IMG/VR virus record: IMGVR_UViG_3300023174_009221
From: a virus
Direction: 5' to 3' (one strand)
DNA length: 64,000 bases
Of this stretch, positions 1 to 64,000 are shown in pieces; the stretch's first letter is position 1; the number at the start of each line of letters is the position of its first letter. The notes under the pieces were generated by a model, which did not search any database, was not told the origin of the DNA, and saw only the letters and a list, made by a program, of their open reading frames with translations. The translations under genes were made by a program, and so were the position numbers.

Positions 1-97
1 TATTTTTAAGATACCATTGAAATATGTCGATTTTTTCGACCGGTTCTCTATTTGGAAGAGATTTTAGTAGGAATTTTCTTTCGATTTCTAAACCCAT
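1..97 (-). CDS. CYTH-domain (triphosphate tunnel metalloenzyme) protein, 5' part only; runs off the left edge
   Basis: Manual translation from ATG at 97: MGLEIERKFLLKSLPNREPVEKIDIFQWYLKN...; EIERKFL is the CYTH ExExK signature. Absent from the ORF track. Confidence 0.75.
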   Translation of the reverse strand, partial: MGLEIERKFLLKSLPNREPVEKIDIFQWYLKN

Positions 98-162
98 CAA
101 TAAAAAAGTTAAATTGTTAAAGTATCTTTTATACTCCTTCTTCAATAAAAAGTTTTAAAAAT

Positions 163-189
163 AAAAAAACCTACAAAAATTGTAGGTTT
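163..189 (-). terminator. Rho-independent terminator after the tRNA pair
   Basis: Hairpin AAACCTACAA-aaa-TTGTAGGTTT followed by a T tract on the minus strand. Confidence 0.65.
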
Positions 190-263
190 AAGTGAATTTG
201 GGTATTCACACTGATAAAATCAGACCCCCTATCAAGGGAAAGTTAACCACTACGAAAACTTTG

Positions 264-336
<73 letters not shown>

Positions 337-346
337 ATATATTAAG

Positions 347-431
347 CAGAGAAGGAGGGATTCGAACCCCCGGATCCGTAAAGATCAACGGTTTTCAAGA
401 CCGCCTCATTCGACCGCTCTGACACTTCTCT
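347..431 (-). tRNA. tRNA-Ser (TGA)
   Basis: AGAGAAG/CTTCTCT acceptor stem, G discriminator, anticodon arm GCGGT-CTTGAAA-ACCGT, long variable arm, GGTTCGAATCC T loop. Confidence 0.95.
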
Positions 432-452
432 GTAAGAACTTTAATTATATCA

Positions 453-460
453 CAAACTTA
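453..460 (-). promoter_or_regulatory. Bacteroidota-type -7 element (TAAGTTTG) upstream of the tRNAs
   Basis: Matches TAnnTTTG, about 20 nt upstream of tRNA-Ser. Confidence 0.5.
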
Positions 461-503
461 ACAAAAAGATTTAAAATAAAAAAAATAATATCAAAAAAAA
501 TCT

Positions 504-2450
504 TCATATAGTCTCTTCGTCACCACCTTCTAAATAGTCTAAGAGATTTTCTATCAGGTTATCAGCTCTTTCGAAAAATTCAGAATTTTTAAAAAGTGTC
601 TGATTCGCCACATAATAATTGATTCCCCTATTGGTATAAAAGGCCTCTATCAAGTTATCAGGAACAAAAACTCCAGAATATTTCAATTGCATGACATAAG
701 GCATCACCGTTGCCTTTGGATTATTTGAAAATCCATCATCTAAAACGTCACTATAAGACTGCGGTAATTCTTTTTCGCTATAATCATCAGCTCCGTCGTC
801 ACCGTGAACATAAAATGCGGCCACTTTTCCTTCAAGATGATTTCTTAACATATCATCAAATTGTCCAGATTTAGCAAATTTACCAGTAATTTCTGGATTT
901 TTTATATTACCATCACCCATCAGTTTTTTAGCATCATCAATTGTCAAAGTTAGATTGACACAAACTAATCGGTCAAATAAGGCCTTAATTTGAGAAGAAA
1001 GGGCGTGCCAATGAATAGGTGAAAAAACAATAAAAGCGTCACATTGTTGAAGAAGTTGATAAACACCCTCTTCTTTTAAAAGGTCTGGTTTTTGGGTATC
1101 TCCTTTAAAATAACATGAACAATTATGAATATTTATACCCTCGCAGTTAAATTGATGTGAATTTGAAACCTCTATATCATAAACTGGTTTATATCCAATC
1201 TCTTTAATAGATTTTACTTTTGAATATTGATGTTTTAAAACCCTTCTTTCTAAATTAGAATATTCACTTAATTTTAATCTTTTTTTAATATTCAATAATT
1301 TTATATTATCACTAAATATCTTAACAGATTTTTGGTCTGATATCACTAAACAAGATGTTCTTTGATGTTTTTTACCTCTAACCAAAATTTCTTTATGACT
1401 AATATCTGATATATTAGACCTTATACCAACTCTAGATAATAATAATTGAGCATCTCTTAAACAATTATAACTCGTATTGTATAGACTTATCTTACCACCT
1501 GATATACTACCATCTGTTGATATCCAACCATTGAAAAAGTTAAATATATCAGAGTTTGATTTAAAAACATTTATATTTAATCTTCTATTCTTAGCTCTTG
1601 TTTTTGGTAAGATACTTATCATTTTCTTACCTATTTCCGTACCAAAGTTAATTTTAATCATTTCAGTATTATACTCATCATATAAATCATTAATTTTACA
1701 AGAATGATCAATTTTATGATCAATTATTGATACGAACTTATCGCTTAAAATACTTTGTATCTCCTTTATAAAATCAGATTCTTTTTTATCAACATATAAT
1801 AAAGGCGTATTATTCACGAAAGTACCATCACCCCATATTAATCCATATATTAGAAAGTCATTATATATAACATCATCATTAAATACATTATCAGTTTCTA
1901 TATAAGGAATATTATCACCTATTTTTATATTCTGTAACTCAACCCATTCCTCTTTTCTAAAGAATTTCCAATTAGATTCTTTTGTTCTAAACCTTTCTTT
2001 TGATAAAATTTTCACTTTATGTTCATTAGTTAATTCCAACTTTCTACCATCTGTTAATTTTAACTCATAGACTAACTCAGAATCAGATGTTCTAACATGA
2101 TTTAAAACAATATTACCATCTTGTAATATGTCACCTATTTTTAGATTTTGTATTTCTACAAATCCCTCATTTGTATGAACCCTTTGATCATAAGCAACAC
2201 ACTTAAAATGACAATGGTATCCACCAGCAGTCGATACGCATCCTTTACACGGCTGAATTATAGCCTTCTTTTTATGATTTACAGCTAAATCGATTACTTT
2301 AAAATTGACAAAAGGCGACCACTTTTCTACTATGTAGTCTACAATCTTGTGAGTTTTTGAAACCATATGTGAACAGGTGTCGGGGTCTCTTGGAGAACCT
2401 TGAAAAACTAAAACCATTGGCTTTATATCACCTAATTTCCTGACTTTCAT
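504..2450 (-). CDS. Flavodoxin-family / NAD(P)H-dependent FMN reductase-like (iron-sulfur flavoprotein-like) protein interrupted by an intein
   Basis: N-terminal FQGSPR, Cys motif PCKGCVST...CHFK|CSCY, C-terminal CDAFIVFSPIHW...IKALFDRL and GKVAAFYVHG; 288 aa after splicing. Confidence 0.85.
   Translation of the reverse strand: MKVRKLGDIKPMVLVFQGSPRDPDTCSHMVSKTHKIVDYIVEKWSPFVNFKVIDLAVNHKKKAIIQPCKGCVSTAGGYHCHFKCVAYDQRVHTNEGFVEIQNLKIGDILQDGNIVLNHVRTSDSELVYELKLTDGRKLELTNEHKVKILSKERFRTKESNWKFFRKEEWVELQNIKIGDNIPYIETDNVFNDDVIYNDFLIYGLIWGDGTFVNNTPLLYVDKKESDFIKEIQSILSDKFVSIIDHKIDHSCKINDLYDEYNTEMIKINFGTEIGKKMISILPKTRAKNRRLNINVFKSNSDIFNFFNGWISTDGSISGGKISLYNTSYNCLRDAQLLLSRVGIRSNISDISHKEILVRGKKHQRTSCLVISDQKSVKIFSDNIKLLNIKKRLKLSEYSNLERRVLKHQYSKVKSIKEIGYKPVYDIEVSNSHQFNCEGINIHNCSCYFKGDTQKPDLLKEEGVYQLLQQCDAFIVFSPIHWHALSSQIKALFDRLVCVNLTLTIDDAKKLMGDGNIKNPEITGKFAKSGQFDDMLRNHLEGKVAAFYVHGDDGADDYSEKELPQSYSDVLDDGFSNNPKATVMPYVMQLKYSGVFVPDNLIEAFYTNRGINYYVANQTLFKNSEFFERADNLIENLLDYLEGGDEETI
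1122..2201 (-). mobile_element. Intein with LAGLIDADG homing endonuclease (360 aa)
   Basis: Starts CVAYDQRVHT (block A), LTNEHK (block B), LIYGLIWGDG and FFNGWISTDG (LAGLIDADG), VYDIEV (block F), ends IHN before Cys+1. Confidence 0.92.
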
Positions 2451-2456
2451 CGCCAG

Positions 2457-2465
2457 TATATATTA
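2457..2465 (-). promoter_or_regulatory. Phage promoter-like motif TAATATATA
   Basis: Recurrent motif, 6 nt upstream of the ATG at 2450. Confidence 0.6.
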
Positions 2466-2471
2466 AAAAAA

Positions 2472-2831
2472 TTATGCCAAATAAGAAGTATCGTTTTTTA
2501 GCATTTTAGCAATTACGTGTTCCATTTCCCTGATAGATTCTTTAGATTCTATCTCTACACCATCGATAGTGAAACTGGAAATAGAAACCGCTACAGAAGT
2601 GATATTGACTTCACCTTCAGATGGTTGCAGATAACTTTCTGGAATATACCAAAAGTCTCCAGAAATTCTAAGACTGAACTCTACAAAGACTTCCTGGTTT
2701 AGATAATCAAAACAAATATATTGGCCTTCTCTAAAATACTCGCCACTATTTTCACAGATAAGTGTTTCCCAGTCACCGAAAACATTTATATCAGTTATTG
2801 TCAAATTTTCTAATTCTGTTTGTTTTTCCAT
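2472..2831 (-). CDS. Hypothetical protein
   Basis: 119-aa ORF tightly packed downstream of the kinase-like gene. Confidence 0.7.
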   Translation of the reverse strand: MEKQTELENLTITDINVFGDWETLICENSGEYFREGQYICFDYLNQEVFVEFSLRISGDFWYIPESYLQPSEGEVNITSVAVSISSFTIDGVEIESKESIREMEHVIAKMLKNDTSYLA

Positions 2832-2832
2832 A

Positions 2833-3318
2833 TTAATTTGATGTTATATTAATTATTTGATTAAAACCCTCATCTAAAGTTGGAGTCTCAAAAGATTGTA
2901 TCATATCTAAAATGACTCCAGTAGACACCCATTTATTTTCTTGTAAAGATCTTTGTTTATTTCTAATCTGATATTCTTCAGGTGTCAATATTGGAAAAAC
3001 AACGGCTATTTTTTGAAAATCAGGACTAAAATAACTTAGTGTTTTCATTCTTCGTTTTTTTGTGATATTAGTCATATCAACAATAGTCGATGTTTTTGTC
3101 TGATTTGCTTCGATAAATTTTTTTAGTAATAATTTATCAACCTCTTTCCCATCAACACTTCGAAACGCCAAATTGTAGTCTTCTATCTTAGAAAGTTGTA
3201 AAATGATTTCATCACGAGAAATAACATTCACACCAGAATAATTGTTTTTTATCCAGGTTGATTTTCCAGATAGCACCGTTCCAACAAGAACTAAAATATA
3301 TGGATTGTCCCACTTCAT
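2833..3318 (-). CDS. P-loop kinase (AAA_33 / polynucleotide-kinase-like)
   Basis: Walker A GTVLSGKST, ISRDEI, IVDMTN, FETPTLDEGF. Confidence 0.85.
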   Translation of the reverse strand: MKWDNPYILVLVGTVLSGKSTWIKNNYSGVNVISRDEIILQLSKIEDYNLAFRSVDGKEVDKLLLKKFIEANQTKTSTIVDMTNITKKRRMKTLSYFSPDFQKIAVVFPILTPEEYQIRNKQRSLQENKWVSTGVILDMIQSFETPTLDEGFNQIINITSN

Positions 3319-3322
3319 GTAT

Positions 3323-3330
3323 CAAATATA
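3323..3330 (-). promoter_or_regulatory. Bacteroidota-type -7 element TATATTTG
   Basis: TAnnTTTG 4 nt upstream of the ATG at 3318. Confidence 0.55.
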
Positions 3331-3341
3331 CAAAAAATTTT

Positions 3342-3350
3342 TAATATATA
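3342..3350 (+). promoter_or_regulatory. Phage promoter-like motif TAATATATA
   Basis: 4 nt upstream of the ATG at 3355. Confidence 0.6.
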
Positions 3351-3354
3351 CCAT

Positions 3355-5292
3355 ATGATTTTAGATTATAATCGGTTCAAAGATGATTTTCTTTTTGAAA
3401 ATATGATAAATGAAACTTTTATTTACTTCATAAAAGATTTTAAAGACGTTCTCTATAAGTTGTCAAAATCCGGAAATCAAATAGCAACAGATCTAATTGA
3501 TATAGAGTATAAGGATAGTAAATCTGATAATACATTTATTTCATTAGGCCGAGAGGGTTATATAACTTATAACAGACTTAGAGATTTAAAAAGAAATATT
3601 GAAAAGTCTTTTACAGAATGGGCCAAATCACGAAGTTTATCAGATGAAGACGCTCAGTCAATATTAGATACTCTTCTTAAAAAAATCGAAAATGGTGAAA
3701 CTTCGCAATCAGATGTAAATAATCTTTTCAAAGACTACGAATTAGATAAAAAGTCCAGAAACGAAGTCAAATTAGGGAGATTTGTAAATGCGGTTTTACC
3801 CGGTAAGTTCACACCAAAAGACATTGAAGAATTTACTAATCAATTCAAAGCAACTTTAGAAAAACAGGGCCAACATTTTATGGAAGTTTCTGGTGATGAA
3901 ATAAATCACTGGTATAACTTTGAAAACTATCTTTCAATGGAAGGAACTCTTGGAAACTCCTGCATGGCTCGAAAAAAAGGTATTTTCCAACTCTATGTAG
4001 AGAACCCAGATGTCTGTAAATTACTGGTCTTAGTAGAAGATGAAAAGTTAATAGGCCGAGCACTTGTTTGGAAACTAAACTCAATCAAGTCATATGGTCT
4101 TAAGTCAGAGGGCGTATGGTTTATGGATAGGCAATACACTATAAATGATTCGTATGTGGAAAAATTTAGAAACTACGCAAAAGAAAAAGGGTGGTATTAC
4201 AAATCATATAACAACCATCATTCACTTACAACAGTGACAGTGGTAGGCGAAGAAAAGAATTGCGAGATGTCGGTTAAAATAAAATCGGGTAAATACAGTA
4301 AATATCCTTATATGGACACATTCAAAAGATATAATCCAGAAGACGGTATGCTATACAATGACGAAGGTGATAGTTCTGATTATGAAGGTCAGTTTATCTT
4401 AAACGACACTGGTGGTGGATTTGAAGAAATTCGAGGTGGTGTTTGGTCAGAATGGCACGATAGAATGATTCCAGAAGATGAAGCAGTGTGGTCTGATTGG
4501 GCTGATTCATATCTTCATAGAGACTCGGCTATTTATATTTCTGTAGGTTCTCGTAGATACCGTAATAGTTATTATCCAGAGGACTGTGACGACATTGTTT
4601 ATGATGAGTGGATTGATGAACCCCTCCATGTTGATGATGCGGTTTATTCAGAGCCTTATGGGTATTATCTTTATGTTGAAAACGCGGTAAGAACAATTGT
4701 TGAAATATACTCAGATGGAGATGTTAATCCAGAAGATAATTGGATGCATAAAAATGATAGTGACATCATTAAAATTTCAGAATTTGATGATATGTTGTGG
4801 TATGAAAAATTATCAGATGAATTTGGAGAATGGACTTATAATGACCACACGCATATTGTTAAGTCTAATTTAACCAAGAATTATAAAGAGGAGTGGATTC
4901 CAAAAATTTTGGAAACCGAGGTTTATAAAGTTTTAGAGGAGGATCCAAATGATGAAGTTCCAACTGATTTATTAAAAATTGGAGTTGAATGGCTAACAGA
5001 AACAGATGCTCTTATTTTAGGTTGGAAAGTTGATACATCAGAAGAAAGAGTAATTGATAAAATTCAATATAATAAAGGTATTGAAAATTTACTTTCGTTA
5101 CTACTTAGAAAATTAAAACCAAAATTAAGATTCTGGACTGATAAAGTTGAAGGAAAGGGACAACAAAGATTTCAATTTGAAGAGCCAGAAGGAATTAAAA
5201 AGGCTGAACAACTAATGAATGAGAAAATTTTAAAAGATTTAAGAATTAGACAAGAAGAATTAGATTCTAGAGAATGGATTTACGAAAATTAA
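3355..5292 (+). CDS. Phage protein of unknown function (GTLGNSCM / GRALVW / YPYMDTF motifs) with capsid-targeting-like N-terminus
   Basis: 645-aa ORF starting MILDYNRFKDDFLFE; acidic aromatic repeats in the middle. Confidence 0.75.
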   Translation: MILDYNRFKDDFLFENMINETFIYFIKDFKDVLYKLSKSGNQIATDLIDIEYKDSKSDNTFISLGREGYITYNRLRDLKRNIEKSFTEWAKSRSLSDEDAQSILDTLLKKIENGETSQSDVNNLFKDYELDKKSRNEVKLGRFVNAVLPGKFTPKDIEEFTNQFKATLEKQGQHFMEVSGDEINHWYNFENYLSMEGTLGNSCMARKKGIFQLYVENPDVCKLLVLVEDEKLIGRALVWKLNSIKSYGLKSEGVWFMDRQYTINDSYVEKFRNYAKEKGWYYKSYNNHHSLTTVTVVGEEKNCEMSVKIKSGKYSKYPYMDTFKRYNPEDGMLYNDEGDSSDYEGQFILNDTGGGFEEIRGGVWSEWHDRMIPEDEAVWSDWADSYLHRDSAIYISVGSRRYRNSYYPEDCDDIVYDEWIDEPLHVDDAVYSEPYGYYLYVENAVRTIVEIYSDGDVNPEDNWMHKNDSDIIKISEFDDMLWYEKLSDEFGEWTYNDHTHIVKSNLTKNYKEEWIPKILETEVYKVLEEDPNDEVPTDLLKIGVEWLTETDALILGWKVDTSEERVIDKIQYNKGIENLLSLLLRKLKPKLRFWTDKVEGKGQQRFQFEEPEGIKKAEQLMNEKILKDLRIRQEELDSREWIYEN

Positions 5293-5339
5293 AAAAAATC
5301 AAAAAAAAATTAATATATAATAAAAATTAAAATAAAAAT

Positions 5340-6290
5340 ATGAAGTACGTTAAATCTTATAAATTATTTGAAAGCACTGAGTATAATAAGTCCCAGGAAG
5401 TAAATGAAGCCAATATTTTTGGAAATGTTTGGAACAAAATTAAAAATCTTTTCGCAAGAGGTGTAGATAGAACTACATTGGACTTATGGAAGAAAAATGG
5501 ATTACCTACATATGGCGAGTTCTATGAAATTTCTTCTAACGAGTATTCTCTATATAATCCAACTTTTGGTCAACAACCTTGGAGTAAAAAAATGACTTTA
5601 TCAGATATACCTGCAGATAAGGTAAGAGAAGTAAGCTCACCGGTAGATTTTCTTCTTTTGACTGGAAGCTATTTTCAAGATGGAAACTTAGTATATAACT
5701 TAGATAGATTAGCAATAGCAAAAGTTTCAAAGAACTTTCCAAAAGCATTTGATTTGTCTAAACATCCATCTCAGATGTCATTACTTAATTTAAAAGTTCC
5801 TAACTTTTGGGGACATCCAGAAATGACAGATAGTGATAAACTTTTAAGTAGAGTCTTTCAACATGTTGATTTTGAATTTTCAGGAAGCACAATTACTACA
5901 GAAACTACACAATGGTCTATGTTAGAACAAGATTGGATAGCTTACAAAGAGCAATCGGATAGATATGTCCCTTTTAGCGATATTGAATCAGGTGAAATGA
6001 AAATGGGACAGCAATACGCCAGTGGTGGTATTGGTGATGTCATGCCAGTAGAATTTAAAAATGAAGAAGAAAAACAAAAAGAATTTAATAAGATGAAAGC
6101 TCATTTTTCATTTAGACCAAAAATGATTACACTTGGAGAATGGTTAAATATATATAATTCAAGTCGTCAGAAAAATAATGACTTAATGAAATTAGGTGAA
6201 GTTTGGAAAAATGAGCCAAATAAAGATATGTCTTTAGCAAAAACTGAAGAACCAGCTATGATGGAAAGAAGAAGATATAAAAATAATTAA
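5340..6290 (+). CDS. Hypothetical protein, putative internal head protein
   Basis: Starts MKYVKSYKLFES; TAATATATA at 5311-5319. Confidence 0.75.
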   Translation: MKYVKSYKLFESTEYNKSQEVNEANIFGNVWNKIKNLFARGVDRTTLDLWKKNGLPTYGEFYEISSNEYSLYNPTFGQQPWSKKMTLSDIPADKVREVSSPVDFLLLTGSYFQDGNLVYNLDRLAIAKVSKNFPKAFDLSKHPSQMSLLNLKVPNFWGHPEMTDSDKLLSRVFQHVDFEFSGSTITTETTQWSMLEQDWIAYKEQSDRYVPFSDIESGEMKMGQQYASGGIGDVMPVEFKNEEEKQKEFNKMKAHFSFRPKMITLGEWLNIYNSSRQKNNDLMKLGEVWKNEPNKDMSLAKTEEPAMMERRRYKNN

Positions 6291-6300
6291 AATAATAACA

Positions 6301-6332
6301 AAAAAAAGAGAGTCAAATGACTCTCTTTTTTT
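6301..6332. terminator. Bidirectional Rho-independent terminator
   Basis: AAAAAAAGAGAGTCA-aa-TGACTCTCTTTTTTT between convergent genes. Confidence 0.85.
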
Positions 6333-7050
6333 ATATCCTATCTTCTGCTAAACTGCAATACTCTTCAGTAATGTCATATCCAATCCACTTTCTTCCCAAC
6401 TTATTAGCAACTGATGTTGTAGTTCCACTGCCATTAAATGGATCTAAAACAACTGCTCCGATATAAGAATGCATCTTAATACATCTTTTTGCTAACTCTT
6501 CTGGAAAAGGAGCTGGGTGATTTCTTCTTTTAGCACTCTCAGGACCAATTACCCAAAGGCCGTTTGTCCATTCAACAAATTCTTCTTTAGTTAAATCTGT
6601 TTCACCCCTTTCTAAAATCTTAGGACTTGCCTTATGAAAATTGATAATCATTTCAAAAGGCGGAGATATTCTTGGATTAGAAGGACTTTTCCAACTTCCC
6701 CAAGCTGTTCTTTTAGGAATTGTGTTTTTATTCCAAATAATGAATTCTCGAAAAATAAAGCCTTCTTTTCTAAACAACTCGGTAAAAGTTGAATAAGTTG
6801 GTTCATTCTGTGATGATTGAAAACAACCAATTTGAAGACAAAATCTTCCACCCGGTTTTATGACTCTCCAACTTTCTTTAATCCACTCTTTACACCACCC
6901 ATAATAACTTTCCAAAGTCATATCATCTCCATATTCAGCATATTGAATATTCAAATTATAGGGAGGTGAAGTAACAATTAAATCAATTGAATCATCGGGT
7001 AATTTTTTCATACCTAATACACAATCTTCGTTATAGATTTTATTAAACAT
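6331..7050 (-). CDS. DNA methyltransferase, beta class (N4-cytosine/N6-adenine)
   Basis: VTSPPY catalytic motif precedes HPAPFP and VLDPFNGSGTT SAM-binding motif. Confidence 0.93.
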   Translation of the reverse strand: MFNKIYNEDCVLGMKKLPDDSIDLIVTSPPYNLNIQYAEYGDDMTLESYYGWCKEWIKESWRVIKPGGRFCLQIGCFQSSQNEPTYSTFTELFRKEGFIFREFIIWNKNTIPKRTAWGSWKSPSNPRISPPFEMIINFHKASPKILERGETDLTKEEFVEWTNGLWVIGPESAKRRNHPAPFPEELAKRCIKMHSYIGAVVLDPFNGSGTTTSVANKLGRKWIGYDITEEYCSLAEDRI

Positions 7051-7074
7051 ATTTTAGGTTATATTCTGGTAATT

Positions 7075-7797
7075 CTATATGTTTTCAGCAACAATAACTT
7101 TTACAATTCTATTTTCAGATTTAGAAATTCGGTGATACCCATCAATGATTTTCCAACCATCGCCTTTTTTTATAACAACTCCTCTTATGCCGTGGTAATT
7201 TTTATCTGAATAGAAATCTAAGTCTAATTTCTGAACTCGATTTTGATGTTGCTTGTTTCCAAAAACTAATTTGTCTCTTTCGATATCCTGAATTGAATAA
7301 TTCATCGACTCCAATTCATCTAAGAGGTAACCATTCTCGATTGTTAACAGGTATTGAACTCTCTCAGATAAACTTGAAATCAAAAATGCCTGCTGCAAAT
7401 CCAGATTTATTTTTGTCAAAACTTCTTCTAAAATAGTTACTGTTCCAATTTCTTGACCATAATATCCTTCTGCGATTTCAATATTCCACAAATTACCGTC
7501 AAAAATCTTATTTGCTCTAAGTATTCTATCTATTGTGTATCTTTGCATATCTTCAGAAATACCCCAGATCAATAAATTTATTTTGTTATTTCTTGAATTA
7601 GTGATGTTATTTTCAAAAATCTTACAAAATATTTTATTTGTTATTTTTGATATATTGACTCCACTTACAGTAGCACGCTCAACTGTTCCACATCGGCATA
7701 TTCCTTCTACAAAGCAACCAGAAAACTCACATGTGTATGTGATATCGTAGTCTAAGGTTACCTGTTCCTTAAAATCTTGCCTTAGAACTTCTATCAT
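7075..7797 (-). CDS. Protein with Cys-rich N-terminus and C-terminal ParB/Srx-like domain
   Basis: CEFSGC...CRC near the N-terminus; WKIIDGYHRI near the C-terminus. Confidence 0.65.
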   Translation of the reverse strand: MIEVLRQDFKEQVTLDYDITYTCEFSGCFVEGICRCGTVERATVSGVNISKITNKIFCKIFENNITNSRNNKINLLIWGISEDMQRYTIDRILRANKIFDGNLWNIEIAEGYYGQEIGTVTILEEVLTKINLDLQQAFLISSLSERVQYLLTIENGYLLDELESMNYSIQDIERDKLVFGNKQHQNRVQKLDLDFYSDKNYHGIRGVVIKKGDGWKIIDGYHRISKSENRIVKVIVAENI

Positions 7798-8134
7798 GTT
7801 TTTTTGGTCTTATTTTATGTGATTTTCCAGAAATAGAGTTGTAGGTAAAAAATTTATTATCTTTTAAATCAGAGTATATCTGGAGTAGCGAAGTGGCGTC
7901 TATTAAATGCCACTTGGTTGGAACTACCTCTTCTTTTTCATAGATAAAAAAATCATTAATTCGGTTAATAATTCGACCTTTGCAGTTTATAGGTCTATCA
8001 AAATAAAGGAATCCAATTGAACTTAGTAGCTTTTTTTTAGCACACGCCTCTTTTCTAATTTTTTCAATAATGTGACTTCTAATAAATGTGCTCATTAATT
8101 TTAGTCTAAATAAATTCCACAATAAACTTCGCAA
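7769..8134 (-). CDS. Hypothetical protein (start may be the internal Met of MSTFIRS)
   Basis: ORF in a co-directional minus-strand run. Confidence 0.55.
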   Translation of the reverse strand: MRSLLWNLFRLKLMSTFIRSHIIEKIRKEACAKKKLLSSIGFLYFDRPINCKGRIINRINDFFIYEKEEVVPTKWHLIDATSLLQIYSDLKDNKFFTYNSISGKSHKIRPKKHDRSSKARF

Positions 8135-8280
8135 TAGGCGTTAAACTGCGCGGCCAGTTGGTAAAATTTATCAAATCTATCAAAGTCGCCTCGTTGGAGA
8201 GAATGTTGCAAAACGTTTTCTAAGATTTGGGAAATTTCATTGAAAACCCGTGTCAAAATTTTAGTTTTAATTTTTTGCAT
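8101..8280 (-). CDS. Hypothetical small protein (MQKIKTK...)
   Basis: Track ORF 8101..8295; ATG at 8280 preferred because TAAATTTG lies at 8293-8300. Confidence 0.55.
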   Translation of the reverse strand: MQKIKTKILTRVFNEISQILENVLQHSLQRGDFDRFDKFYQLAAQFNAYCEVYCGIYLD

Positions 8281-8311
8281 GTTATTTTTTTTCAAATTTA
8301 AGTAATATATT

Positions 8312-8770
8312 TTAATTATGATAATTTTTTAAGAACTCTTTTTCAACATTTGACAAATTACCAATTCCTATCAGCAAAATTCTGTCTAAAACAACATCTA
8401 TTTCTAAATTTTGTAACAACCATTGATTTATATCATCAACAAAAAAACTGTATTTAATAGAGTTTGTTGAACTTAGTAGTGGCTTTAATTCCGACTCTAA
8501 ATCTATTTTAAAGTTCAAAATATCACTAGTCAGGTCCGATATAGTGTGTATTACTAAATTATTTAATAAAATTTCAGAATATTTTTTCATTTCGGTTGGT
8601 TGACAAATAATAAAACAGACATAATTATTGTCATGCTCGTGATAGTCAAAAAATGATTCACAATCTAAATCGGCTATTTTTTGTTTTTCTTGCTCTGAAA
8701 ATCGGTCATATTCGTCATTTAATTCCAGTGAGGAATTTGTAAATTTTATTTTATATACCGAATTTTTCAT
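8312..8770 (-). CDS. Hypothetical protein with C-terminal DUF6576-like helical motif
   Basis: C-terminus IDVVLDRILLIGIGNLSNVEKEFL; TAATATATA 4 nt upstream of the ATG. Confidence 0.7.
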   Translation of the reverse strand: MKNSVYKIKFTNSSLELNDEYDRFSEQEKQKIADLDCESFFDYHEHDNNYVCFIICQPTEMKKYSEILLNNLVIHTISDLTSDILNFKIDLESELKPLLSSTNSIKYSFFVDDINQWLLQNLEIDVVLDRILLIGIGNLSNVEKEFLKNYHN

Positions 8771-8835
8771 ATAATATATATTATTAATTTTTCAGTAGTT
8801 TAAATCTTTAACCACCGAGATACTATAAAATAAAT

Positions 8836-9222
8836 ATGGAAAATCAAAAATTACCTGATTCTTTTGTGACAGATAGAAGGCTGAGAAGTTATCCAACTGA
8901 AATAGGTTCCCAAAATTTTTCACCAGAAGATACTTCGCTATTTAGACTTGAAAAGGCTAAGGCACTTAAGTCTCACTTCACTCAAAAACTTACCGAGATA
9001 CAAAAAGAATATCAAAATCTAATTTCGCAAATTTCCATAAATGAAAGGCTCTATTCAGCAAAAATAAACTTCCAACCGGTAGTAGGTCACATCTACTTTC
9101 TCTATTTGTCAAAAAATGGTGAGTTTATTTCGATAATATCTCCAGAAGAATGGAATAATAAATTTGAATTAATTGGTAAATTTCAACTGCTATCAGATGG
9201 CAGATGGGAAGAAGTTATTTAA
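8836..9222 (+). CDS. DUF2452-like protein
   Basis: YPTEIGS...LYSAKINFQPVVGHIYFLY...SIISPEEW pattern typical of this Bacteroidota-enriched family. Confidence 0.75.
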   Translation: MENQKLPDSFVTDRRLRSYPTEIGSQNFSPEDTSLFRLEKAKALKSHFTQKLTEIQKEYQNLISQISINERLYSAKINFQPVVGHIYFLYLSKNGEFISIISPEEWNNKFELIGKFQLLSDGRWEEVI

Positions 9223-10627
9223 AACGTTTGCTAAAACTTTCAAAAGTCTCCAGTTGATATGTTTTTTGAACTTCTCTATTGCTTTGTAGTTCTTTGCAAT
9301 GTTCAATAAAATTATCAAATACAGGCCAAGTTTCTTCTAATTCTTCAGGATGAAAAAGAATACCATATCTTTCTAAATTTGTATTTGATATACCAGAAAT
9401 TTTACCATCGATATAAGAAATCACCGAAAATCCATCAGGACAGCTGGTTGGAAAATCATGAAAACAAAATCTAAATTCAAGCCCTCCAGTATCCACTCCA
9501 CTAAAAAGAAAATGTGAAGTGTCTGGGTTTTCTAATTTGAAATTTCCACATTTTTCTGACTCACCTGATATCTCACTTCCGTAAAATTTGGCCATTGATT
9601 GAAAACCATAACAAAGTGCTAAAATTGGACAATCTAAATTTTCAAGCGCATACTCAGATGTCTGATATTCCCTTCTGTCCTCGGGTTTCAACATTCTGTA
9701 GTCAGAACCGGTAGAAATTGCTCCTATAATATTGAATTCACTACTGATTCTTTTAACATCATCCGGTGTAACTGCTACTTGATAGGGTATATCATTTACT
9801 CTTAAGTATCTTGCAACTTTTGGGAAATACTTAAACTGCGGAGATTTTGCATTATTGATAACCAAAACTATATCATTTTGCTGATAGGATTCTTTATAAG
9901 CATTCCCAAACTGAATCAGATCAGATGTGTCATTGTATAAGTGGTCGGTATTATTAATTACGTGGTGGTAACTGTCATATTTTTCATCTAAAAAACTAAG
10001 GTCACTTTCTGTGATATTTATACCATGTTCAAATGCGTTAAAAAACTTACACAACGCTGTTATTGATTCGTCAGCAAATCCCCAATGTGTTTCAGAATCA
10101 TACTTAGCGCCTATACCTGTATAGTGGATAATATTTATTTTATTTGGGGTTTCAATTGAAAACTCACACGCCATATGGTCACCGTAAGTAATATCGACAA
10201 GTAGTTTAATACCTCTTTCATTTTTTACAAAGTGTATGTCAAATTCCAACATCGAAGGTTCGCCGTTTTGAAGAGCATCATTTGGGTCTAATTCAGTGGG
10301 CTTTGGTCTTTCTAAATCAATATCATCTTGTCGAGCACTATTGTAGAAATAATTGAACTGCACAATATCAGCCTCTATTGAACAATCATTTTTATCAAAA
10401 ATATACTCGGTCGGGTGATCAGTGTCAGTAAGTGTTAAATCCGGATTTAAATTTTTAAGTTTAGGATTTGAATGTATTATAAAATAATCCGGCAGAAACT
10501 TCTCGAACCAATCCTGTTGAAATATTGAAATGGAACCGGGTTTTGAAATTACCCCACCCATATGAGGCATAGATTTGTTTCTATAAGGTTTGTTTACACC
10601 TTCGTTGAATTTCTTAAGATATTTCAT
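9215..10627 (-). CDS. Fusion: capsid-targeting-like peptide + unknown domain + class I glutamine amidotransferase domain
   Basis: MKYLKKFNE start; PILALCYGFQ nucleophile elbow and LFHPE (Cys-His-Glu triad); N-terminal domain paralogous to 15046..15636. Confidence 0.8.
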   Translation of the reverse strand: MKYLKKFNEGVNKPYRNKSMPHMGGVISKPGSISIFQQDWFEKFLPDYFIIHSNPKLKNLNPDLTLTDTDHPTEYIFDKNDCSIEADIVQFNYFYNSARQDDIDLERPKPTELDPNDALQNGEPSMLEFDIHFVKNERGIKLLVDITYGDHMACEFSIETPNKINIIHYTGIGAKYDSETHWGFADESITALCKFFNAFEHGINITESDLSFLDEKYDSYHHVINNTDHLYNDTSDLIQFGNAYKESYQQNDIVLVINNAKSPQFKYFPKVARYLRVNDIPYQVAVTPDDVKRISSEFNIIGAISTGSDYRMLKPEDRREYQTSEYALENLDCPILALCYGFQSMAKFYGSEISGESEKCGNFKLENPDTSHFLFSGVDTGGLEFRFCFHDFPTSCPDGFSVISYIDGKISGISNTNLERYGILFHPEELEETWPVFDNFIEHCKELQSNREVQKTYQLETFESFSKRFK

Positions 10628-10668
10628 ACTAAACTATATATTTTTTTCTGAAGATGTAATTTTGAAAA

Positions 10669-11889
10669 TTAATCCCAGTAATCATCATAGTAATCATTAG
10701 AGTAATCGAAATCCAGTGGATTTCTACCAACGAATTTGTTTGGCGAGTTTTTAATATAATCTAGCTCTGGTAAAAATTCTATAAGTTCATTTCTATCAGA
10801 AATCTTTTTCATTTTGGTAGCATCAGAATCACCTTCTCGAATAATTTTCAAATTCACACCATCCCAGTCAATTTTATCAAATTCAATTTCTAAAGACTTT
10901 AAAAAATCGAATATAATTGATTCTTCTTCAAGAATTCTACCTTCGTGTAAATCTACATTGACGACCTTATTTGTCCACTTTTCATACTCAACCTTTGATA
11001 CGTAGTTCCACTTTTTATCATGAAACCATTTATTTTCAGTAATCGGTTTGGTAATAGAGCCCCAATTTTTACCAGAATAATAACCAGAGCTTCTTGACGG
11101 ATAATCGTATGAATCATAATCATAATATCCCCCATAACTCTTATATTCTACTTTACTTGGGTCTCGTTCAACCGGTAGTGAATTCCAATCAACCAATAAG
11201 CAAGCTTTTGCTAGTTTTTCTAAGTGTTTAATATCTTGCGTTTCACCAAAGGTGTGCTCAGATTGGTAACCAACAGAAATGTTAGTACACTCTGGATAAA
11301 TACTAACAAATTGGAAAGAGTCTGTTAATATACCGGTATCGTCAGTTTGATATTTGAAATCATCATCGGCGCTGTTTAATTGTTCGGCCAGTGAATTGGT
11401 AAAAGTATCAGAGGCGCATCTTTTAGATGACTGAAAACTAATCACAGAAGTAGTTCCTCTTCTATCAAATGAGATAACTTTGTTAATACCTTCGATTTTA
11501 TCTTGCTTGTGTTTAGCTGATAATTTTTTAGAACCTACACACCCGACTTCTTCTCCTAAAAAGAAGTAATAAAGTCCTGGTATGTTATTTTGTATCATAT
11601 AAAGCATGATAGTTACACCGGCTTTATCATCGGCTCCTAAAATAGACGTTCCGTCAGTTTTGATAATATCACCATCTATGACATGGTTTACTTGGACATT
11701 TTGAGGAGTTGCTGTATCTAAGTGTGATGTAAACATAACATCGCTTTTACCAATCATTACAAATAGGTTTCCAAATTCATCCTGTTCGAGACCATCAACG
11801 GTAGAATGTAGTATTGGAAATAATAAGCTTTCGGTGCCATGTGGATAAGTTCTACTTGTTAACTCCAAGAACTTTTGTTTAATATTCAT
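10669..11889 (-). CDS. M28/M20-like zinc peptidase
   Basis: SHLDT, GADDKAG, GEEVG, FDRRG and EH metal-binding motifs. Confidence 0.88.
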   Translation of the reverse strand: MNIKQKFLELTSRTYPHGTESLLFPILHSTVDGLEQDEFGNLFVMIGKSDVMFTSHLDTATPQNVQVNHVIDGDIIKTDGTSILGADDKAGVTIMLYMIQNNIPGLYYFFLGEEVGCVGSKKLSAKHKQDKIEGINKVISFDRRGTTSVISFQSSKRCASDTFTNSLAEQLNSADDDFKYQTDDTGILTDSFQFVSIYPECTNISVGYQSEHTFGETQDIKHLEKLAKACLLVDWNSLPVERDPSKVEYKSYGGYYDYDSYDYPSRSSGYYSGKNWGSITKPITENKWFHDKKWNYVSKVEYEKWTNKVVNVDLHEGRILEEESIIFDFLKSLEIEFDKIDWDGVNLKIIREGDSDATKMKKISDRNELIEFLPELDYIKNSPNKFVGRNPLDFDYSNDYYDDYWD

Positions 11890-11927
11890 ATTTCAATTTT
11901 TTTAGATATACTTTAATATCATTTTTA

Positions 11928-11959
11928 CAAAGATACAAACTTATTAACAATATAACAAA
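11928..11959 (-). promoter_or_regulatory. Bacteroidota-type promoter (TTTG-N20-TATCTTTG)
   Basis: -7 element at 11928-11935, -33 TTTG at 11956-11959. Confidence 0.65.
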
Positions 11960-12005
11960 TTTTGATTGAAATTATTGTAAATAAATATTTTTAATATATA
12001 AACGT

Positions 12006-14798
12006 ATGGATATTTCTCAAGATTTGACAACGGGTATAATTACATTTTCAAACAAATTTGACGTAAATAAGATTACAACTATCCCACTTGTACTACCATC
12101 AGAAGATGGTGGTTTTGAGAGTTCACCGATTTCAGGAACTGCTGGATTCCAAGCTAATGGTTGGACAGTTGTAAATGACACCACTAGTCAATGGTTTGTA
12201 GGAGTGACAGGAGCCACTGGTCAATCGCAATTTGGAGCTTATATTTCATCAAATGGCGGACTAAGTGCCACTTATGGGAAAACAAGTTCAGTAAGTTGGT
12301 TTTACAGAGATATTAATCTACCACCGTATTCAAAAAAGATAGACCTGACATTTGATTTAAAAGTAGGCGGTGATTCATTTTATGATAAAGTTAGGGTTTT
12401 CAATCTACCCTCTGATTATAATTTGCTACCAGGAAAATTTATTTCTGGTCACTTAGAGGAATTTTCGAATGTTGGCTGGAAAAAAATAAAATTGTCGTCA
12501 AATCTAAACTTCTCTACGGCTACTCAATCGAGAAAGATAGCTTTTGGTTGGAATAATAATAAAGGTGTCCAATTTGGAGATAGCGCTAAAATCGACAACA
12601 TAGAAATTTCAGTAGACTGCGCATACCAAGACTTAAATTCTCCTCCAATTTTTACAAGCCCGGGTCAAGAATTTGTTTTAAGCTTTCCGGAACAACAATT
12701 TGTTAAAAACTTAAAATCTTTTAATTATGATACACTAGGCATCAACCAAGAAAGATATTTAATACCTTATTATAGAATCTCAAGAGATAGTCTATCATGG
12801 ACAGAATGGACAACCATAAAGACAAATTTTGATGACTTTCCAAAAATTGATCCACTTGATCCGTTTTATCTTGAAATAAAATGGATAAGAAAAGGAACAT
12901 CTGATATAGGCATTATTAGACTAATTGAATATAAAATAGAAGGCCAACTTGAAAGAGAAATTCAAGAAGAAGATGGGGTTACCACTTTGGTGCAAAAAGA
13001 TAAATCAATTGTGATAAAACCACCCTTTATCTATAAAGTTTTTAAAATATTTGACACAGAAATTATATCATCAACTGGCATACCAGAGGGTTGTAAAGTA
13101 TCATACAGGTATTCTCAAGACAACTCTAAAAGTTGGTCAAAATGGGAACCTTTTGATAAACAACACATCACAACTATTAGAATAAATCCTATCAGATTTT
13201 TTCAAATAGAGTATTTAATCGAAAATAATTCGCAAATCCCTGTCAGTATTCAGGACATAAATTTAATAGGTGATTTTCAAAACGTCACAGAAGACTATAA
13301 AAAAACAAATCTTTTTGGTATAAGACAATGTTGCCAATCAAATATAATGGGAACTTATGACCAAAACGGAGTATTTATACCAAACACAACGCTTAATCAA
13401 ACCGGCGGTCAGGGTGGACCAGGTTGTGACCCAAATATTAGTTCACTTCCACAAATGACAACCGATGAAAAAGCCGGTTTATACAACCCTTATCAACAGA
13501 GTCAGGCTATGAATCTTCTACAAAAGTTGTCTAATGATTCCCAGATGATATTTGGACACCGTGTTATCTATTTTGCCACCGACCCAGATAAAAAAGGAAC
13601 CGATCATATTATAAACGAATATCAGTTGTTTAATGTTGTTTGCGAAGGTGAATTAAAAATATCGGTGGATAATAATCAATTTCCAGACTCGCAGATTGTT
13701 ATGAATCAATTTGACTTGAATTTATTTGAAACATTCCAAGTTCATGTAACAAAACAACAGTTTAAAGAATTATTTGGTCCACAAAGAAGACCAGCAAAAG
13801 AAGATTTTCTCTATTTTTGCGACTTAAATAGGATGTATTCTGTAGATCACGCTCAACAATTTAGAAATTTTAACAACGCGGCTGTTTATTACAAATTGGT
13901 GCTGAAAAAATACAACAGAACAGCAAACATCGACTACGCAGACAACAACATCAAAAATACTGTTAGTAACCTTACTAAAAATACAACTATTGATGAGTTA
14001 TTTTCACCAGAAATTACAGAACAAAAAGACGCAATTGCTAATAAAAATCAAAATCAGCCTCTTACAAGAGAACCAATAAGGTTGGAATACTTAGCAGAAA
14101 TTAGTAAAGAACTAATTGAGAATTCATCTACAATTATTTCAAAATCTCATTACGATTTATCATCAGTAAAGTTTGGTGATGTTGCGGTAAGGTATAAAAA
14201 CTTAAAAACGGTATTCAATTCAACCAGCAATTTTGGCTTTTATTGTTGGTTTAATTTAAATAATTATATCCAAGATGAATCGTATAATCTATTTCACTTT
14301 TTTGACAGACTAAATATAAAAGGGTGGAAAGTGAATTTAATAAATGATCAAATAAACCTACAAATGGAAAATGACGTTTACACCTGGAACTTAAAATCGT
14401 CTCCAACAGGTGACACCACCGCATTATCAGAAGAGACTTGGTATTGCTATGTAATAAACATAGACCAAAGAAATAGCCAAGTTTCACAGTGGATTTACAA
14501 AAGAGACGTAGAAGAAGAAGAACAAGCATCAACGTTATTCTTTACAACTTTAAGAAAAGTCTATGATAATACTCAATCGATTTCGACCATTTCATTTGAA
14601 GTAGATGGATTTGCTCCAGAAATTTTAGCTTCTGATATGAAAATGACTAACATTCGTCTATTTAACGATATTATACCAGAAACAACACACAACAAAATTT
14701 TGAATCAATATATTATCGGAGATGACTCTAAATATTTAATTTTTGCAGATAATGCAACTACTAGGATTTATTTACCTAAATTTCCGCTTTTTGAGTGA
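12006..14798 (+). CDS. Virion structural protein with a gp14-like neck-type domain and beta-sandwich domains
   Basis: FGHRVIYF...QFDLNLFETFQVHVTK..F...FG...RPAKEDFLYF resembles T4 gp14-like proteins; LamG-like C-terminus; TAATATATA at 11992-12000. Confidence 0.6.
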   Translation: MDISQDLTTGIITFSNKFDVNKITTIPLVLPSEDGGFESSPISGTAGFQANGWTVVNDTTSQWFVGVTGATGQSQFGAYISSNGGLSATYGKTSSVSWFYRDINLPPYSKKIDLTFDLKVGGDSFYDKVRVFNLPSDYNLLPGKFISGHLEEFSNVGWKKIKLSSNLNFSTATQSRKIAFGWNNNKGVQFGDSAKIDNIEISVDCAYQDLNSPPIFTSPGQEFVLSFPEQQFVKNLKSFNYDTLGINQERYLIPYYRISRDSLSWTEWTTIKTNFDDFPKIDPLDPFYLEIKWIRKGTSDIGIIRLIEYKIEGQLEREIQEEDGVTTLVQKDKSIVIKPPFIYKVFKIFDTEIISSTGIPEGCKVSYRYSQDNSKSWSKWEPFDKQHITTIRINPIRFFQIEYLIENNSQIPVSIQDINLIGDFQNVTEDYKKTNLFGIRQCCQSNIMGTYDQNGVFIPNTTLNQTGGQGGPGCDPNISSLPQMTTDEKAGLYNPYQQSQAMNLLQKLSNDSQMIFGHRVIYFATDPDKKGTDHIINEYQLFNVVCEGELKISVDNNQFPDSQIVMNQFDLNLFETFQVHVTKQQFKELFGPQRRPAKEDFLYFCDLNRMYSVDHAQQFRNFNNAAVYYKLVLKKYNRTANIDYADNNIKNTVSNLTKNTTIDELFSPEITEQKDAIANKNQNQPLTREPIRLEYLAEISKELIENSSTIISKSHYDLSSVKFGDVAVRYKNLKTVFNSTSNFGFYCWFNLNNYIQDESYNLFHFFDRLNIKGWKVNLINDQINLQMENDVYTWNLKSSPTGDTTALSEETWYCYVINIDQRNSQVSQWIYKRDVEEEEQASTLFFTTLRKVYDNTQSISTISFEVDGFAPEILASDMKMTNIRLFNDIIPETTHNKILNQYIIGDDSKYLIFADNATTRIYLPKFPLFE

Positions 14799-14799
14799 T

Positions 14800-14982
14800 T
14801 TAAGAGTTTTGAGTTCCAGAATCCTTTTGAATTTTCTTCTTTTTCCAAATTTCTATATCCTGTTCCATAAATCTCCTCAGTCTTTTTGAAGCATTCATGG
14901 AATTCTCATCACAAAATTGCTTATATTCTTCTAATAATTTTTCCGATACTCTGATTGCGAACATTTTATCTTTTGATGCCAT
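14800..14982 (-). CDS. Small ribbon-helix-helix-like DNA-binding protein
   Basis: KDKMFAIRVSEKLLEEYKQFC...NASKRLRRFM pattern. Confidence 0.65.
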   Translation of the reverse strand: MASKDKMFAIRVSEKLLEEYKQFCDENSMNASKRLRRFMEQDIEIWKKKKIQKDSGTQNS

Positions 14983-15045
14983 TGATTTATATTTTTTAAG
15001 ATATATATAAATGTATGGACATTCCCAGTAATCAAATCGGATAAA

Positions 15046-15636
15046 TTAAATATTTCTTAGAAAATTAAAATCTTCAATCTCTAAATTACCTAAGTCGGTA
15101 GTAGGTGTTTTTCTACCACTTAATCTAAATCCAAATCTATTAAAAAACGCTACAAGTTGTCGCACATTTGAATCTTCAAAAGCAAATAGAGTATTACTTG
15201 GGTCAAACTTTGAACCATAACTGGTTTGTTGAAAACAATTAACTCCGCTTTTTTCATCAATAGTAAACTCACAAGCCATTTCATCACCAAAAGTGATGTC
15301 AACATCTAATCTTAAATTTTTATTTTTTGTAAGATCCTCATTTTCATAACTCAAAGATCCAGAACTAACCACGGTTGTTGAATCAGCATATGATTTTTCA
15401 GTGTCATACTGTGCCATATAGATATCAATTTCAAGTGTATCAGGAGCCCCCTCACCTTCAAAATAGTAGGTTATTTGTATCATATCGCTATTTAACATAA
15501 TATTTCCTCGAGTATAGCGGACTCTTTGAATTTCATTATATTGGCCTTTAATAACTATTATTTGATTTGGCAGAAAAGATTCCCAGGCCGGATCATAAAT
15601 GTAAAGTCTTTCATTAAATCTCTTTAAATATTTCAT
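15046..15636 (-). CDS. Putative internal head protein; paralog of the N-terminal domain of 9215..10627
   Basis: MKYLKRFNE start; VDITFGDEMACEF matches VDITYGDHMACEF. Confidence 0.8.
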   Translation of the reverse strand: MKYLKRFNERLYIYDPAWESFLPNQIIVIKGQYNEIQRVRYTRGNIMLNSDMIQITYYFEGEGAPDTLEIDIYMAQYDTEKSYADSTTVVSSGSLSYENEDLTKNKNLRLDVDITFGDEMACEFTIDEKSGVNCFQQTSYGSKFDPSNTLFAFEDSNVRQLVAFFNRFGFRLSGRKTPTTDLGNLEIEDFNFLRNI

Positions 15637-15648
15637 ATCTCTTAGTTT

Positions 15649-15660
15649 TAATATATATTA
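15649..15660. promoter_or_regulatory. Palindromic bidirectional promoter-like motif TAATATATATTA
   Basis: Perfect 12-bp palindrome carrying TAATATATA on both strands, between two divergent MKYL- genes. Confidence 0.65.
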
Positions 15661-15663
15661 AAT

Positions 15664-16107
15664 ATGAAATATTTAAGAAAGATATTTGAAAATAACGAAA
15701 AAACAATCAAATATGTAGGGGATTGCTTTTTAGATATTTGTGAAAATCCAAACTTTGAAGTTGATGATTTAGTAGAAATTGATAGTCCAGTCGAGATTGC
15801 TCAAACTTTACACGACTTAGAAACTAGTAAAAACCTATCAATCGGTGACGTGATGGTCTTAAAACTACATATAGAATTGGGTAAAAAATTATCTTTTTCA
15901 CAACCTATTAGTTCAAATCTTTATATCGGAAAAGTTAAAACTGATCTAGAATTTTTAAGAATGAAAAATGATAAATTGACTGAGTTATATAATGACATAG
16001 AAGTGGCTTTAAATAGAATAAAAGATGTATTTGATTGGAAGTCTGATTTTATAATAAAAGCTAATAGAAGAGAAGAAATTGATATCATAATACTAATTAT
16101 AAAATAA
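15664..16107 (+). CDS. Putative internal head protein
   Basis: MKYLRKIFE start. Confidence 0.7.
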   Translation: MKYLRKIFENNEKTIKYVGDCFLDICENPNFEVDDLVEIDSPVEIAQTLHDLETSKNLSIGDVMVLKLHIELGKKLSFSQPISSNLYIGKVKTDLEFLRMKNDKLTELYNDIEVALNRIKDVFDWKSDFIIKANRREEIDIIILIIK

Positions 16108-16119
16108 AATTTAAAAATC

Positions 16120-16485
16120 ATGCAAAGACCACAGACAACAATTATTGACCAACAACAAGTAGAATCTGAAAGAGAAGTCACCGGATGGGAAGCAGAGCAG
16201 TTGCTTAGAAAGTATGGACATCAACCTCAACAATTTTCTTCATTACCAATAGTCGAACAACCGACACAAGATCAAAATTTAACCTTTGAAGAAATGTTGA
16301 AAGTAGAAGAAGATAAAAGAAGAGATTTAATTCTAAAACAACAGCAAAGAATCAACGGACCAAAGCCGGTCACTTTTGATGGCTCTCGCGGTTACGATTC
16401 AGAGATTAAATATTCACAGGACGAAGATTCTGGATTTGGCTTCAAAGTTGAAATTACTTCTGATATGAAAATTCCAAAATATTAA
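16120..16485 (+). CDS. Hypothetical protein
   Basis: 121-aa Q/E-rich ORF with A-rich leader. Confidence 0.7.
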   Translation: MQRPQTTIIDQQQVESEREVTGWEAEQLLRKYGHQPQQFSSLPIVEQPTQDQNLTFEEMLKVEEDKRRDLILKQQQRINGPKPVTFDGSRGYDSEIKYSQDEDSGFGFKVEITSDMKIPKY

Positions 16486-17090
16486 ATTTTTTGAAAAACC
16501 ACAATATCATCAATTTCAACTTTTTTGACACCCGACAACTCGGTCAATATACCATGCATACCAATACCAGCATTTTTATTTTCGATAAGCAATGCTCCAG
16601 AAGATATTTCTTCAATAACCTTTTGGTAAAACTTTCTTAATTTTTCAAGAGTCTTGAAAGGGGTAAAACAATAAACAATATTAAAATTAGAATAATCAAA
16701 ATCCATAATATCACCGTCTACAACAGTTAAATTATTTTGCCAAAAATCTAATAATTTATTTTTTAGAAAATCTAAATAAGTTTTTTCTTTTTCAATTCCG
16801 GTAAAGAAGAACTTTTTTCCATCATTAAATAATTTAGACTGTAGGTAAATATCAAATAAGGCAACTCCCAGTCCTATCCCACAATCACAAATTTGATTAT
16901 TTTCTAATAAAAGACCCCTTTCATCTAATCTTTGAAGTAAAAAAATATTTTGTTCGATATTTGACATAACATAGTGCCACTCTTCATTTGCTAAAAAATT
17001 ATCTTTTGATGAGTCGAATTCAGTCCACTGTGTTTTTGAGAGCTGATAATATTTGATGAGTAATTGATTGGGTTCCACTTCTTCTACCAT
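16482..17090 (-). CDS. Class I SAM-dependent methyltransferase (paralog of 46902..47498)
   Basis: ICDCGIGLG, FTGIEK, GDIMDFDYS, VYCFTPF; start moved to MVEEVEP (17090) by alignment with the paralog. Confidence 0.8.
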   Translation of the reverse strand: MVEEVEPNQLLIKYYQLSKTQWTEFDSSKDNFLANEEWHYVMSNIEQNIFLLQRLDERGLLLENNQICDCGIGLGVALFDIYLQSKLFNDGKKFFFTGIEKEKTYLDFLKNKLLDFWQNNLTVVDGDIMDFDYSNFNIVYCFTPFKTLEKLRKFYQKVIEEISSGALLIENKNAGIGMHGILTELSGVKKVEIDDIVVFQKI

Positions 17091-17175
17091 ACGATTATAA
17101 TATAATTTTTGAAATAAGTTTATCAAATAAGAGTTTAATAAATAATATATACACCATAAAAATAAAATCATTTTA

Positions 17176-20100
17176 ATGAGTTATATATCATTTGGTTCGT
17201 CCTTTTCATTTGCTACTTCCGCTACGCCTTCAGGATGGTTATTAGGTTATGATGTAGATGGAATACTTAAACAAAAAGATTCTTCTGGAAACATAACACT
17301 TGTTGGAGGAGGACCAACAGCAGGAAACTTAGGCACATACTCACTTAGTGATATTCTATCAATTGGAAACAACACATCGAATCAAAATATTATTTTTGGA
17401 ACGCAAACCTATTTGAAAAGTTCTAACGGGGGTGGAAAAATTGAATTAGATTATTTAGGTTTGACAAATTCCATTTTATTATCAACCGATAATAGCGCAC
17501 TTGGTGAATCTGGTTTACTTTTACAGAATTCTGTGGTTAATCTCTTCTCAAAAGCATATAAATCGGCTATTAATTTTGGAGGCAGTGGAAATAACATTTC
17601 TATCTACAATTTAAATCCAGGTGGCTGGATTTCAATTGGAGTTGATTCTACACTTAATTATTCACAAATAGACGAAATTAAAGTCATGGATAACACATCA
17701 CTTACCGCATCAACGGGTAATAGTGACAAATCAGCTGTATTAATTGGAACAAAAAACTCAAAAATATATCCAGGTGTTTCAAATACGGTAATATTAGGTG
17801 GAGATAACATTGTAGCGTCTCAGTCTAATTCAGTTTATGTTCCAGACTTATATTTTGGTGTGAATAACTCGATTAGATCAACTGGTTCAGACACGATGTT
17901 TACACTAAGTGAAGGTAATGGCTTAACGATTTTAGACCGAAATATGTTTAATTACGACAAAGCTTGGGTTGTTTTAGGAACTGATTGGAATCCGCTACTC
18001 TTTCCACTTTCACCTAAACAATACAGGGAGCTGATAGACATAGGTGTTAACTCTGATCCTGGTTCTGGAACCAATTCGATTATTGTAATTTCAAATACTA
18101 AAGGACCCACATTTGCTTGGGTTGAATACTCTTCGCTAATAATGGATAAAAGTGATTTAACGATTAGCTCATCTGACCCCGATACGACTTATGATACGAT
18201 TAAATTGAATCTTAATGCTGAAATTGGAACAGCTAAAATATCAGGCCCAATATCAACATTTAAAGGGTTAGAATACACAGATGATTATTCTCTAAATTTC
18301 TCAACACATTCATTAGTAGATAAAAATTATGTTACAAGTATTTTATCCAATCCGAATTTATCTACTGTCTTAACATCAGGAAATGACTCTGGTGTGAAAG
18401 ATATTATTATGGGAACCGGAACGGTTATAAAATCCAACAATGGAGGCGGTCAATTAGACTTGGACTTTTCAAGCACATCAGACGACGTTTTGATATCGAC
18501 CGATTCAGGAGCACTTTCTCAAGCTTATGTTTATTTACAAGGAAATAACATACAAATAGAAGCCCCTGGTCAATTTGATTTGACTGCCAATTCGGCCTAT
18601 ATTGATACAGGGGATTCACTTGGTTTGCAATACTCAAATTCTTTTGAATCGACATTTGTAACCTACTCACTTGTATCAAAAAGATATGTCGATTTAGGAA
18701 CAGCTTCAATTTGGAATGTTTTGTCTTTGTCTGCAACAGGTTCTGGATCAACTAATTATGTTCCTAAATGGAAATCTTCACAAAATTTATCTTCAACATC
18801 ATCTGTTTATATTACTGATGCTATAGCAAAAGATACATTTTCTACGCTAAATTGCGGAAATAGACCTATTGGCGTTGAATATGATGGATATAATAATTTA
18901 ATTTGGGTCACAAACGCACTTTCAAATAATTTATCTATATTCAACTCAGACACTTTACAAATAGTAGCCACTGTATCAGTTGGTAACTATCCAATATCAA
19001 TAAGTTGGGACTCAGTAAATAATCAGATGTTTGTAGCAAACCAAAACTCAGACAATGTTTCGGTTATTGATACGGTTACAAAAGCAGTCACGGCTACAAT
19101 TTCAGTTGGAAACTTTCCTACCGGTGTAATTGTCGACAATAGTAACGGCTTAACGTTTGTTTCCAATCAAATTGGAGCTTCGGTAAGTGTAATTAACAAC
19201 AACTCACTTTCAATTACCTCTTCTATATCAATAGCTACCCCAAGACAGTTTACAATAGATTCTGATAACGGAAATCTTTGGGTCACTGGAGTTGGTCCAG
19301 ATTTTATCGCAAAAGTAGATATAAATACACTGACCATAAGTTCAACAGTTTCGGTTGGAACAAACCCGTATGGGGCGACCTGGGATAAATATGGTGGCAA
19401 AATATATGTATCAAACTATGTATCAAACAACGTATCAGTTATTGACACTACAAGCGACACAATAGTAGCAACGGTATCTGTTGGTAATAACCCAGATGGA
19501 GTTTTATATGACGGAGTAAACAAAAGAGTTTATGTTGCCTGTAGCGGCTCTGGTGTGGTATCAGTAATTGATACTTTATCAGATACTGTTATCTCATCAA
19601 TTTTGGTTAATAATTCACCAAAAGAATTTGCCTATGACTTAAAAAACAGTAGAGTGGCTGTTTCTAATTCAACTGTGAACACTTTACAACTCATTGAAAC
19701 AATTGATAAACAAGATTTTGTTGGAATAAACACTCATCTACCAACTTCTAAATTAGATGTCAGGGGCAGAATCACAACAGAAGAACTTAGAATTTCAACA
19801 GGAGCAGTCAATGGATATATTTTGGTTTCTGATGACGCAGGTATTGCAAGTTGGACATCTTCGAATTTTACTTTTTCTAGCACAAGTGGTACTAGCGGAA
19901 CTTCACCAGCAATCAACACACAAATGAACTGGTCTAATTCAAATAACTCCTATCAACAGTTGACAATTTTCGGAGTTACTGCAAACGGATCAATGATAGG
20001 AGCAACAGGTGGATTTTACTTTACACCACAATCTACCGGTGATGTTTGGGTATCATATCAGTTTTCAGGCGAACCACAAGATGATGCCATTATTCAACTA

Positions 20101-22470
20101 AGATATGGAACTGGAACCGCACCTCAAGATGGCGACCCAACATCAGGGGCTCCAACATCTGAAAAAGCTTTAAAATACATTGGTGGTGACGCTATGGAAA
20201 TTAATACGATAATTTCCGGCCTCACAGCATCTACTCAATACTGGTTTGCGCTTTCAATAAAACCATCGAGCGTAGCTAGTATATACTTTATATATGATTA
20301 CATAAATGCCTCGGCTATTGAGTTATCTGGAGCAGCTGGTGCCACAGGAAATTCAGGAACAAGTGGAACATCTGGATTAAGTGGAACTTCAGGAGTTAAT
20401 GGAACTTCTGGGATATCGGGTTCATCAGGAAGTTCCGGAGTATCGGGTTCATCAGGAAGTTCCGGAGTATCGGGTTCATCAGGAAGTTCCGGAGTATCGG
20501 GTTCATCAGGAAGTTCCGGAGTATCGGGTTCATCAGGAAGTTCCGGTTCATCAGGGACCTCTGCAACTTCTGGAACTTCTGGTTCTTCTTTTGCCTGGAA
20601 AAATTCTTGGAGTCCATTTACAACATACAATATAAACGATGTTGTTGAGTATGTAGGCAGCTCTTACATTTGTCTTGCGAATGGGACAAATGGAACACCT
20701 CCGCCTCCTTTAAATTCTTCTTGGGCATTGGTGTCACAAGCCGGGACTTCTGGCTCATCTGGAACTTCAGGAGTTAATGGAACTTCTGGTATAAATGGAA
20801 CTTCTGGTATCTCAGGCACATCTGGAACCTCAGGCATCGGTTCATCTGGAACTTCTGGAACTTCCGGAGTATTGTCACTATCAGGAACAACCGACAATGG
20901 TCTAATAACTCTGGACGGTTCAGCTCCGAACGGAACAGTAGAATCAAATTTGACATTTGATGGAAATACACTATCGGTATTTGGAGGGTTAGTAGTAAGC
21001 GGAGGATTTACTGTAAGTGGTTCGTCTACAGTTATTAATACCACTAATTTAAGTGTTCAAGACCCTATTATACTTCTAGCATCAACACAATCTGGCACAC
21101 CAACACTTGACTCTGGTATCTTTATATCAAGAGGAAGTGGTCAAACTCAATCACTTATCTGGGATGAATCAGATGATGTTTTTGCATTCATTAAAACCAA
21201 TGACTCAAGTTCGGTGATTGGTAATGTGGCAATAGATTCTTATTCTGATTTGAGAGTTGCCAATTTATCAGTAGAAGGATTTAAATTGACCGCAACTCCA
21301 AGTAACGGATACTTTTTACAATCCGACGCATCTGGAAACGGAAGTTGGGTTCAATTATCATCAATTCAAGGCTCAGGGACATCAAGTTATCTACCGAAAT
21401 GGTCTTCTGCAACTGGATTAACTAACTCATTGATTTATGACAATGGAAGCAGGGTAAGTATTGGAACTACCTCAGCAAACACAGAATCGGTGTTTCATAT
21501 AAGAACATCCACTCAAGGTAGAAGAAACTTCTATATACAAGACACAGCAAACAACACATCATCGGCTTTTAACCAATCTTATGGTCTTTACACCGATATG
21601 AGTAATTCAGGAACAAGTAGTTATGGCGTTTATAATCAAGTTACGGGGTCAACAGTTAACAACTACGGTATCTATAATTACATATCGAGTTCAACTAACA
21701 GTTACGGGCTTTATAACTCACTTTCATCAACTGGAACTAAATATGGACTCTATAATTCATCCCAAGCAACCGGAGTTGTATATGGGGTCTATAACACGTT
21801 TGTATCAAACTCTGGGACAAAATATGGATCATACACTTTTCTTGGCGAAGGCGGAAGTCCAACAAACACAACCACCACTTATGGATCATATACACTAATA
21901 CATTCAGGTCAAAACACCTATGGTCAATATATTTATACTAGTCCTGGTCTACCTAATTCAAACAACAGAGGTCAATATATCCGAATGTCAACCACTGCTT
22001 CAAATTGGGGTCAACAAATATGGATAGATGGTCCAGGAAGTGGAACAGGTTCATATATTCAAGTTTCGGGAACCGGATCTCTTAATTATGGTGTCTACAT
22101 CGACTCATATTCAGCTTCAACTAATTATGGATTGGTTGTAAATAAAGGAACATCAATATTTAATGAATCATCCCTAGACAACGATTTCAAAATAAAGGGA
22201 ATAACAAATTCAAACTTATTCTTTGTCGATGCCTCAAATGATAATATCGGTATAGGAACATCAACTCCGAACGCAAGTGCGATACTACACATCAGTTCAA
22301 CCACATCAGGTTTCTTACCACCAGTAATGACAGGTTCGCAAGCAGAAGCAATAGTCGGACCAACAGAAGGACTATTAGTTTATGCAAATGCAGGTGATGG
22401 TGCTTTAATAACACAAAAGGGTTGGTGGGGATATAATGGGGCTACTTGGAGTAAACTAAATAATTTCTAA
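17176..22470 (+). CDS. Large tail-fibre/adhesin: YVTN-type beta-propeller, Gly-X-Y (GSS/GTS) collagen-like tracts, CBM-like module, YG-rich beta-helical repeats
   Basis: Repeated VSVIDT...ATVSVGxxP blades; SGTSGSSG tracts; WSPFTTYNINDVVEYVGSSYIC; IGIGTSTP near the C-terminus. Confidence 0.85.
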   Translation: MSYISFGSSFSFATSATPSGWLLGYDVDGILKQKDSSGNITLVGGGPTAGNLGTYSLSDILSIGNNTSNQNIIFGTQTYLKSSNGGGKIELDYLGLTNSILLSTDNSALGESGLLLQNSVVNLFSKAYKSAINFGGSGNNISIYNLNPGGWISIGVDSTLNYSQIDEIKVMDNTSLTASTGNSDKSAVLIGTKNSKIYPGVSNTVILGGDNIVASQSNSVYVPDLYFGVNNSIRSTGSDTMFTLSEGNGLTILDRNMFNYDKAWVVLGTDWNPLLFPLSPKQYRELIDIGVNSDPGSGTNSIIVISNTKGPTFAWVEYSSLIMDKSDLTISSSDPDTTYDTIKLNLNAEIGTAKISGPISTFKGLEYTDDYSLNFSTHSLVDKNYVTSILSNPNLSTVLTSGNDSGVKDIIMGTGTVIKSNNGGGQLDLDFSSTSDDVLISTDSGALSQAYVYLQGNNIQIEAPGQFDLTANSAYIDTGDSLGLQYSNSFESTFVTYSLVSKRYVDLGTASIWNVLSLSATGSGSTNYVPKWKSSQNLSSTSSVYITDAIAKDTFSTLNCGNRPIGVEYDGYNNLIWVTNALSNNLSIFNSDTLQIVATVSVGNYPISISWDSVNNQMFVANQNSDNVSVIDTVTKAVTATISVGNFPTGVIVDNSNGLTFVSNQIGASVSVINNNSLSITSSISIATPRQFTIDSDNGNLWVTGVGPDFIAKVDINTLTISSTVSVGTNPYGATWDKYGGKIYVSNYVSNNVSVIDTTSDTIVATVSVGNNPDGVLYDGVNKRVYVACSGSGVVSVIDTLSDTVISSILVNNSPKEFAYDLKNSRVAVSNSTVNTLQLIETIDKQDFVGINTHLPTSKLDVRGRITTEELRISTGAVNGYILVSDDAGIASWTSSNFTFSSTSGTSGTSPAINTQMNWSNSNNSYQQLTIFGVTANGSMIGATGGFYFTPQSTGDVWVSYQFSGEPQDDAIIQLRYGTGTAPQDGDPTSGAPTSEKALKYIGGDAMEINTIISGLTASTQYWFALSIKPSSVASIYFIYDYINASAIELSGAAGATGNSGTSGTSGLSGTSGVNGTSGISGSSGSSGVSGSSGSSGVSGSSGSSGVSGSSGSSGVSGSSGSSGSSGTSATSGTSGSSFAWKNSWSPFTTYNINDVVEYVGSSYICLANGTNGTPPPPLNSSWALVSQAGTSGSSGTSGVNGTSGINGTSGISGTSGTSGIGSSGTSGTSGVLSLSGTTDNGLITLDGSAPNGTVESNLTFDGNTLSVFGGLVVSGGFTVSGSSTVINTTNLSVQDPIILLASTQSGTPTLDSGIFISRGSGQTQSLIWDESDDVFAFIKTNDSSSVIGNVAIDSYSDLRVANLSVEGFKLTATPSNGYFLQSDASGNGSWVQLSSIQGSGTSSYLPKWSSATGLTNSLIYDNGSRVSIGTTSANTESVFHIRTSTQGRRNFYIQDTANNTSSAFNQSYGLYTDMSNSGTSSYGVYNQVTGSTVNNYGIYNYISSSTNSYGLYNSLSSTGTKYGLYNSSQATGVVYGVYNTFVSNSGTKYGSYTFLGEGGSPTNTTTTYGSYTLIHSGQNTYGQYIYTSPGLPNSNNRGQYIRMSTTASNWGQQIWIDGPGSGTGSYIQVSGTGSLNYGVYIDSYSASTNYGLVVNKGTSIFNESSLDNDFKIKGITNSNLFFVDASNDNIGIGTSTPNASAILHISSTTSGFLPPVMTGSQAEAIVGPTEGLLVYANAGDGALITQKGWWGYNGATWSKLNNF
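20414..20546 (+). repeat. 27-bp tandem repeat, about 5 copies (TATCGGGTTCATCAGGAAGTTCCGGAG)
   Basis: Identical in-frame units encoding SGSSGSSGV; last copy 2 nt short. Confidence 0.95.
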
Positions 22471-22683
22471 TTAACCACCAAATACATCAGTGACTCTACC
22501 AAAGCTGACTCTAAAGTTTAGTCGTCTTGCATCAACTGACATATCCAACATGTGTTGTATTCCATCAGTTTCTACTATTCTGACTACAAATCCACCATCA
22601 TTTGCCCATTTGGTGGCATCTTCTATTGTTTTTCCGACATATTCTTCTTTAGATATAATTCCAGAATTTCTTAATTGTTCCAT
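22471..22683 (-). CDS. Small protein resembling I78 / potato-I family protease inhibitors
   Basis: YVGKTIEDA...VRIV...LDMSVDARRLNFRV...GRVT resembles the MDxxxxRLN inhibitor loop. Confidence 0.55.
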   Translation of the reverse strand: MEQLRNSGIISKEEYVGKTIEDATKWANDGGFVVRIVETDGIQHMLDMSVDARRLNFRVSFGRVTDVFGG

Positions 22684-22724
22684 AATAATTTTTTTTAATA
22701 TATATCTAAAAAAGACGGTAAGTT

Positions 22725-22985
22725 ATGCCATCAGTATCAAAAAAACAACAAAGACTTATGGGAATGGCTTATGCTTGGGCTAAGGGCGAAATGCCAGGGG
22801 CTTCAAAATCAGTAAAGGATCTAGCCAACTCTTTTCTAAAAGGCAGTGACAAAAAGAAACCAGCTAAAGACTCCAATACCTATAGGAGAAGGTTGAAAAA
22901 ACTAAGAGATTTTGCAGCAACAAAACATGATAATCTTCCTGAAAAAGTTTCAGAGAATCACATTCTAAGATTTACAGAGTTCTAA
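22725..22985 (+). CDS. DUF3008-like protein
   Basis: MPSVSKKQQRLMGMA...LRDFAATKHDNLPEKV; TAATATATA at 22696-22704. Confidence 0.75.
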   Translation: MPSVSKKQQRLMGMAYAWAKGEMPGASKSVKDLANSFLKGSDKKKPAKDSNTYRRRLKKLRDFAATKHDNLPEKVSENHILRFTEF

Positions 22986-23222
22986 CTATTTCGACTCTGG
23001 TTTTAATCCCCTATCTCCAATTAATTTCATTTTTCTCCCGTCGCTCCATATAAAGGCCTCATTGGGTGAAATCATCTGAAATGAATCACATTCAACATAT
23101 GTTACGGTGTAGTTAATGTTATCACCTTGGCAAACACCAATTGTAAAATTTTTTTTCCTTCTCGGGCCTACACAAGAAAAAAATGTAGATAGAATCACCA
23201 ATACGAATAAACTTTTTTTCAT
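22986..23222 (-). CDS. Putative small lipoprotein
   Basis: MKKSLFVLVILSTFFSC signal peptide II-like sequence. Confidence 0.6.
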   Translation of the reverse strand: MKKSLFVLVILSTFFSCVGPRRKKNFTIGVCQGDNINYTVTYVECDSFQMISPNEAFIWSDGRKMKLIGDRGLKPESK

Positions 23223-23232
23223 ATATTATACT

Positions 23233-23346
23233 TTAAGCAGTTTTGTTTTTATGTTTTTCTTTTCTGGAGTATGTTTTCTTACTTTTCTCAATTTGAGGTC
23301 GAGTTGCTGCCCAGATTTCTTGAAGAGTAAGTTGAATTGTTTTCAT
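23233..23346 (-). CDS. 37-aa basic protein, ArfA-like ribosome rescue factor candidate
   Basis: Manual translation MKTIQLTLQEIWAATRPQIEKSKKTYSRKEKHKNKTA; TATCTTTG at 23367-23374 upstream; below the ORF-track cutoff. Confidence 0.6.
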   Translation of the reverse strand: MKTIQLTLQEIWAATRPQIEKSKKTYSRKEKHKNKTA

Positions 23347-23435
23347 TTGTTCTACTTTTAATTATTCAAAGATAGTAAATTTTTCTTAGATAAAAAAAAA
23401 TAAAAAAAAATAAGAAATTTTTTATATATAGTCAT

Positions 23436-25067
23436 ATGAGATATTTAAAATTATATGAGGCCTTTTCTTCCAAGGGCATTTCTAAAACTATAAATTTTTT
23501 ATCACAAAAAATATCAAGTCAATCGAAAGAAAAATTCTTAGAAGATCTAAAAGAATTTATGCAAAATTCAGATTATCCGCTAAATAAATTAACGGATGAC
23601 TTTATACAATATCTACCGTTCAAAAAGGCTATTTTATTAAAAAATGACAAAGATGTGTCCAACAGAAAGGGTATCTGGGTAATTAAATATTGGTTTTCAG
23701 TTGAAAATGGCTATTTAGGATATACCGCAACAGGAAATAAAACATACACCTTTCGAGAACCAAAAACAATCCATAACAGCCCAAATAGAAAAGACCCACC
23801 CTTCACTAATCGAGAGTTAGACTATATCAAAAAAAATATTACAGAAACCGGTATAATCTGCAGAGTAACAGACTATAGTAAATTAAAAACCGGTCAAGTT
23901 GTAATTGGTATATTTGGTGGTGACATTGCGATAGCTACTGTTTATGTTGATAACAGAGATAGAGTCTACGCCATACAGAATGTAGCATCTGGTTCGTATC
24001 CATCAGACTCAGGTTGGCGTGAATACACAGAATACGGTGACCAATCTTGGTATATTTATGAACCAAGAACTATACCAGATGACCACGAAAAGCTTACTTT
24101 TTATACACCAGGTGATGAACCACTAAGATATGAAGAAAAAGAAGAGCCATCGCAATCAGAAAATCTGTCTCATCTGAATTGGAATTTACCTTTAGACTAT
24201 AATTTTAACCAAGTAATATGGTCTGACTCTGATATGAACTCCATTTCAAGTTATAAAGAAGTTAGTAATGCTGACTTTGCTTTAGTTTTAATGTATGATG
24301 ATTTATTGAATCCGGATGTAGATGCTCCCACTTTTGAGCCAGTATCGGATATCAAAAAATTTAGAGAGGAGTCAAAATCTGGGTCAACTCACTTTATGAC
24401 AGATGAAGAGATAGCTAAGTCTAATTATAACAGATTAATGGATAGGTTAATTTCTATTTATGGTCTGGAATTGAAATCTCAAGAGCAGGATTTATTGAAT
24501 TTACAAAAATTATTTTCCACTTTTTTATGTGGAGAAAAAATCCTTTACAGTTTAATTGCAGGCGAACCAGACACTGAAAATATTTATCGGTTTGAACAAA
24601 ATATAAAATATTTGATAACATGTGAAGATGATGAGGAATCAAAAAAGTGGGCCTTTGAAAAAGTCAAAAAAAGCTTTTTTTCATATAAAGAGGAATCAAA
24701 AAAATATGTTGATAGATTTTCTGGATCTTTAAAAAGAGTTCAGGACGAGGGCGACGAAGAAACGATTGAAATTTTTGATAAACTATCAAAACTAAGTAAA
24801 AAGATTTTACAACTTATTTTTATAAAACCCGTAACAACTCTTAATGAATTAAGATACTTACTGTCTAAAATATACAGTATAACTTATTACTACTCAAAAA
24901 CCGATAAATCAAGAGGCCTTTACAAAGTATTCAGTAATATAAAATTTAATGATAGTGACGTATCAGATGGTATAGGTATAATGGCAAAAAGAACGCAAGT
25001 AGAAATAGAAGAAGACAGAAAATTCGTTGACGAATTAGAAAAATACATTTTACAGCTGTTAGGTTAA
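23436..25067 (+). CDS. Putative internal head protein
   Basis: MRYLKLYEAF start; TTATATATA 5 nt upstream. Confidence 0.75.
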   Translation: MRYLKLYEAFSSKGISKTINFLSQKISSQSKEKFLEDLKEFMQNSDYPLNKLTDDFIQYLPFKKAILLKNDKDVSNRKGIWVIKYWFSVENGYLGYTATGNKTYTFREPKTIHNSPNRKDPPFTNRELDYIKKNITETGIICRVTDYSKLKTGQVVIGIFGGDIAIATVYVDNRDRVYAIQNVASGSYPSDSGWREYTEYGDQSWYIYEPRTIPDDHEKLTFYTPGDEPLRYEEKEEPSQSENLSHLNWNLPLDYNFNQVIWSDSDMNSISSYKEVSNADFALVLMYDDLLNPDVDAPTFEPVSDIKKFREESKSGSTHFMTDEEIAKSNYNRLMDRLISIYGLELKSQEQDLLNLQKLFSTFLCGEKILYSLIAGEPDTENIYRFEQNIKYLITCEDDEESKKWAFEKVKKSFFSYKEESKKYVDRFSGSLKRVQDEGDEETIEIFDKLSKLSKKILQLIFIKPVTTLNELRYLLSKIYSITYYYSKTDKSRGLYKVFSNIKFNDSDVSDGIGIMAKRTQVEIEEDRKFVDELEKYILQLLG

Positions 25068-25498
25068 ATACCCCTTTGTGACTCTCTTTTCAAATCTCGT
25101 TCTTTTATAGTTTGTCTTTTATCCCATAATTTTTTTCCTTTAACAACCCCAATTTTTAATTTTATTTTGTTGTTTTTTATAAATATTTGAAGTGGAACAC
25201 AAGTAACACCGTTATCTGAAAAAAGTTTGGAGATTTTTAAAATCTGAGACTTGGTGAGTAACAATTTTTTTTGTCTGTTTTCATCATGAGTATCAGCAAA
25301 ATGTTGTTGTTTGTATCTACTGACTTTGAAATTTTTTATCCACAATTCTCCGTTATTAAAAAATATATATGAATCAGTTAGATTAACACCACCCAAACGA
25401 ATAGACTTTACTTCGGTGCCTATTAATATAATACCAGCATCAAATTCTTCAATGATTTGATATTCAAAATAAGCCTTTCTATTGTTTGCTAAATTCAT
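25064..25498 (-). CDS. smpB: SsrA (tmRNA)-binding protein SmpB
   Basis: NRKAYFEY...AGIILIGTEVKSIR...KKLLL...GKKLWDKRQTIKERD. Confidence 0.96.
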   Translation of the reverse strand: MNLANNRKAYFEYQIIEEFDAGIILIGTEVKSIRLGGVNLTDSYIFFNNGELWIKNFKVSRYKQQHFADTHDENRQKKLLLTKSQILKISKLFSDNGVTCVPLQIFIKNNKIKLKIGVVKGKKLWDKRQTIKERDLKRESQRGI

Positions 25499-25503
25499 AA
25501 ATA

Positions 25504-25534
25504 CAAAGATAAATAGAATTTCTTAAACAACAAA
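25504..25534 (-). promoter_or_regulatory. Bacteroidota-type promoter (TTTG-N19-TATCTTTG) for smpB
   Basis: -7 element at 25504-25511, 5 nt before the ATG; -33 at 25531-25534. Confidence 0.65.
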
Positions 25535-25550
25535 CCGTAAATATATGCAA

Positions 25551-25892
25551 TTAAAGATACTTGTCTAAAATTTCCACTAATTTATCCTTCTGAAAACTAC
25601 CAATAATTTTAACAGGGTTTCCCTCTTCATTTAAAATTGGATTTCCAGCTTTATAAAAAAGAATAGTTGGGACATTTCTGACTGATAGAGTTTTTAACAA
25701 CTCACTACACTCGTCAGCATTTAATTTACCACACCAGACTCTGCCTTGATATTGTGAAGAGACTTCGTCTATAATTGGAGCAATTGTTTTACAAGGACCA
25801 CACCAAGGGGCCCAGATATCTATAAGACTAAAATCATTTTTAGTGAAACTTTCAAAGTTTCCTTCATTCAATTCTGTTATGTAAGCCATCAT
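25551..25892 (-). CDS. trxA: Thioredoxin
   Basis: WAPWCGPCK active site. Confidence 0.95.
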   Translation of the reverse strand: MMAYITELNEGNFESFTKNDFSLIDIWAPWCGPCKTIAPIIDEVSSQYQGRVWCGKLNADECSELLKTLSVRNVPTILFYKAGNPILNEEGNPVKIIGSFQKDKLVEILDKYL

Positions 25893-25907
25893 AATTTATT
25901 TATTTTT

Positions 25908-27170
25908 TTAAAAAGGTAATTTGTTTTGTTCGTTAACTACCCCATCATTATATTTATTAGGATCTAAAATGTTTCCTACTTTATTTCTTGTATCATTTAC
26001 AATTTCTCTGCGAACAGATAATTCCAAAAGTAACAAGTTTTGAGAATCCAGTTCAATTTCACTAATTTTATGTTTTTCTAAAATTGAAATAGCAACCAGG
26101 GGATCGTGTTGGTAAATTTCTAAAACCGATTTCACAATTTTAATCTGCTCTGAAAGTTTCAAACCCTTTAAGTTTTTTATTGAATTTGGTGCATATCTAC
26201 CCAATCTATTTAGTAATTCTAGATCTGAATTATCAGGACGACAGTCTACATAATCAGTATCAGAAAAGAAAAAATAAAGTTTTTTCCAAAGTTCGACAAA
26301 CTCAGGATTATTGTAAACATTTCTCATATAAAATAAAAACTCATTAGAAGTGTAAATGCTCCCAAGATTAGTATCCTGGAATAAATTCATTGTCTCCTTT
26401 TCATCTTTTAGGTCAAGCGCGTATATCTCAGAGTTGACCCCATACGCCTCTAATATAAATTCTTCTACTAGTTTATCACGACGTATATTAAAATATTGTT
26501 CTAAAATCTTAGAATAAGTCTGAAATAAATCATGGTATCTTTTTTTGAATTTTAATTTAATCGTATCTCCGAACCTCCAATAGTGGCAGTATCTTAATAA
26601 ATCTATTTCAAATTTATCTAACTGACATTGTAACTCCTGCTGTTTTTTTACAATTCTTATAGTAGTGTGTGAAGGAGTCATTAGATTACACACTTTAAGA
26701 TTACCAGTTGATATAAAATCAGAAAATTCATCGGTCCAATAGAGTTTATCTTCATCAATTAGATATCCAATTCTAGTAGCATTGATATCGAATGACCTAA
26801 GTATCATAGAGGTATCGTTAACATTAGATTTGAAGATAATTTTATTAAAAATACCATTATTTGAAACATCGGTAATAGTATAGAATTCTTTAGTGACTTG
26901 CCTAAAATTAAGACCTCTGTAATCTTCAAAAAAAGTTCTGGTTTTTTCTTGATACTGAAAAAGAGATTCTCTATAGGAATCCAATTTTTCAATAATTCCA
27001 TCAAATATAAAAACATCAATATCGTTTACAACAGCTTTAGTTCCAGAAACTAATTGCCAAACAATATTTGCTATTGCACCTCCGGCGATAAATCCGGTTT
27101 CGGGTAAACCCCATTTTTCTTTAATTATCTCAACAGCTTGTCTTCCAAGTCTCTCAATATCTAAATTCAT
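25908..27170 (-). CDS. Protein with N-terminal Pol-beta-superfamily nucleotidyltransferase-like head
   Basis: FIAGGAIAN...NDIDVF...SFDIN motifs. Confidence 0.6.
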   Translation of the reverse strand: MNLDIERLGRQAVEIIKEKWGLPETGFIAGGAIANIVWQLVSGTKAVVNDIDVFIFDGIIEKLDSYRESLFQYQEKTRTFFEDYRGLNFRQVTKEFYTITDVSNNGIFNKIIFKSNVNDTSMILRSFDINATRIGYLIDEDKLYWTDEFSDFISTGNLKVCNLMTPSHTTIRIVKKQQELQCQLDKFEIDLLRYCHYWRFGDTIKLKFKKRYHDLFQTYSKILEQYFNIRRDKLVEEFILEAYGVNSEIYALDLKDEKETMNLFQDTNLGSIYTSNEFLFYMRNVYNNPEFVELWKKLYFFFSDTDYVDCRPDNSDLELLNRLGRYAPNSIKNLKGLKLSEQIKIVKSVLEIYQHDPLVAISILEKHKISEIELDSQNLLLLELSVRREIVNDTRNKVGNILDPNKYNDGVVNEQNKLPF

Positions 27171-27193
27171 AAAAAAGATTTTAAAAATTAAAA

Positions 27194-27793
27194 TTACATA
27201 TACATTTCATCTATCTGGTCAAATTCCTTTTTTGACTGAGACATTAAAATGTGTCTACCGTTTCTGATCTGACTTTTGATAGTCGATAAATTTTTACCCA
27301 ACTGACCAGCTATATCTTTATAGGCCATTTTTTTAACCTCTCTCATCTCTATTACGGTTCTATAAGGTTCTTTTAGGTCTTTCATATATTTTTTTATGAT
27401 TTCGGCCTTTTTTGCTGAAATACTTTGTATCTGTAAATCAGATTCTTCTTCTTGAATGAAATCTTTCATAGTCGTTCCTTCTTCATCAAACTCTACATCT
27501 AATGATATTGACCTTTTTTGGTTTTTGATATCCTGAAGTGTTAGATTCTTTGCGATGGTGAAAAGCCAAGTAGAAAATTGGGATTTGTCTCGATCGTATT
27601 TTTCGATCTTATCTAAAGCTATCATAAACGAATCGGTCGATAAGTCTTCAGCTTTTTGTTGGTCATTACATATTCGTGATGTAAAGTAGATTAGTTTTGG
27701 AAAGTACTTTTGATAAAGTTGTGAAAAGTCTTTTCCTGTTTTTTCTCTGAACAATTTTTCTTGCTCAGCAAATGATTGCATTTTTTTCTCCAT
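27194..27793 (-). CDS. ECF-type RNA polymerase sigma-70 factor
   Basis: Region 2 (AEDL..DSF...FSTWLFTIAKN) and region 4 HTH (YKDIAGQLGKNLSTIKSQIRNGR). Confidence 0.92.
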   Translation of the reverse strand: MEKKMQSFAEQEKLFREKTGKDFSQLYQKYFPKLIYFTSRICNDQQKAEDLSTDSFMIALDKIEKYDRDKSQFSTWLFTIAKNLTLQDIKNQKRSISLDVEFDEEGTTMKDFIQEEESDLQIQSISAKKAEIIKKYMKDLKEPYRTVIEMREVKKMAYKDIAGQLGKNLSTIKSQIRNGRHILMSQSKKEFDQIDEMYM

Positions 27794-27855
27794 ATTTGCC
27801 GTTTATTTTTTTTAATTGACCGTAAGCCGCCATCGCCGTTAATTTGCCGTTTATT
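27794..27855 (-). repeat. Sigma-gene leader with a 14-bp direct repeat (AATAAACGGCAAAT x2) and further CGG cores
   Basis: ATTTGCCGTTTATT at 27794-27807 and 27842-27855; GACCGT, GCCGC and GCCGTT in between. Confidence 0.8.
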
Positions 27856-27912
27856 AATTAATATTATAATTTATATATCAAAAAAGTTGTTTTTCTTACC
27901 AATCTTATTAAT

Positions 27913-28164
27913 TTATTTATCACTATTCTGATATAATAATTTCTCTAAAACCACATGTCTATTATACAATTTCTCATCATAGACCTCTATTACATATCCA
28001 TCAATTTTGAGTTCACTAACCCAAATTTCACTGGTATTAAAGGTTGGTCTTATTTCTAAAGCCCGATCTTTAGCGGATTCAATTGAATCAGCTACTACAA
28101 ATATCTCGGGTAAACCTGATGCATAAAAAGAACCATCATTGAAAGTTGCTATATAAATTTTCAC
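27913..28164 (-). CDS. Hypothetical protein
   Basis: 83 aa, GTG start; TATATTTG at 28169-28176 and TTTG at 28196-28199. Confidence 0.7.
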   Translation of the reverse strand: MKIYIATFNDGSFYASGLPEIFVVADSIESAKDRALEIRPTFNTSEIWVSELKIDGYVIEVYDEKLYNRHVVLEKLLYQNSDK

Positions 28165-28251
28165 ACTACAAATATATTAAATTTTATTAATCAAACAAAG
28201 TTTAGAGAAATAGGTAAAAAATAATATATACAAAAAAATCATAAATAATAA

Positions 28252-31200
28252 ATGGCTATTCAAAGTTCTTTTCCCAGAGTCGCGGATCAAATAATAAACT
28301 ACAACAAAAATATTGTTGACATTTTAACTAAATTAAATTCAATTGCAACTACCCGTGAGAGTTCTATTCAAATGCAAATATTTGACGAAACTGGAAATTT
28401 AAGAACTTTTTCAGTTCCATCCAATGAATCACTTAGAGCCGATATTGAAAGATTGAATAATAATATAAATTCACTTTACTCTATAGATTCACCAGGAGGT
28501 TCTATGATTCAAAATCCAGCCACTAATCAATTCAAAAAGATTATATCAGTTGATTTAAATGTAGAACCAGCACCAGTGAACTCATTATCACCTGTGGTCA
28601 ATTTTAAAACTGATCCTAATTGGTTTTTTGATTCTATGTTGAATCCGCTTCTATCGGTAGAATTTGATTTAGGAACTCAAATAGAAAATAATGTAAGAAA
28701 AATTCAAAGCAGAAGATATATTGTTGATTTTGCTAAGGACTCCAAAGGTGATTTGACAACTTTAGGCCAATCAGCACTTGAAAGCTTTAACCTAACTTTT
28801 AACGGTGCTACAAACATTGAAATAAATGCTTTTGAAAGTTGGCATAAAACAACTCCTGGTGTTGTTGAACCGAATAACCCGAGATTCGATGAGCAAGTTT
28901 TTGACCTATTGCCAAATAGTTTACTATACGATGGTATTTTCACTATAATTAACACAGAAGAAGATAGAATTAATAGAAAACTATATTATGTTTTAAACAC
29001 CTTAAACTATAGAGTAATCGACACCGGAACTATAAATAAATTGGCAGTTGGTGATATATTAATTGTTAATCTAACAAAGGCTAATTCTAAATACAAAATA
29101 GTAGAAATTAATAATTCATCCTCACTTCCAAGAGTCAGGTTTGAAAGAGTTGAGGGCTTTGATCCTATTGCACCGGGTAATTTTAGTATGAAGTTATACT
29201 CACCTGTGAATTACCAAAAAAAGGTCAGAATTAGCATTGGTTATGATGAAAGAAATGTCATTTTTGTAAAACCAATCAACGCTGACTTAAATTTAGTTGC
29301 AAGAGACTGGAGTTTTGGGACAGCATTTTATACAAATGAGTTGATCCTTTCGTCAACATCTAACGCAAATGGTTTATCACTTGAACAGTTTTATATAGAT
29401 TATGTCTATGATTACGGCCAAGTTTTAAAGGATTTAGTGGCTAAAAAAACACCAAATAGCTTAGCAGGAACTCCAAACGCGCCAACTTTGAATCCAGCAA
29501 ACTTCAAAGTAGTTCAAGTGAATCAACACTTGACCAATACAACTGAATCAAATGTTTTGAAGTCAAAACATAATATTTTAGTAAACGCAAAATCAGAATT
29601 AGAGCAATTACAAATTGCCGTCGCAAATAGAACACAGAAACTTAAAATTACTAAATTTCCAAGTTTAGCTGAAAAAAAGAAAGTTGAAAAAGAAATCGCA
29701 GACCTTTCAAATAAGATTTCTGGAAAATCTAAACAAATTGCAAACTCAACGACTGAAATTCTGTCGTTGTCGAAAAATCCAAATAACAAAGTTGATCCAA
29801 AATTTAGACTACGAGGATTCTGGTCGATACCCGAAGCTGTCTCAACAAGGGGAACAAAGCCACAAGAAGTAGTTCAATTTGTAGTTCAGTATAGATATTT
29901 ATCAAAAGATGGTAGAGAAAATCCGATAGAAACATACAAACTCGATGGATTACAAACAAAAGCCGCATTTTCTAACTGGATAGAGTATAAAACAGATGTT
30001 AGAAAAAGGGGCTATGATAAATCGACCGGTGAATATTACTGGCAAATAGAGAATGTTGAAAATCCTGAAACGCCAAATATAAATCAAATTGATATATCAA
30101 TTCAAGCAAATGAGCGAGTTGAATTAAGAATTAAATCAATTTCAGAAGTTGGCTGGCCAGAATCACCGGCTGAGTCAGATTATTCTGAAATCATTACAGT
30201 GGATTTTCCAGATGACTTAAACAACGTTCTAAACGAAAATGACTTTATTTTACAGGAGGCAACAAAAGAAGACTTGAAAGTGAGTGTAAAAAATGAACTA
30301 TCAGCTAAAGGTTTAGATGAACACTTATCAGAACAAATAAACATTAACGGAAAAGTTTTCTATCACGAAACTCAATCTATATTATCAGGTTTCAAAGATG
30401 GTAATGGCTTAGTCTTAAATCTATTTGAATACTTAACTACTTTACAAGATAAAATCAAAACCTTAGAAGATAAAATAAGCAGAGCTAAAGGTGAAATGGA
30501 AATAGTCATATTTAGAAATAACCAAGAATTTGTTATCTCAAATGGCTCTGAAACTGTGTTTAATGTTGAATGTGAAGATTATCTCGAGTCATATCAAGCA
30601 CCCGGTGCTCCAACTGGTAGAATATATCAAAACAATGTCTATGTTATTAAAGACTTTGTTGTAAGAGTGAGAAACAAAAATACTTCTCCACTTGGGCTAT
30701 TAAGTAATAGGACTTATCTTCAAAACAGCCAAGTTTATAGCACAAGGGTTCCACAGATATTTTGGGTTAACGACAAAGATGAATTATTAACATCAGATAT
30801 AAGTGGCTCAACAAAGACACAAGTCAATTACCAATATCTTTGGTCGGTAAACTACGACACGGTTTCTGAAACTACAGTTACTCAATTAGCTGAAAATATT
30901 GGAAATAATTTCACCACCAATAACTCCATCACCTCGATTCTATCAAATAACGAGTTTAATTTAGGATACAATGAGACTGGTGTCTTATCAATGATTGGAA
31001 ACAACAAATCACTTTTAGAACCCACAAAATGGGTTGATAACGCGATAACTGTGGCTTCAACAAATAAATTATTGACAACTATTCACCCGGTAGTTGCTGA
31101 TTTAGAAAAGATAACTGAGACTAATTCCGAAAAAGTGAAAACAGTAAATACCGGTGAAAATAATGATGTGATTATACCGATAAATATTTACTTCAAAATG

Positions 31201-31413
31201 AATGCTTTAGATAATAACCAATCGGGTGCAAACTACGCTTATATAGACCTTAATAGTTCTAAAAAGACAATAAAACATATCAAAAGGGTAAAATTCTTTT
31301 TAGAAAACGAAGCAGAAAATAGACCATTCACATTCAGTATAAAGTTCAACATCAATAGAAATAAAATAGCTGTCAAAAAAATATCTCCTGCTATAAATAC
31401 ACAAATTAAATAA
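28252..31413 (+). CDS. Large virion structural protein (baseplate/tail-associated, coiled-coil segments)
   Basis: 1053 aa; first gene of a co-directional block behind TAATATATA (28222-28230). Confidence 0.65.
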   Translation: MAIQSSFPRVADQIINYNKNIVDILTKLNSIATTRESSIQMQIFDETGNLRTFSVPSNESLRADIERLNNNINSLYSIDSPGGSMIQNPATNQFKKIISVDLNVEPAPVNSLSPVVNFKTDPNWFFDSMLNPLLSVEFDLGTQIENNVRKIQSRRYIVDFAKDSKGDLTTLGQSALESFNLTFNGATNIEINAFESWHKTTPGVVEPNNPRFDEQVFDLLPNSLLYDGIFTIINTEEDRINRKLYYVLNTLNYRVIDTGTINKLAVGDILIVNLTKANSKYKIVEINNSSSLPRVRFERVEGFDPIAPGNFSMKLYSPVNYQKKVRISIGYDERNVIFVKPINADLNLVARDWSFGTAFYTNELILSSTSNANGLSLEQFYIDYVYDYGQVLKDLVAKKTPNSLAGTPNAPTLNPANFKVVQVNQHLTNTTESNVLKSKHNILVNAKSELEQLQIAVANRTQKLKITKFPSLAEKKKVEKEIADLSNKISGKSKQIANSTTEILSLSKNPNNKVDPKFRLRGFWSIPEAVSTRGTKPQEVVQFVVQYRYLSKDGRENPIETYKLDGLQTKAAFSNWIEYKTDVRKRGYDKSTGEYYWQIENVENPETPNINQIDISIQANERVELRIKSISEVGWPESPAESDYSEIITVDFPDDLNNVLNENDFILQEATKEDLKVSVKNELSAKGLDEHLSEQININGKVFYHETQSILSGFKDGNGLVLNLFEYLTTLQDKIKTLEDKISRAKGEMEIVIFRNNQEFVISNGSETVFNVECEDYLESYQAPGAPTGRIYQNNVYVIKDFVVRVRNKNTSPLGLLSNRTYLQNSQVYSTRVPQIFWVNDKDELLTSDISGSTKTQVNYQYLWSVNYDTVSETTVTQLAENIGNNFTTNNSITSILSNNEFNLGYNETGVLSMIGNNKSLLEPTKWVDNAITVASTNKLLTTIHPVVADLEKITETNSEKVKTVNTGENNDVIIPINIYFKMNALDNNQSGANYAYIDLNSSKKTIKHIKRVKFFLENEAENRPFTFSIKFNINRNKIAVKKISPAINTQIK

Positions 31414-34400
31414 TGAGAAGTTTTGGACTACTTAGGACTAATGTTGGGTTAACGACAAATATCAAGGTTATGGTTGATTCAATGTACAACCTTAGCTTGT
31501 CTGCTATTGAATCAAATTTAGAATTAGGTGATATCAAATTTAAGAAAAAATCATTTATCAAGACTAACTTTTGGGATGAATTAATACCTTACTTCTTTGA
31601 AAAGACACCTGCCAGTGTGGCATTTGACGTAAAATATGATGCAGATAATTCATTTGCCAGTAGTGATTTTAAGGATCAATATGACGAGATTTATCAATAC
31701 GGAGCTAGAAATATACAAAACAATAAAGACTATTTAGAAGAATTTGAATATTTCGCACCGTTATATGTTTTTAAAAATAAAATACCATCTCATTTTGTTA
31801 TATTTAGAGTAGATGGTTCAGGTATAGGACTTTTGACTAAGGAAAACTTTACAAATGAAATAGCCAAAAAATTAAAGTTTGTTAAGAGTTTTGACCTATC
31901 ACCAAAAACTGCATTAGGTGAGTGGTTGCAACTTAATTTTACCAATAACGAATATTTTCCAAAAACACCACTTGAAATGGACTTCAGAGAATTAGAATTC
32001 TGTAAATGGAATGGTATCGATTATTCAACCGGCGGATGGTGTTCTAAATCGTATTTCATAGATGACTATTTAGAAAGTGAACAACAAATCTATGAATTTG
32101 AAAAATTCATCTTTGATGCTTATAGAGTCAACGAAGTTGTTTTTCCCAACATTTTAAATCTATCTTTTTTGTTCGATGACACACCAAGTACCCCAGATGT
32201 CACAAAAAAATGGTCAATTAATAGATATTACGGTTTTTATATAGACAGTTTCGAAAGTATAAGCACTTTATCTCCTTGGATTGCACCTTTTTTAAGAGAC
32301 GATGTTCAGATATTACCAGGAAATGTTATTTATTCACCTTCAAATCAAGATCCATTTGTAGAGGGATTCGCTGATTCTCGACCATTTTATGTTGAATATC
32401 AGGGCGAGTACTATAAAGTTGAAAAATTTGTAGAGGTCTCACAGAACCAAGTAGTTGCTGTTCCTCAACCAGGAGGTCTTTTAAGTCAACAGTATGTAAA
32501 TTTAGAAGTAACAAAATACAGAATTATATCAAATATTGATTTAACATCAAAACAGTCGGAGCTAAATTCCAACTTTGGTAGAGTTGACTCACAAAATTAC
32601 TTAAAAACATATCAAAATCAATACCTACAAATTGAATCCTTTGATGACTGGTCAGTTTGGTTAATAGAGATAGACGGTGTCTATCACAATCTTATCAAAG
32701 ACAATACCGGAATCAAAATAAATTCAGATTATTCTTTTGATTTCAATGAGAATGATTACCAATATAAAATAGCAGGTAAAAATAAAGTGGTTAGTTTTGT
32801 GGTCGATTTTGAAAACCCACCGAAAAAATTTCATATTTACAGGCTTAATTTTTCAGATATCAAAGATTTTGACACTAGAATTGTAGACACTGAATATTCA
32901 AAATTTGAGTATGAAAAAGAATCGGAATTGACCCAAACAGATGAGACTAAAATGCACGTTGAAGATATAAGCATTCAATCAAATCCGAGAGATTTAGATG
33001 ATTTTGTTTATAAAGGCGAAGTTGTCAACATTCCAGTTGCTTCGGAGTATACAGCAAATTGGGAAACATTTAAAGTAGAAAACGGTAAACTTTCGGATAT
33101 TTGGAGAAAAAACCCTAATTATTGTAGATGGTCTTTTCAAAATTCACATTCGGCTAATGATTATCCTTATTTACTAAACAACTCACAACAATTTGAAGAC
33201 TTTAATCGAACTGTAAATCCATTTGAGTCTTCGCTTTCAAGAATAGAAAGAAACTTAGATTACTTTTATTCAATAAATTCTTCTACTAGTTCTTATTTAC
33301 ACCACAGCTTACACATTGAAGGATTCACACAAAGCTATCAACTAGACACAACATATAAATTTGAATTAGATAAATATCTAAATTTAGCTACCTATTCGGT
33401 TGGAACAAATTCTTATGCAACCTATTCATGGGATTATTTTTCAGATTTTTTCTTTCAAAAGCAGCAATTTCTAGACGGTAAAATAATTAAAAATTGTAAA
33501 AAATATTCCAACTTCAACACGGGTGATTCTATTCAACCAAATTCTACCCTATTTAGAGGATTGAAATTCAATATTTATAATGCTGATTCAATAGATATAA
33601 CCCAAAACGGTAATATATCCAACATCAATCTATCATCAAATAACTCATTTGATGATTATAAGTTTTCTATTCTCATTTCAGATAATGATAAATATGTCGA
33701 TTTTAATGGCAATTTAGTAACGGAAGTAAATTCTATGAATTGGATCACAATTGAAGAATGGCAAATGGATAAAACCTATGCAACAGGTTCTATCGTTGTT
33801 TTTGATGATATTCTATATCAAGCACAAAACGAAGTCACTGTGACGCAACCAGTAATCAGTGGCTCTTCGCAAAAGACAGCACCTTACAATACACAAGGTT
33901 GGAAATTTTTAGACGATCCATCTAATACTTTGAACCCATTTAACACACTTCAATCTAAAAAAACAATTTTTTGGTCACCGTTTCAAACATATCTAAACGG
34001 AGATGTTGTCTTTAATGACGGTGAATTCTATTACTATAATTCTGCAGGAGTTGACGACTTTTGGGACCCGCACTTTGCGACAACCAATGGATATGGCTCA
34101 ACCGCCTGTGTGCTTTATAAAAAGAAGTGGTATCGATCATATTCAATATTTTTAAATCTACAACAGGCTACTAATAAATATCCACCAGATTATTCAATAC
34201 CGTTCCTAACAACAGGCTCTACGGTTAATGGTGTGTATACACCGGCAAAAAAATCAACACTGTGGACAGCGACACAATCATCAACTAGCCCTAAATGGAA
34301 ACCAGTTGATTTATGGAATCCTACCTCAAATTACACCACAAATGATATAGTTTATCATAGTGAAACCATATGGACCTGTTCCGTGACAGGTTCCAACCCG

Positions 34401-35474
34401 TTAATCACAGATGAACCGGGAAATTCAAGTAACTGGACAAGAAAATATAGTTTAGAACCAGACACTGACTATATTTACAACATAGATAAAAATCCAATAA
34501 TAAAAATGAATGAGATTTATTATCTATGCAGTCAAAACCCCACAAATTCGACGTTAGATAACGGAATTGTGATTTATATCAATAAGAAGTGGAAAAATAT
34601 CCTTTGTAATATTAATATTTCCGACAACACTCTTCCAAACATATCAAACTCAGACAGAGACTCATTGTATCGACCACTTTTTACCAAATTATCAGCAAAC
34701 AACTTTATAAACTCAATCAATGATATCACAAACAAATACGGATTTACCGATTATGTTTCTTACGTAATTATAAACGAAGATTCCACTATTACTAAACATA
34801 ATTTCCTCACAAATCTTAAATCACTAAAATATTTTTTAAGAATTGAAGAACCCGAAGAATTAATGGTAAACATAGACTCTTTTACTATAAAACCAGTTCA
34901 AAAGCCTACAAAACTAACATCCAATAGAAAACTAACAAACGGTGTTATAAATCAAGTATCGCAAATTAATTGGTATAATCAACTACCAATAGCATCTGAA
35001 ATTATCGCAAACCAGAAAACCAGACCAAATTTAAAAAACTACAGCTCAATTACTAATTTTACCAAAAACTCTATTTATAGATATAATGGTTTTTATATGC
35101 CAACTTTTTACGAAATCCAAATTTTTGATAAAACTCAAAATGGCATTTCTGAAAATACAAAATTTGACACCTCACTGACTGAATTTGGTCTAATCAAAGA
35201 AAGAAAGTTATCCAAAGTCAATAGACAAGGTACACCACTGCAGTTAAAAAATGAACCAGACGTTGATTCTATTTTTCCAATGTTAGATGAATGGGGCTAC
35301 GTGGCTAAAGACTTTTTTATTTTTTCATCCAGTTGGGATGCTCAATATTATTTTGAAACATTATCACCCGCACAGGCTCCACCTAATTTAATTAATCAAC
35401 CAACGATTAACTCAACAACAGCTGCTCAATTTGGGTCTACGACTAATTCGATAAATCAAAATTACAATCTATAA
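31413..35474 (+). CDS. Large virion structural protein with CBM5/12-like repeats
   Basis: 1353 aa; repeated W...TY..GD/S.V modules (WQMDKTYATGSIVVF, WSPFQTYLNGDVVF, WNPTSNYTTNDIVY); stop/start overlap with the upstream gene. Confidence 0.65.
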   Translation: MRSFGLLRTNVGLTTNIKVMVDSMYNLSLSAIESNLELGDIKFKKKSFIKTNFWDELIPYFFEKTPASVAFDVKYDADNSFASSDFKDQYDEIYQYGARNIQNNKDYLEEFEYFAPLYVFKNKIPSHFVIFRVDGSGIGLLTKENFTNEIAKKLKFVKSFDLSPKTALGEWLQLNFTNNEYFPKTPLEMDFRELEFCKWNGIDYSTGGWCSKSYFIDDYLESEQQIYEFEKFIFDAYRVNEVVFPNILNLSFLFDDTPSTPDVTKKWSINRYYGFYIDSFESISTLSPWIAPFLRDDVQILPGNVIYSPSNQDPFVEGFADSRPFYVEYQGEYYKVEKFVEVSQNQVVAVPQPGGLLSQQYVNLEVTKYRIISNIDLTSKQSELNSNFGRVDSQNYLKTYQNQYLQIESFDDWSVWLIEIDGVYHNLIKDNTGIKINSDYSFDFNENDYQYKIAGKNKVVSFVVDFENPPKKFHIYRLNFSDIKDFDTRIVDTEYSKFEYEKESELTQTDETKMHVEDISIQSNPRDLDDFVYKGEVVNIPVASEYTANWETFKVENGKLSDIWRKNPNYCRWSFQNSHSANDYPYLLNNSQQFEDFNRTVNPFESSLSRIERNLDYFYSINSSTSSYLHHSLHIEGFTQSYQLDTTYKFELDKYLNLATYSVGTNSYATYSWDYFSDFFFQKQQFLDGKIIKNCKKYSNFNTGDSIQPNSTLFRGLKFNIYNADSIDITQNGNISNINLSSNNSFDDYKFSILISDNDKYVDFNGNLVTEVNSMNWITIEEWQMDKTYATGSIVVFDDILYQAQNEVTVTQPVISGSSQKTAPYNTQGWKFLDDPSNTLNPFNTLQSKKTIFWSPFQTYLNGDVVFNDGEFYYYNSAGVDDFWDPHFATTNGYGSTACVLYKKKWYRSYSIFLNLQQATNKYPPDYSIPFLTTGSTVNGVYTPAKKSTLWTATQSSTSPKWKPVDLWNPTSNYTTNDIVYHSETIWTCSVTGSNPLITDEPGNSSNWTRKYSLEPDTDYIYNIDKNPIIKMNEIYYLCSQNPTNSTLDNGIVIYINKKWKNILCNINISDNTLPNISNSDRDSLYRPLFTKLSANNFINSINDITNKYGFTDYVSYVIINEDSTITKHNFLTNLKSLKYFLRIEEPEELMVNIDSFTIKPVQKPTKLTSNRKLTNGVINQVSQINWYNQLPIASEIIANQKTRPNLKNYSSITNFTKNSIYRYNGFYMPTFYEIQIFDKTQNGISENTKFDTSLTEFGLIKERKLSKVNRQGTPLQLKNEPDVDSIFPMLDEWGYVAKDFFIFSSSWDAQYYFETLSPAQAPPNLINQPTINSTTAAQFGSTTNSINQNYNL

Positions 35475-35476
35475 CA

Positions 35477-36166
35477 ATGAGAAGAACGTATATGTCACCG
35501 GAATTTGACCAATATAGAGTTTGGGGAGCAAACAACATGCTAGAAGAAAGCACTTTTTTTGGGGCAAAAATGCTTGAAATCGAAGATAATGTTGAAATTT
35601 CTGATATTGATATTACCTGGTATCAAAATATAGACGGAGAACAATTAGACTTCTCAATAGAATCCTCAACTCAACCGGTCGTTTATTCTTCAACTCAAGA
35701 TAAGTCACAAAAACATACACTGGAGTTAGATTCATCACAACCTAATTATCAAAAAGAAACTAAAGCAAAATGGATTCTGACTATTAACACTTATGATATA
35801 CTTTTTAACTATCTATTTTCAATAATGAAAAAACACAGAACTTTTGAAGGACTCAGAAAAGAAATGACTATTTATAATGACGTAAATACGGCTATCAATC
35901 GATATATTGAGCTAAATGTAATGGATAGATATAAACTAGAAGGTGTCGAGTTATATATAGAATATAAAGATTTAAGAAAACAACCACTTTTAAGATACAA
36001 AAACAATTGGTCAAAGAAAGTTGGTGTACCGCAAAATCGAGTCACTAAAATTCAAAAAGAAACCAGCAGTGACAAAAAAATTGATAAATTAATTTTCACA
36101 CAAGATAAGCCAACTTCAGATTGGTCGATGGATTATTACTTTAACTTAAATTTTACCAAAGTTTAA
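35477..36166 (+). CDS. Hypothetical (probable structural) protein
   Basis: 229 aa, 2 nt after the upstream stop. Confidence 0.7.
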   Translation: MRRTYMSPEFDQYRVWGANNMLEESTFFGAKMLEIEDNVEISDIDITWYQNIDGEQLDFSIESSTQPVVYSSTQDKSQKHTLELDSSQPNYQKETKAKWILTINTYDILFNYLFSIMKKHRTFEGLRKEMTIYNDVNTAINRYIELNVMDRYKLEGVELYIEYKDLRKQPLLRYKNNWSKKVGVPQNRVTKIQKETSSDKKIDKLIFTQDKPTSDWSMDYYFNLNFTKV

Positions 36167-36195
36167 ACCAATCACTACTCTATAATATAAGATTT

Positions 36196-36561
36196 ATGAG
36201 TAAGTTCGATAAAGAAAATCTTGTAACTCTTCTTAAGATATTTAAAAATAGACCATATCATTTAGCAAAGTATTTAGTAGATAATGACGCTTTCAATAGC
36301 AAATTTTTAGAGAAAATCAATTCAAGCCAGAAGTTATCGGAACTATCAAAAAAATCCACCAATGATTCAATTTTTTTCACATTATCGGACATGGAAGATT
36401 TCTACAACTCACTAATAGAAGAATCCCATAATTTTCAAAACAAAGAACAGTTAGAAGCAGACTGTAACAAAAAACTAAAAAGTCTAATAAAACTGGAAAA
36501 ATATGAAGAAGCTGCGATTTTGAGAGATTATATGATAAAAATGGGTATCAGTAAAAATTAA
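36196..36561 (+). CDS. Protein with C-terminal UVR (UvrB/UvrC) motif
   Basis: LKSLIKLEKYEEAAILRD. Confidence 0.75.
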   Translation: MSKFDKENLVTLLKIFKNRPYHLAKYLVDNDAFNSKFLEKINSSQKLSELSKKSTNDSIFFTLSDMEDFYNSLIEESHNFQNKEQLEADCNKKLKSLIKLEKYEEAAILRDYMIKMGISKN

Positions 36562-36617
36562 TTCACATCAATAAACTTTTTAGTTAATTATTATAAAAAT
36601 ATTACAAAAAATAAATT

Positions 36618-37694
36618 ATGACAAAAACAATAGGTAACCCAGATCTTGAATTTTTATTTGAAGAAAATTCATACAAAAACAGAAAAAAAACTGATGTAGA
36701 AATTGAACTTTCTAATCTTTATGAAAAAACTCTTATGAGTATGCCAATACCAGGGCAAGTGGTTCAAGCAACTTATTTACTAGAAACTAAGAACCAAATT
36801 GTTTTCTCAGTGCCGGGTTTCAAAGACGACATTCGAGTTGACAATCGATTAGGTGAATCAAAGTATTTGAAAAATTCCAATTTAGGTGATATAATCGATG
36901 TATTAATCACGGATGTAAACCACGATGATTTTTGCATAAAAGGAAGTGTAGCAGCTCTCTACGAAAATAGAGCACACCAGAACTTAAAGTCTCTTAATGA
37001 AGGCGAATCCGTAACAGCAAAAGTTAAGTCTTTGAATCCAGCCGGATATGATATGGAAATTATGAGAGGCGGTGTTACGCTACCTGGTTTTATGCCAAAC
37101 ACATTAGCTGGTATAAACAAGTTGTTTGATGTTAATTCAATTGTAGGTCAAACTTTTGAAGTAATGATTGAATCTTATGCTGAACAAGAAGGAACATATA
37201 TTGTTTCACGTAGAAAGTATCTACAATCTTTAATCCCAGAAGCTCTTAAACAATTACAATATGAGTCGAGTTACACAGGACATGTTACCGGAACAACTCC
37301 GTTTGGAGTATTTGTAGAGTTTAATGAGTGTCTGACCGGTATGATTCACAAAGCTAATGTTCACCCAGACTGGCAAGAAAGATTAAAAGAAATTAGACCA
37401 GGATTCCAAATAGAGTTTTACATTAAAGAAATCGTTAAAGACAAAATAATTTTAACACAAATCTTAAGAGAGTCTCTTTGGGACACTATCAAAAACGGTA
37501 AAGTTCTAAAAGGAATCGTAAAAGATACCAAACAATTCGGAACTTTAGTAAGTTTAGATGATGAAACAGTTGGTTTAATCCACACTTCAGAAATGGAGAA
37601 AATTGGAAAAAGATTTGAACCAGGACAAGAACTTAAAGTAAAAGTCCTTTCTGTGGACAGGTCTTCGAGAAAGATTTTTCTAACAGCCGCCTAA
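36618..37694 (+). CDS. rpsA: Ribosomal protein bS1-like protein (about four S1 domains)
   Basis: Tandem OB/S1 repeats, e.g. GHVTGTTPFGVFVEF...GMIHK and GIVKDTKQFGTLVSL...GLIHTSEM...VKVLSVD..SRKIFL. Confidence 0.85.
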   Translation: MTKTIGNPDLEFLFEENSYKNRKKTDVEIELSNLYEKTLMSMPIPGQVVQATYLLETKNQIVFSVPGFKDDIRVDNRLGESKYLKNSNLGDIIDVLITDVNHDDFCIKGSVAALYENRAHQNLKSLNEGESVTAKVKSLNPAGYDMEIMRGGVTLPGFMPNTLAGINKLFDVNSIVGQTFEVMIESYAEQEGTYIVSRRKYLQSLIPEALKQLQYESSYTGHVTGTTPFGVFVEFNECLTGMIHKANVHPDWQERLKEIRPGFQIEFYIKEIVKDKIILTQILRESLWDTIKNGKVLKGIVKDTKQFGTLVSLDDETVGLIHTSEMEKIGKRFEPGQELKVKVLSVDRSSRKIFLTAA

Positions 37695-37696
37695 AC

Positions 37697-37727
37697 AAAA
37701 AGCCTCAGATTTATCTGGGGCTTTTTT
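37697..37727 (+). terminator. Rho-independent terminator
   Basis: AAAAAGCCTCAGAT-tt-ATCTGGGGCTTTTTT directly after the bS1-like stop. Confidence 0.85.
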
Positions 37728-37740
37728 AATATATAACTAG

Positions 37741-38232
37741 GTGATTATAACTAATTTCAAATTATTTTGTGAGGCAAGATTATCTGATATTATGAATATA
37801 TCAGGAACCTCTAGTCTCGCCAGTAACTTAAAAGAGATAAAAGATAAGGAGTTTGACTCTAGTAAAAAATTAGTAAAATTCATTACACTTAAAAAAAGAG
37901 TGAATAATAAAAAAATTCAATTTGAAATATTTTGGAACAATACAGCTGAGCATAATTTAACTAAACGTATTTCAGAAAGGACATCGTTTAAAAGTGTTGA
38001 TGAGTTTAATCAATATTTTAAACAAGAATTTAACAAACTATTTCCCGATGGTGTCGGAAAATTATTTCCCTCAACTGGTCAATATTCTCTATATTCAACC
38101 GAATACAACCTATCAATAATAATGTATTTTAATATAGATGAATGGACTGATAATATTTATGAAGTTAAAATAATCACGGTTCTTCCAGGAAAAAAAGGAA
38201 ATAATATCATAAAAATGATTGATATTTTCTAA
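37741..38232 (+). CDS. Putative internal head protein
   Basis: GTG start, MIITNFKLFCE; TAATATATA at 37727-37735. Confidence 0.7.
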   Translation: MIITNFKLFCEARLSDIMNISGTSSLASNLKEIKDKEFDSSKKLVKFITLKKRVNNKKIQFEIFWNNTAEHNLTKRISERTSFKSVDEFNQYFKQEFNKLFPDGVGKLFPSTGQYSLYSTEYNLSIIMYFNIDEWTDNIYEVKIITVLPGKKGNNIIKMIDIF

Positions 38233-38253
38233 ATTTTTTATTAAATTTACACT

Positions 38254-38502
38254 ATGATAAATAATGAAATAGATATTAAAGATAAATTCGCCGAACTCTG
38301 TTCTATGATTTTTATTAACTCAGAAGGTAAATTTATTTTCCCAGTTGATAATCTTATTTACGATGGTGATTGGAGTGATTTCTTAAATCACAAAGATTGG
38401 ATTGTATTGGATTCGAAAATGTCCAATCTTATAAATTTATTAAACCAGGACCATTCAATTCTTGAAAAAGATGTTCAAGATGAAATCTGGGACATGGTTT
38501 AA
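38254..38502 (+). CDS. Hypothetical protein
   Basis: 82-aa acidic ORF. Confidence 0.6.
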   Translation: MINNEIDIKDKFAELCSMIFINSEGKFIFPVDNLIYDGDWSDFLNHKDWIVLDSKMSNLINLLNQDHSILEKDVQDEIWDMV

Positions 38503-38513
38503 TAAAATTTTAA

Positions 38514-39263
38514 TTATTTTTGAAGTATTGGAATAACTACTTCTTCTACAAACTCCTTCATATCTCTAACACTTATCACATCGATTGTATCGGTAGGTTT
38601 GTGACAATTGAACAATAATTTGAAATCTAAGTAAATATCATCATTCCATTTTACTTGAGACGTGGTATTACCTTCGATTGGCGGCAGTGGATTAATAACA
38701 ACTGAATCAATTCCGTTTCTTCTAAAAGTCACAGAATCATTATATGGCGTAACCACACTTGGGCAATCAAAAATAGATTTGATGTGATCAGATAATTTAC
38801 CCGGATAATCTCCAATAAAAAAGTATTTACCGCCTCTACCGGTGAGTTCTAAATTTAAAACCCAATCAATTGTTCCAAATTTTCCTTCATTTATTAAATC
38901 AGAACACCTTTGAGATCCTAAACCACCTGCTTCTTCGCCATCGAGTAGAACAACATTGATTTCAGGCATTAGTTTTTTAATCATTATAGCATTAATTACA
39001 GATGCCGAATTATCATTTGCGTTATCTGTTTGGGAATTAACAATATCATGATGAGCGACCACCATTCGACTAGATCTACCTCTAAGTATAATATTATACC
39101 CGGTAGTTTTTTTTACAGGAAATTGGTCTAATTCAAAATCAATGCCTTCAGATTTAAGAAGATTCATTAAAAATAATACTCTTGCTGGTGGAATATCAGG
39201 GTCATTTTTATACACCATACCCTCGTTTCTTACTTTACAAAAGTCATAGATTCTTTGATACAT
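38514..39263 (-). CDS. M28-family peptidase
   Basis: VAHHD, ANDNSAS, DGEEAGGLGS, NLEL, terminal CH..TD. Confidence 0.85.
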   Translation of the reverse strand: MYQRIYDFCKVRNEGMVYKNDPDIPPARVLFLMNLLKSEGIDFELDQFPVKKTTGYNIILRGRSSRMVVAHHDIVNSQTDNANDNSASVINAIMIKKLMPEINVVLLDGEEAGGLGSQRCSDLINEGKFGTIDWVLNLELTGRGGKYFFIGDYPGKLSDHIKSIFDCPSVVTPYNDSVTFRRNGIDSVVINPLPPIEGNTTSQVKWNDDIYLDFKLLFNCHKPTDTIDVISVRDMKEFVEEVVIPILQK

Positions 39264-39287
39264 TATAAAATATGAGTTTGTTTGGGA

Positions 39288-39779
39288 CTAATCGTGGTCA
39301 TAATCAGAAATTTGAACCCCAGTTTTGGTAATTGTTACTATTGCGTGGTCTCCAAATCTTTGCAGAAAGAAATCATTATCAAATTTTGATAAGAAATCAG
39401 ATATATTGTCAACTAACTTAGATAAATTTTTATTATATTTTATATTTTTTTCTTTTATTTGACCCACATATGACTTTATGGAGTTATCCCAAACGCCCCA
39501 GGTAGTAATGTTTTCTTCTAAATACCAATCGGATTCATCTACCGGTTGACCATTGACCAAAAGATAGTCTGTATTAGCAGAAAACATACAAACATTTCCA
39601 TCGTCAAAATACGGAGTATATTGATACCAACCAAATGATTCTAACTCCTCTGAGTCATTAAAAATAGTCTTTATAAAATCATCAAAGACTTCCTCTGACA
39701 ACTTTTGTTTTTGTGACTCAAGCAGTTTAATTTGTGAACGAATTTGTTTTAAATCTTTCAACTTTTTTTTATATTCCAT
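39288..39779 (-). CDS. Hypothetical phage protein (WYQYTPYFDDG motif)
   Basis: 163-aa ORF in a minus-strand operon. Confidence 0.7.
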   Translation of the reverse strand: MEYKKKLKDLKQIRSQIKLLESQKQKLSEEVFDDFIKTIFNDSEELESFGWYQYTPYFDDGNVCMFSANTDYLLVNGQPVDESDWYLEENITTWGVWDNSIKSYVGQIKEKNIKYNKNLSKLVDNISDFLSKFDNDFFLQRFGDHAIVTITKTGVQISDYDHD

Positions 39780-39784
39780 AACTT

Positions 39785-40507
39785 TTATTTTTCTATTATT
39801 TGCAATATTTCTGATAATTTCATATCTAAAATTCTAGTGAAATCTTCAGGTCTGATCCTATATTTTTCTCCGGTTTTTTGACAAGACCAATCCACAATTG
39901 AAAGATGGTGTCGGTTGACATCTAAGATAGTTCTTGAAATGATTGTCATTAACACCTTTTCTTTATTTTCAATTAAGTCAATTTTTCGTATATCAGAACT
40001 TTTGACAATATTTGGCTCTTCGTTAGATAAAATTTGACCAAGTGAGACTTCTCGTAATTCTTCAGCAGTCAATTTTCTAAAATTCCATTGATTGAACTTA
40101 AGTTTTCGTTTTAAACCAACAAATTTGATATTATATTCAAAATAAGTCTGTGTTCCAGAAAATGCCTTTCTGCTAATTTCTTTTTTCTCTAACTTTTCAA
40201 TTTTATACATTGAATCTCGAGCCATGGTTTTGTAATTATCAGATAAACAAACAAGTATATCTCCTTCTTTACAATCTTCAAACTTTACAAACCGGTCAAC
40301 CTCTTTAATAGGGGATTGATAATTTATTTTAGCAATCGGTGCACCGGTAGCATCGGTAAAGCTATCTACTGAAAATCTACCACCCCCTATTAATTTAACT
40401 TTTGCCTCAATCCATCTTTGATTATTTCCGTTATTCCATAAACTTTGAACTTCATATCGATGTCCTTTAATCAATCTTTTATTTGAAACTTTTGAAATTA
40501 CTATCAT
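39785..40507 (-). CDS. Hypothetical protein
   Basis: 240-aa ORF tightly packed in the operon. Confidence 0.7.
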   Translation of the reverse strand: MIVISKVSNKRLIKGHRYEVQSLWNNGNNQRWIEAKVKLIGGGRFSVDSFTDATGAPIAKINYQSPIKEVDRFVKFEDCKEGDILVCLSDNYKTMARDSMYKIEKLEKKEISRKAFSGTQTYFEYNIKFVGLKRKLKFNQWNFRKLTAEELREVSLGQILSNEEPNIVKSSDIRKIDLIENKEKVLMTIISRTILDVNRHHLSIVDWSCQKTGEKYRIRPEDFTRILDMKLSEILQIIEK

Positions 40508-40508
40508 T

Positions 40509-40904
40509 TTAATCTAAATTTATTTTAAGGTTTTCTTTATTAGCTAATTTATTATAGGACGATGGGTGGCTTTTGACACCATTTTGCATCCAATCTTGAA
40601 AGTCTAAATTTTCAATGTAATCCTGAGCAGTTGGTATAAATCTCATACTAAAATCTTCAAGTAGGTGTTGTTCACATATATCTTTGACCGAAACTTCGAC
40701 ACCATCTGAGTTTTTAATAGTGTATCCAAAAATCGGTATCATAGCTTCGTGAATCCAAAAGGAGTGATGTGTTAAAGCGCGGTGCCTATTATCAGAAATA
40801 TATGCCTTAGAACAATCCATTTTTATATGGATTGAAAGATAGTCATCTATTTGACCGCCAAACTTTTTGACTGATGATTTTGCGTGTATAAATGCGTTTG
40901 CCAT
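40509..40904 (-). CDS. DUF6915-like His-rich protein
   Basis: HAKSSVKKFGG...YLSIH..MD.SK...DNRHRALTHH...EQHLLED. Confidence 0.75.
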   Translation of the reverse strand: MANAFIHAKSSVKKFGGQIDDYLSIHIKMDCSKAYISDNRHRALTHHSFWIHEAMIPIFGYTIKNSDGVEVSVKDICEQHLLEDFSMRFIPTAQDYIENLDFQDWMQNGVKSHPSSYNKLANKENLKINLD

Positions 40905-40906
40905 AA

Positions 40907-41530
40907 TTAAAAAGTAATCATATTTTTGGTTTGTTTGTCGTCTTTTATAAATTCATCAATAATCTGTTGGTCAATAAAGTTGACTTGTCTAAAAGTGTCT
41001 CCGTAGTATCCATCAACTTCATAGTTGTGTATTACAAAATCAGATAGTTCATTTTTTTCTAAATCATCTGTTTCTTGTGATAATTGCTTATGAATCGAAG
41101 AAGTAGTTTTTTTAGTAAGCAGTTTACATCTTTCAACTCTTTCAAGAAGAGGCGCATAGACTGAAATATTTTTATCCATTTTTTCATACCAGCCAGTTTC
41201 AAATAATACCGAAGAATGAAATATACAATAAACAGAACCCCTGTTTTTTTCAAGAAACTTTTCCCAGGTTTTAAATATCTCAAATTGGACAATATCTAAT
41301 ACTTGACCAAACACACCATCAGTTTTAACTTTTTCTAAAATTAGACATCCGTTGTTGAAATATTTTTGACCAATTGCATCTGAAATCACCGATTGTAGTT
41401 GATAGTTGTGTTGTAGGATAAATTTCAAAACAACATCAGCCTCAAATACAGGAATTTGTATTTGTTTGAAAATTTTTGCAATTCTGTCTTTTCCAGAATA
41501 ACGAGTGCCTGATAAACCAATTTTAATCAT
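40907..41530 (-). CDS. coaE: Dephospho-CoA kinase-like protein
   Basis: KIGLSG...SGKD, IPVFEAD, VLFETG, ISVYAP...RVER, SDFVIHN. Confidence 0.8.
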   Translation of the reverse strand: MIKIGLSGTRYSGKDRIAKIFKQIQIPVFEADVVLKFILQHNYQLQSVISDAIGQKYFNNGCLILEKVKTDGVFGQVLDIVQFEIFKTWEKFLEKNRGSVYCIFHSSVLFETGWYEKMDKNISVYAPLLERVERCKLLTKKTTSSIHKQLSQETDDLEKNELSDFVIHNYEVDGYYGDTFRQVNFIDQQIIDEFIKDDKQTKNMITF

Positions 41531-41546
41531 ATCGTATAATATTTGA

Positions 41547-41578
41547 CAAATATATACAATTTACATTCAAAAAACAAA
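41547..41578 (-). promoter_or_regulatory. Bacteroidota-type promoter (TTTG-N20-TATATTTG) for the coaE operon
   Basis: -7 element at 41547-41554, -33 at 41575-41578. Confidence 0.6.
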
Positions 41579-41593
41579 TTATATTCAAAAAAA

Positions 41594-42577
41594 ATGAACT
41601 GGACTGATAAAGAATTGACTTTTATCCTCTATAATAATAGATCTACGTCAGGAGTGGTAACTAACTTTTTGCCAGAAAAAATTAATCCATTTTCTCTAAA
41701 AAAGTTAGAAGAAAGAATCTTAGAAATAAAAAGTCAATTCAATTTTGAATCAAGAACAATAAAGGTGAATAAGTCCGAATTTAATTACGAAGCTAAGGAT
41801 ATCATTGTTTATCCAAAAGATCTGGAAAATTTATCAGAACTATTTTTAGAATTGAATAGTCAATTTTCAGAAAATGAAATGGTGTATTTGATGAAAAGGG
41901 GGTTTAGGTTTTCTAATATGTGGAGATGGAACTTATTTGGGCTTTCAAAATTGACAAATAAATCCGACTTAGATACAATTGGGGCGACAATTCATCCACT
42001 ACTTTCAAATATCTTAGAAAACTCATCTGAAGGAATTGTAATTCCCCTTTTCGACGGTAATGATAAACTTATCAACTGTGCTATCAGAAGAATTAGTATA
42101 GAAAATAATGACCAGTTAAAAACTCTAAAATATAGTTTGGCATGTCCTGATATTCACATCTGGGGATTAGATGGTGTTTTAGAAGGTGATGAAATCTGGT
42201 TAACTGAAGGAATTTTCGATACTATTGCCCTAAGTCACCTGTTTCAAAAATCGGTTTCTGTTTCTTCTCCAAACTGGTCAGCAATTCAGTTATTTCAATT
42301 AATAAAAAAGTCACCATCGAAAGTTAGCATCTTTTCAGATTGTGATAAAATTGGAATCATCAATTCTTTTATAACTAAAGAAGTTCTTAATTTATATCAC
42401 ATCAGATGTCAAGTCTATATAAGTAATTGCGCAAAAGATGCCAGTGAACATATTTTTAGTAAAGGTAGAGACTTACAAAATTTGACCAAGATTGAAGACT
42501 ATAGAGAATTTGTAAATTTAGAATGGGATGTTGATTTTGATTTAGTCAAGCACATAAAAGATAGAAAAATCGATTAA
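41594..42577 (+). CDS. DnaG-like TOPRIM-domain (primase-related) protein
   Basis: IVIPLFD, IWLTEGIFDTIAL, FSDCDKIG, KDASE; ATG at 41594 preferred over the track's TTG at 41543. Confidence 0.75.
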   Translation: MNWTDKELTFILYNNRSTSGVVTNFLPEKINPFSLKKLEERILEIKSQFNFESRTIKVNKSEFNYEAKDIIVYPKDLENLSELFLELNSQFSENEMVYLMKRGFRFSNMWRWNLFGLSKLTNKSDLDTIGATIHPLLSNILENSSEGIVIPLFDGNDKLINCAIRRISIENNDQLKTLKYSLACPDIHIWGLDGVLEGDEIWLTEGIFDTIALSHLFQKSVSVSSPNWSAIQLFQLIKKSPSKVSIFSDCDKIGIINSFITKEVLNLYHIRCQVYISNCAKDASEHIFSKGRDLQNLTKIEDYREFVNLEWDVDFDLVKHIKDRKID

Positions 42578-42587
42578 TATATACTAC

Positions 42588-43598
42588 ATGAAATTAAGAA
42601 ATTATTCTCAATTTATTAATGAAAATGTTGAAATAACTGATGATTTATTAGAAGTTTTAATGAAAAGAGGTAAATTTTGGGATGAGATTTTTGAATTAGA
42701 TTATTCAAAATTTGACTTCACCAGGAGCTACTCTGATATGTGTAAAAGGATAAATAGAAATCCAGAACAAGATTTTCAAAAAATTCAAAAACATTTTGAT
42801 GAAAAAGGATTCACTTTAGAAGAGATTAAAGACCTTTTCTCTGAAGAAAATAATCAGAGATGTGGATACAATTTAGAAGAATTTTATAAAGGTGGTAGTT
42901 ATCCGATTAATAGAGAACCATTGAAAAGTATAGTAGAAGGTCTAAAGAAAAAATATGAATACGAAATAAAAAGGAGTCAAATTCTTCAACCATTTTCAAT
43001 TGGTTCCAAATTGGATAGTCTGGGCGCTATTCAAGACTTTTATCTTTATAAACTATTTGAAAAATTAGGACTTAATCCAAATGTTATTAGACTTGGGGGT
43101 TCGAACTGGGGTGAAATTGATGAATGGGAAAATGATGACAACTATTCAGAAGCTTTTATCAGATACAAATATGGATATCACCAAACAGAATATGGAAAAC
43201 TTTGGATGAAACAGTGCCAAATAGATGAAGAGTGGCTTAGAGAAGAAGCTATCGGTCAATTGCAAAAATATATTGAAGAAGAATTCTCATCAATTTGTGG
43301 AAATATAATACGGTCTATAGTATTTATATCTCGGGGTAAAAGCGGCACAACTGGGCCTGGTATTTTTGAGCAACTTAGATTAGAAGATTTCTCTATTGTA
43401 GAAGAAGACAGAATCATTATTAATATTCATAAATTGTGTTTAGAAATCCTTAATTTATGTGGAATTCAGGAGTTAACAGAATCTGATATAGAAATTGCCG
43501 CTGCTGAATTTACAAAAAGATTGGATGGTTTTTCTTTAGATATCGAATTAACAGATAGCAACGAGTTGATAATTTGGGGAAGATTCAAAGAGGATTAA
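42588..43598 (+). CDS. Putative internal head protein
   Basis: MKLRNYSQFINE start; TAATATATA at 42575-42583. Confidence 0.75.
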   Translation: MKLRNYSQFINENVEITDDLLEVLMKRGKFWDEIFELDYSKFDFTRSYSDMCKRINRNPEQDFQKIQKHFDEKGFTLEEIKDLFSEENNQRCGYNLEEFYKGGSYPINREPLKSIVEGLKKKYEYEIKRSQILQPFSIGSKLDSLGAIQDFYLYKLFEKLGLNPNVIRLGGSNWGEIDEWENDDNYSEAFIRYKYGYHQTEYGKLWMKQCQIDEEWLREEAIGQLQKYIEEEFSSICGNIIRSIVFISRGKSGTTGPGIFEQLRLEDFSIVEEDRIIINIHKLCLEILNLCGIQELTESDIEIAAAEFTKRLDGFSLDIELTDSNELIIWGRFKED

Positions 43599-43676
43599 AG
43601 ATAACCTTTACAATTTCAGTGTTACCTTAATAATAGCATCTATCACTCAATATATACATTAAAATAAAAATTAAAA

Positions 43677-44780
43677 ATGATAATTAATTTAAAGAGTCAG
43701 ACAGATCTTTCGGGGTTTTATGTGGTCTATGAGGGATCAACTAATTTAGAAAAGAAAGGCTGGTATGGTATAGCTCATTTGATGGAGCATTTAATGACAA
43801 AAAATTTTGACCACCTTCAAGAAGACTTTGACCGCGACGGGATCGACTGGAACGCCTATACGGATTCTAATAACATAGTTTTTTATTTAACTGGATTAGA
43901 AGAAAAAGTGTCAAAGTGGAAAAATAAATTTATGGATTTACTAAGCGGGTTTGACGTCACTAAAGAAGAATTTGAAAACGAAAGAAATATTGTACTCGAA
44001 GAATACATGGATTCTTTCAACGAGCAAACTCAATCACATATGTTAAACCTGTCACGCAAACTATTCAATGACTATGACCCTATTGGATTAAAAGAAGATT
44101 TAGAAAAGATGAAGTTTTTAGATTGCCTTAATTTCTTTGAACTTCAGTATGCAAAACCCACAAAAATTATTAATGTTTCTAAAAAAGATTATAAAAATCC
44201 GGCTTTAGATTTTGCAGAAACAACAATAGTAAAGCCACTGGTTTATGGAAATCACAATGTCCCATTAGAATTAAACAATGATTGGAAAGATAAAACTTCT
44301 ATTGTGATTCTTTCACCAGTCATCAATGAGGATTTTGCTTATGTTCATTTTATAAACGCTATGTTATCACTTGGATTAAAATCACCACTTTATCAAGAGA
44401 TAAGAGAAAAAAGGGGTCTTGTTTATTATGTTCATTGTTATCAAAGTAGAATGAATAGACAGGGTCTTAATTCAATTTCAACCCAAACATCGAATAAAAA
44501 CTTTAACGCTGTTGTGGATGCAGTCGAGGGGGTAATAAAAAACCCAAAAAAATATCTGACAAAAGACAGGTTTAACTTGGTCAGAGATTACTATACAGTT
44601 AGACAGAAAAAAGATGAAATACTTAGATACAAACAAGTAAATGATATTATCAATCCAGAAGAATGGTCCATATATAATATCTTAGATGATATCAAATTAA
44701 AAAAGGTGCTAGAAGTTTATGATAGATACTTTAACTTTGATAACTTCTATATTTCCAATGATAAGAAGGAGTTTAAATAA
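43677..44780 (+). CDS. M16 (insulinase-family) zinc peptidase
   Basis: GIAHLMEHL (HxxEH), NAYT, ERNIVLEE, LYQEIREKRGLVY. Confidence 0.93.
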   Translation: MIINLKSQTDLSGFYVVYEGSTNLEKKGWYGIAHLMEHLMTKNFDHLQEDFDRDGIDWNAYTDSNNIVFYLTGLEEKVSKWKNKFMDLLSGFDVTKEEFENERNIVLEEYMDSFNEQTQSHMLNLSRKLFNDYDPIGLKEDLEKMKFLDCLNFFELQYAKPTKIINVSKKDYKNPALDFAETTIVKPLVYGNHNVPLELNNDWKDKTSIVILSPVINEDFAYVHFINAMLSLGLKSPLYQEIREKRGLVYYVHCYQSRMNRQGLNSISTQTSNKNFNAVVDAVEGVIKNPKKYLTKDRFNLVRDYYTVRQKKDEILRYKQVNDIINPEEWSIYNILDDIKLKKVLEVYDRYFNFDNFYISNDKKEFK

Positions 44781-44811
44781 TTAATCTTTAGACTTTATTA
44801 AAAACAGTAGT

Positions 44812-46145
44812 ATGAACTACTTATCGCCTAAAGACCGATAAGTTTCGAGAGACATGCTCCTTCTTTTTAGACGCTTCATCGATTATGCCAGTTAAAACTG
44901 GTCTTATTTCATCTCCACGTCGGTAATCGTTAGTTCCTAACGATATTATTTTAATTCCTTCTTTAAGGATATTTTTACTTGCATTTAAATCTCTGTCTAA
45001 TTTAGTTTTACAAGATGGACAAGTCCATTCTCTAATATCTAATTTTAAATTTTGATTTACATATCCACAACAATTACAAGTTTTACTTGATGGAAAAAAT
45101 CTATCAACTTTAATAATTTGTTTATCATTCCAACTAGCTTTATACTCCAACATAGAAATGAATTTAGACCACGAAGCGTCACTAATATGTTTTGCTAATT
45201 TGTGGTTTTTAACCATTCCTTTGATGTTTAAATCTTCAAGAAATATAGTATCATATTTCTTTATTAATTCAGTGGATACTTTATGTAGATTATCTATTCT
45301 AGAATTGGTTATCTTCTTATGAATTTTAGATACTTTTAATTTTTGTTTATTATATCTATTACTTCCTTTAACTTTTCTACTTAAATGTTGTTGATTTTCT
45401 TTTAATTTTTTAGCATATGTTTTGGTATATCTATTATTCTTATATTTATAACCATCACTTGTTATAAGAAAATCTTTAAGTCCTAAATCAATTCCTATTT
45501 GTTTATTAGTTTTTTCAAATTTTTCATGATTTGTCTCTACTAAAATTGAAACAAAGAATTCACCAGTTGGTGTTTTAGAAAGAGTGCATTGTCTAATTTC
45601 TCCTTTAAATTTTCTATCTTGTATAATATTTATTGGATCTTTGAATTTAGGTATTATCAATTTTCCATCTACAACTTTAACAAATTGAGGAACTTTGAAA
45701 CTATTTTTGGTGTGTTTAGACTTAAATTTAGGAAATCCTGTTCTTTTCTTGAAAAAAGAATTATAAGCATCATCTAAACCTTTTAACGAATGTTGAAGTG
45801 ATTGACTATTAATTTCTTTTAACCATTTAAACTCTTCCAATTTCTTTAATTTTGTTAAAGCGGTTGAATTATCATTATAATTTAAGGTCTGTTTATTAGT
45901 TTCGTATTCAACTTTTCTTTCATTTAGAAAATAGTTATAAGCAAATCTAATAGCTCCAAAATGTTTATTAAGTAAAACAATTTGTTCTTCATTAGGTTTG
46001 ATCTTATATTTATACGACTTTAACATATTAGTATATATTAAATTCTAAAAGTCATTTTTAATACTTTTTAAACTTTTTTGAAATATTTAATTAAATAATT
46101 AACAAATTCATCACAGAAACTAAAGATTTCCGTGTTTTCTTTGTT
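44812..46145 (-). mobile_element. IS200/IS605-family tnpB-only element
   Basis: Left-end hairpin CACGGAAA-tctttag-TTTCTGTG; right-end hairpin ACTTATCG-gtctttagg-CGATAAGT followed by AGTTCAT; limits set by similarity to the copy at 62838-62990; no tnpA. Confidence 0.85.
44821..46026 (-). CDS. tnpB: RNA-guided endonuclease TnpB
   Basis: N-terminal HTH, GFPKFK, RuvC GIDLG / LEDL / DRDLNA, Zn ribbon CNCC...CPSC. Confidence 0.96.
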   Translation of the reverse strand: MLKSYKYKIKPNEEQIVLLNKHFGAIRFAYNYFLNERKVEYETNKQTLNYNDNSTALTKLKKLEEFKWLKEINSQSLQHSLKGLDDAYNSFFKKRTGFPKFKSKHTKNSFKVPQFVKVVDGKLIIPKFKDPINIIQDRKFKGEIRQCTLSKTPTGEFFVSILVETNHEKFEKTNKQIGIDLGLKDFLITSDGYKYKNNRYTKTYAKKLKENQQHLSRKVKGSNRYNKQKLKVSKIHKKITNSRIDNLHKVSTELIKKYDTIFLEDLNIKGMVKNHKLAKHISDASWSKFISMLEYKASWNDKQIIKVDRFFPSSKTCNCCGYVNQNLKLDIREWTCPSCKTKLDRDLNASKNILKEGIKIISLGTNDYRRGDEIRPVLTGIIDEASKKKEHVSRNLSVFRR

Positions 46146-46179
46146 AGAAACATATAAATATTAAAATATTTGAAAGATA

Positions 46180-46905
46180 ATGCTTATACCCTATTTAGGA
46201 CATAAAGAAAAGTTTGCTAGTTTTATAACCCCAAACATTCCAAAAGATATTTCTACATACATTGAACCATTTGCAGGAGCCATGGGTGTGTTCTTTTCTT
46301 TAGATTTTTCAAAATTTAGAGACATCAAATTTATCTATAATGATATAAATCCGTTAAATGCGAATTTATTTCGATTTCTTAAAAATGGCAGACAATTTAT
46401 TGAAATCATTAGAGGCATCAAAGTAGATAAAGAGTATTACAAAAGGTCTCTAAAGGATATTTTTACTAAAACAGACGATATGACAGCGGCAATAAATTGG
46501 CTTATTGTACTTACTTGTTCAAAGACAAATCAAATTGGTGAAGATTCATGGAGAGGTGATGATGAATTTGAAGTTTTCAAATTAAAGTGGCGAGCATATG
46601 AACCAATTATTGCAAAAATTTCCGAGATACATAATTTAGATTATAGAGAGATAGTTAATAAATATGACTCAAAAGATACTTTCTTTTATTTAGACCCACC
46701 CTATATGAACCGTGAGAATTATTATATTAATCATAACTTTGATGAAAATTCACACTACCAGCTGTCAGTCACACTAAATAATATAAGAGGTAGATTTGCT
46801 CTTTCCTATTATTACTTTGATGGGATAGAAGAACTTTATTCTAAATGTAGATTTGAACAGAAAAAGACTATAATGGGAACAGAATTGTTAATTATGAATT
46901 ATTAA
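46180..46905 (+). CDS. Dam-like (D12 class) DNA adenine methyltransferase
   Basis: YLGHK, YIEPFAGA, YNDIN, FFYLDPPY. Confidence 0.9.
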   Translation: MLIPYLGHKEKFASFITPNIPKDISTYIEPFAGAMGVFFSLDFSKFRDIKFIYNDINPLNANLFRFLKNGRQFIEIIRGIKVDKEYYKRSLKDIFTKTDDMTAAINWLIVLTCSKTNQIGEDSWRGDDEFEVFKLKWRAYEPIIAKISEIHNLDYREIVNKYDSKDTFFYLDPPYMNRENYYINHNFDENSHYQLSVTLNNIRGRFALSYYYFDGIEELYSKCRFEQKKTIMGTELLIMNY

Positions 46906-47498
46906 ATTTTTCTAAAAACAGACATACATTCTAACTCCCTTTTTTCTAGTTCAGTAAATTCTGTCAAAATTTGAAAATGTCCTAATCCCCGACTAGAATG
47001 CTCTATAATAATTGAACCCGGTTTTATTTCTGATATTATCTTTTGATACATAGACTTTAGTTGTAAATAGTTGTTAAAGGGCGAGTATGAATAAATGATA
47101 TTAAACTTAGAAAAATCAAATTCCATTATATCAAAATTAACTATTCTAAAGTTATCACCCCAAAGATGAGAAAGATTCTGTTTTATAAAGTCGATGTAAA
47201 CCGGTTGTTTTTCTACGCCTACGAATTGAAAATCAAATTCTATTTCTTTAGATTGGAGATAAATGTCATAGAGAGCATTTCCAAGTCCCAATCCACAATC
47301 ACACACGCGATTAATCTTTTTCAACAAATTTAGTTCTGAAAGCTGTTTTAATAGGTAGATATTTTGATTGATATTGCTACAAATGTTATAGTTTTCACCA
47401 CAATTTGTAAAATCGTCAACTGTTAAATTAGATTTAAATGTTGATGTGATATTAAAATACTCAATAAGGTTTGGATGTGGTTCGATTTCTATTGTCAT
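46902..47498 (-). CDS. Class I SAM-dependent methyltransferase (paralog of 16482..17090)
   Basis: VCDCGLGLG, FVGVEK, DIMEFDFS, IYSYSPF. Confidence 0.8.
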   Translation of the reverse strand: MTIEIEPHPNLIEYFNITSTFKSNLTVDDFTNCGENYNICSNINQNIYLLKQLSELNLLKKINRVCDCGLGLGNALYDIYLQSKEIEFDFQFVGVEKQPVYIDFIKQNLSHLWGDNFRIVNFDIMEFDFSKFNIIYSYSPFNNYLQLKSMYQKIISEIKPGSIIIEHSSRGLGHFQILTEFTELEKRELECMSVFRKI

Positions 47499-47571
47499 TT
47501 TTTACCAAGTGTGGTCTCTAAATTTGATAGAAACTCTTTTTTTATTTATATATAAATAAAACTTTTACCAT

Positions 47572-50500
47572 ATGCCTTTTTTTTCAGGTCTTAGCTATAG
47601 TTTAGTTGGTGATATTAAAAACTTAAAACCATTCACATCAAGCACTGTCGCTGGATTTAAACCAAACCTAAGCCTGCTAGCCGCACTTAATAAACAAATT
47701 AAGGATTCTATATCAATAAAGCCCTTACTTGTTCCCTATGGTCAATTTTTAGGATACGGAATTGATGCGAATTTAGTAGGTGTTAATTCAACCTCGATAA
47801 CTTCTACCACTGATAAACCAGTCAGTGCCAGATTAGTTAATTGGGTAGAGCCTTATTTGATATCAGGTGTCAGAAAAACTTTATTTTATACAGAAGTAAA
47901 TTCTGGGTTGAAACCCGGAATGCGAGTTTTTATTATAAATGGAAATTACGACAGTGACCTTTTGATAAAGACAGATAAATATAAAAGAGGCAGAGATGGT
48001 TACAAAGTTCTACAAGTTGACGAGTGTCGTGTTGTTTTAGATATTGATTTTACAGGAGTCGTACCTTGGATTGAGAGCAGTGATAGTGACTTTGTCAATT
48101 TATACTATATAGATTCCCAAAGCGATTTTGATACCATAAACCGCGAAATCACTACTAAAAATGATACGGTAGACTACAAATTCAACCTATATCAGAACAA
48201 TTTGATATGGACCACTAAGCAATTTGCACCAACCACAAACGGAGGTCCAAGTTGGGGAGTAAATAGCGGCATAACTCAATCTGGTTTTTGGGTAAGAGAC
48301 GACTCAAATCAATTAGGGTTTGGAACTTACTCGTGGATTGATGTAAGCTCGGCATTTTTAAGCGGTTCTTACTCGTGGGCGCTTTCTACTACTTTCTCAA
48401 CATCTACAAGATTGAAAATACACAACGGTTCATTTAATCTCCAAAACGGCTGGTCATTTCAAGAAGGATTTGTCTATAAATGGGAAATTGGACCAACTCA
48501 ATCTAGTTGGGTCCCAGATGTTAAATATTCACAGTCTATTCTTACCAAAACAAATTTCAGAGATGGTAATTTTGAAGGTACCTGGAACGCAGGTCTTTAC
48601 GGTAGAAGGGATAAAAAAATAAGTTGGAATGGACAAAAGGCTATCTGGAACACCGGAACACTTTTAAATACTAAGTGGACCTCTGGTAAAATGAATTCAA
48701 TTTACTCTCTTTCTGAAAGTTATATCACCGAATTAGATGAATTTGGAAATCCATATCAAAGAATAAATGGACCAAATAACAATGGCAGGGGGTGGAACTT
48801 TATTATCGATTCAGAAATAGAAGTTGCTGAAATTGATAACGGTTCGTTCTATAATACCGAAATTGGTAATTCAACGGTGACCTATTCTGTTGTCGAAGAT
48901 CACCTAATACAATCAGTTTCTCAATTTCCAATAACTATAAATAAGGCATATTTTGAAGAACCAAATTTTAAAAATGTCAAAGTTTCTAATTCAGAAATAA
49001 GAAGGGCTAGATCTCTCAACTCAAGTTTTGATAATGTAAAATCAATAAGTTCGATATTAAAACAAAGTGTAGTGACTAACTCTGAATGGATTAGTGATGA
49101 AACCATTAAAATATTAAATTACGATGAGTTTAACATATCAGAATGGAATGTTCTTTCATCTACTTATTCACAAAGACCAGCGGCTTCTCATAAACTCTAC
49201 AAGTTTTATATTTCAAAATTAGACTACTCTCGAATTAAAAGAGGAGATGCTATTTATTTTAAAAACATTTTAATTAACGATGGTATGAAAAATCTGACCA
49301 ACTTTTTTGATAAAAAGTTAATTTTAGGAACTAGATGGCAGTATTTTGATGACTTCTATGACCCAACAAATCCTTATTTAACGTCAACTCCGCAAATTCT
49401 GGGAGGTGGTTTAGTTCCAACATATTCGTTTTACAAAAGGGGAGTCGAAGTAACAAGTTATCTTTCTACACCAGCCGATAATAAGTGGACAATATCAACA
49501 ACAAAAGATACATTTGGAAATCATTGGACCGAGGTTGAAAAATTAAATCTTAAAAGTGGTTATTCAATTGATGTCTTTTTCTCATTTTGGGATAGAGACG
49601 ATAACTTTGTTGATGGATTAGACTTTGATGTACCAACAGTTACAACAACAGTATACGGTTCTGAAACTATGCTATTCACATATAGCGTTGGCGTTACACC
49701 ATTTTCAGAAATTGTTTCACCTTCCGGTCAGTATGATTCAAAACCGTATTATATTTTAACAAATGGGGCTACAACTAGTTATGTATTTTTTACCGCCTCT
49801 AATAACAGATGGGAAAATTGGCAATTCTTCAACCCAGTAAATGGAGACACGGCTGGTTCACCTTTTTATATGACATTAACTTATTCTGGAGTAAACATAC
49901 CAGATAGTTCAACTTTTTCTTGGCAACAGGCCAGTAGTAATGCTAAATCTATTGCTTTTTCGAATAATTACAACCCACAGATTTCAACATCACAAAGTGT
50001 TCCAAAAGTTCAGATTGACCCAAGACCAGGAGCAAAATCTTATATTTTAAATGATGACTTTGAAAGTGGAATTTTAGAAAAATCAAACTGGAATTCAGGA
50101 AATAACATCAATTTCAATGCCGATAATAACATCACAAAATACTCAAATAGTGGCGGATACTTTGATTTACAAGTCGTTACACAAAGCCAGTCAATTATAG
50201 CAACTGTTGGTCTTGATAATAATTTTAGAGAAAGCTTAGACCAATTTTTTGAAGTTGGAAATGTTATGTTTCTAAACAATATAAGTTATAATACAGAGGG
50301 TAAAATAAATCAAATTTCAATACTTTCTCAGGGGACAGGATACTCGACTTCAACTCAAAATCTATCTGGTGGACTAGGAACACAAGCTACAGTTGATATC
50401 ACAGCAAACCCAATTGGTGGAATTGAACTTGGAGACATTTCAATAACCATGGCGATTACCACTCCCGCGTTGCCCTATACTTATCCCAATGGAACATACA

Positions 50501-53049
50501 CCTCACAACAAGCAATTCCAATTTCTACATCAGGCACTGGATTATCATTTGATTATACTATTTCCGGGGGTCTATTTACAACTGTATCAGTAGTGAGTTC
50601 AGGTAGTGGCTATTTACTAGGGGATATTGTAGAAATTTCTGGTGGGTCACAAAATGCTCAAGTTACCATAAACTCAATATTAAACGGCGAAGTGATAGCA
50701 GCTACGATATCAAATGGAGGAGTAGGGTATCAAGTCGGAGATATACTAGACATAGACAACGGATTATCAACAGCGCAAGTTACGGTCATATCAACAACTG
50801 GTTCAATAAATTTGTTACCAGAGGCGTATAAGATAACCAATGTTTTAAATAATCAAATAACGCTTAAAGAAATTATCACAACCACTAGTTCAATTTTACC
50901 ACTATTAACAGGTGGAATCTCATACAATGAAGGAGTCGGAAACAGATGGGGATATATCTATCCACTTAAAATTAATAAGTCACTTATTAAATCGGGGTTA
51001 TTAAAAAGAACTTATCTCTATAACAATTTAATCAAAAATGACGAGTTAGATTTAACAGACAAAGATTTTTCTGACGAGAATGCCTTTAGAAAGTTGATAA
51101 ACATTGAAAATTTGTTTTACAATAATAGTAATATACTTTCAAAGGGGTCGTACCTACATTCATTTTTCACAATGGGTAGTGATTTATGGAATGATGGTCT
51201 TCTTTTTAGATCATTTTGGAAAGGCGGAACTTTTTCAAGAGGTTTAATTAAAGAGTCAAGATGGGAAAACGGATATTTTGAATCTGGTTTATTTTATCAA
51301 TCAAGAAGCTTCAATCAACTACCAACTCCATATGCTCAATTCTATGATTCAGAGAGAATCTACAATAATTTCAAATCAGGACCGACATCTGACATTTTGT
51401 TCAATAATCGTTGGTCTTGGCAATTTGGAACTTTTAGCAATGGTGAGTTTTTGAAGAGCGATTGGGAATTAGGAAATTTCATTGACGGGAAATTTTGGAA
51501 CTCTTCGTGGTATGCCGGAACTTTCAGCAATGGTATTATTGGTGATAAATCAATTTCAAGTCATAATACTCAATTTTTTAACGGAACTGTCTTAAAATCT
51601 ATAGTTGAAAGAGCTGACTTGTTTGCTAGAGACACATCACTAATGGGACTTAGTCAGTCTCAGATTATTTGGAAAGATGGAGTTTTTAATGATGGTATTT
51701 TTGGATGTGATATCATTATTCAAACATCATCAAATCACACCGCAACTTGGGAATATGGAAAATTCAATGGTGGTGAATTTGCAACAAACGCAAAGTGGAA
51801 AAACGGATTCTTTAACGGTGGAAAATTCACATCAGGATTTGGCTGGACCTATGCCACCACAGCACAGACACAATTTGGTTGGGAATCAGGTCAATTTAAT
51901 GGTGGTGAATTTGGCGTAGCGTCTGGGGCAACAAACTCCATGTGGTATACCGGTGAATTTAATGGTGGTAAATTTCAAGGTAGAGTCTGGAAAACCGGTG
52001 TGTTTACTGGAGGTGATTTCATCGGTGGATCGAGCTGGTCCGCAGTCGGTGGCTACAATCCAGACGCAATGACTCAATCAAATGCCGATCAATTTGTAGA
52101 CTCATTTACCTTTTCATTCTGGGGTCTTTGGCAAGACGGTCTTGTAACTAACCGAAAAGACGAATTTATCAAAGACCAAAAAATATTTTCTACTCTTAAA
52201 AGAGCAACCGAAACAATACAATCATCAAGCAGAGTTAATTTTAGTAATATGCTATGGCAATCAGGGACTTTTAGCCATTCAGTCGGTGAATTTAAAAACA
52301 GCGTTTGGTTATCTGGAGAATTTCAGAAGGGCAGGTTTTTACAAAGTTCATTTAACCCCTGGGTTAAAAGAGCACCGTCAACTCTTAGAAGTTTTAATCT
52401 AAATGATGATCTTTTACTACAAACCGGTCAGTGTATCTGGTCTGGTGGGAATTTCGAAAATAGTGATTTTTATATATCACAATGGCAATCTGGAAAATTT
52501 ATTTCAGGAACGGCCTTTGGAATGGTGTGGAGAGGGGGAATTTCTGAGTACATGAATGCTTATAATATATTTTGGGAAGATGGCGTCTGGCGAAACGGCA
52601 ATTGGTTTGGATCTTATATGGTTTACGATGGCGTAAACATTTCAGATTTCAATAAACAAATATTACTCAGGGGCATGTCTTATTCTGGCACATCATCAAC
52701 TCATTTTTGGAACGTCTTTCAGTCAGGTATAGGAAGCACCCAGATTACAACTAATAATGCGTCACAACCCGTTGCGGTGTCTTACCCACCAATACCACCT
52801 GCTAATAATTTTGTCGGTCCTATGTTGTCAGATATAAGGGCTAAGAAAAATATTAAATTTATTAAAGAGATAGGAGTAGTTAACCTCTATCAATTTGAAT
52901 ATATACATCTACCAGGTAGAGTTTTTGAAGGCGTAATCGCGCAAGAACTACTTGATACAGAATATGAAAAATCTGTAATTAAATCAGATTCTGGATTATT
53001 GATGGTAGATTACAATGGACTCGATATAAAATTTAAAGAAATAGTTTAA
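47572..53049 (+). CDS. Giant virion protein with W/F-x-x-G-x pentapeptide repeats and C-terminal S74-like intramolecular chaperone
   Basis: Repeats such as WENGYFESGLF and WKNGFFNGGKF; SDIRAKKNIK...GVIAQEL...VDY at the C-terminus. Confidence 0.75.
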   Translation: MPFFSGLSYSLVGDIKNLKPFTSSTVAGFKPNLSLLAALNKQIKDSISIKPLLVPYGQFLGYGIDANLVGVNSTSITSTTDKPVSARLVNWVEPYLISGVRKTLFYTEVNSGLKPGMRVFIINGNYDSDLLIKTDKYKRGRDGYKVLQVDECRVVLDIDFTGVVPWIESSDSDFVNLYYIDSQSDFDTINREITTKNDTVDYKFNLYQNNLIWTTKQFAPTTNGGPSWGVNSGITQSGFWVRDDSNQLGFGTYSWIDVSSAFLSGSYSWALSTTFSTSTRLKIHNGSFNLQNGWSFQEGFVYKWEIGPTQSSWVPDVKYSQSILTKTNFRDGNFEGTWNAGLYGRRDKKISWNGQKAIWNTGTLLNTKWTSGKMNSIYSLSESYITELDEFGNPYQRINGPNNNGRGWNFIIDSEIEVAEIDNGSFYNTEIGNSTVTYSVVEDHLIQSVSQFPITINKAYFEEPNFKNVKVSNSEIRRARSLNSSFDNVKSISSILKQSVVTNSEWISDETIKILNYDEFNISEWNVLSSTYSQRPAASHKLYKFYISKLDYSRIKRGDAIYFKNILINDGMKNLTNFFDKKLILGTRWQYFDDFYDPTNPYLTSTPQILGGGLVPTYSFYKRGVEVTSYLSTPADNKWTISTTKDTFGNHWTEVEKLNLKSGYSIDVFFSFWDRDDNFVDGLDFDVPTVTTTVYGSETMLFTYSVGVTPFSEIVSPSGQYDSKPYYILTNGATTSYVFFTASNNRWENWQFFNPVNGDTAGSPFYMTLTYSGVNIPDSSTFSWQQASSNAKSIAFSNNYNPQISTSQSVPKVQIDPRPGAKSYILNDDFESGILEKSNWNSGNNINFNADNNITKYSNSGGYFDLQVVTQSQSIIATVGLDNNFRESLDQFFEVGNVMFLNNISYNTEGKINQISILSQGTGYSTSTQNLSGGLGTQATVDITANPIGGIELGDISITMAITTPALPYTYPNGTYTSQQAIPISTSGTGLSFDYTISGGLFTTVSVVSSGSGYLLGDIVEISGGSQNAQVTINSILNGEVIAATISNGGVGYQVGDILDIDNGLSTAQVTVISTTGSINLLPEAYKITNVLNNQITLKEIITTTSSILPLLTGGISYNEGVGNRWGYIYPLKINKSLIKSGLLKRTYLYNNLIKNDELDLTDKDFSDENAFRKLINIENLFYNNSNILSKGSYLHSFFTMGSDLWNDGLLFRSFWKGGTFSRGLIKESRWENGYFESGLFYQSRSFNQLPTPYAQFYDSERIYNNFKSGPTSDILFNNRWSWQFGTFSNGEFLKSDWELGNFIDGKFWNSSWYAGTFSNGIIGDKSISSHNTQFFNGTVLKSIVERADLFARDTSLMGLSQSQIIWKDGVFNDGIFGCDIIIQTSSNHTATWEYGKFNGGEFATNAKWKNGFFNGGKFTSGFGWTYATTAQTQFGWESGQFNGGEFGVASGATNSMWYTGEFNGGKFQGRVWKTGVFTGGDFIGGSSWSAVGGYNPDAMTQSNADQFVDSFTFSFWGLWQDGLVTNRKDEFIKDQKIFSTLKRATETIQSSSRVNFSNMLWQSGTFSHSVGEFKNSVWLSGEFQKGRFLQSSFNPWVKRAPSTLRSFNLNDDLLLQTGQCIWSGGNFENSDFYISQWQSGKFISGTAFGMVWRGGISEYMNAYNIFWEDGVWRNGNWFGSYMVYDGVNISDFNKQILLRGMSYSGTSSTHFWNVFQSGIGSTQITTNNASQPVAVSYPPIPPANNFVGPMLSDIRAKKNIKFIKEIGVVNLYQFEYIHLPGRVFEGVIAQELLDTEYEKSVIKSDSGLLMVDYNGLDIKFKEIV

Positions 53050-53050
53050 T

Positions 53051-56000
53051 ATGCCTTGGATTTCTCAATTTACCGGTCTAGCAACATCACCAAACTTCAG
53101 GTGGGACTTAATTACTAGTGTTACGCCAAATATTTTACAAAGAGATTCGATAAGTCCAACTCAAAACTCAATACTGAGATGGAAAGGAAGTGAACAATAT
53201 CGATTTAAATCCAAAAAAACTTATATCTGGAAAACAGAAGTAGTTAACTTTAATTCAGCTAGTCAGAGTAGGCACCTAAGACTAAGTCCACCTTGGAAAC
53301 CAGGAGCCACTTTTTCGTGGATTTGGAATTCAGCATCAGTAAGTAGAACTTTGCCAATACCAGGAGAAACTAGAAATACACTAATTTATATTGACTCACC
53401 GCTGACTAATTTTAACAGTGATTACCAAGTTATTTACGCAGCAACTAGTAGTGGAATGGATTATCCAAGTGGTATAATTTCACAAAAATTAATCGAATCA
53501 GATTGGCTTATTCAGGGCTATAGTTTCGCAACGTCTTCAAATCTATCAAATGATGCAAAATATGAAGGTTGGAGATATAACGAAACAGGGGATTCATTCG
53601 AGTTTCAACACTCATCAACTACAGATAAAAGACTTCCACTATGTTTATCATCTAACATTCTATCAGGTGATATTAACACAACAGCAGTGAATCTTCAAAT
53701 AACGTTTAATTTACCACCACCTATCGGAGTGCTAACTACAAATTTCGGAGTTACTTATTCAAACTTTGTTTCAAAATATATTGAAAAAGATTATTTTAAT
53801 CTCACACTCTATTCAACCATAGCGGCTAATTCTTACATCGATGCTTACTTATTTGCAACAGAACCGGTTATCACCAAGTATACGTTTGATTTTGACCAAT
53901 TTTTGAAAACTGGTCAAAAAATAGCACACTTTACTCAATCAGGCACGTTTTCATTCTATAACTTAACAGGAAACTCATATCTGACATTTGTATCAGAGTA
54001 TAAAAACACCAATATAGCCTATAAAAATAGTATTTCAAAGATAGATATAATTGGTGGATATTCAACAACTGACAACAACGAACAGTTTGTGATGACTACT
54101 TCAAATCAGTTTTTACCAACAACTTCGCTCAGTCCAATAAATGCCTCCCTAACCGCAACATATAGCGCCGTGGTCACCTCTAACCAAACAAGACATAACT
54201 TATCGGGTAACCTATTTGGTCCACAAGGTGCTACTGGTTCTTTTCAATCCTATTTCTCCAATATATTTGGAACCGTAGTAAATTTGAATGAAATTAATTC
54301 AAAAATAGGAAATGCTAAATTCAACAGCGGTATTTGGGAAAATGGTGTCTGGAATAATGGCCTAAGAATAGATGAAAACCAATGGCAATTTTCAAATGTT
54401 GATTTAGCCGTATTAAACACTTCTCAAAATATAAGTTGGAGAATACAAATTTCAGGTCCTACAGCATCAGTTGCAAATTTTGAAATAGGTGATAGTGTCT
54501 CCATAAGTAATATTGTAGCAATTGATATAAACGAAGAAAGAAAATTATTAAAGAATTTATTTACCATAATCAAAAAATCAGATACTTTTATTATTGTAGA
54601 GATGTCAAATAATTTTCCTATAAGAAGAATTGAAAAAGACTCAAACAATCACCGAATTATAATAACAAAGAATGTTTGGTTGAATGGTGCCTTTTTAAAT
54701 GGATACTTTGAAGGAGTTTGGAATAATGGTTTATTTAGAGGATACCCCTATATAACCGAAATGTGGGATTCTCACTGGATAGAGGGTCAGTTTAGGGGTG
54801 GTAGATTTCACTCTGAAAATACCAGATTACAATACGTAGACACTTACTACTATAACGGTTATGTTGGTCTGACATTTGGTACCACCACTCACAACTTTAT
54901 TACAGGAGATGAAATTATAATAGACAAATTTGACAAAACTGTAAACAGCAGCTATGACGGAGTTCACAATGTAACAGATATAATTGATTCACATTTAATT
55001 ATTACCGATATTCCTTGGGAATCTAACTCAAATGCTGATCCTGGTTTAGTAAAAAAGACCACCAACTCTGGTCTAATTCAACATTTTGAATTTTTTGATG
55101 AAAATGTTGCCCCTAAAACTTCAAAATCATCTACCACATTATCAGATATTTGGAGATACAATTCCTGGATGGACATAACCCATAAAACTCAATCTTCAAC
55201 AAATATTGGGTCAAATAAAATATTATATAACGCCGAAAGTAATGACATTGAAGAAGTTATCTCGAAACATAGATTTGGATTTGGCGACTATACTGCTTTA
55301 AATCTATATGGCTATGTTACAGATGACGTATTGTCATCTAAAAGTCAGTTTCGAGATATTGACTCAACTGTTCGTAGAAACTATTCACTCGGTACTAAAT
55401 ATCAAATTTATCAAGATTTTTTAGGAAGTATTTCAGAGCTATCAAAACCGTTTAATTCAAATCCAGAATTGGGTAATTTAGATAACTTTGTTGAAGATGG
55501 TTGGACTTGGAGTTTTTCAGGAAATCAAGCAACTCACTCGTATGTTAACAGATATTTAGTAGAAAAACCAACTACACAAACCATTTTCACGTATGATGTA
55601 AATGGTGTAGCACCATCTTTTGGTCAAACTCCAAATGGTGGAGTTCCAAGTTGGAACGCGGTCACTTTTACCACGGTCTCAGAAAACACTTTTGGATTAT
55701 TAATTTCAGCCTCTACTTCAAACACAGAGTGGACTGTAAAAACTGCTGGTCAATACGATATAAGTCTTAGAATACAATCCATTTTAGCATTACAAGCCGC
55801 TGCTATTATGGTATCACCAAACGCCTATTTAAGTATTCCCCAAAACTCTATTTTTGGAACAGTTAGAATACTTAGATGGGTAAATGAAACAAGTAGTTGG
55901 CAAACTTTAAAGGCCAGAACAATAAAAAATTCAGGTGGTGATATAAATACAGGAGAATTCACACCAAATTATAGTTCACCTGTCACGTATTTAAGAAATG

Positions 56001-56944
56001 TGCAAATAAATTGCGACTGGTCTGGTTCTTTGAATCTAAATGATAGAATAAAAGTTGAATTTCAAACCGCCTCTTCACAAATCACCGGAAACCTACAAGC
56101 CGGTCCGTGGAGAGGAAATAAATTTTTAGGAGCCACTGATAGAATTAACCAAGCCCTGGTTAAATTCGAACTGCTGCCCAATTCTAATCTTACTATAAGC
56201 AACTCAGGTGTTGAAAAATCACTTGGGTTTAATATAAAAAGAACTACAAATAAAACTTTACAATATGAAAGTGATAGAGAAATATCATTTTTTACACTTA
56301 ATAACACCAACATAAACATAGAAAATAATAGGTATTCAATGATTGAATTTGATGTTATCAGACAACCTGATTCAATTACCAATCTTTTGACATTTGGAAC
56401 ACAAAGTATTGATTTACAGTTTCATACTATCGACCTCTATAACTTTACCAGTTTTGTAAATGAGGAAGGTGTTTATACAGGAGTAAGTTCTTTCCCATCA
56501 GGATACGATCCACTGATAACACCCTATACACAGAGTCTCTCTATTTACTCAGAAGGCATAGATTATAAGTATACAGGTAGTCAAAAAGTAACCGAGTATT
56601 TCTTTAATAGACCAGGGTTAGATTTAGGTCTCCTTAATTTTCAATCTTTATATAATCAAAATACAGAGGACAAAATTCATGAATTAGATAATATTAAATT
56701 CTATGAAGTTGATATGATACCGTTCTTTCAATATACAACTGAAGATTATGTAAACCAACAAATTCAAGTTCCATTTGTTGGAGTAGCCCCTGTTATTGAT
56801 TACAGCGATGAAAACTTCCAGTTTATATCAAACATCAGAATAGGTCTTGATTCAATAGGCATAGAATCAACTAATGTCAATCAATCAGGCACACTGATTT
56901 ATAACACACAACTGGCTCCTCAAACCATTTTAATCAGTCAATAA
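53051..56944 (+). CDS. Large virion protein with W-x-x-G repeats
   Basis: 1297 aa; FNSGIWENGVWNNG and WLNGAFLNGYFEGVWNNG; 1 nt after the upstream stop. Confidence 0.7.
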   Translation: MPWISQFTGLATSPNFRWDLITSVTPNILQRDSISPTQNSILRWKGSEQYRFKSKKTYIWKTEVVNFNSASQSRHLRLSPPWKPGATFSWIWNSASVSRTLPIPGETRNTLIYIDSPLTNFNSDYQVIYAATSSGMDYPSGIISQKLIESDWLIQGYSFATSSNLSNDAKYEGWRYNETGDSFEFQHSSTTDKRLPLCLSSNILSGDINTTAVNLQITFNLPPPIGVLTTNFGVTYSNFVSKYIEKDYFNLTLYSTIAANSYIDAYLFATEPVITKYTFDFDQFLKTGQKIAHFTQSGTFSFYNLTGNSYLTFVSEYKNTNIAYKNSISKIDIIGGYSTTDNNEQFVMTTSNQFLPTTSLSPINASLTATYSAVVTSNQTRHNLSGNLFGPQGATGSFQSYFSNIFGTVVNLNEINSKIGNAKFNSGIWENGVWNNGLRIDENQWQFSNVDLAVLNTSQNISWRIQISGPTASVANFEIGDSVSISNIVAIDINEERKLLKNLFTIIKKSDTFIIVEMSNNFPIRRIEKDSNNHRIIITKNVWLNGAFLNGYFEGVWNNGLFRGYPYITEMWDSHWIEGQFRGGRFHSENTRLQYVDTYYYNGYVGLTFGTTTHNFITGDEIIIDKFDKTVNSSYDGVHNVTDIIDSHLIITDIPWESNSNADPGLVKKTTNSGLIQHFEFFDENVAPKTSKSSTTLSDIWRYNSWMDITHKTQSSTNIGSNKILYNAESNDIEEVISKHRFGFGDYTALNLYGYVTDDVLSSKSQFRDIDSTVRRNYSLGTKYQIYQDFLGSISELSKPFNSNPELGNLDNFVEDGWTWSFSGNQATHSYVNRYLVEKPTTQTIFTYDVNGVAPSFGQTPNGGVPSWNAVTFTTVSENTFGLLISASTSNTEWTVKTAGQYDISLRIQSILALQAAAIMVSPNAYLSIPQNSIFGTVRILRWVNETSSWQTLKARTIKNSGGDINTGEFTPNYSSPVTYLRNVQINCDWSGSLNLNDRIKVEFQTASSQITGNLQAGPWRGNKFLGATDRINQALVKFELLPNSNLTISNSGVEKSLGFNIKRTTNKTLQYESDREISFFTLNNTNINIENNRYSMIEFDVIRQPDSITNLLTFGTQSIDLQFHTIDLYNFTSFVNEEGVYTGVSSFPSGYDPLITPYTQSLSIYSEGIDYKYTGSQKVTEYFFNRPGLDLGLLNFQSLYNQNTEDKIHELDNIKFYEVDMIPFFQYTTEDYVNQQIQVPFVGVAPVIDYSDENFQFISNIRIGLDSIGIESTNVNQSGTLIYNTQLAPQTILISQ

Positions 56945-56945
56945 A

Positions 56946-57659
56946 TTAGATCTGTTTAATTAGGAGATATCCTACTTTTCCAGCTTCATTTTTTGAATGG
57001 TGTCCCATAGATTCAAGTTTAGTTTCTTTTCCAACTAATTTGATTTTAGTAATTTTTTGTTTACCCCATATTCTTTTTTCACCTCTACAGGTTTGACACG
57101 GATTTAATCCTACTTTTCCCTTACCAAAACAAAACTGACAATCAAATCCTTCAAATTTACCAGTGCCTTCACAAAAATCACACCCATCTTCAGAATCAAA
57201 CGATTTAAGTATATTTCCAGATAAGTCTTTTATTACGATTTTAGATTTAGTGTCTTTACCTGTTCCATCGCAGCTTTTACACTTAACAAGTCTCTCATAC
57301 TCAACAGTGCCGTTAAAATCAGAACCAACGGTCAAAATTATATTATTAATCTCATTTTTTTTGAACGTTTCTAAATGCGTCAAATGTGAAGTATGGTCGT
57401 ATTCATAATTTAATTCAAATAGTTCATAGTATTCATCATAAAATCTACCCCATTTACTTCTTTTATCATATTCCTGTCTTTTTTCAGAGCAAAGCACACC
57501 ATAAGCTTCAGTCATCTGGCTGAAAATAACAGGATCTGCTGATGGGTTTTTATCAGGGTGAAATTCAAAGGAAAGCTTATAGTACGCCTTTTTAATTTCT
57601 TTTTCTTCGGCCGAGCTGTCTACACCAAGTATCGAATAATAATTAATGTTTATATCCAT
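56946..57659 (-). CDS. dnaJ: DnaJ-like co-chaperone (J domain + zinc-finger repeats)
   Basis: NYYSILGV...HPDKN; four CxxCxGxG-type repeats. Confidence 0.9.
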   Translation of the reverse strand: MDININYYSILGVDSSAEEKEIKKAYYKLSFEFHPDKNPSADPVIFSQMTEAYGVLCSEKRQEYDKRSKWGRFYDEYYELFELNYEYDHTSHLTHLETFKKNEINNIILTVGSDFNGTVEYERLVKCKSCDGTGKDTKSKIVIKDLSGNILKSFDSEDGCDFCEGTGKFEGFDCQFCFGKGKVGLNPCQTCRGEKRIWGKQKITKIKLVGKETKLESMGHHSKNEAGKVGYLLIKQI

Positions 57660-57676
57660 TAGTAGATTTGGGGGAA

Positions 57677-57868
57677 CTATTTGTTAGTTCGATATTTTTG
57701 TTCAATATAAGCTGCCTTTTTTAACTGCTCTCTTCTTTTAACAGATTTTTTTGTAAACTCTTTTCTGTCTCTTAATTCTTTAGAGACTTTATTTTTATCC
57801 CATTTTCTTTTTAGCACTTTAAGTGCTCTTTCGATTGTTTGCTTTGGTGTGATTTCTACTATAAACAT
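57677..57868 (-). CDS. rpsU: Ribosomal protein bS21
   Basis: IERALKVLKRK...KELRDRKEFTKKSVKRR...KAAY, Bacteroidota-like. Confidence 0.93.
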   Translation of the reverse strand: MFIVEITPKQTIERALKVLKRKWDKNKVSKELRDRKEFTKKSVKRREQLKKAAYIEQKYRTNK

Positions 57869-57913
57869 TCTCTATATTATTTTTTTTATATATTGATAAA
57901 TGGATCAGTTGTT

Positions 57914-59662
57914 TTAAATGTTGTAATCTGATACTTCGGTTATGCTTGAAAAAATATTTTTTTCAATCAGTAGAATTCTATCAAACATTTCCTGATTTAA
58001 CACCGCATGGTGAACTACAAATATATTTATATTATAATCATTTGCAAATGACTTTAAGAGTGTTAATATTTTTTGAATATTATCCAAGTCAACGCTTGCA
58101 AAAACTTCATCTAAAAAAAGAATATTAACATGTTTTTTTGTTCTTATCAATTTTAGATAAGCCGTCAGTATGCAAATATTTGTTAATTTTTGCTCACCGG
58201 TTGATAGTGAGTCATGTTCGACTAGTGAACCCAAGCTCTTAATTTCAGCGGTAAAAGTCTCATCAAGTTTAACCTCAAAATTTAATGACATTTGTTTGAT
58301 GTTTTCAGCAATAAAAAAATTGATAGGCTTTATAATTCCAGAAATTATCGATTTTTTAACGCCTTCTTCCGACAAAATTCTATTCAACTCTCTATAATAC
58401 ATTTCCTTTTCTTTGGAAATAGTCAACATATTTTGTGATAGGTCTTTCTTTTCTTCTAATTCATTTATGGTATTTTGAAACTCCCTGACGTTTAGTGAAG
58501 GTTCTAAATTTTTTGGTAATTTTTGATCATCTCTTTTCTTTGATAATTTATCTATTTCTGCTTTATAATTTCTAAGTAAGTAATTTAAATCATTGAATGA
58601 ATTATTCGTCATCTCAGACAACGATTTAAGTTTATTTTGTCTTTCTTTTATTTTTTTTATATTATCTTCAATTTCTAACTTTACTTGTTCAAATGTTCTT
58701 TTCTTTTCCACTAAAGAGCCGCGCAAAGTAATAAAATGGTCTGAGTCAAAATCTGTTCTACAAGTAGGACATTTACCCGAGTCATAAAGGTCAATTTCTT
58801 GTCCAACAATTTTAATATCATTTTGTGTGTTGATATATTGTTTTTTTTCCAAGTCCAATTCTTCAATAAGTTCATTTTCTTTTAATTTTATTTTTTCAAT
58901 CTTTTCTTTTAAAGACTTGTATTCATCTTTTTTTGAATTCATCTCAACTGAGATTCTATCGATTTCGGATTGTAAATCTTCTTTTTCACGTTCAATTGCC
59001 AGTTCGGCTTCCAATCTTTCTCGTTCAATTGACTTTTCAATCGACCTTTTGATAGAATTTATAGAATCATCTAAGGCAGATATTTCAGAGTCAAGAGAAG
59101 CTAATCTAACTTTATTATTTTTATTTAAATCTTTTAAGATTCCATTTAAAATATTAATCACTTCTAAATTAAATAACTTATCTAGGAGTAATTGCTTTTC
59201 TTCATTAGTAAGTGAGATAAAATTTCTAAAATCATTGATAGACATCGAGATAAAAGACTTAAATGTCTCTATATCCATACCAATATACTTTTCTATCTTT
59301 TCATCGATATTTGATTTACCAGCTCTTTCACAAAGAACTCCATTTTCTACTAAATCTAAAACACTTGGAGAAATTCCCCTTTTAATTTCAACTTCCGTTC
59401 CATTTGACTGAAATTTTATTCGATTTAGTAATTCACCGTTTATTCTATTTGGCAGTGTAGAAAGTTTATGCCACTTCTTTGTTTTACCGGATTTTACTTT
59501 ACCATAAAGCGTATATTCAAAAGATTCGAGTAGAGAACTTTTTCCATTTCCATTTTTTCCGACTAATAGGACTAATTCGCCACTTTCGGTATTTAATTTT
59601 AGAACTTGTTCGTTATTTCCAAATGATTTATAACCACGTATACCTATTTCACTAATTAACAT
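57914..59662 (-). CDS. gp46/SbcC/Rad50-like recombination ATPase
   Basis: YKSFGN, Walker A GKNGNGKS, coiled coil with CPTC hook, LSTGE signature, LFLDEVF. Confidence 0.92.
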   Translation of the reverse strand: MLISEIGIRGYKSFGNNEQVLKLNTESGELVLLVGKNGNGKSSLLESFEYTLYGKVKSGKTKKWHKLSTLPNRINGELLNRIKFQSNGTEVEIKRGISPSVLDLVENGVLCERAGKSNIDEKIEKYIGMDIETFKSFISMSINDFRNFISLTNEEKQLLLDKLFNLEVINILNGILKDLNKNNKVRLASLDSEISALDDSINSIKRSIEKSIERERLEAELAIEREKEDLQSEIDRISVEMNSKKDEYKSLKEKIEKIKLKENELIEELDLEKKQYINTQNDIKIVGQEIDLYDSGKCPTCRTDFDSDHFITLRGSLVEKKRTFEQVKLEIEDNIKKIKERQNKLKSLSEMTNNSFNDLNYLLRNYKAEIDKLSKKRDDQKLPKNLEPSLNVREFQNTINELEEKKDLSQNMLTISKEKEMYYRELNRILSEEGVKKSIISGIIKPINFFIAENIKQMSLNFEVKLDETFTAEIKSLGSLVEHDSLSTGEQKLTNICILTAYLKLIRTKKHVNILFLDEVFASVDLDNIQKILTLLKSFANDYNINIFVVHHAVLNQEMFDRILLIEKNIFSSITEVSDYNI

Positions 59663-59705
59663 TTATTAAATAAATTTAATTATTATATAATAAAATTCAG
59701 AAAGG

Positions 59706-60011
59706 TTACTTAGTGAAGTCTATTCTATAGACATTTGGGTCAAAATCATTGACTATATTAATCATTTGCTCATAGGGAACTAATTTTTTAATAATTCTCA
59801 TCATTAAATTTGAATAATCCCAGTAGTCTTCGATTTCAGAGCCGATTTTTTCTTCTAATTTAGGATCTGGTGTCAAAGAGACGATGGTTTCCCTATAATA
59901 AAATATGGCCTCATAATTTTCAGATTGATAATTTAAATTCATTAACACAAATATACCACCATCAAGTTGGCCCATATAATCAATAATGTCAAATTGTATT
60001 TCATTTTCCAT
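59706..60011 (-). CDS. Hypothetical protein
   Basis: 101-aa ORF, stop/start overlap with the upstream gene. Confidence 0.7.
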   Translation of the reverse strand: MENEIQFDIIDYMGQLDGGIFVLMNLNYQSENYEAIFYYRETIVSLTPDPKLEEKIGSEIEDYWDYSNLMMRIIKKLVPYEQMINIVNDFDPNVYRIDFTK

Positions 60012-60229
60012 TATGAAAGTAGATGTTCTATTTTTTCGTTTCGGCTGTCTATCAAATAACCAGAAGAAAGTAAAGTCAACATCAATGATAACGCCTGTTG
60101 TTGTCTACCATCAGAAACGGCGTGCATCAGATCTTGGTAATATCTATGAATTTTATCTCTTTCAGAATCAGATTTGATTTTACCGACTTTTTTTAAGTCC
60201 AGATAATATTGTTCAATTTTTAAGCTCAT
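60011..60229 (-). CDS. Hypothetical protein ending in RNEKIEHLL
   Basis: 72-aa ORF in the operon. Confidence 0.7.
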   Translation of the reverse strand: MSLKIEQYYLDLKKVGKIKSDSERDKIHRYYQDLMHAVSDGRQQQALSLMLTLLSSGYLIDSRNEKIEHLLS

Positions 60230-60231
60230 AA

Positions 60232-60504
60232 TTATAATATATCGCTAATTTTAAATTCTAGTTTTTTAAATCTATCATCGGTATCGGTAAAGATTATTTG
60301 AACCATCTCAATATCCTTAAACTCCTGAGCCCTGCCAGTGACTTCATTTATCATCACGTCTTTTTTATAGATAATTTCTATAGCTGGTTCTTCACCTAAG
60401 AACCTTCTCATATCTTCTTTCATCTGTGATAACTTCCAATCATCTCTCTTAAAATCAATTCTTGATACATAATCACGAATAGATATTTCTTTTAATGAAC
60501 TCAT
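60232..60504 (-). CDS. Hypothetical protein
   Basis: 90-aa ORF. Confidence 0.7.
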   Translation of the reverse strand: MSSLKEISIRDYVSRIDFKRDDWKLSQMKEDMRRFLGEEPAIEIIYKKDVMINEVTGRAQEFKDIEMVQIIFTDTDDRFKKLEFKISDIL

Positions 60505-60564
60505 AATAAATTTATCTTTTATATACTAAAAAGTCTGGTTGGTTTTAAAGTAAGTTAACTAATG

Positions 60565-61572
60565 TCAATCTTTTAATTTGATGTGTATATAAATCCAGAA
60601 TGAATTTGCCTTAAGACTGATTAATACCTTATCTGACCATTTTTTTGTCATTAACCATCTGACAAAATTTTGTTTGATATTCTCCAATTCACCTTCGTCT
60701 AATTTACCATTATCCCACTTTCCAACACCATACCAACCAAATGAAATGATTTTTTTTGTAATAGTTGGGTTTGATTTACTTTCAAAGTAGCCAGGAATAA
60801 ATTGCGCCATATCATTTTTGATACTACCCAAACATTTTAAGTCAAAATAATCGAATCCACTCAACGCTTGTCTTAATGAATTTGATGATTTTAATGCAAG
60901 TTTATTTATCCAATTGAGTGTTGATTTATTTAGTTTGAAATCTCCAATAACCACTCTTTGTTCTAAAATTATACCATATTCCAATCTACCATCACAACTC
61001 ACACCAAAATATAGCTTTACCACTGAACTTCCTATTTGAGGTTGTGAAAGATAACCAGTAAGTGAACGAAATCTTGAAAAAACTTGAGAAACTTCTAAAT
61101 AAGCCATCTCTGGTGATTGCCACCAAATTAACATATCAGCAGGCGTTTGAGACCAATTTGGATTTTCGTCTTTCAAACCAAGTGCTGTCCAGGTCTTTAA
61201 AAAAGACTGAAAAACACCACGACCAGCTTTTACAATTTGTGAATCCTGTAGTAAATTTTCCAACAAATCTCCAGTCTGAGTAGAAGCCATAATATCTGGC
61301 TTTTTTTCTTCAATGCCATGTTGTAAATAGTCTATAATTTGAGATTTAATCTCAGACTTTGTTCTATCAGGTAGCAGATTAACGGCATTTGATAATTTGA
61401 TTGTTGGAGAAATGTCACTCCCTAGATAAATTCCAGTTTCATCAGTAATATATCTGTTTACAATTCTCATTATTTCATCATCAGTGGATAGTGATTCTAT
61501 CCACTGACCAATAGAGTCAAAATCGTTGTAAGATTCAGAAATAAAATCTAAGTATTTTTTTATAAACATCAT
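60565..61572 (-). CDS. Putative internal head protein
   Basis: MMFIKKYLDFISE start; TAATATATA at 61575-61583. Confidence 0.75.
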   Translation of the reverse strand: MMFIKKYLDFISESYNDFDSIGQWIESLSTDDEIMRIVNRYITDETGIYLGSDISPTIKLSNAVNLLPDRTKSEIKSQIIDYLQHGIEEKKPDIMASTQTGDLLENLLQDSQIVKAGRGVFQSFLKTWTALGLKDENPNWSQTPADMLIWWQSPEMAYLEVSQVFSRFRSLTGYLSQPQIGSSVVKLYFGVSCDGRLEYGIILEQRVVIGDFKLNKSTLNWINKLALKSSNSLRQALSGFDYFDLKCLGSIKNDMAQFIPGYFESKSNPTITKKIISFGWYGVGKWDNGKLDEGELENIKQNFVRWLMTKKWSDKVLISLKANSFWIYIHIKLKD

Positions 61573-61630
61573 ATTATATATTAAAACCGATGAGATAAAA
61601 AAATATATAAACTAAAATAAATTTTAGTTC

Positions 61631-62836
61631 ATGAAAAACCTAAAAATTGGAATCACACTCAGTCTAGAGTCACTTTCAGAATCAATTTGGACCAACGGAA
61701 TAAGACAAAACGTGCTAATGTTAGCTCATCTATTGAAACAATCAAAAAACAATTACCAGGTTTGTATACTGAATACGAAAAAAATAGAAGAAGAAGAAAA
61801 ATTAAAAAAGGCACCTCATTTTGAAGATTTAGATATTTTTTATTTTAACGATAAATACCTGGAACTTGACCTAATTATTATGATGGGCTCTCAAGTCCAC
61901 GAATCGTATATTAAAAAATTCAAAGAATTAGGTAATAAAAAATATATCGCCTATAAATGCGGAAATAATTATATCCTACACGTTGAAAAAGTCTTATTTG
62001 ATGAAAATGTTGAAAGATATATGGAAGTTGAATCGTGTTTTGACGAGCTTTGGTACATACCACAACAACACGAAACAAATTCAGGTTTTTACAGAACTCT
62101 CTATAGAACCAATGCAATTATGGTACCTTTTATATGGCATCATAAATTTTTACTTGATGCAGTCACTGAGGTTGAAAAGGGATTCAAGAGCGGTAAATAT
62201 AAAAAAGATTGGAAATACGTGCCTTTCAAATCAGAAAAAACATTAGGTGTTATGGAACCTAATTTGAATATTGTAAAATACTCAATGATTCCAACTTTGA
62301 TTGCTGAAGAGTCTTATAGAACAGAAATAGGAAAAGAAAAAATAGAGGCTATAATGATTACAAATGCTGAAAAACTTAAGACTAATTTTGAATTTATGGG
62401 TCTACTTAAAACCCTTGATCTTTTTAAGGACCGTAAAGTTTTTGCAGAAGCCAGGTATCAAACGGCCTATGTTCTTACTCAGTATTTTGATGTTTTAATC
62501 TGTCACCAAGTGCTAAACCCCTTAAACTACCTTTATTTAGATGCCGCATTTTTAGGGTACCCAGTTATTCATAACGCAAATCTATGTAAGGATCTTGGAT
62601 ACTATTATGAAGGAGCTGATACAAAAAAGGGCAGTGAATTATTAAACTATGTCTTAACAGAACACGATAATAACTTAGATGAATACGACCAAAGAAATGA
62701 TAGAGTGCTTCAAAGATATCATGCAGACAATGAAGACTTAATCGAAACATATGATAAACTAATTGATAATCTTTACGCCGGTGGTAACTCACACTTAGTT
62801 TATAACCCAGACACAAACTTATTCGATAACATTTAA
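61631..62836 (+). CDS. DUF2827-family protein (glycosyltransferase-like)
   Basis: KIGIT...SIWTNGIRQN...MEPNLNIVK...HQVLNPLNYLYLDA...GYPVIHN...GYYY. Confidence 0.8.
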   Translation: MKNLKIGITLSLESLSESIWTNGIRQNVLMLAHLLKQSKNNYQVCILNTKKIEEEEKLKKAPHFEDLDIFYFNDKYLELDLIIMMGSQVHESYIKKFKELGNKKYIAYKCGNNYILHVEKVLFDENVERYMEVESCFDELWYIPQQHETNSGFYRTLYRTNAIMVPFIWHHKFLLDAVTEVEKGFKSGKYKKDWKYVPFKSEKTLGVMEPNLNIVKYSMIPTLIAEESYRTEIGKEKIEAIMITNAEKLKTNFEFMGLLKTLDLFKDRKVFAEARYQTAYVLTQYFDVLICHQVLNPLNYLYLDAAFLGYPVIHNANLCKDLGYYYEGADTKKGSELLNYVLTEHDNNLDEYDQRNDRVLQRYHADNEDLIETYDKLIDNLYAGGNSHLVYNPDTNLFDNI

Positions 62837-62837
62837 A

Positions 62838-62990
62838 ATGAACTACTTTTCGACTAAAGACCGATAAGTTTCAGGGAGACAAGCTCCTTCTTTTTAGACG
62901 TTTCAACGCTTATTTCTAATTTCTTGGGTCTTATTTTAGATCCATACCAAATTCACCACAGAAGCTAACGACTTCTGTGTTTTCTTTGTT
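62838..62990 (-). mobile_element. Non-autonomous miniature IS200/IS605 derivative (both ends + omegaRNA-like segment)
   Basis: 62838-62905 closely matches 44812-44880 and 62950-62990 matches 46105-46145; no ORF. Confidence 0.88.
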
Positions 62991-63000
62991 TTTCAATGTA

Positions 63001-63035
63001 AAAAAAAAAGAGGACTCGAAAGTCCTCTTTTTTTT
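63001..63035. terminator. Bidirectional Rho-independent terminator
   Basis: AAAAAAAAAGAGGACT-cgaa-AGTCCTCTTTTTTTT. Confidence 0.88.
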
Positions 63036-63067
63036 CATAAATCTAAAGATTGATTTAATCCTTAAAA

Positions 63068-64000
63068 TTAAGCTATAATTTGACCTGCAATTGTCAGTTT
63101 ATCACCTGGTTTTGGTAAATTTGTTGGGAAAAACGAAATTGAGCTAATACCAACCACACCAGTGCTTGTATTGTAGTCAGAACCGTTCTCTAGCAATACA
63201 CCGTTAATATAAACAAACTCACTACCAGCAATCATTTCATGAGTAAATGTGAAGGTATTGTTTGAACCGTCTATCGAACCAGTGTAAGTGTTTCTATTGA
63301 AGTCAGCAAAATTGATTGCAGAAATAGCAGCAGCTAAAGAATCATCAGCAGAAATTCTACTAGAAGTTTCAGTTGAAATCTGTGTAAATCTTACATTTTC
63401 TTCATTAGAAATTCTTGAATCCAAAGAATCATCAGCAGAAATTCTATTAGAAGTTTCAGTTGAAATCTGTGTAAATCTTACATTTTCTTCATTAGAAATT
63501 CTTGAATCCAAAGAATCATCAGCAGAAATTCTACTAGATCCTTCAATGGAAACCTCTATGTGAGCGTTGAATTCAACATCTGAAATTCTTGAATTCAAAG
63601 AATCATCAGCAGAAATTCTGTTAGATTCTTCAGTTGAAATCTGTGTAAATCTTACATTTTCTTCATTAGAAATTCTTGAATCTAAAGAAGCGTCAGCAGA
63701 TGTTCTGTTAGAAGTTTCAGTTGAAACTCTTGAATCAACAGATGTAACAGCAGATGTTCTAGCAGATTCTTCAGTTGAAACTCTTGAATCAACAGATGTA
63801 ACAGCAGATGTTCTTGCTGACTCTTCAGTTGAAACTCTTGAATCAACAGATGTAACAGCAGATGTTCTTGCTGACTCTTCAGTTGAAACTCTAGTTGTTA
63901 AAGAAGCATCACCAGAAACTCTGTTAGACTCTTCGTTAGAAACTCTAGTTTCCAATGAAGCAGCAAGAGAAGCGTTGCTTGAAATTGTTTGAGAGATTGA
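63068..64000 (-). CDS. 3' part of a Ser/Thr-rich coiled-coil repeat fibre protein (starts beyond the right edge)
   Basis: Frame stays open upstream of the track's 63955 start; 18-aa and 29-aa repeats; C-terminal GSIDGSNNTFTF...VYINGVLL..GSDY beta domain. Confidence 0.8.
   Translation of the reverse strand, partial: SISQTISSNASLAASLETRVSNEESNRVSGDASLTTRVSTEESARTSAVTSVDSRVSTEESARTSAVTSVDSRVSTEESARTSAVTSVDSRVSTETSNRTSADASLDSRISNEENVRFTQISTEESNRISADDSLNSRISDVEFNAHIEVSIEGSSRISADDSLDSRISNEENVRFTQISTETSNRISADDSLDSRISNEENVRFTQISTETSSRISADDSLAAAISAINFADFNRNTYTGSIDGSNNTFTFTHEMIAGSEFVYINGVLLENGSDYNTSTGVVGISSISFFPTNLPKPGDKLTIAGQIIA
63335..63950 (-). repeat. Tandem coding repeats of 54 bp (STEESARTSAVTSVDSRV) and 87 bp (STETSNRISADDSLDSRISNEENVRFTQI)
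   Basis: Visible in both DNA and protein; limits approximate. Confidence 0.9.

Follow-up and report, generated by a model that had tools for sequence, protein, structure and literature searches.

The 37-codon open reading frame (ORF) described here lies on the minus strand of a 64,000-nucleotide stretch of viral DNA (IMG/VR record IMGVR_UViG_3300023174_009221), hereafter referred to as the window. It is a real gene under selection, and its product is probably an ArfA-like alternative rescue factor, with a tail that would enter the mRNA channel and a head that would enable a release factor to act, made constitutively beside the SmpB of the phage. Three independent lines of evidence support this proposal, i.e., the similarity of the tail to that of ArfA, the non-stop design of the genes in a sister clade, and the link with smpB. 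The initial annotation of this region, made from the letters of the DNA, had proposed a constitutive phage-encoded rescue factor working alongside SmpB, and this idea is now supported by the conservation of the family, the tail match, a bridging protein of phage J2-1, the hairpins of the sister clade and the adjacency to smpB. The family as a whole should not be filed as ArfA, but most likely works like ArfA.

The features of the small-gene region are listed in Table 1. The ATG-to-TAA frame was found where it had been described, with the same translation, and it ends just past the K-H motif as claimed, the true stop codon being five codons beyond K-H (stop at +15 nt). The nearby phage smpB was likewise verified. 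After the small ORF of the window no hairpin was detected (minimum free energy of -1.5 kcal/mol for the next 42 nt). The 78-codon ORF that follows is probably co-transcribed with the small gene, and gave no family match in the Pfam, NCBIfam and PHROGs scans. The Rfam and ARAGORN searches of the window yielded no tmRNA and only two tRNAs, and a scan for sigma-70 promoter and terminator consensus sequences around the small gene gave nothing above the shuffled control.

Table 1. Features of the small-gene region (positions in the window) and tail proteins of Bacteroidales and Holdemanella (positions in other contigs, L).
Feature	Position	Strand	Description
37-codon gene for the small basic protein	23233..23346	-	ATG to TAA; stop codon 23233-23235; 'class II' form
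Basic tail, residues 16-35	23242..23301	-	conserved; aligns with the ArfA tail and DUF7230; proposed mRNA-channel anchor
N-terminal module, residues 1-15	23302..23346	-	family-specific; proposed effector or release-factor-contacting part
TATCTTTG, Bacteroidota -7-type element	23367..23374	-	exactly 20 nt 5' of the small-gene ATG
Phage smpB	25064..25498	-	Pfam SmpB E=4e-52; 1.7 kb upstream of the small gene, same strand
78-codon ORF	22986..23222	-	lipoprotein-like signal (Cys17); begins 10 nt past the small-gene stop
543-codon convergent gene	23436..25067	+	between the small gene and smpB
Bacteroidales and Holdemanella tail proteins	L008, L009, L011-L013, L016 (about 3001-3090)	+	also L010, L015, L014

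The window belongs to a large, AT-rich freshwater phage, with weak DNA similarity to uncultured phages of 634-642 kb and protein synteny with a 262-kb viral contig (L001), the nearest related phage. Freshwater metagenomes from several studies contain the stretch, as do two metatranscriptome libraries from a single sample, the latter as assembled contigs that cannot show transcription, strand or ends. One assembled contig of 14.5 kb spans the whole small-gene region. Several neighbours are of separate note. The 543-residue protein encoded between the small gene and smpB begins with M-R-Y-L-K-L-Y, has a counterpart of 538 residues (39% identity) at the corresponding position of L001, and gave no Pfam, NCBIfam or PHROG match; the sequence T-A-T-A-T-A-T-A stands 5 nt 5' of its ATG, and the 3' end of its gene overlaps the smpB stop by four bases, tail to tail. 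Upstream of smpB are encoded a thioredoxin (25551-25892, -) and a 420-residue protein with a weak nucleotidyltransferase (NTP_transf_6) match (25908-27170, -), and this block (25551-27170) is conserved at the DNA level (67-73%) in the 634-642 kb uncultured phages, its gene order being kept in L001. On the other side, an 86-residue protein (22725-22985, +; M-P-S-V-S-K-K-Q-Q-R-L-M-G ...) has matches to several PHROGs of unknown function, the best at 4e-8, and a weak one to DUF3008, and is conserved beside a 70-residue ORF in L001.

Conservation in other phages, proposed as a check in the initial annotation, was borne out. Among 50,697 phage records searched by tblastn, the cultured Flavobacterium phage vB_FspM_immuto has a homologue that is full-length and 62% identical, an annotated CDS for a hypothetical protein (49 residues). 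With phmmer, an exhaustive search of 1.84 billion representative proteins gave 73 clusters (50% identity) at E≤1e-3, a profile search of the 90%-identity collection, in which 8000 candidates were scored, gave at least 1998 clusters, and scanning of viral contigs confirmed at least 99 loci on contigs of 5 to 296 kb. The family is mainly phage-borne, and nearly all of its members are annotated as hypothetical or are uncalled. About 35 residues are conserved, consisting of the N-terminal module M-K-T-I-Q-x-T-x-Q-E-I-W-x-A-T and the tail R-P-x-[IV]-x-K-[SN]-K-K-x-Y-x-R-K-x-K-H-K, in which K24, Y26, R28, K29 and K31 are invariant or near-invariant across the family. This 35-residue core is almost invariant inside clades, and the sequence after K-H-K is free to vary. 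The AlphaFold2 model based on the family alignment (mean pLDDT of 82) shows just one short helix, at residues 8-15, the tail being extended, a predicted shape that fits, as expected, a peptide folding on the ribosome. The NCBIfam scan of the window protein gave no match, nor did the DUF7230 profile in a scan of the three most related large phage records. At the syntenic place of the nearest related phage, L001, the small gene is missing. As a separate observation, the corresponding segment there (L001:3103-3525, -, syntenic to window 22986-23346) encodes a 140-residue YqeY-like protein (Pfam PF09424, E=8.5e-19), another translation-associated gene that replaces both the small gene and the 78-codon ORF at the same spot.

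The tail of the window protein resembles that of ArfA, the alternative ribosome-rescue factor A of Escherichia coli (YhdL), whose tail lies in the empty mRNA channel. When the family profile was compared with 177,635 PDB sequences, the best match was ArfA (E=0.16), and four of the six matches were ArfA constructs; the profile alignment places the tail against ArfA residues of about 25-54 with one 3-residue gap at G-K-G. Comparison by hhalign with an alignment of enterobacterial ArfA gave P=3e-4 and a probability of 40%, with 46% identity over 24 columns, and with a broader set including phage ArfAs P=6e-4 and a probability of 28%. The alignment with the ArfA tail described in the initial annotation was thus reproduced, both as the best PDB match and by hhalign, but is weak alone (E=0.16; probability of 28-40%). 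Since the similarity is limited to about 24 lysine/arginine-rich residues and the hhalign probability is only 28-40%, convergence or an effect of composition is possible, and the tail, as judged from the sequence, would be homologous to that of ArfA but diverged, or else have converged closely on it. The N-terminus of the family does not align with the RF2-contacting part of ArfA (H-x-K-G-x-I-K-D-N ... D-P-L-F), its own conserved sequence being different and shorter. Neither the window protein (hmmscan, E≤10) nor the 62 relatives (E≤1) matched Pfam ArfA (PF03889), for which true phage ArfAs scored 33-41 bits in the same test, and a Foldseek search with the AlphaFold2 model gave no PDB match, as is expected for a 37-residue extended peptide. 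Taken as a whole, the computational checks suggested in the initial annotation, and several further ones, agree with an ArfA-like role.

A bridge between the two families is provided by Pseudoalteromonas phage J2-1, of which the annotated 51-residue ArfA is free of the G-K-G insert and has a true stop six residues after K-H. Over overlapping residues, this protein is above threshold for DUF7230 (28.6 bits, cut-off 27) as well as for Pfam ArfA (41.3 bits). BLASTP between the window protein and J2-1 ArfA, which again aligned the tail, gave E=3e-6, in a single comparison chosen post hoc among about 10 candidates. The window protein itself scored 21.9 bits on DUF7230 (PF23876; E=2e-4), below the 27-bit cut-off and by its tail only (profile positions 16-35 of 42); 53 of the 62 relatives matched this profile (best relative E=4.2e-6), and two carry a precomputed PF23876.2 assignment. 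Parallel weak matches were found to PHROGs 6310, 2701 and 18092, all families of unknown function, the neighbours in the Atlas feature search included DUF7230 (0.90) and an ArfA-bearing cluster (0.89), and the JGI pipeline names two relatives ArfA. In the literature searched there was no mention of DUF7230, and no paper that joins alternative ribosome rescue with Flavobacterium.

The second line of evidence comes from the 3' ends of the genes. A stable hairpin (-8.8 to -19 kcal/mol) is present in the 42 nt that follow the K-H codons in 31 of 63 distinct loci, and 28 of these 31 belong to one clade, marked by Q-E-R-W-A-A-S in the N-terminal module and including phage immuto. Every member of this Q-E-R-W clade has a GC hairpin inside the ORF, which extends from 4-8 nt past K-H to positions +22 to +30, with an A-run before and a U-run after it in most members. 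The in-frame stop lies at +36 to +228 nt, beyond the hairpin, except for one member with its stop within the hairpin, and the peptide encoded between hairpin and stop is variable in both length and sequence. The other 32 loci, the window among them, are without a hairpin and have a true stop at +12 to +33 nt (within 11 codons).

Pairing of the stem is maintained by covariation. The 25 distinct stems are 97% canonical over 8 pairs, compared with 78 ± 2% for shuffled partners and 20-66% for slid ones, and several pair types are found at stem positions 3 and 4; because this tally was anchored at the loop on the fold of each sequence, and many of the sequences are related, it overstates independence, but the result is qualitatively plain from the Q-E-R-W sequences themselves. 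RNAalifold on a MAFFT alignment of the hairpin region predicted no pairs, which we attribute to unequal loop lengths that shift the arms out of register.

In brfA a rho-independent terminator precedes the stop codon, and arfA likewise yields a non-stop mRNA, so that the product is tagged and removed by trans-translation and accumulates only when tmRNA-SmpB is overwhelmed (PMC8012679). By its in-ORF hairpin like that of arfA and brfA, the Q-E-R-W clade looks like a trans-translation-repressed form, and the window copy, with its true stop five codons after K-H, like a constitutive form. The label 'constitutive' given to the window gene in the initial annotation is apt in this respect, as the window copy has a true stop while the sister clade has a terminator-like hairpin. 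If the Q-E-R-W transcript is truncated in the U-run, about 10-12 residues would remain after K-H, and 4-11 residues follow K-H in the constitutive forms. Active ArfA has a comparable number of residues after this motif.

The third line of evidence is the linkage with smpB. Three of the 18 larger contigs that carry the small gene also encode SmpB. On two of these three and on seven further contigs of the same lineage, nine viral contigs of three sequence types in all (L084/L100-102, L095-098 and L087), smpB is located directly upstream of the small gene on the same strand and ends 33-40 nt before it. Since the SmpB of these contigs is only 39-43% identical to that of the window, the smpB-adjacent lineage is distant from the window phage. 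Four essentially complete genomes of the hairpin clade are without smpB, and this absence fits a form that is regulated by the trans-translation of the host itself.

The smpB-adjacent lineage also bears on the promoter. The host-type promoter element upstream of the small gene, to which the initial annotation pointed, is confirmed only in part. TATCTTTG is indeed present 20 nt before the ATG, but the window as a whole shows no enrichment of TANNTTTG, with 119 matches where 102 ± 10 were expected. It was found upstream in 9 of 55 loci compared with 4.7% of control windows, and three distant relatives (L084, L087 and L095) have it at 15-20 nt from the ATG. In the smpB-adjacent lineage a TA-N-N-TTTG element stands in the short spacer, 15-20 nt 5' of the small-gene ATG, as in the window. 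Separately, a second exact TATCTTTG was observed at window 25504-25511 (-), only 5 nt before the smpB ATG, and if this copy is a -7 promoter element, the smpB mRNA would be leaderless or near-leaderless.

The same tail is also carried by proteins with other N-terminal modules, at least three in number, from phage G001, the huge phage LR745206 and Bacteroidales chromosomes. A 59-residue form (L121:1393-1569, + and L118:1393-1569, +) is present both in the related 262-kb phage and in LR745206, an uncultured phage of 634 kb. It has the tail K-V-H-K-S-x-K-x-Y-T-R-K-x-K-[HY]-K followed by a true stop, and a longer, different N-terminal module (M-K-T-x-K-I-H-I-G-T ...); in the nearest relative phage, its gene is away from the syntenic place. 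Bacteroidales metagenome-assembled genomes, on contigs of 0.3-1 Mb, encode proteins of about 54-62 residues with the tail T-R-P-K-I-Y-K-N-R-K-K-Y-T-R-K, in up to three copies per genome, and Holdemanella biformis also has one small tail protein. One of the Bacteroidales genes (L011) is surrounded by genes for an AlaX-like tRNA_SAD protein and DUF2461, and by no obvious prophage genes. The Bacteroidales and Holdemanella proteins could be host-encoded relatives of the phage factor. Because the same tail occurs with different heads, it may be a portable anchor, and the effector part may differ.

In the mechanism that we propose, the basic tail (residues 16-35, ending in K-H-K) would insert into the mRNA entry channel when a ribosome has stalled at the 3' end of a truncated mRNA, the only state in which the channel is empty downstream of the P site and hence accessible to the tail. 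The N-terminal 15 residues, including the short helix, would be placed in the decoding centre or the A site, and a class-I release factor of the host, likeliest RF2 by analogy with ArfA and BrfA, would then hydrolyse the peptidyl-tRNA without a stop codon. The sister-clade genes, if expressed from a non-stop mRNA, should be held down by trans-translation, and from the window copy with its normal stop the active form would be made whenever the gene is transcribed. During infection, the window peptide would serve as a second, tmRNA-independent rescue arm beside the phage SmpB. From these sequence relationships we infer ribosome binding, release-factor dependence and a benefit to the phage, and a role against RNA-cleaving defences is a matter of speculation. 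Against the mechanism stand the failure of all members to reach Pfam ArfA, a head that does not align with the RF2-contacting segment and so lends no weight to release-factor recruitment, the missing gene at the syntenic place of L001, and the presence of smpB in only three of the 18 larger contigs.

Other explanations of the small gene were weighed against this mechanism. That the frame is a chance opening in AT-rich intergenic DNA, and not a gene, might be suspected from its shortness and its absence from the annotation track, but thousands of homologues keep the amino-acid sequence across divergent DNA, homologues are annotated CDS in cultured phages, and the AlphaFold2 pLDDT is 82; this explanation is extremely improbable and, in practice, already refuted by conservation. 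Alternatively, the product could be a generic small basic nucleic-acid-binding protein, such as a DNA or RNA chaperone, a packaged internal peptide or a regulator, for which the likeness to the ArfA tail would arise from K/R-rich composition, and the hairpins of the sister clade would be ordinary terminators overlapping a tolerant 3' end. The ArfA statistics, all marginal (PDB E=0.16; hhalign 28-40%; DUF7230 under the cut-off), leave room for such a protein, as does a family without annotated function anywhere. The matching positions, nevertheless, are specific (Y, R-K, K-H and the spacing [IV]-x-K-[NS]-K-K) and almost invariant across the family, and ArfA was the top match in the whole PDB set; the hairpin clade has its stops past the hairpin in all but one member, where the stop is inside it, while the other clade always stops within 11 codons; and a generic function would hardly account for smpB lying directly beside the gene in an unrelated lineage. 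We consider the nucleic-acid-binding protein to be quite unlikely.

A rescue-like protein with a different outcome is also conceivable, for which the tail would bind the empty mRNA channel as proposed, but not for release-factor-dependent rescue. The peptide might plug vacant host ribosomes (shut-off or hibernation), as channel-plugging viral proteins do, it might modulate trans-translation or compete with it, or it might bring in another hydrolase; for the sister clade, the non-stop design would then do no more than link the peptide level to tmRNA activity. In its favour are the N-terminal module, unrelated to that of ArfA, the combination of the tail with at least three other N-terminal modules, which suggests a portable anchor with exchangeable effectors, and the adjacency to smpB, which would also suit a modulator of SmpB. 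A constitutive channel plug, however, would compete with the SmpB that the phage itself encodes nearby; the known small proteins with a K-H-type tail and/or non-stop regulation (ArfA, BrfA and ArfT) are all rescue factors (PMC8012679), and the size of 37 residues matches that of ArfT-like minimal rescue factors. On balance a non-rescue outcome appears rather unlikely, and release-factor-dependent rescue by an ArfA-like peptide is retained as the preferred reading. A more far-reaching version, to which we give only tentative weight, takes the tail K-K-x-Y-x-R-K-x-K-H to be a portable sensor of the empty channel carried on varied heads, the window family to be a separate class with a head that does not recruit RF2, and the hairpin clade to use the trans-translation capacity of the host for sensing the state of infection. 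The 15-residue head might in that case recruit RF1 or another hydrolase, or plug host ribosomes. If such a separate class is real, it would represent, together with the chromosomal relatives in Bacteroidales, the first release-factor-type back-up rescue for a phylum without recognised ArfA, BrfA or ArfT.

Genetics in a single lineage led to each of ArfA, BrfA and ArfT, and further factors of this kind, missed by sequence searches, are anticipated in reviews (PMC8012679). The results described above suggest that many Bacteroidota phages carry their own back-up for freeing stalled ribosomes. What this study adds is the scale of a family that had gone unannotated, a head that sets it apart, the pairing of a regulated with a constitutive architecture, and an operon shared with a phage smpB. 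If the preferred reading, an ArfA-like rescue factor, is confirmed, a function would be given to DUF7230-like proteins, ribosome rescue would be common as a phage-encoded function beyond proteobacterial phages, and a natural regulated/constitutive pair would be at hand for asking why phages need rescue, for instance during host mRNA decay or against RNA-cleaving defences. The family member in a cultured Flavobacterium phage makes the proposal testable in that system.

The window family was compared with the closest known systems. DUF7230 (PF23876) shares the tail, as matched by most of the relatives, but the score of the window protein is below the cut-off and involves the tail only. ArfT of Francisella, which uses either RF1 or RF2 (PMC8012679; PMC6514570), belongs to the charged-helix repeat (KGG-repeat) family described by Burroughs and Aravind (PMC6514570). 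As a minimal rescue factor of about 40 residues ArfT is similar in size to the window protein of 37, but the window protein has no Pfam match to such a family at E≤10. BrfA is confined to Bacillus and is about 62 residues long when active. This release-factor-dependent rescue factor of Bacillus subtilis (YqkK; PMC8012679) has the K-H motif, and its in-ORF terminator architecture is the same as that of the Q-E-R-W sister clade; the window copy differs in being without an internal terminator, the comparison with BrfA being based on its published description.

ArfA in its active form is about 55 residues long and ends a few residues past K-H. Both ArfA and the window protein are small and share the basic C-terminal tail [IV]-E-K-[NS]-K-K ... 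Y-x-R-K-x-K-H, and the sister clade of the window gene is, as arfA, built to give a non-stop mRNA. Unlike ArfA, the window protein of 37 residues is without the G-K-G insert, its N-terminal 15 residues are unrelated to the 25-residue RF2-contacting part of ArfA, and its gene has a normal stop codon with no hairpin before it. Another difference is that the phages carrying the window family have hosts of Bacteroidota type; for the Fibrobacterota-Chlorobiota-Bacteroidota (FCB) group, a survey covering over 15,000 bacterial genomes apparently lists no ArfA-type factor, as read from a table whose column order we infer (PMC11633108).

Genuine ArfA genes do occur in phages of Proteobacteria, as detected by tblastn with E. 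coli ArfA, and ArfA has already been annotated in a few proteobacterial phages (PMC12753301; PMC8953757). Annotated phage ArfAs include those of Pseudoalteromonas phage J2-1, Citromicrobium phage RXM, Roseobacter phage CRP-212 and Erythrobacter phage XM05, and gp30 of pelagiphage HTVC027P, with an ArfA domain, is transcribed (PMC12753301). Further ArfA-like copies were noted in Salmonella phage Arash (gp99c; L116:217-441, +), where it is labelled 'ribosomal protein L2', in Pseudomonas phage pf16 (L112:301-438, +), where it is unannotated and opposite to gp199, and in Pseudomonas phage Y3 (L117:304-459, +), where a GC hairpin lies inside the ORF as in arfA. The proteobacterial phage ArfAs, known from annotation and one transcriptome, differ from the window family in keeping the ArfA-type N-terminus and in passing Pfam ArfA. 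Like the window protein they are short products of phage genes, and in several a true stop comes 4-6 residues past K-H, which makes them constitutive forms; J2-1 ArfA has, again like the window protein, a tail without the G-K-G insert, and it passes DUF7230 as well as ArfA.
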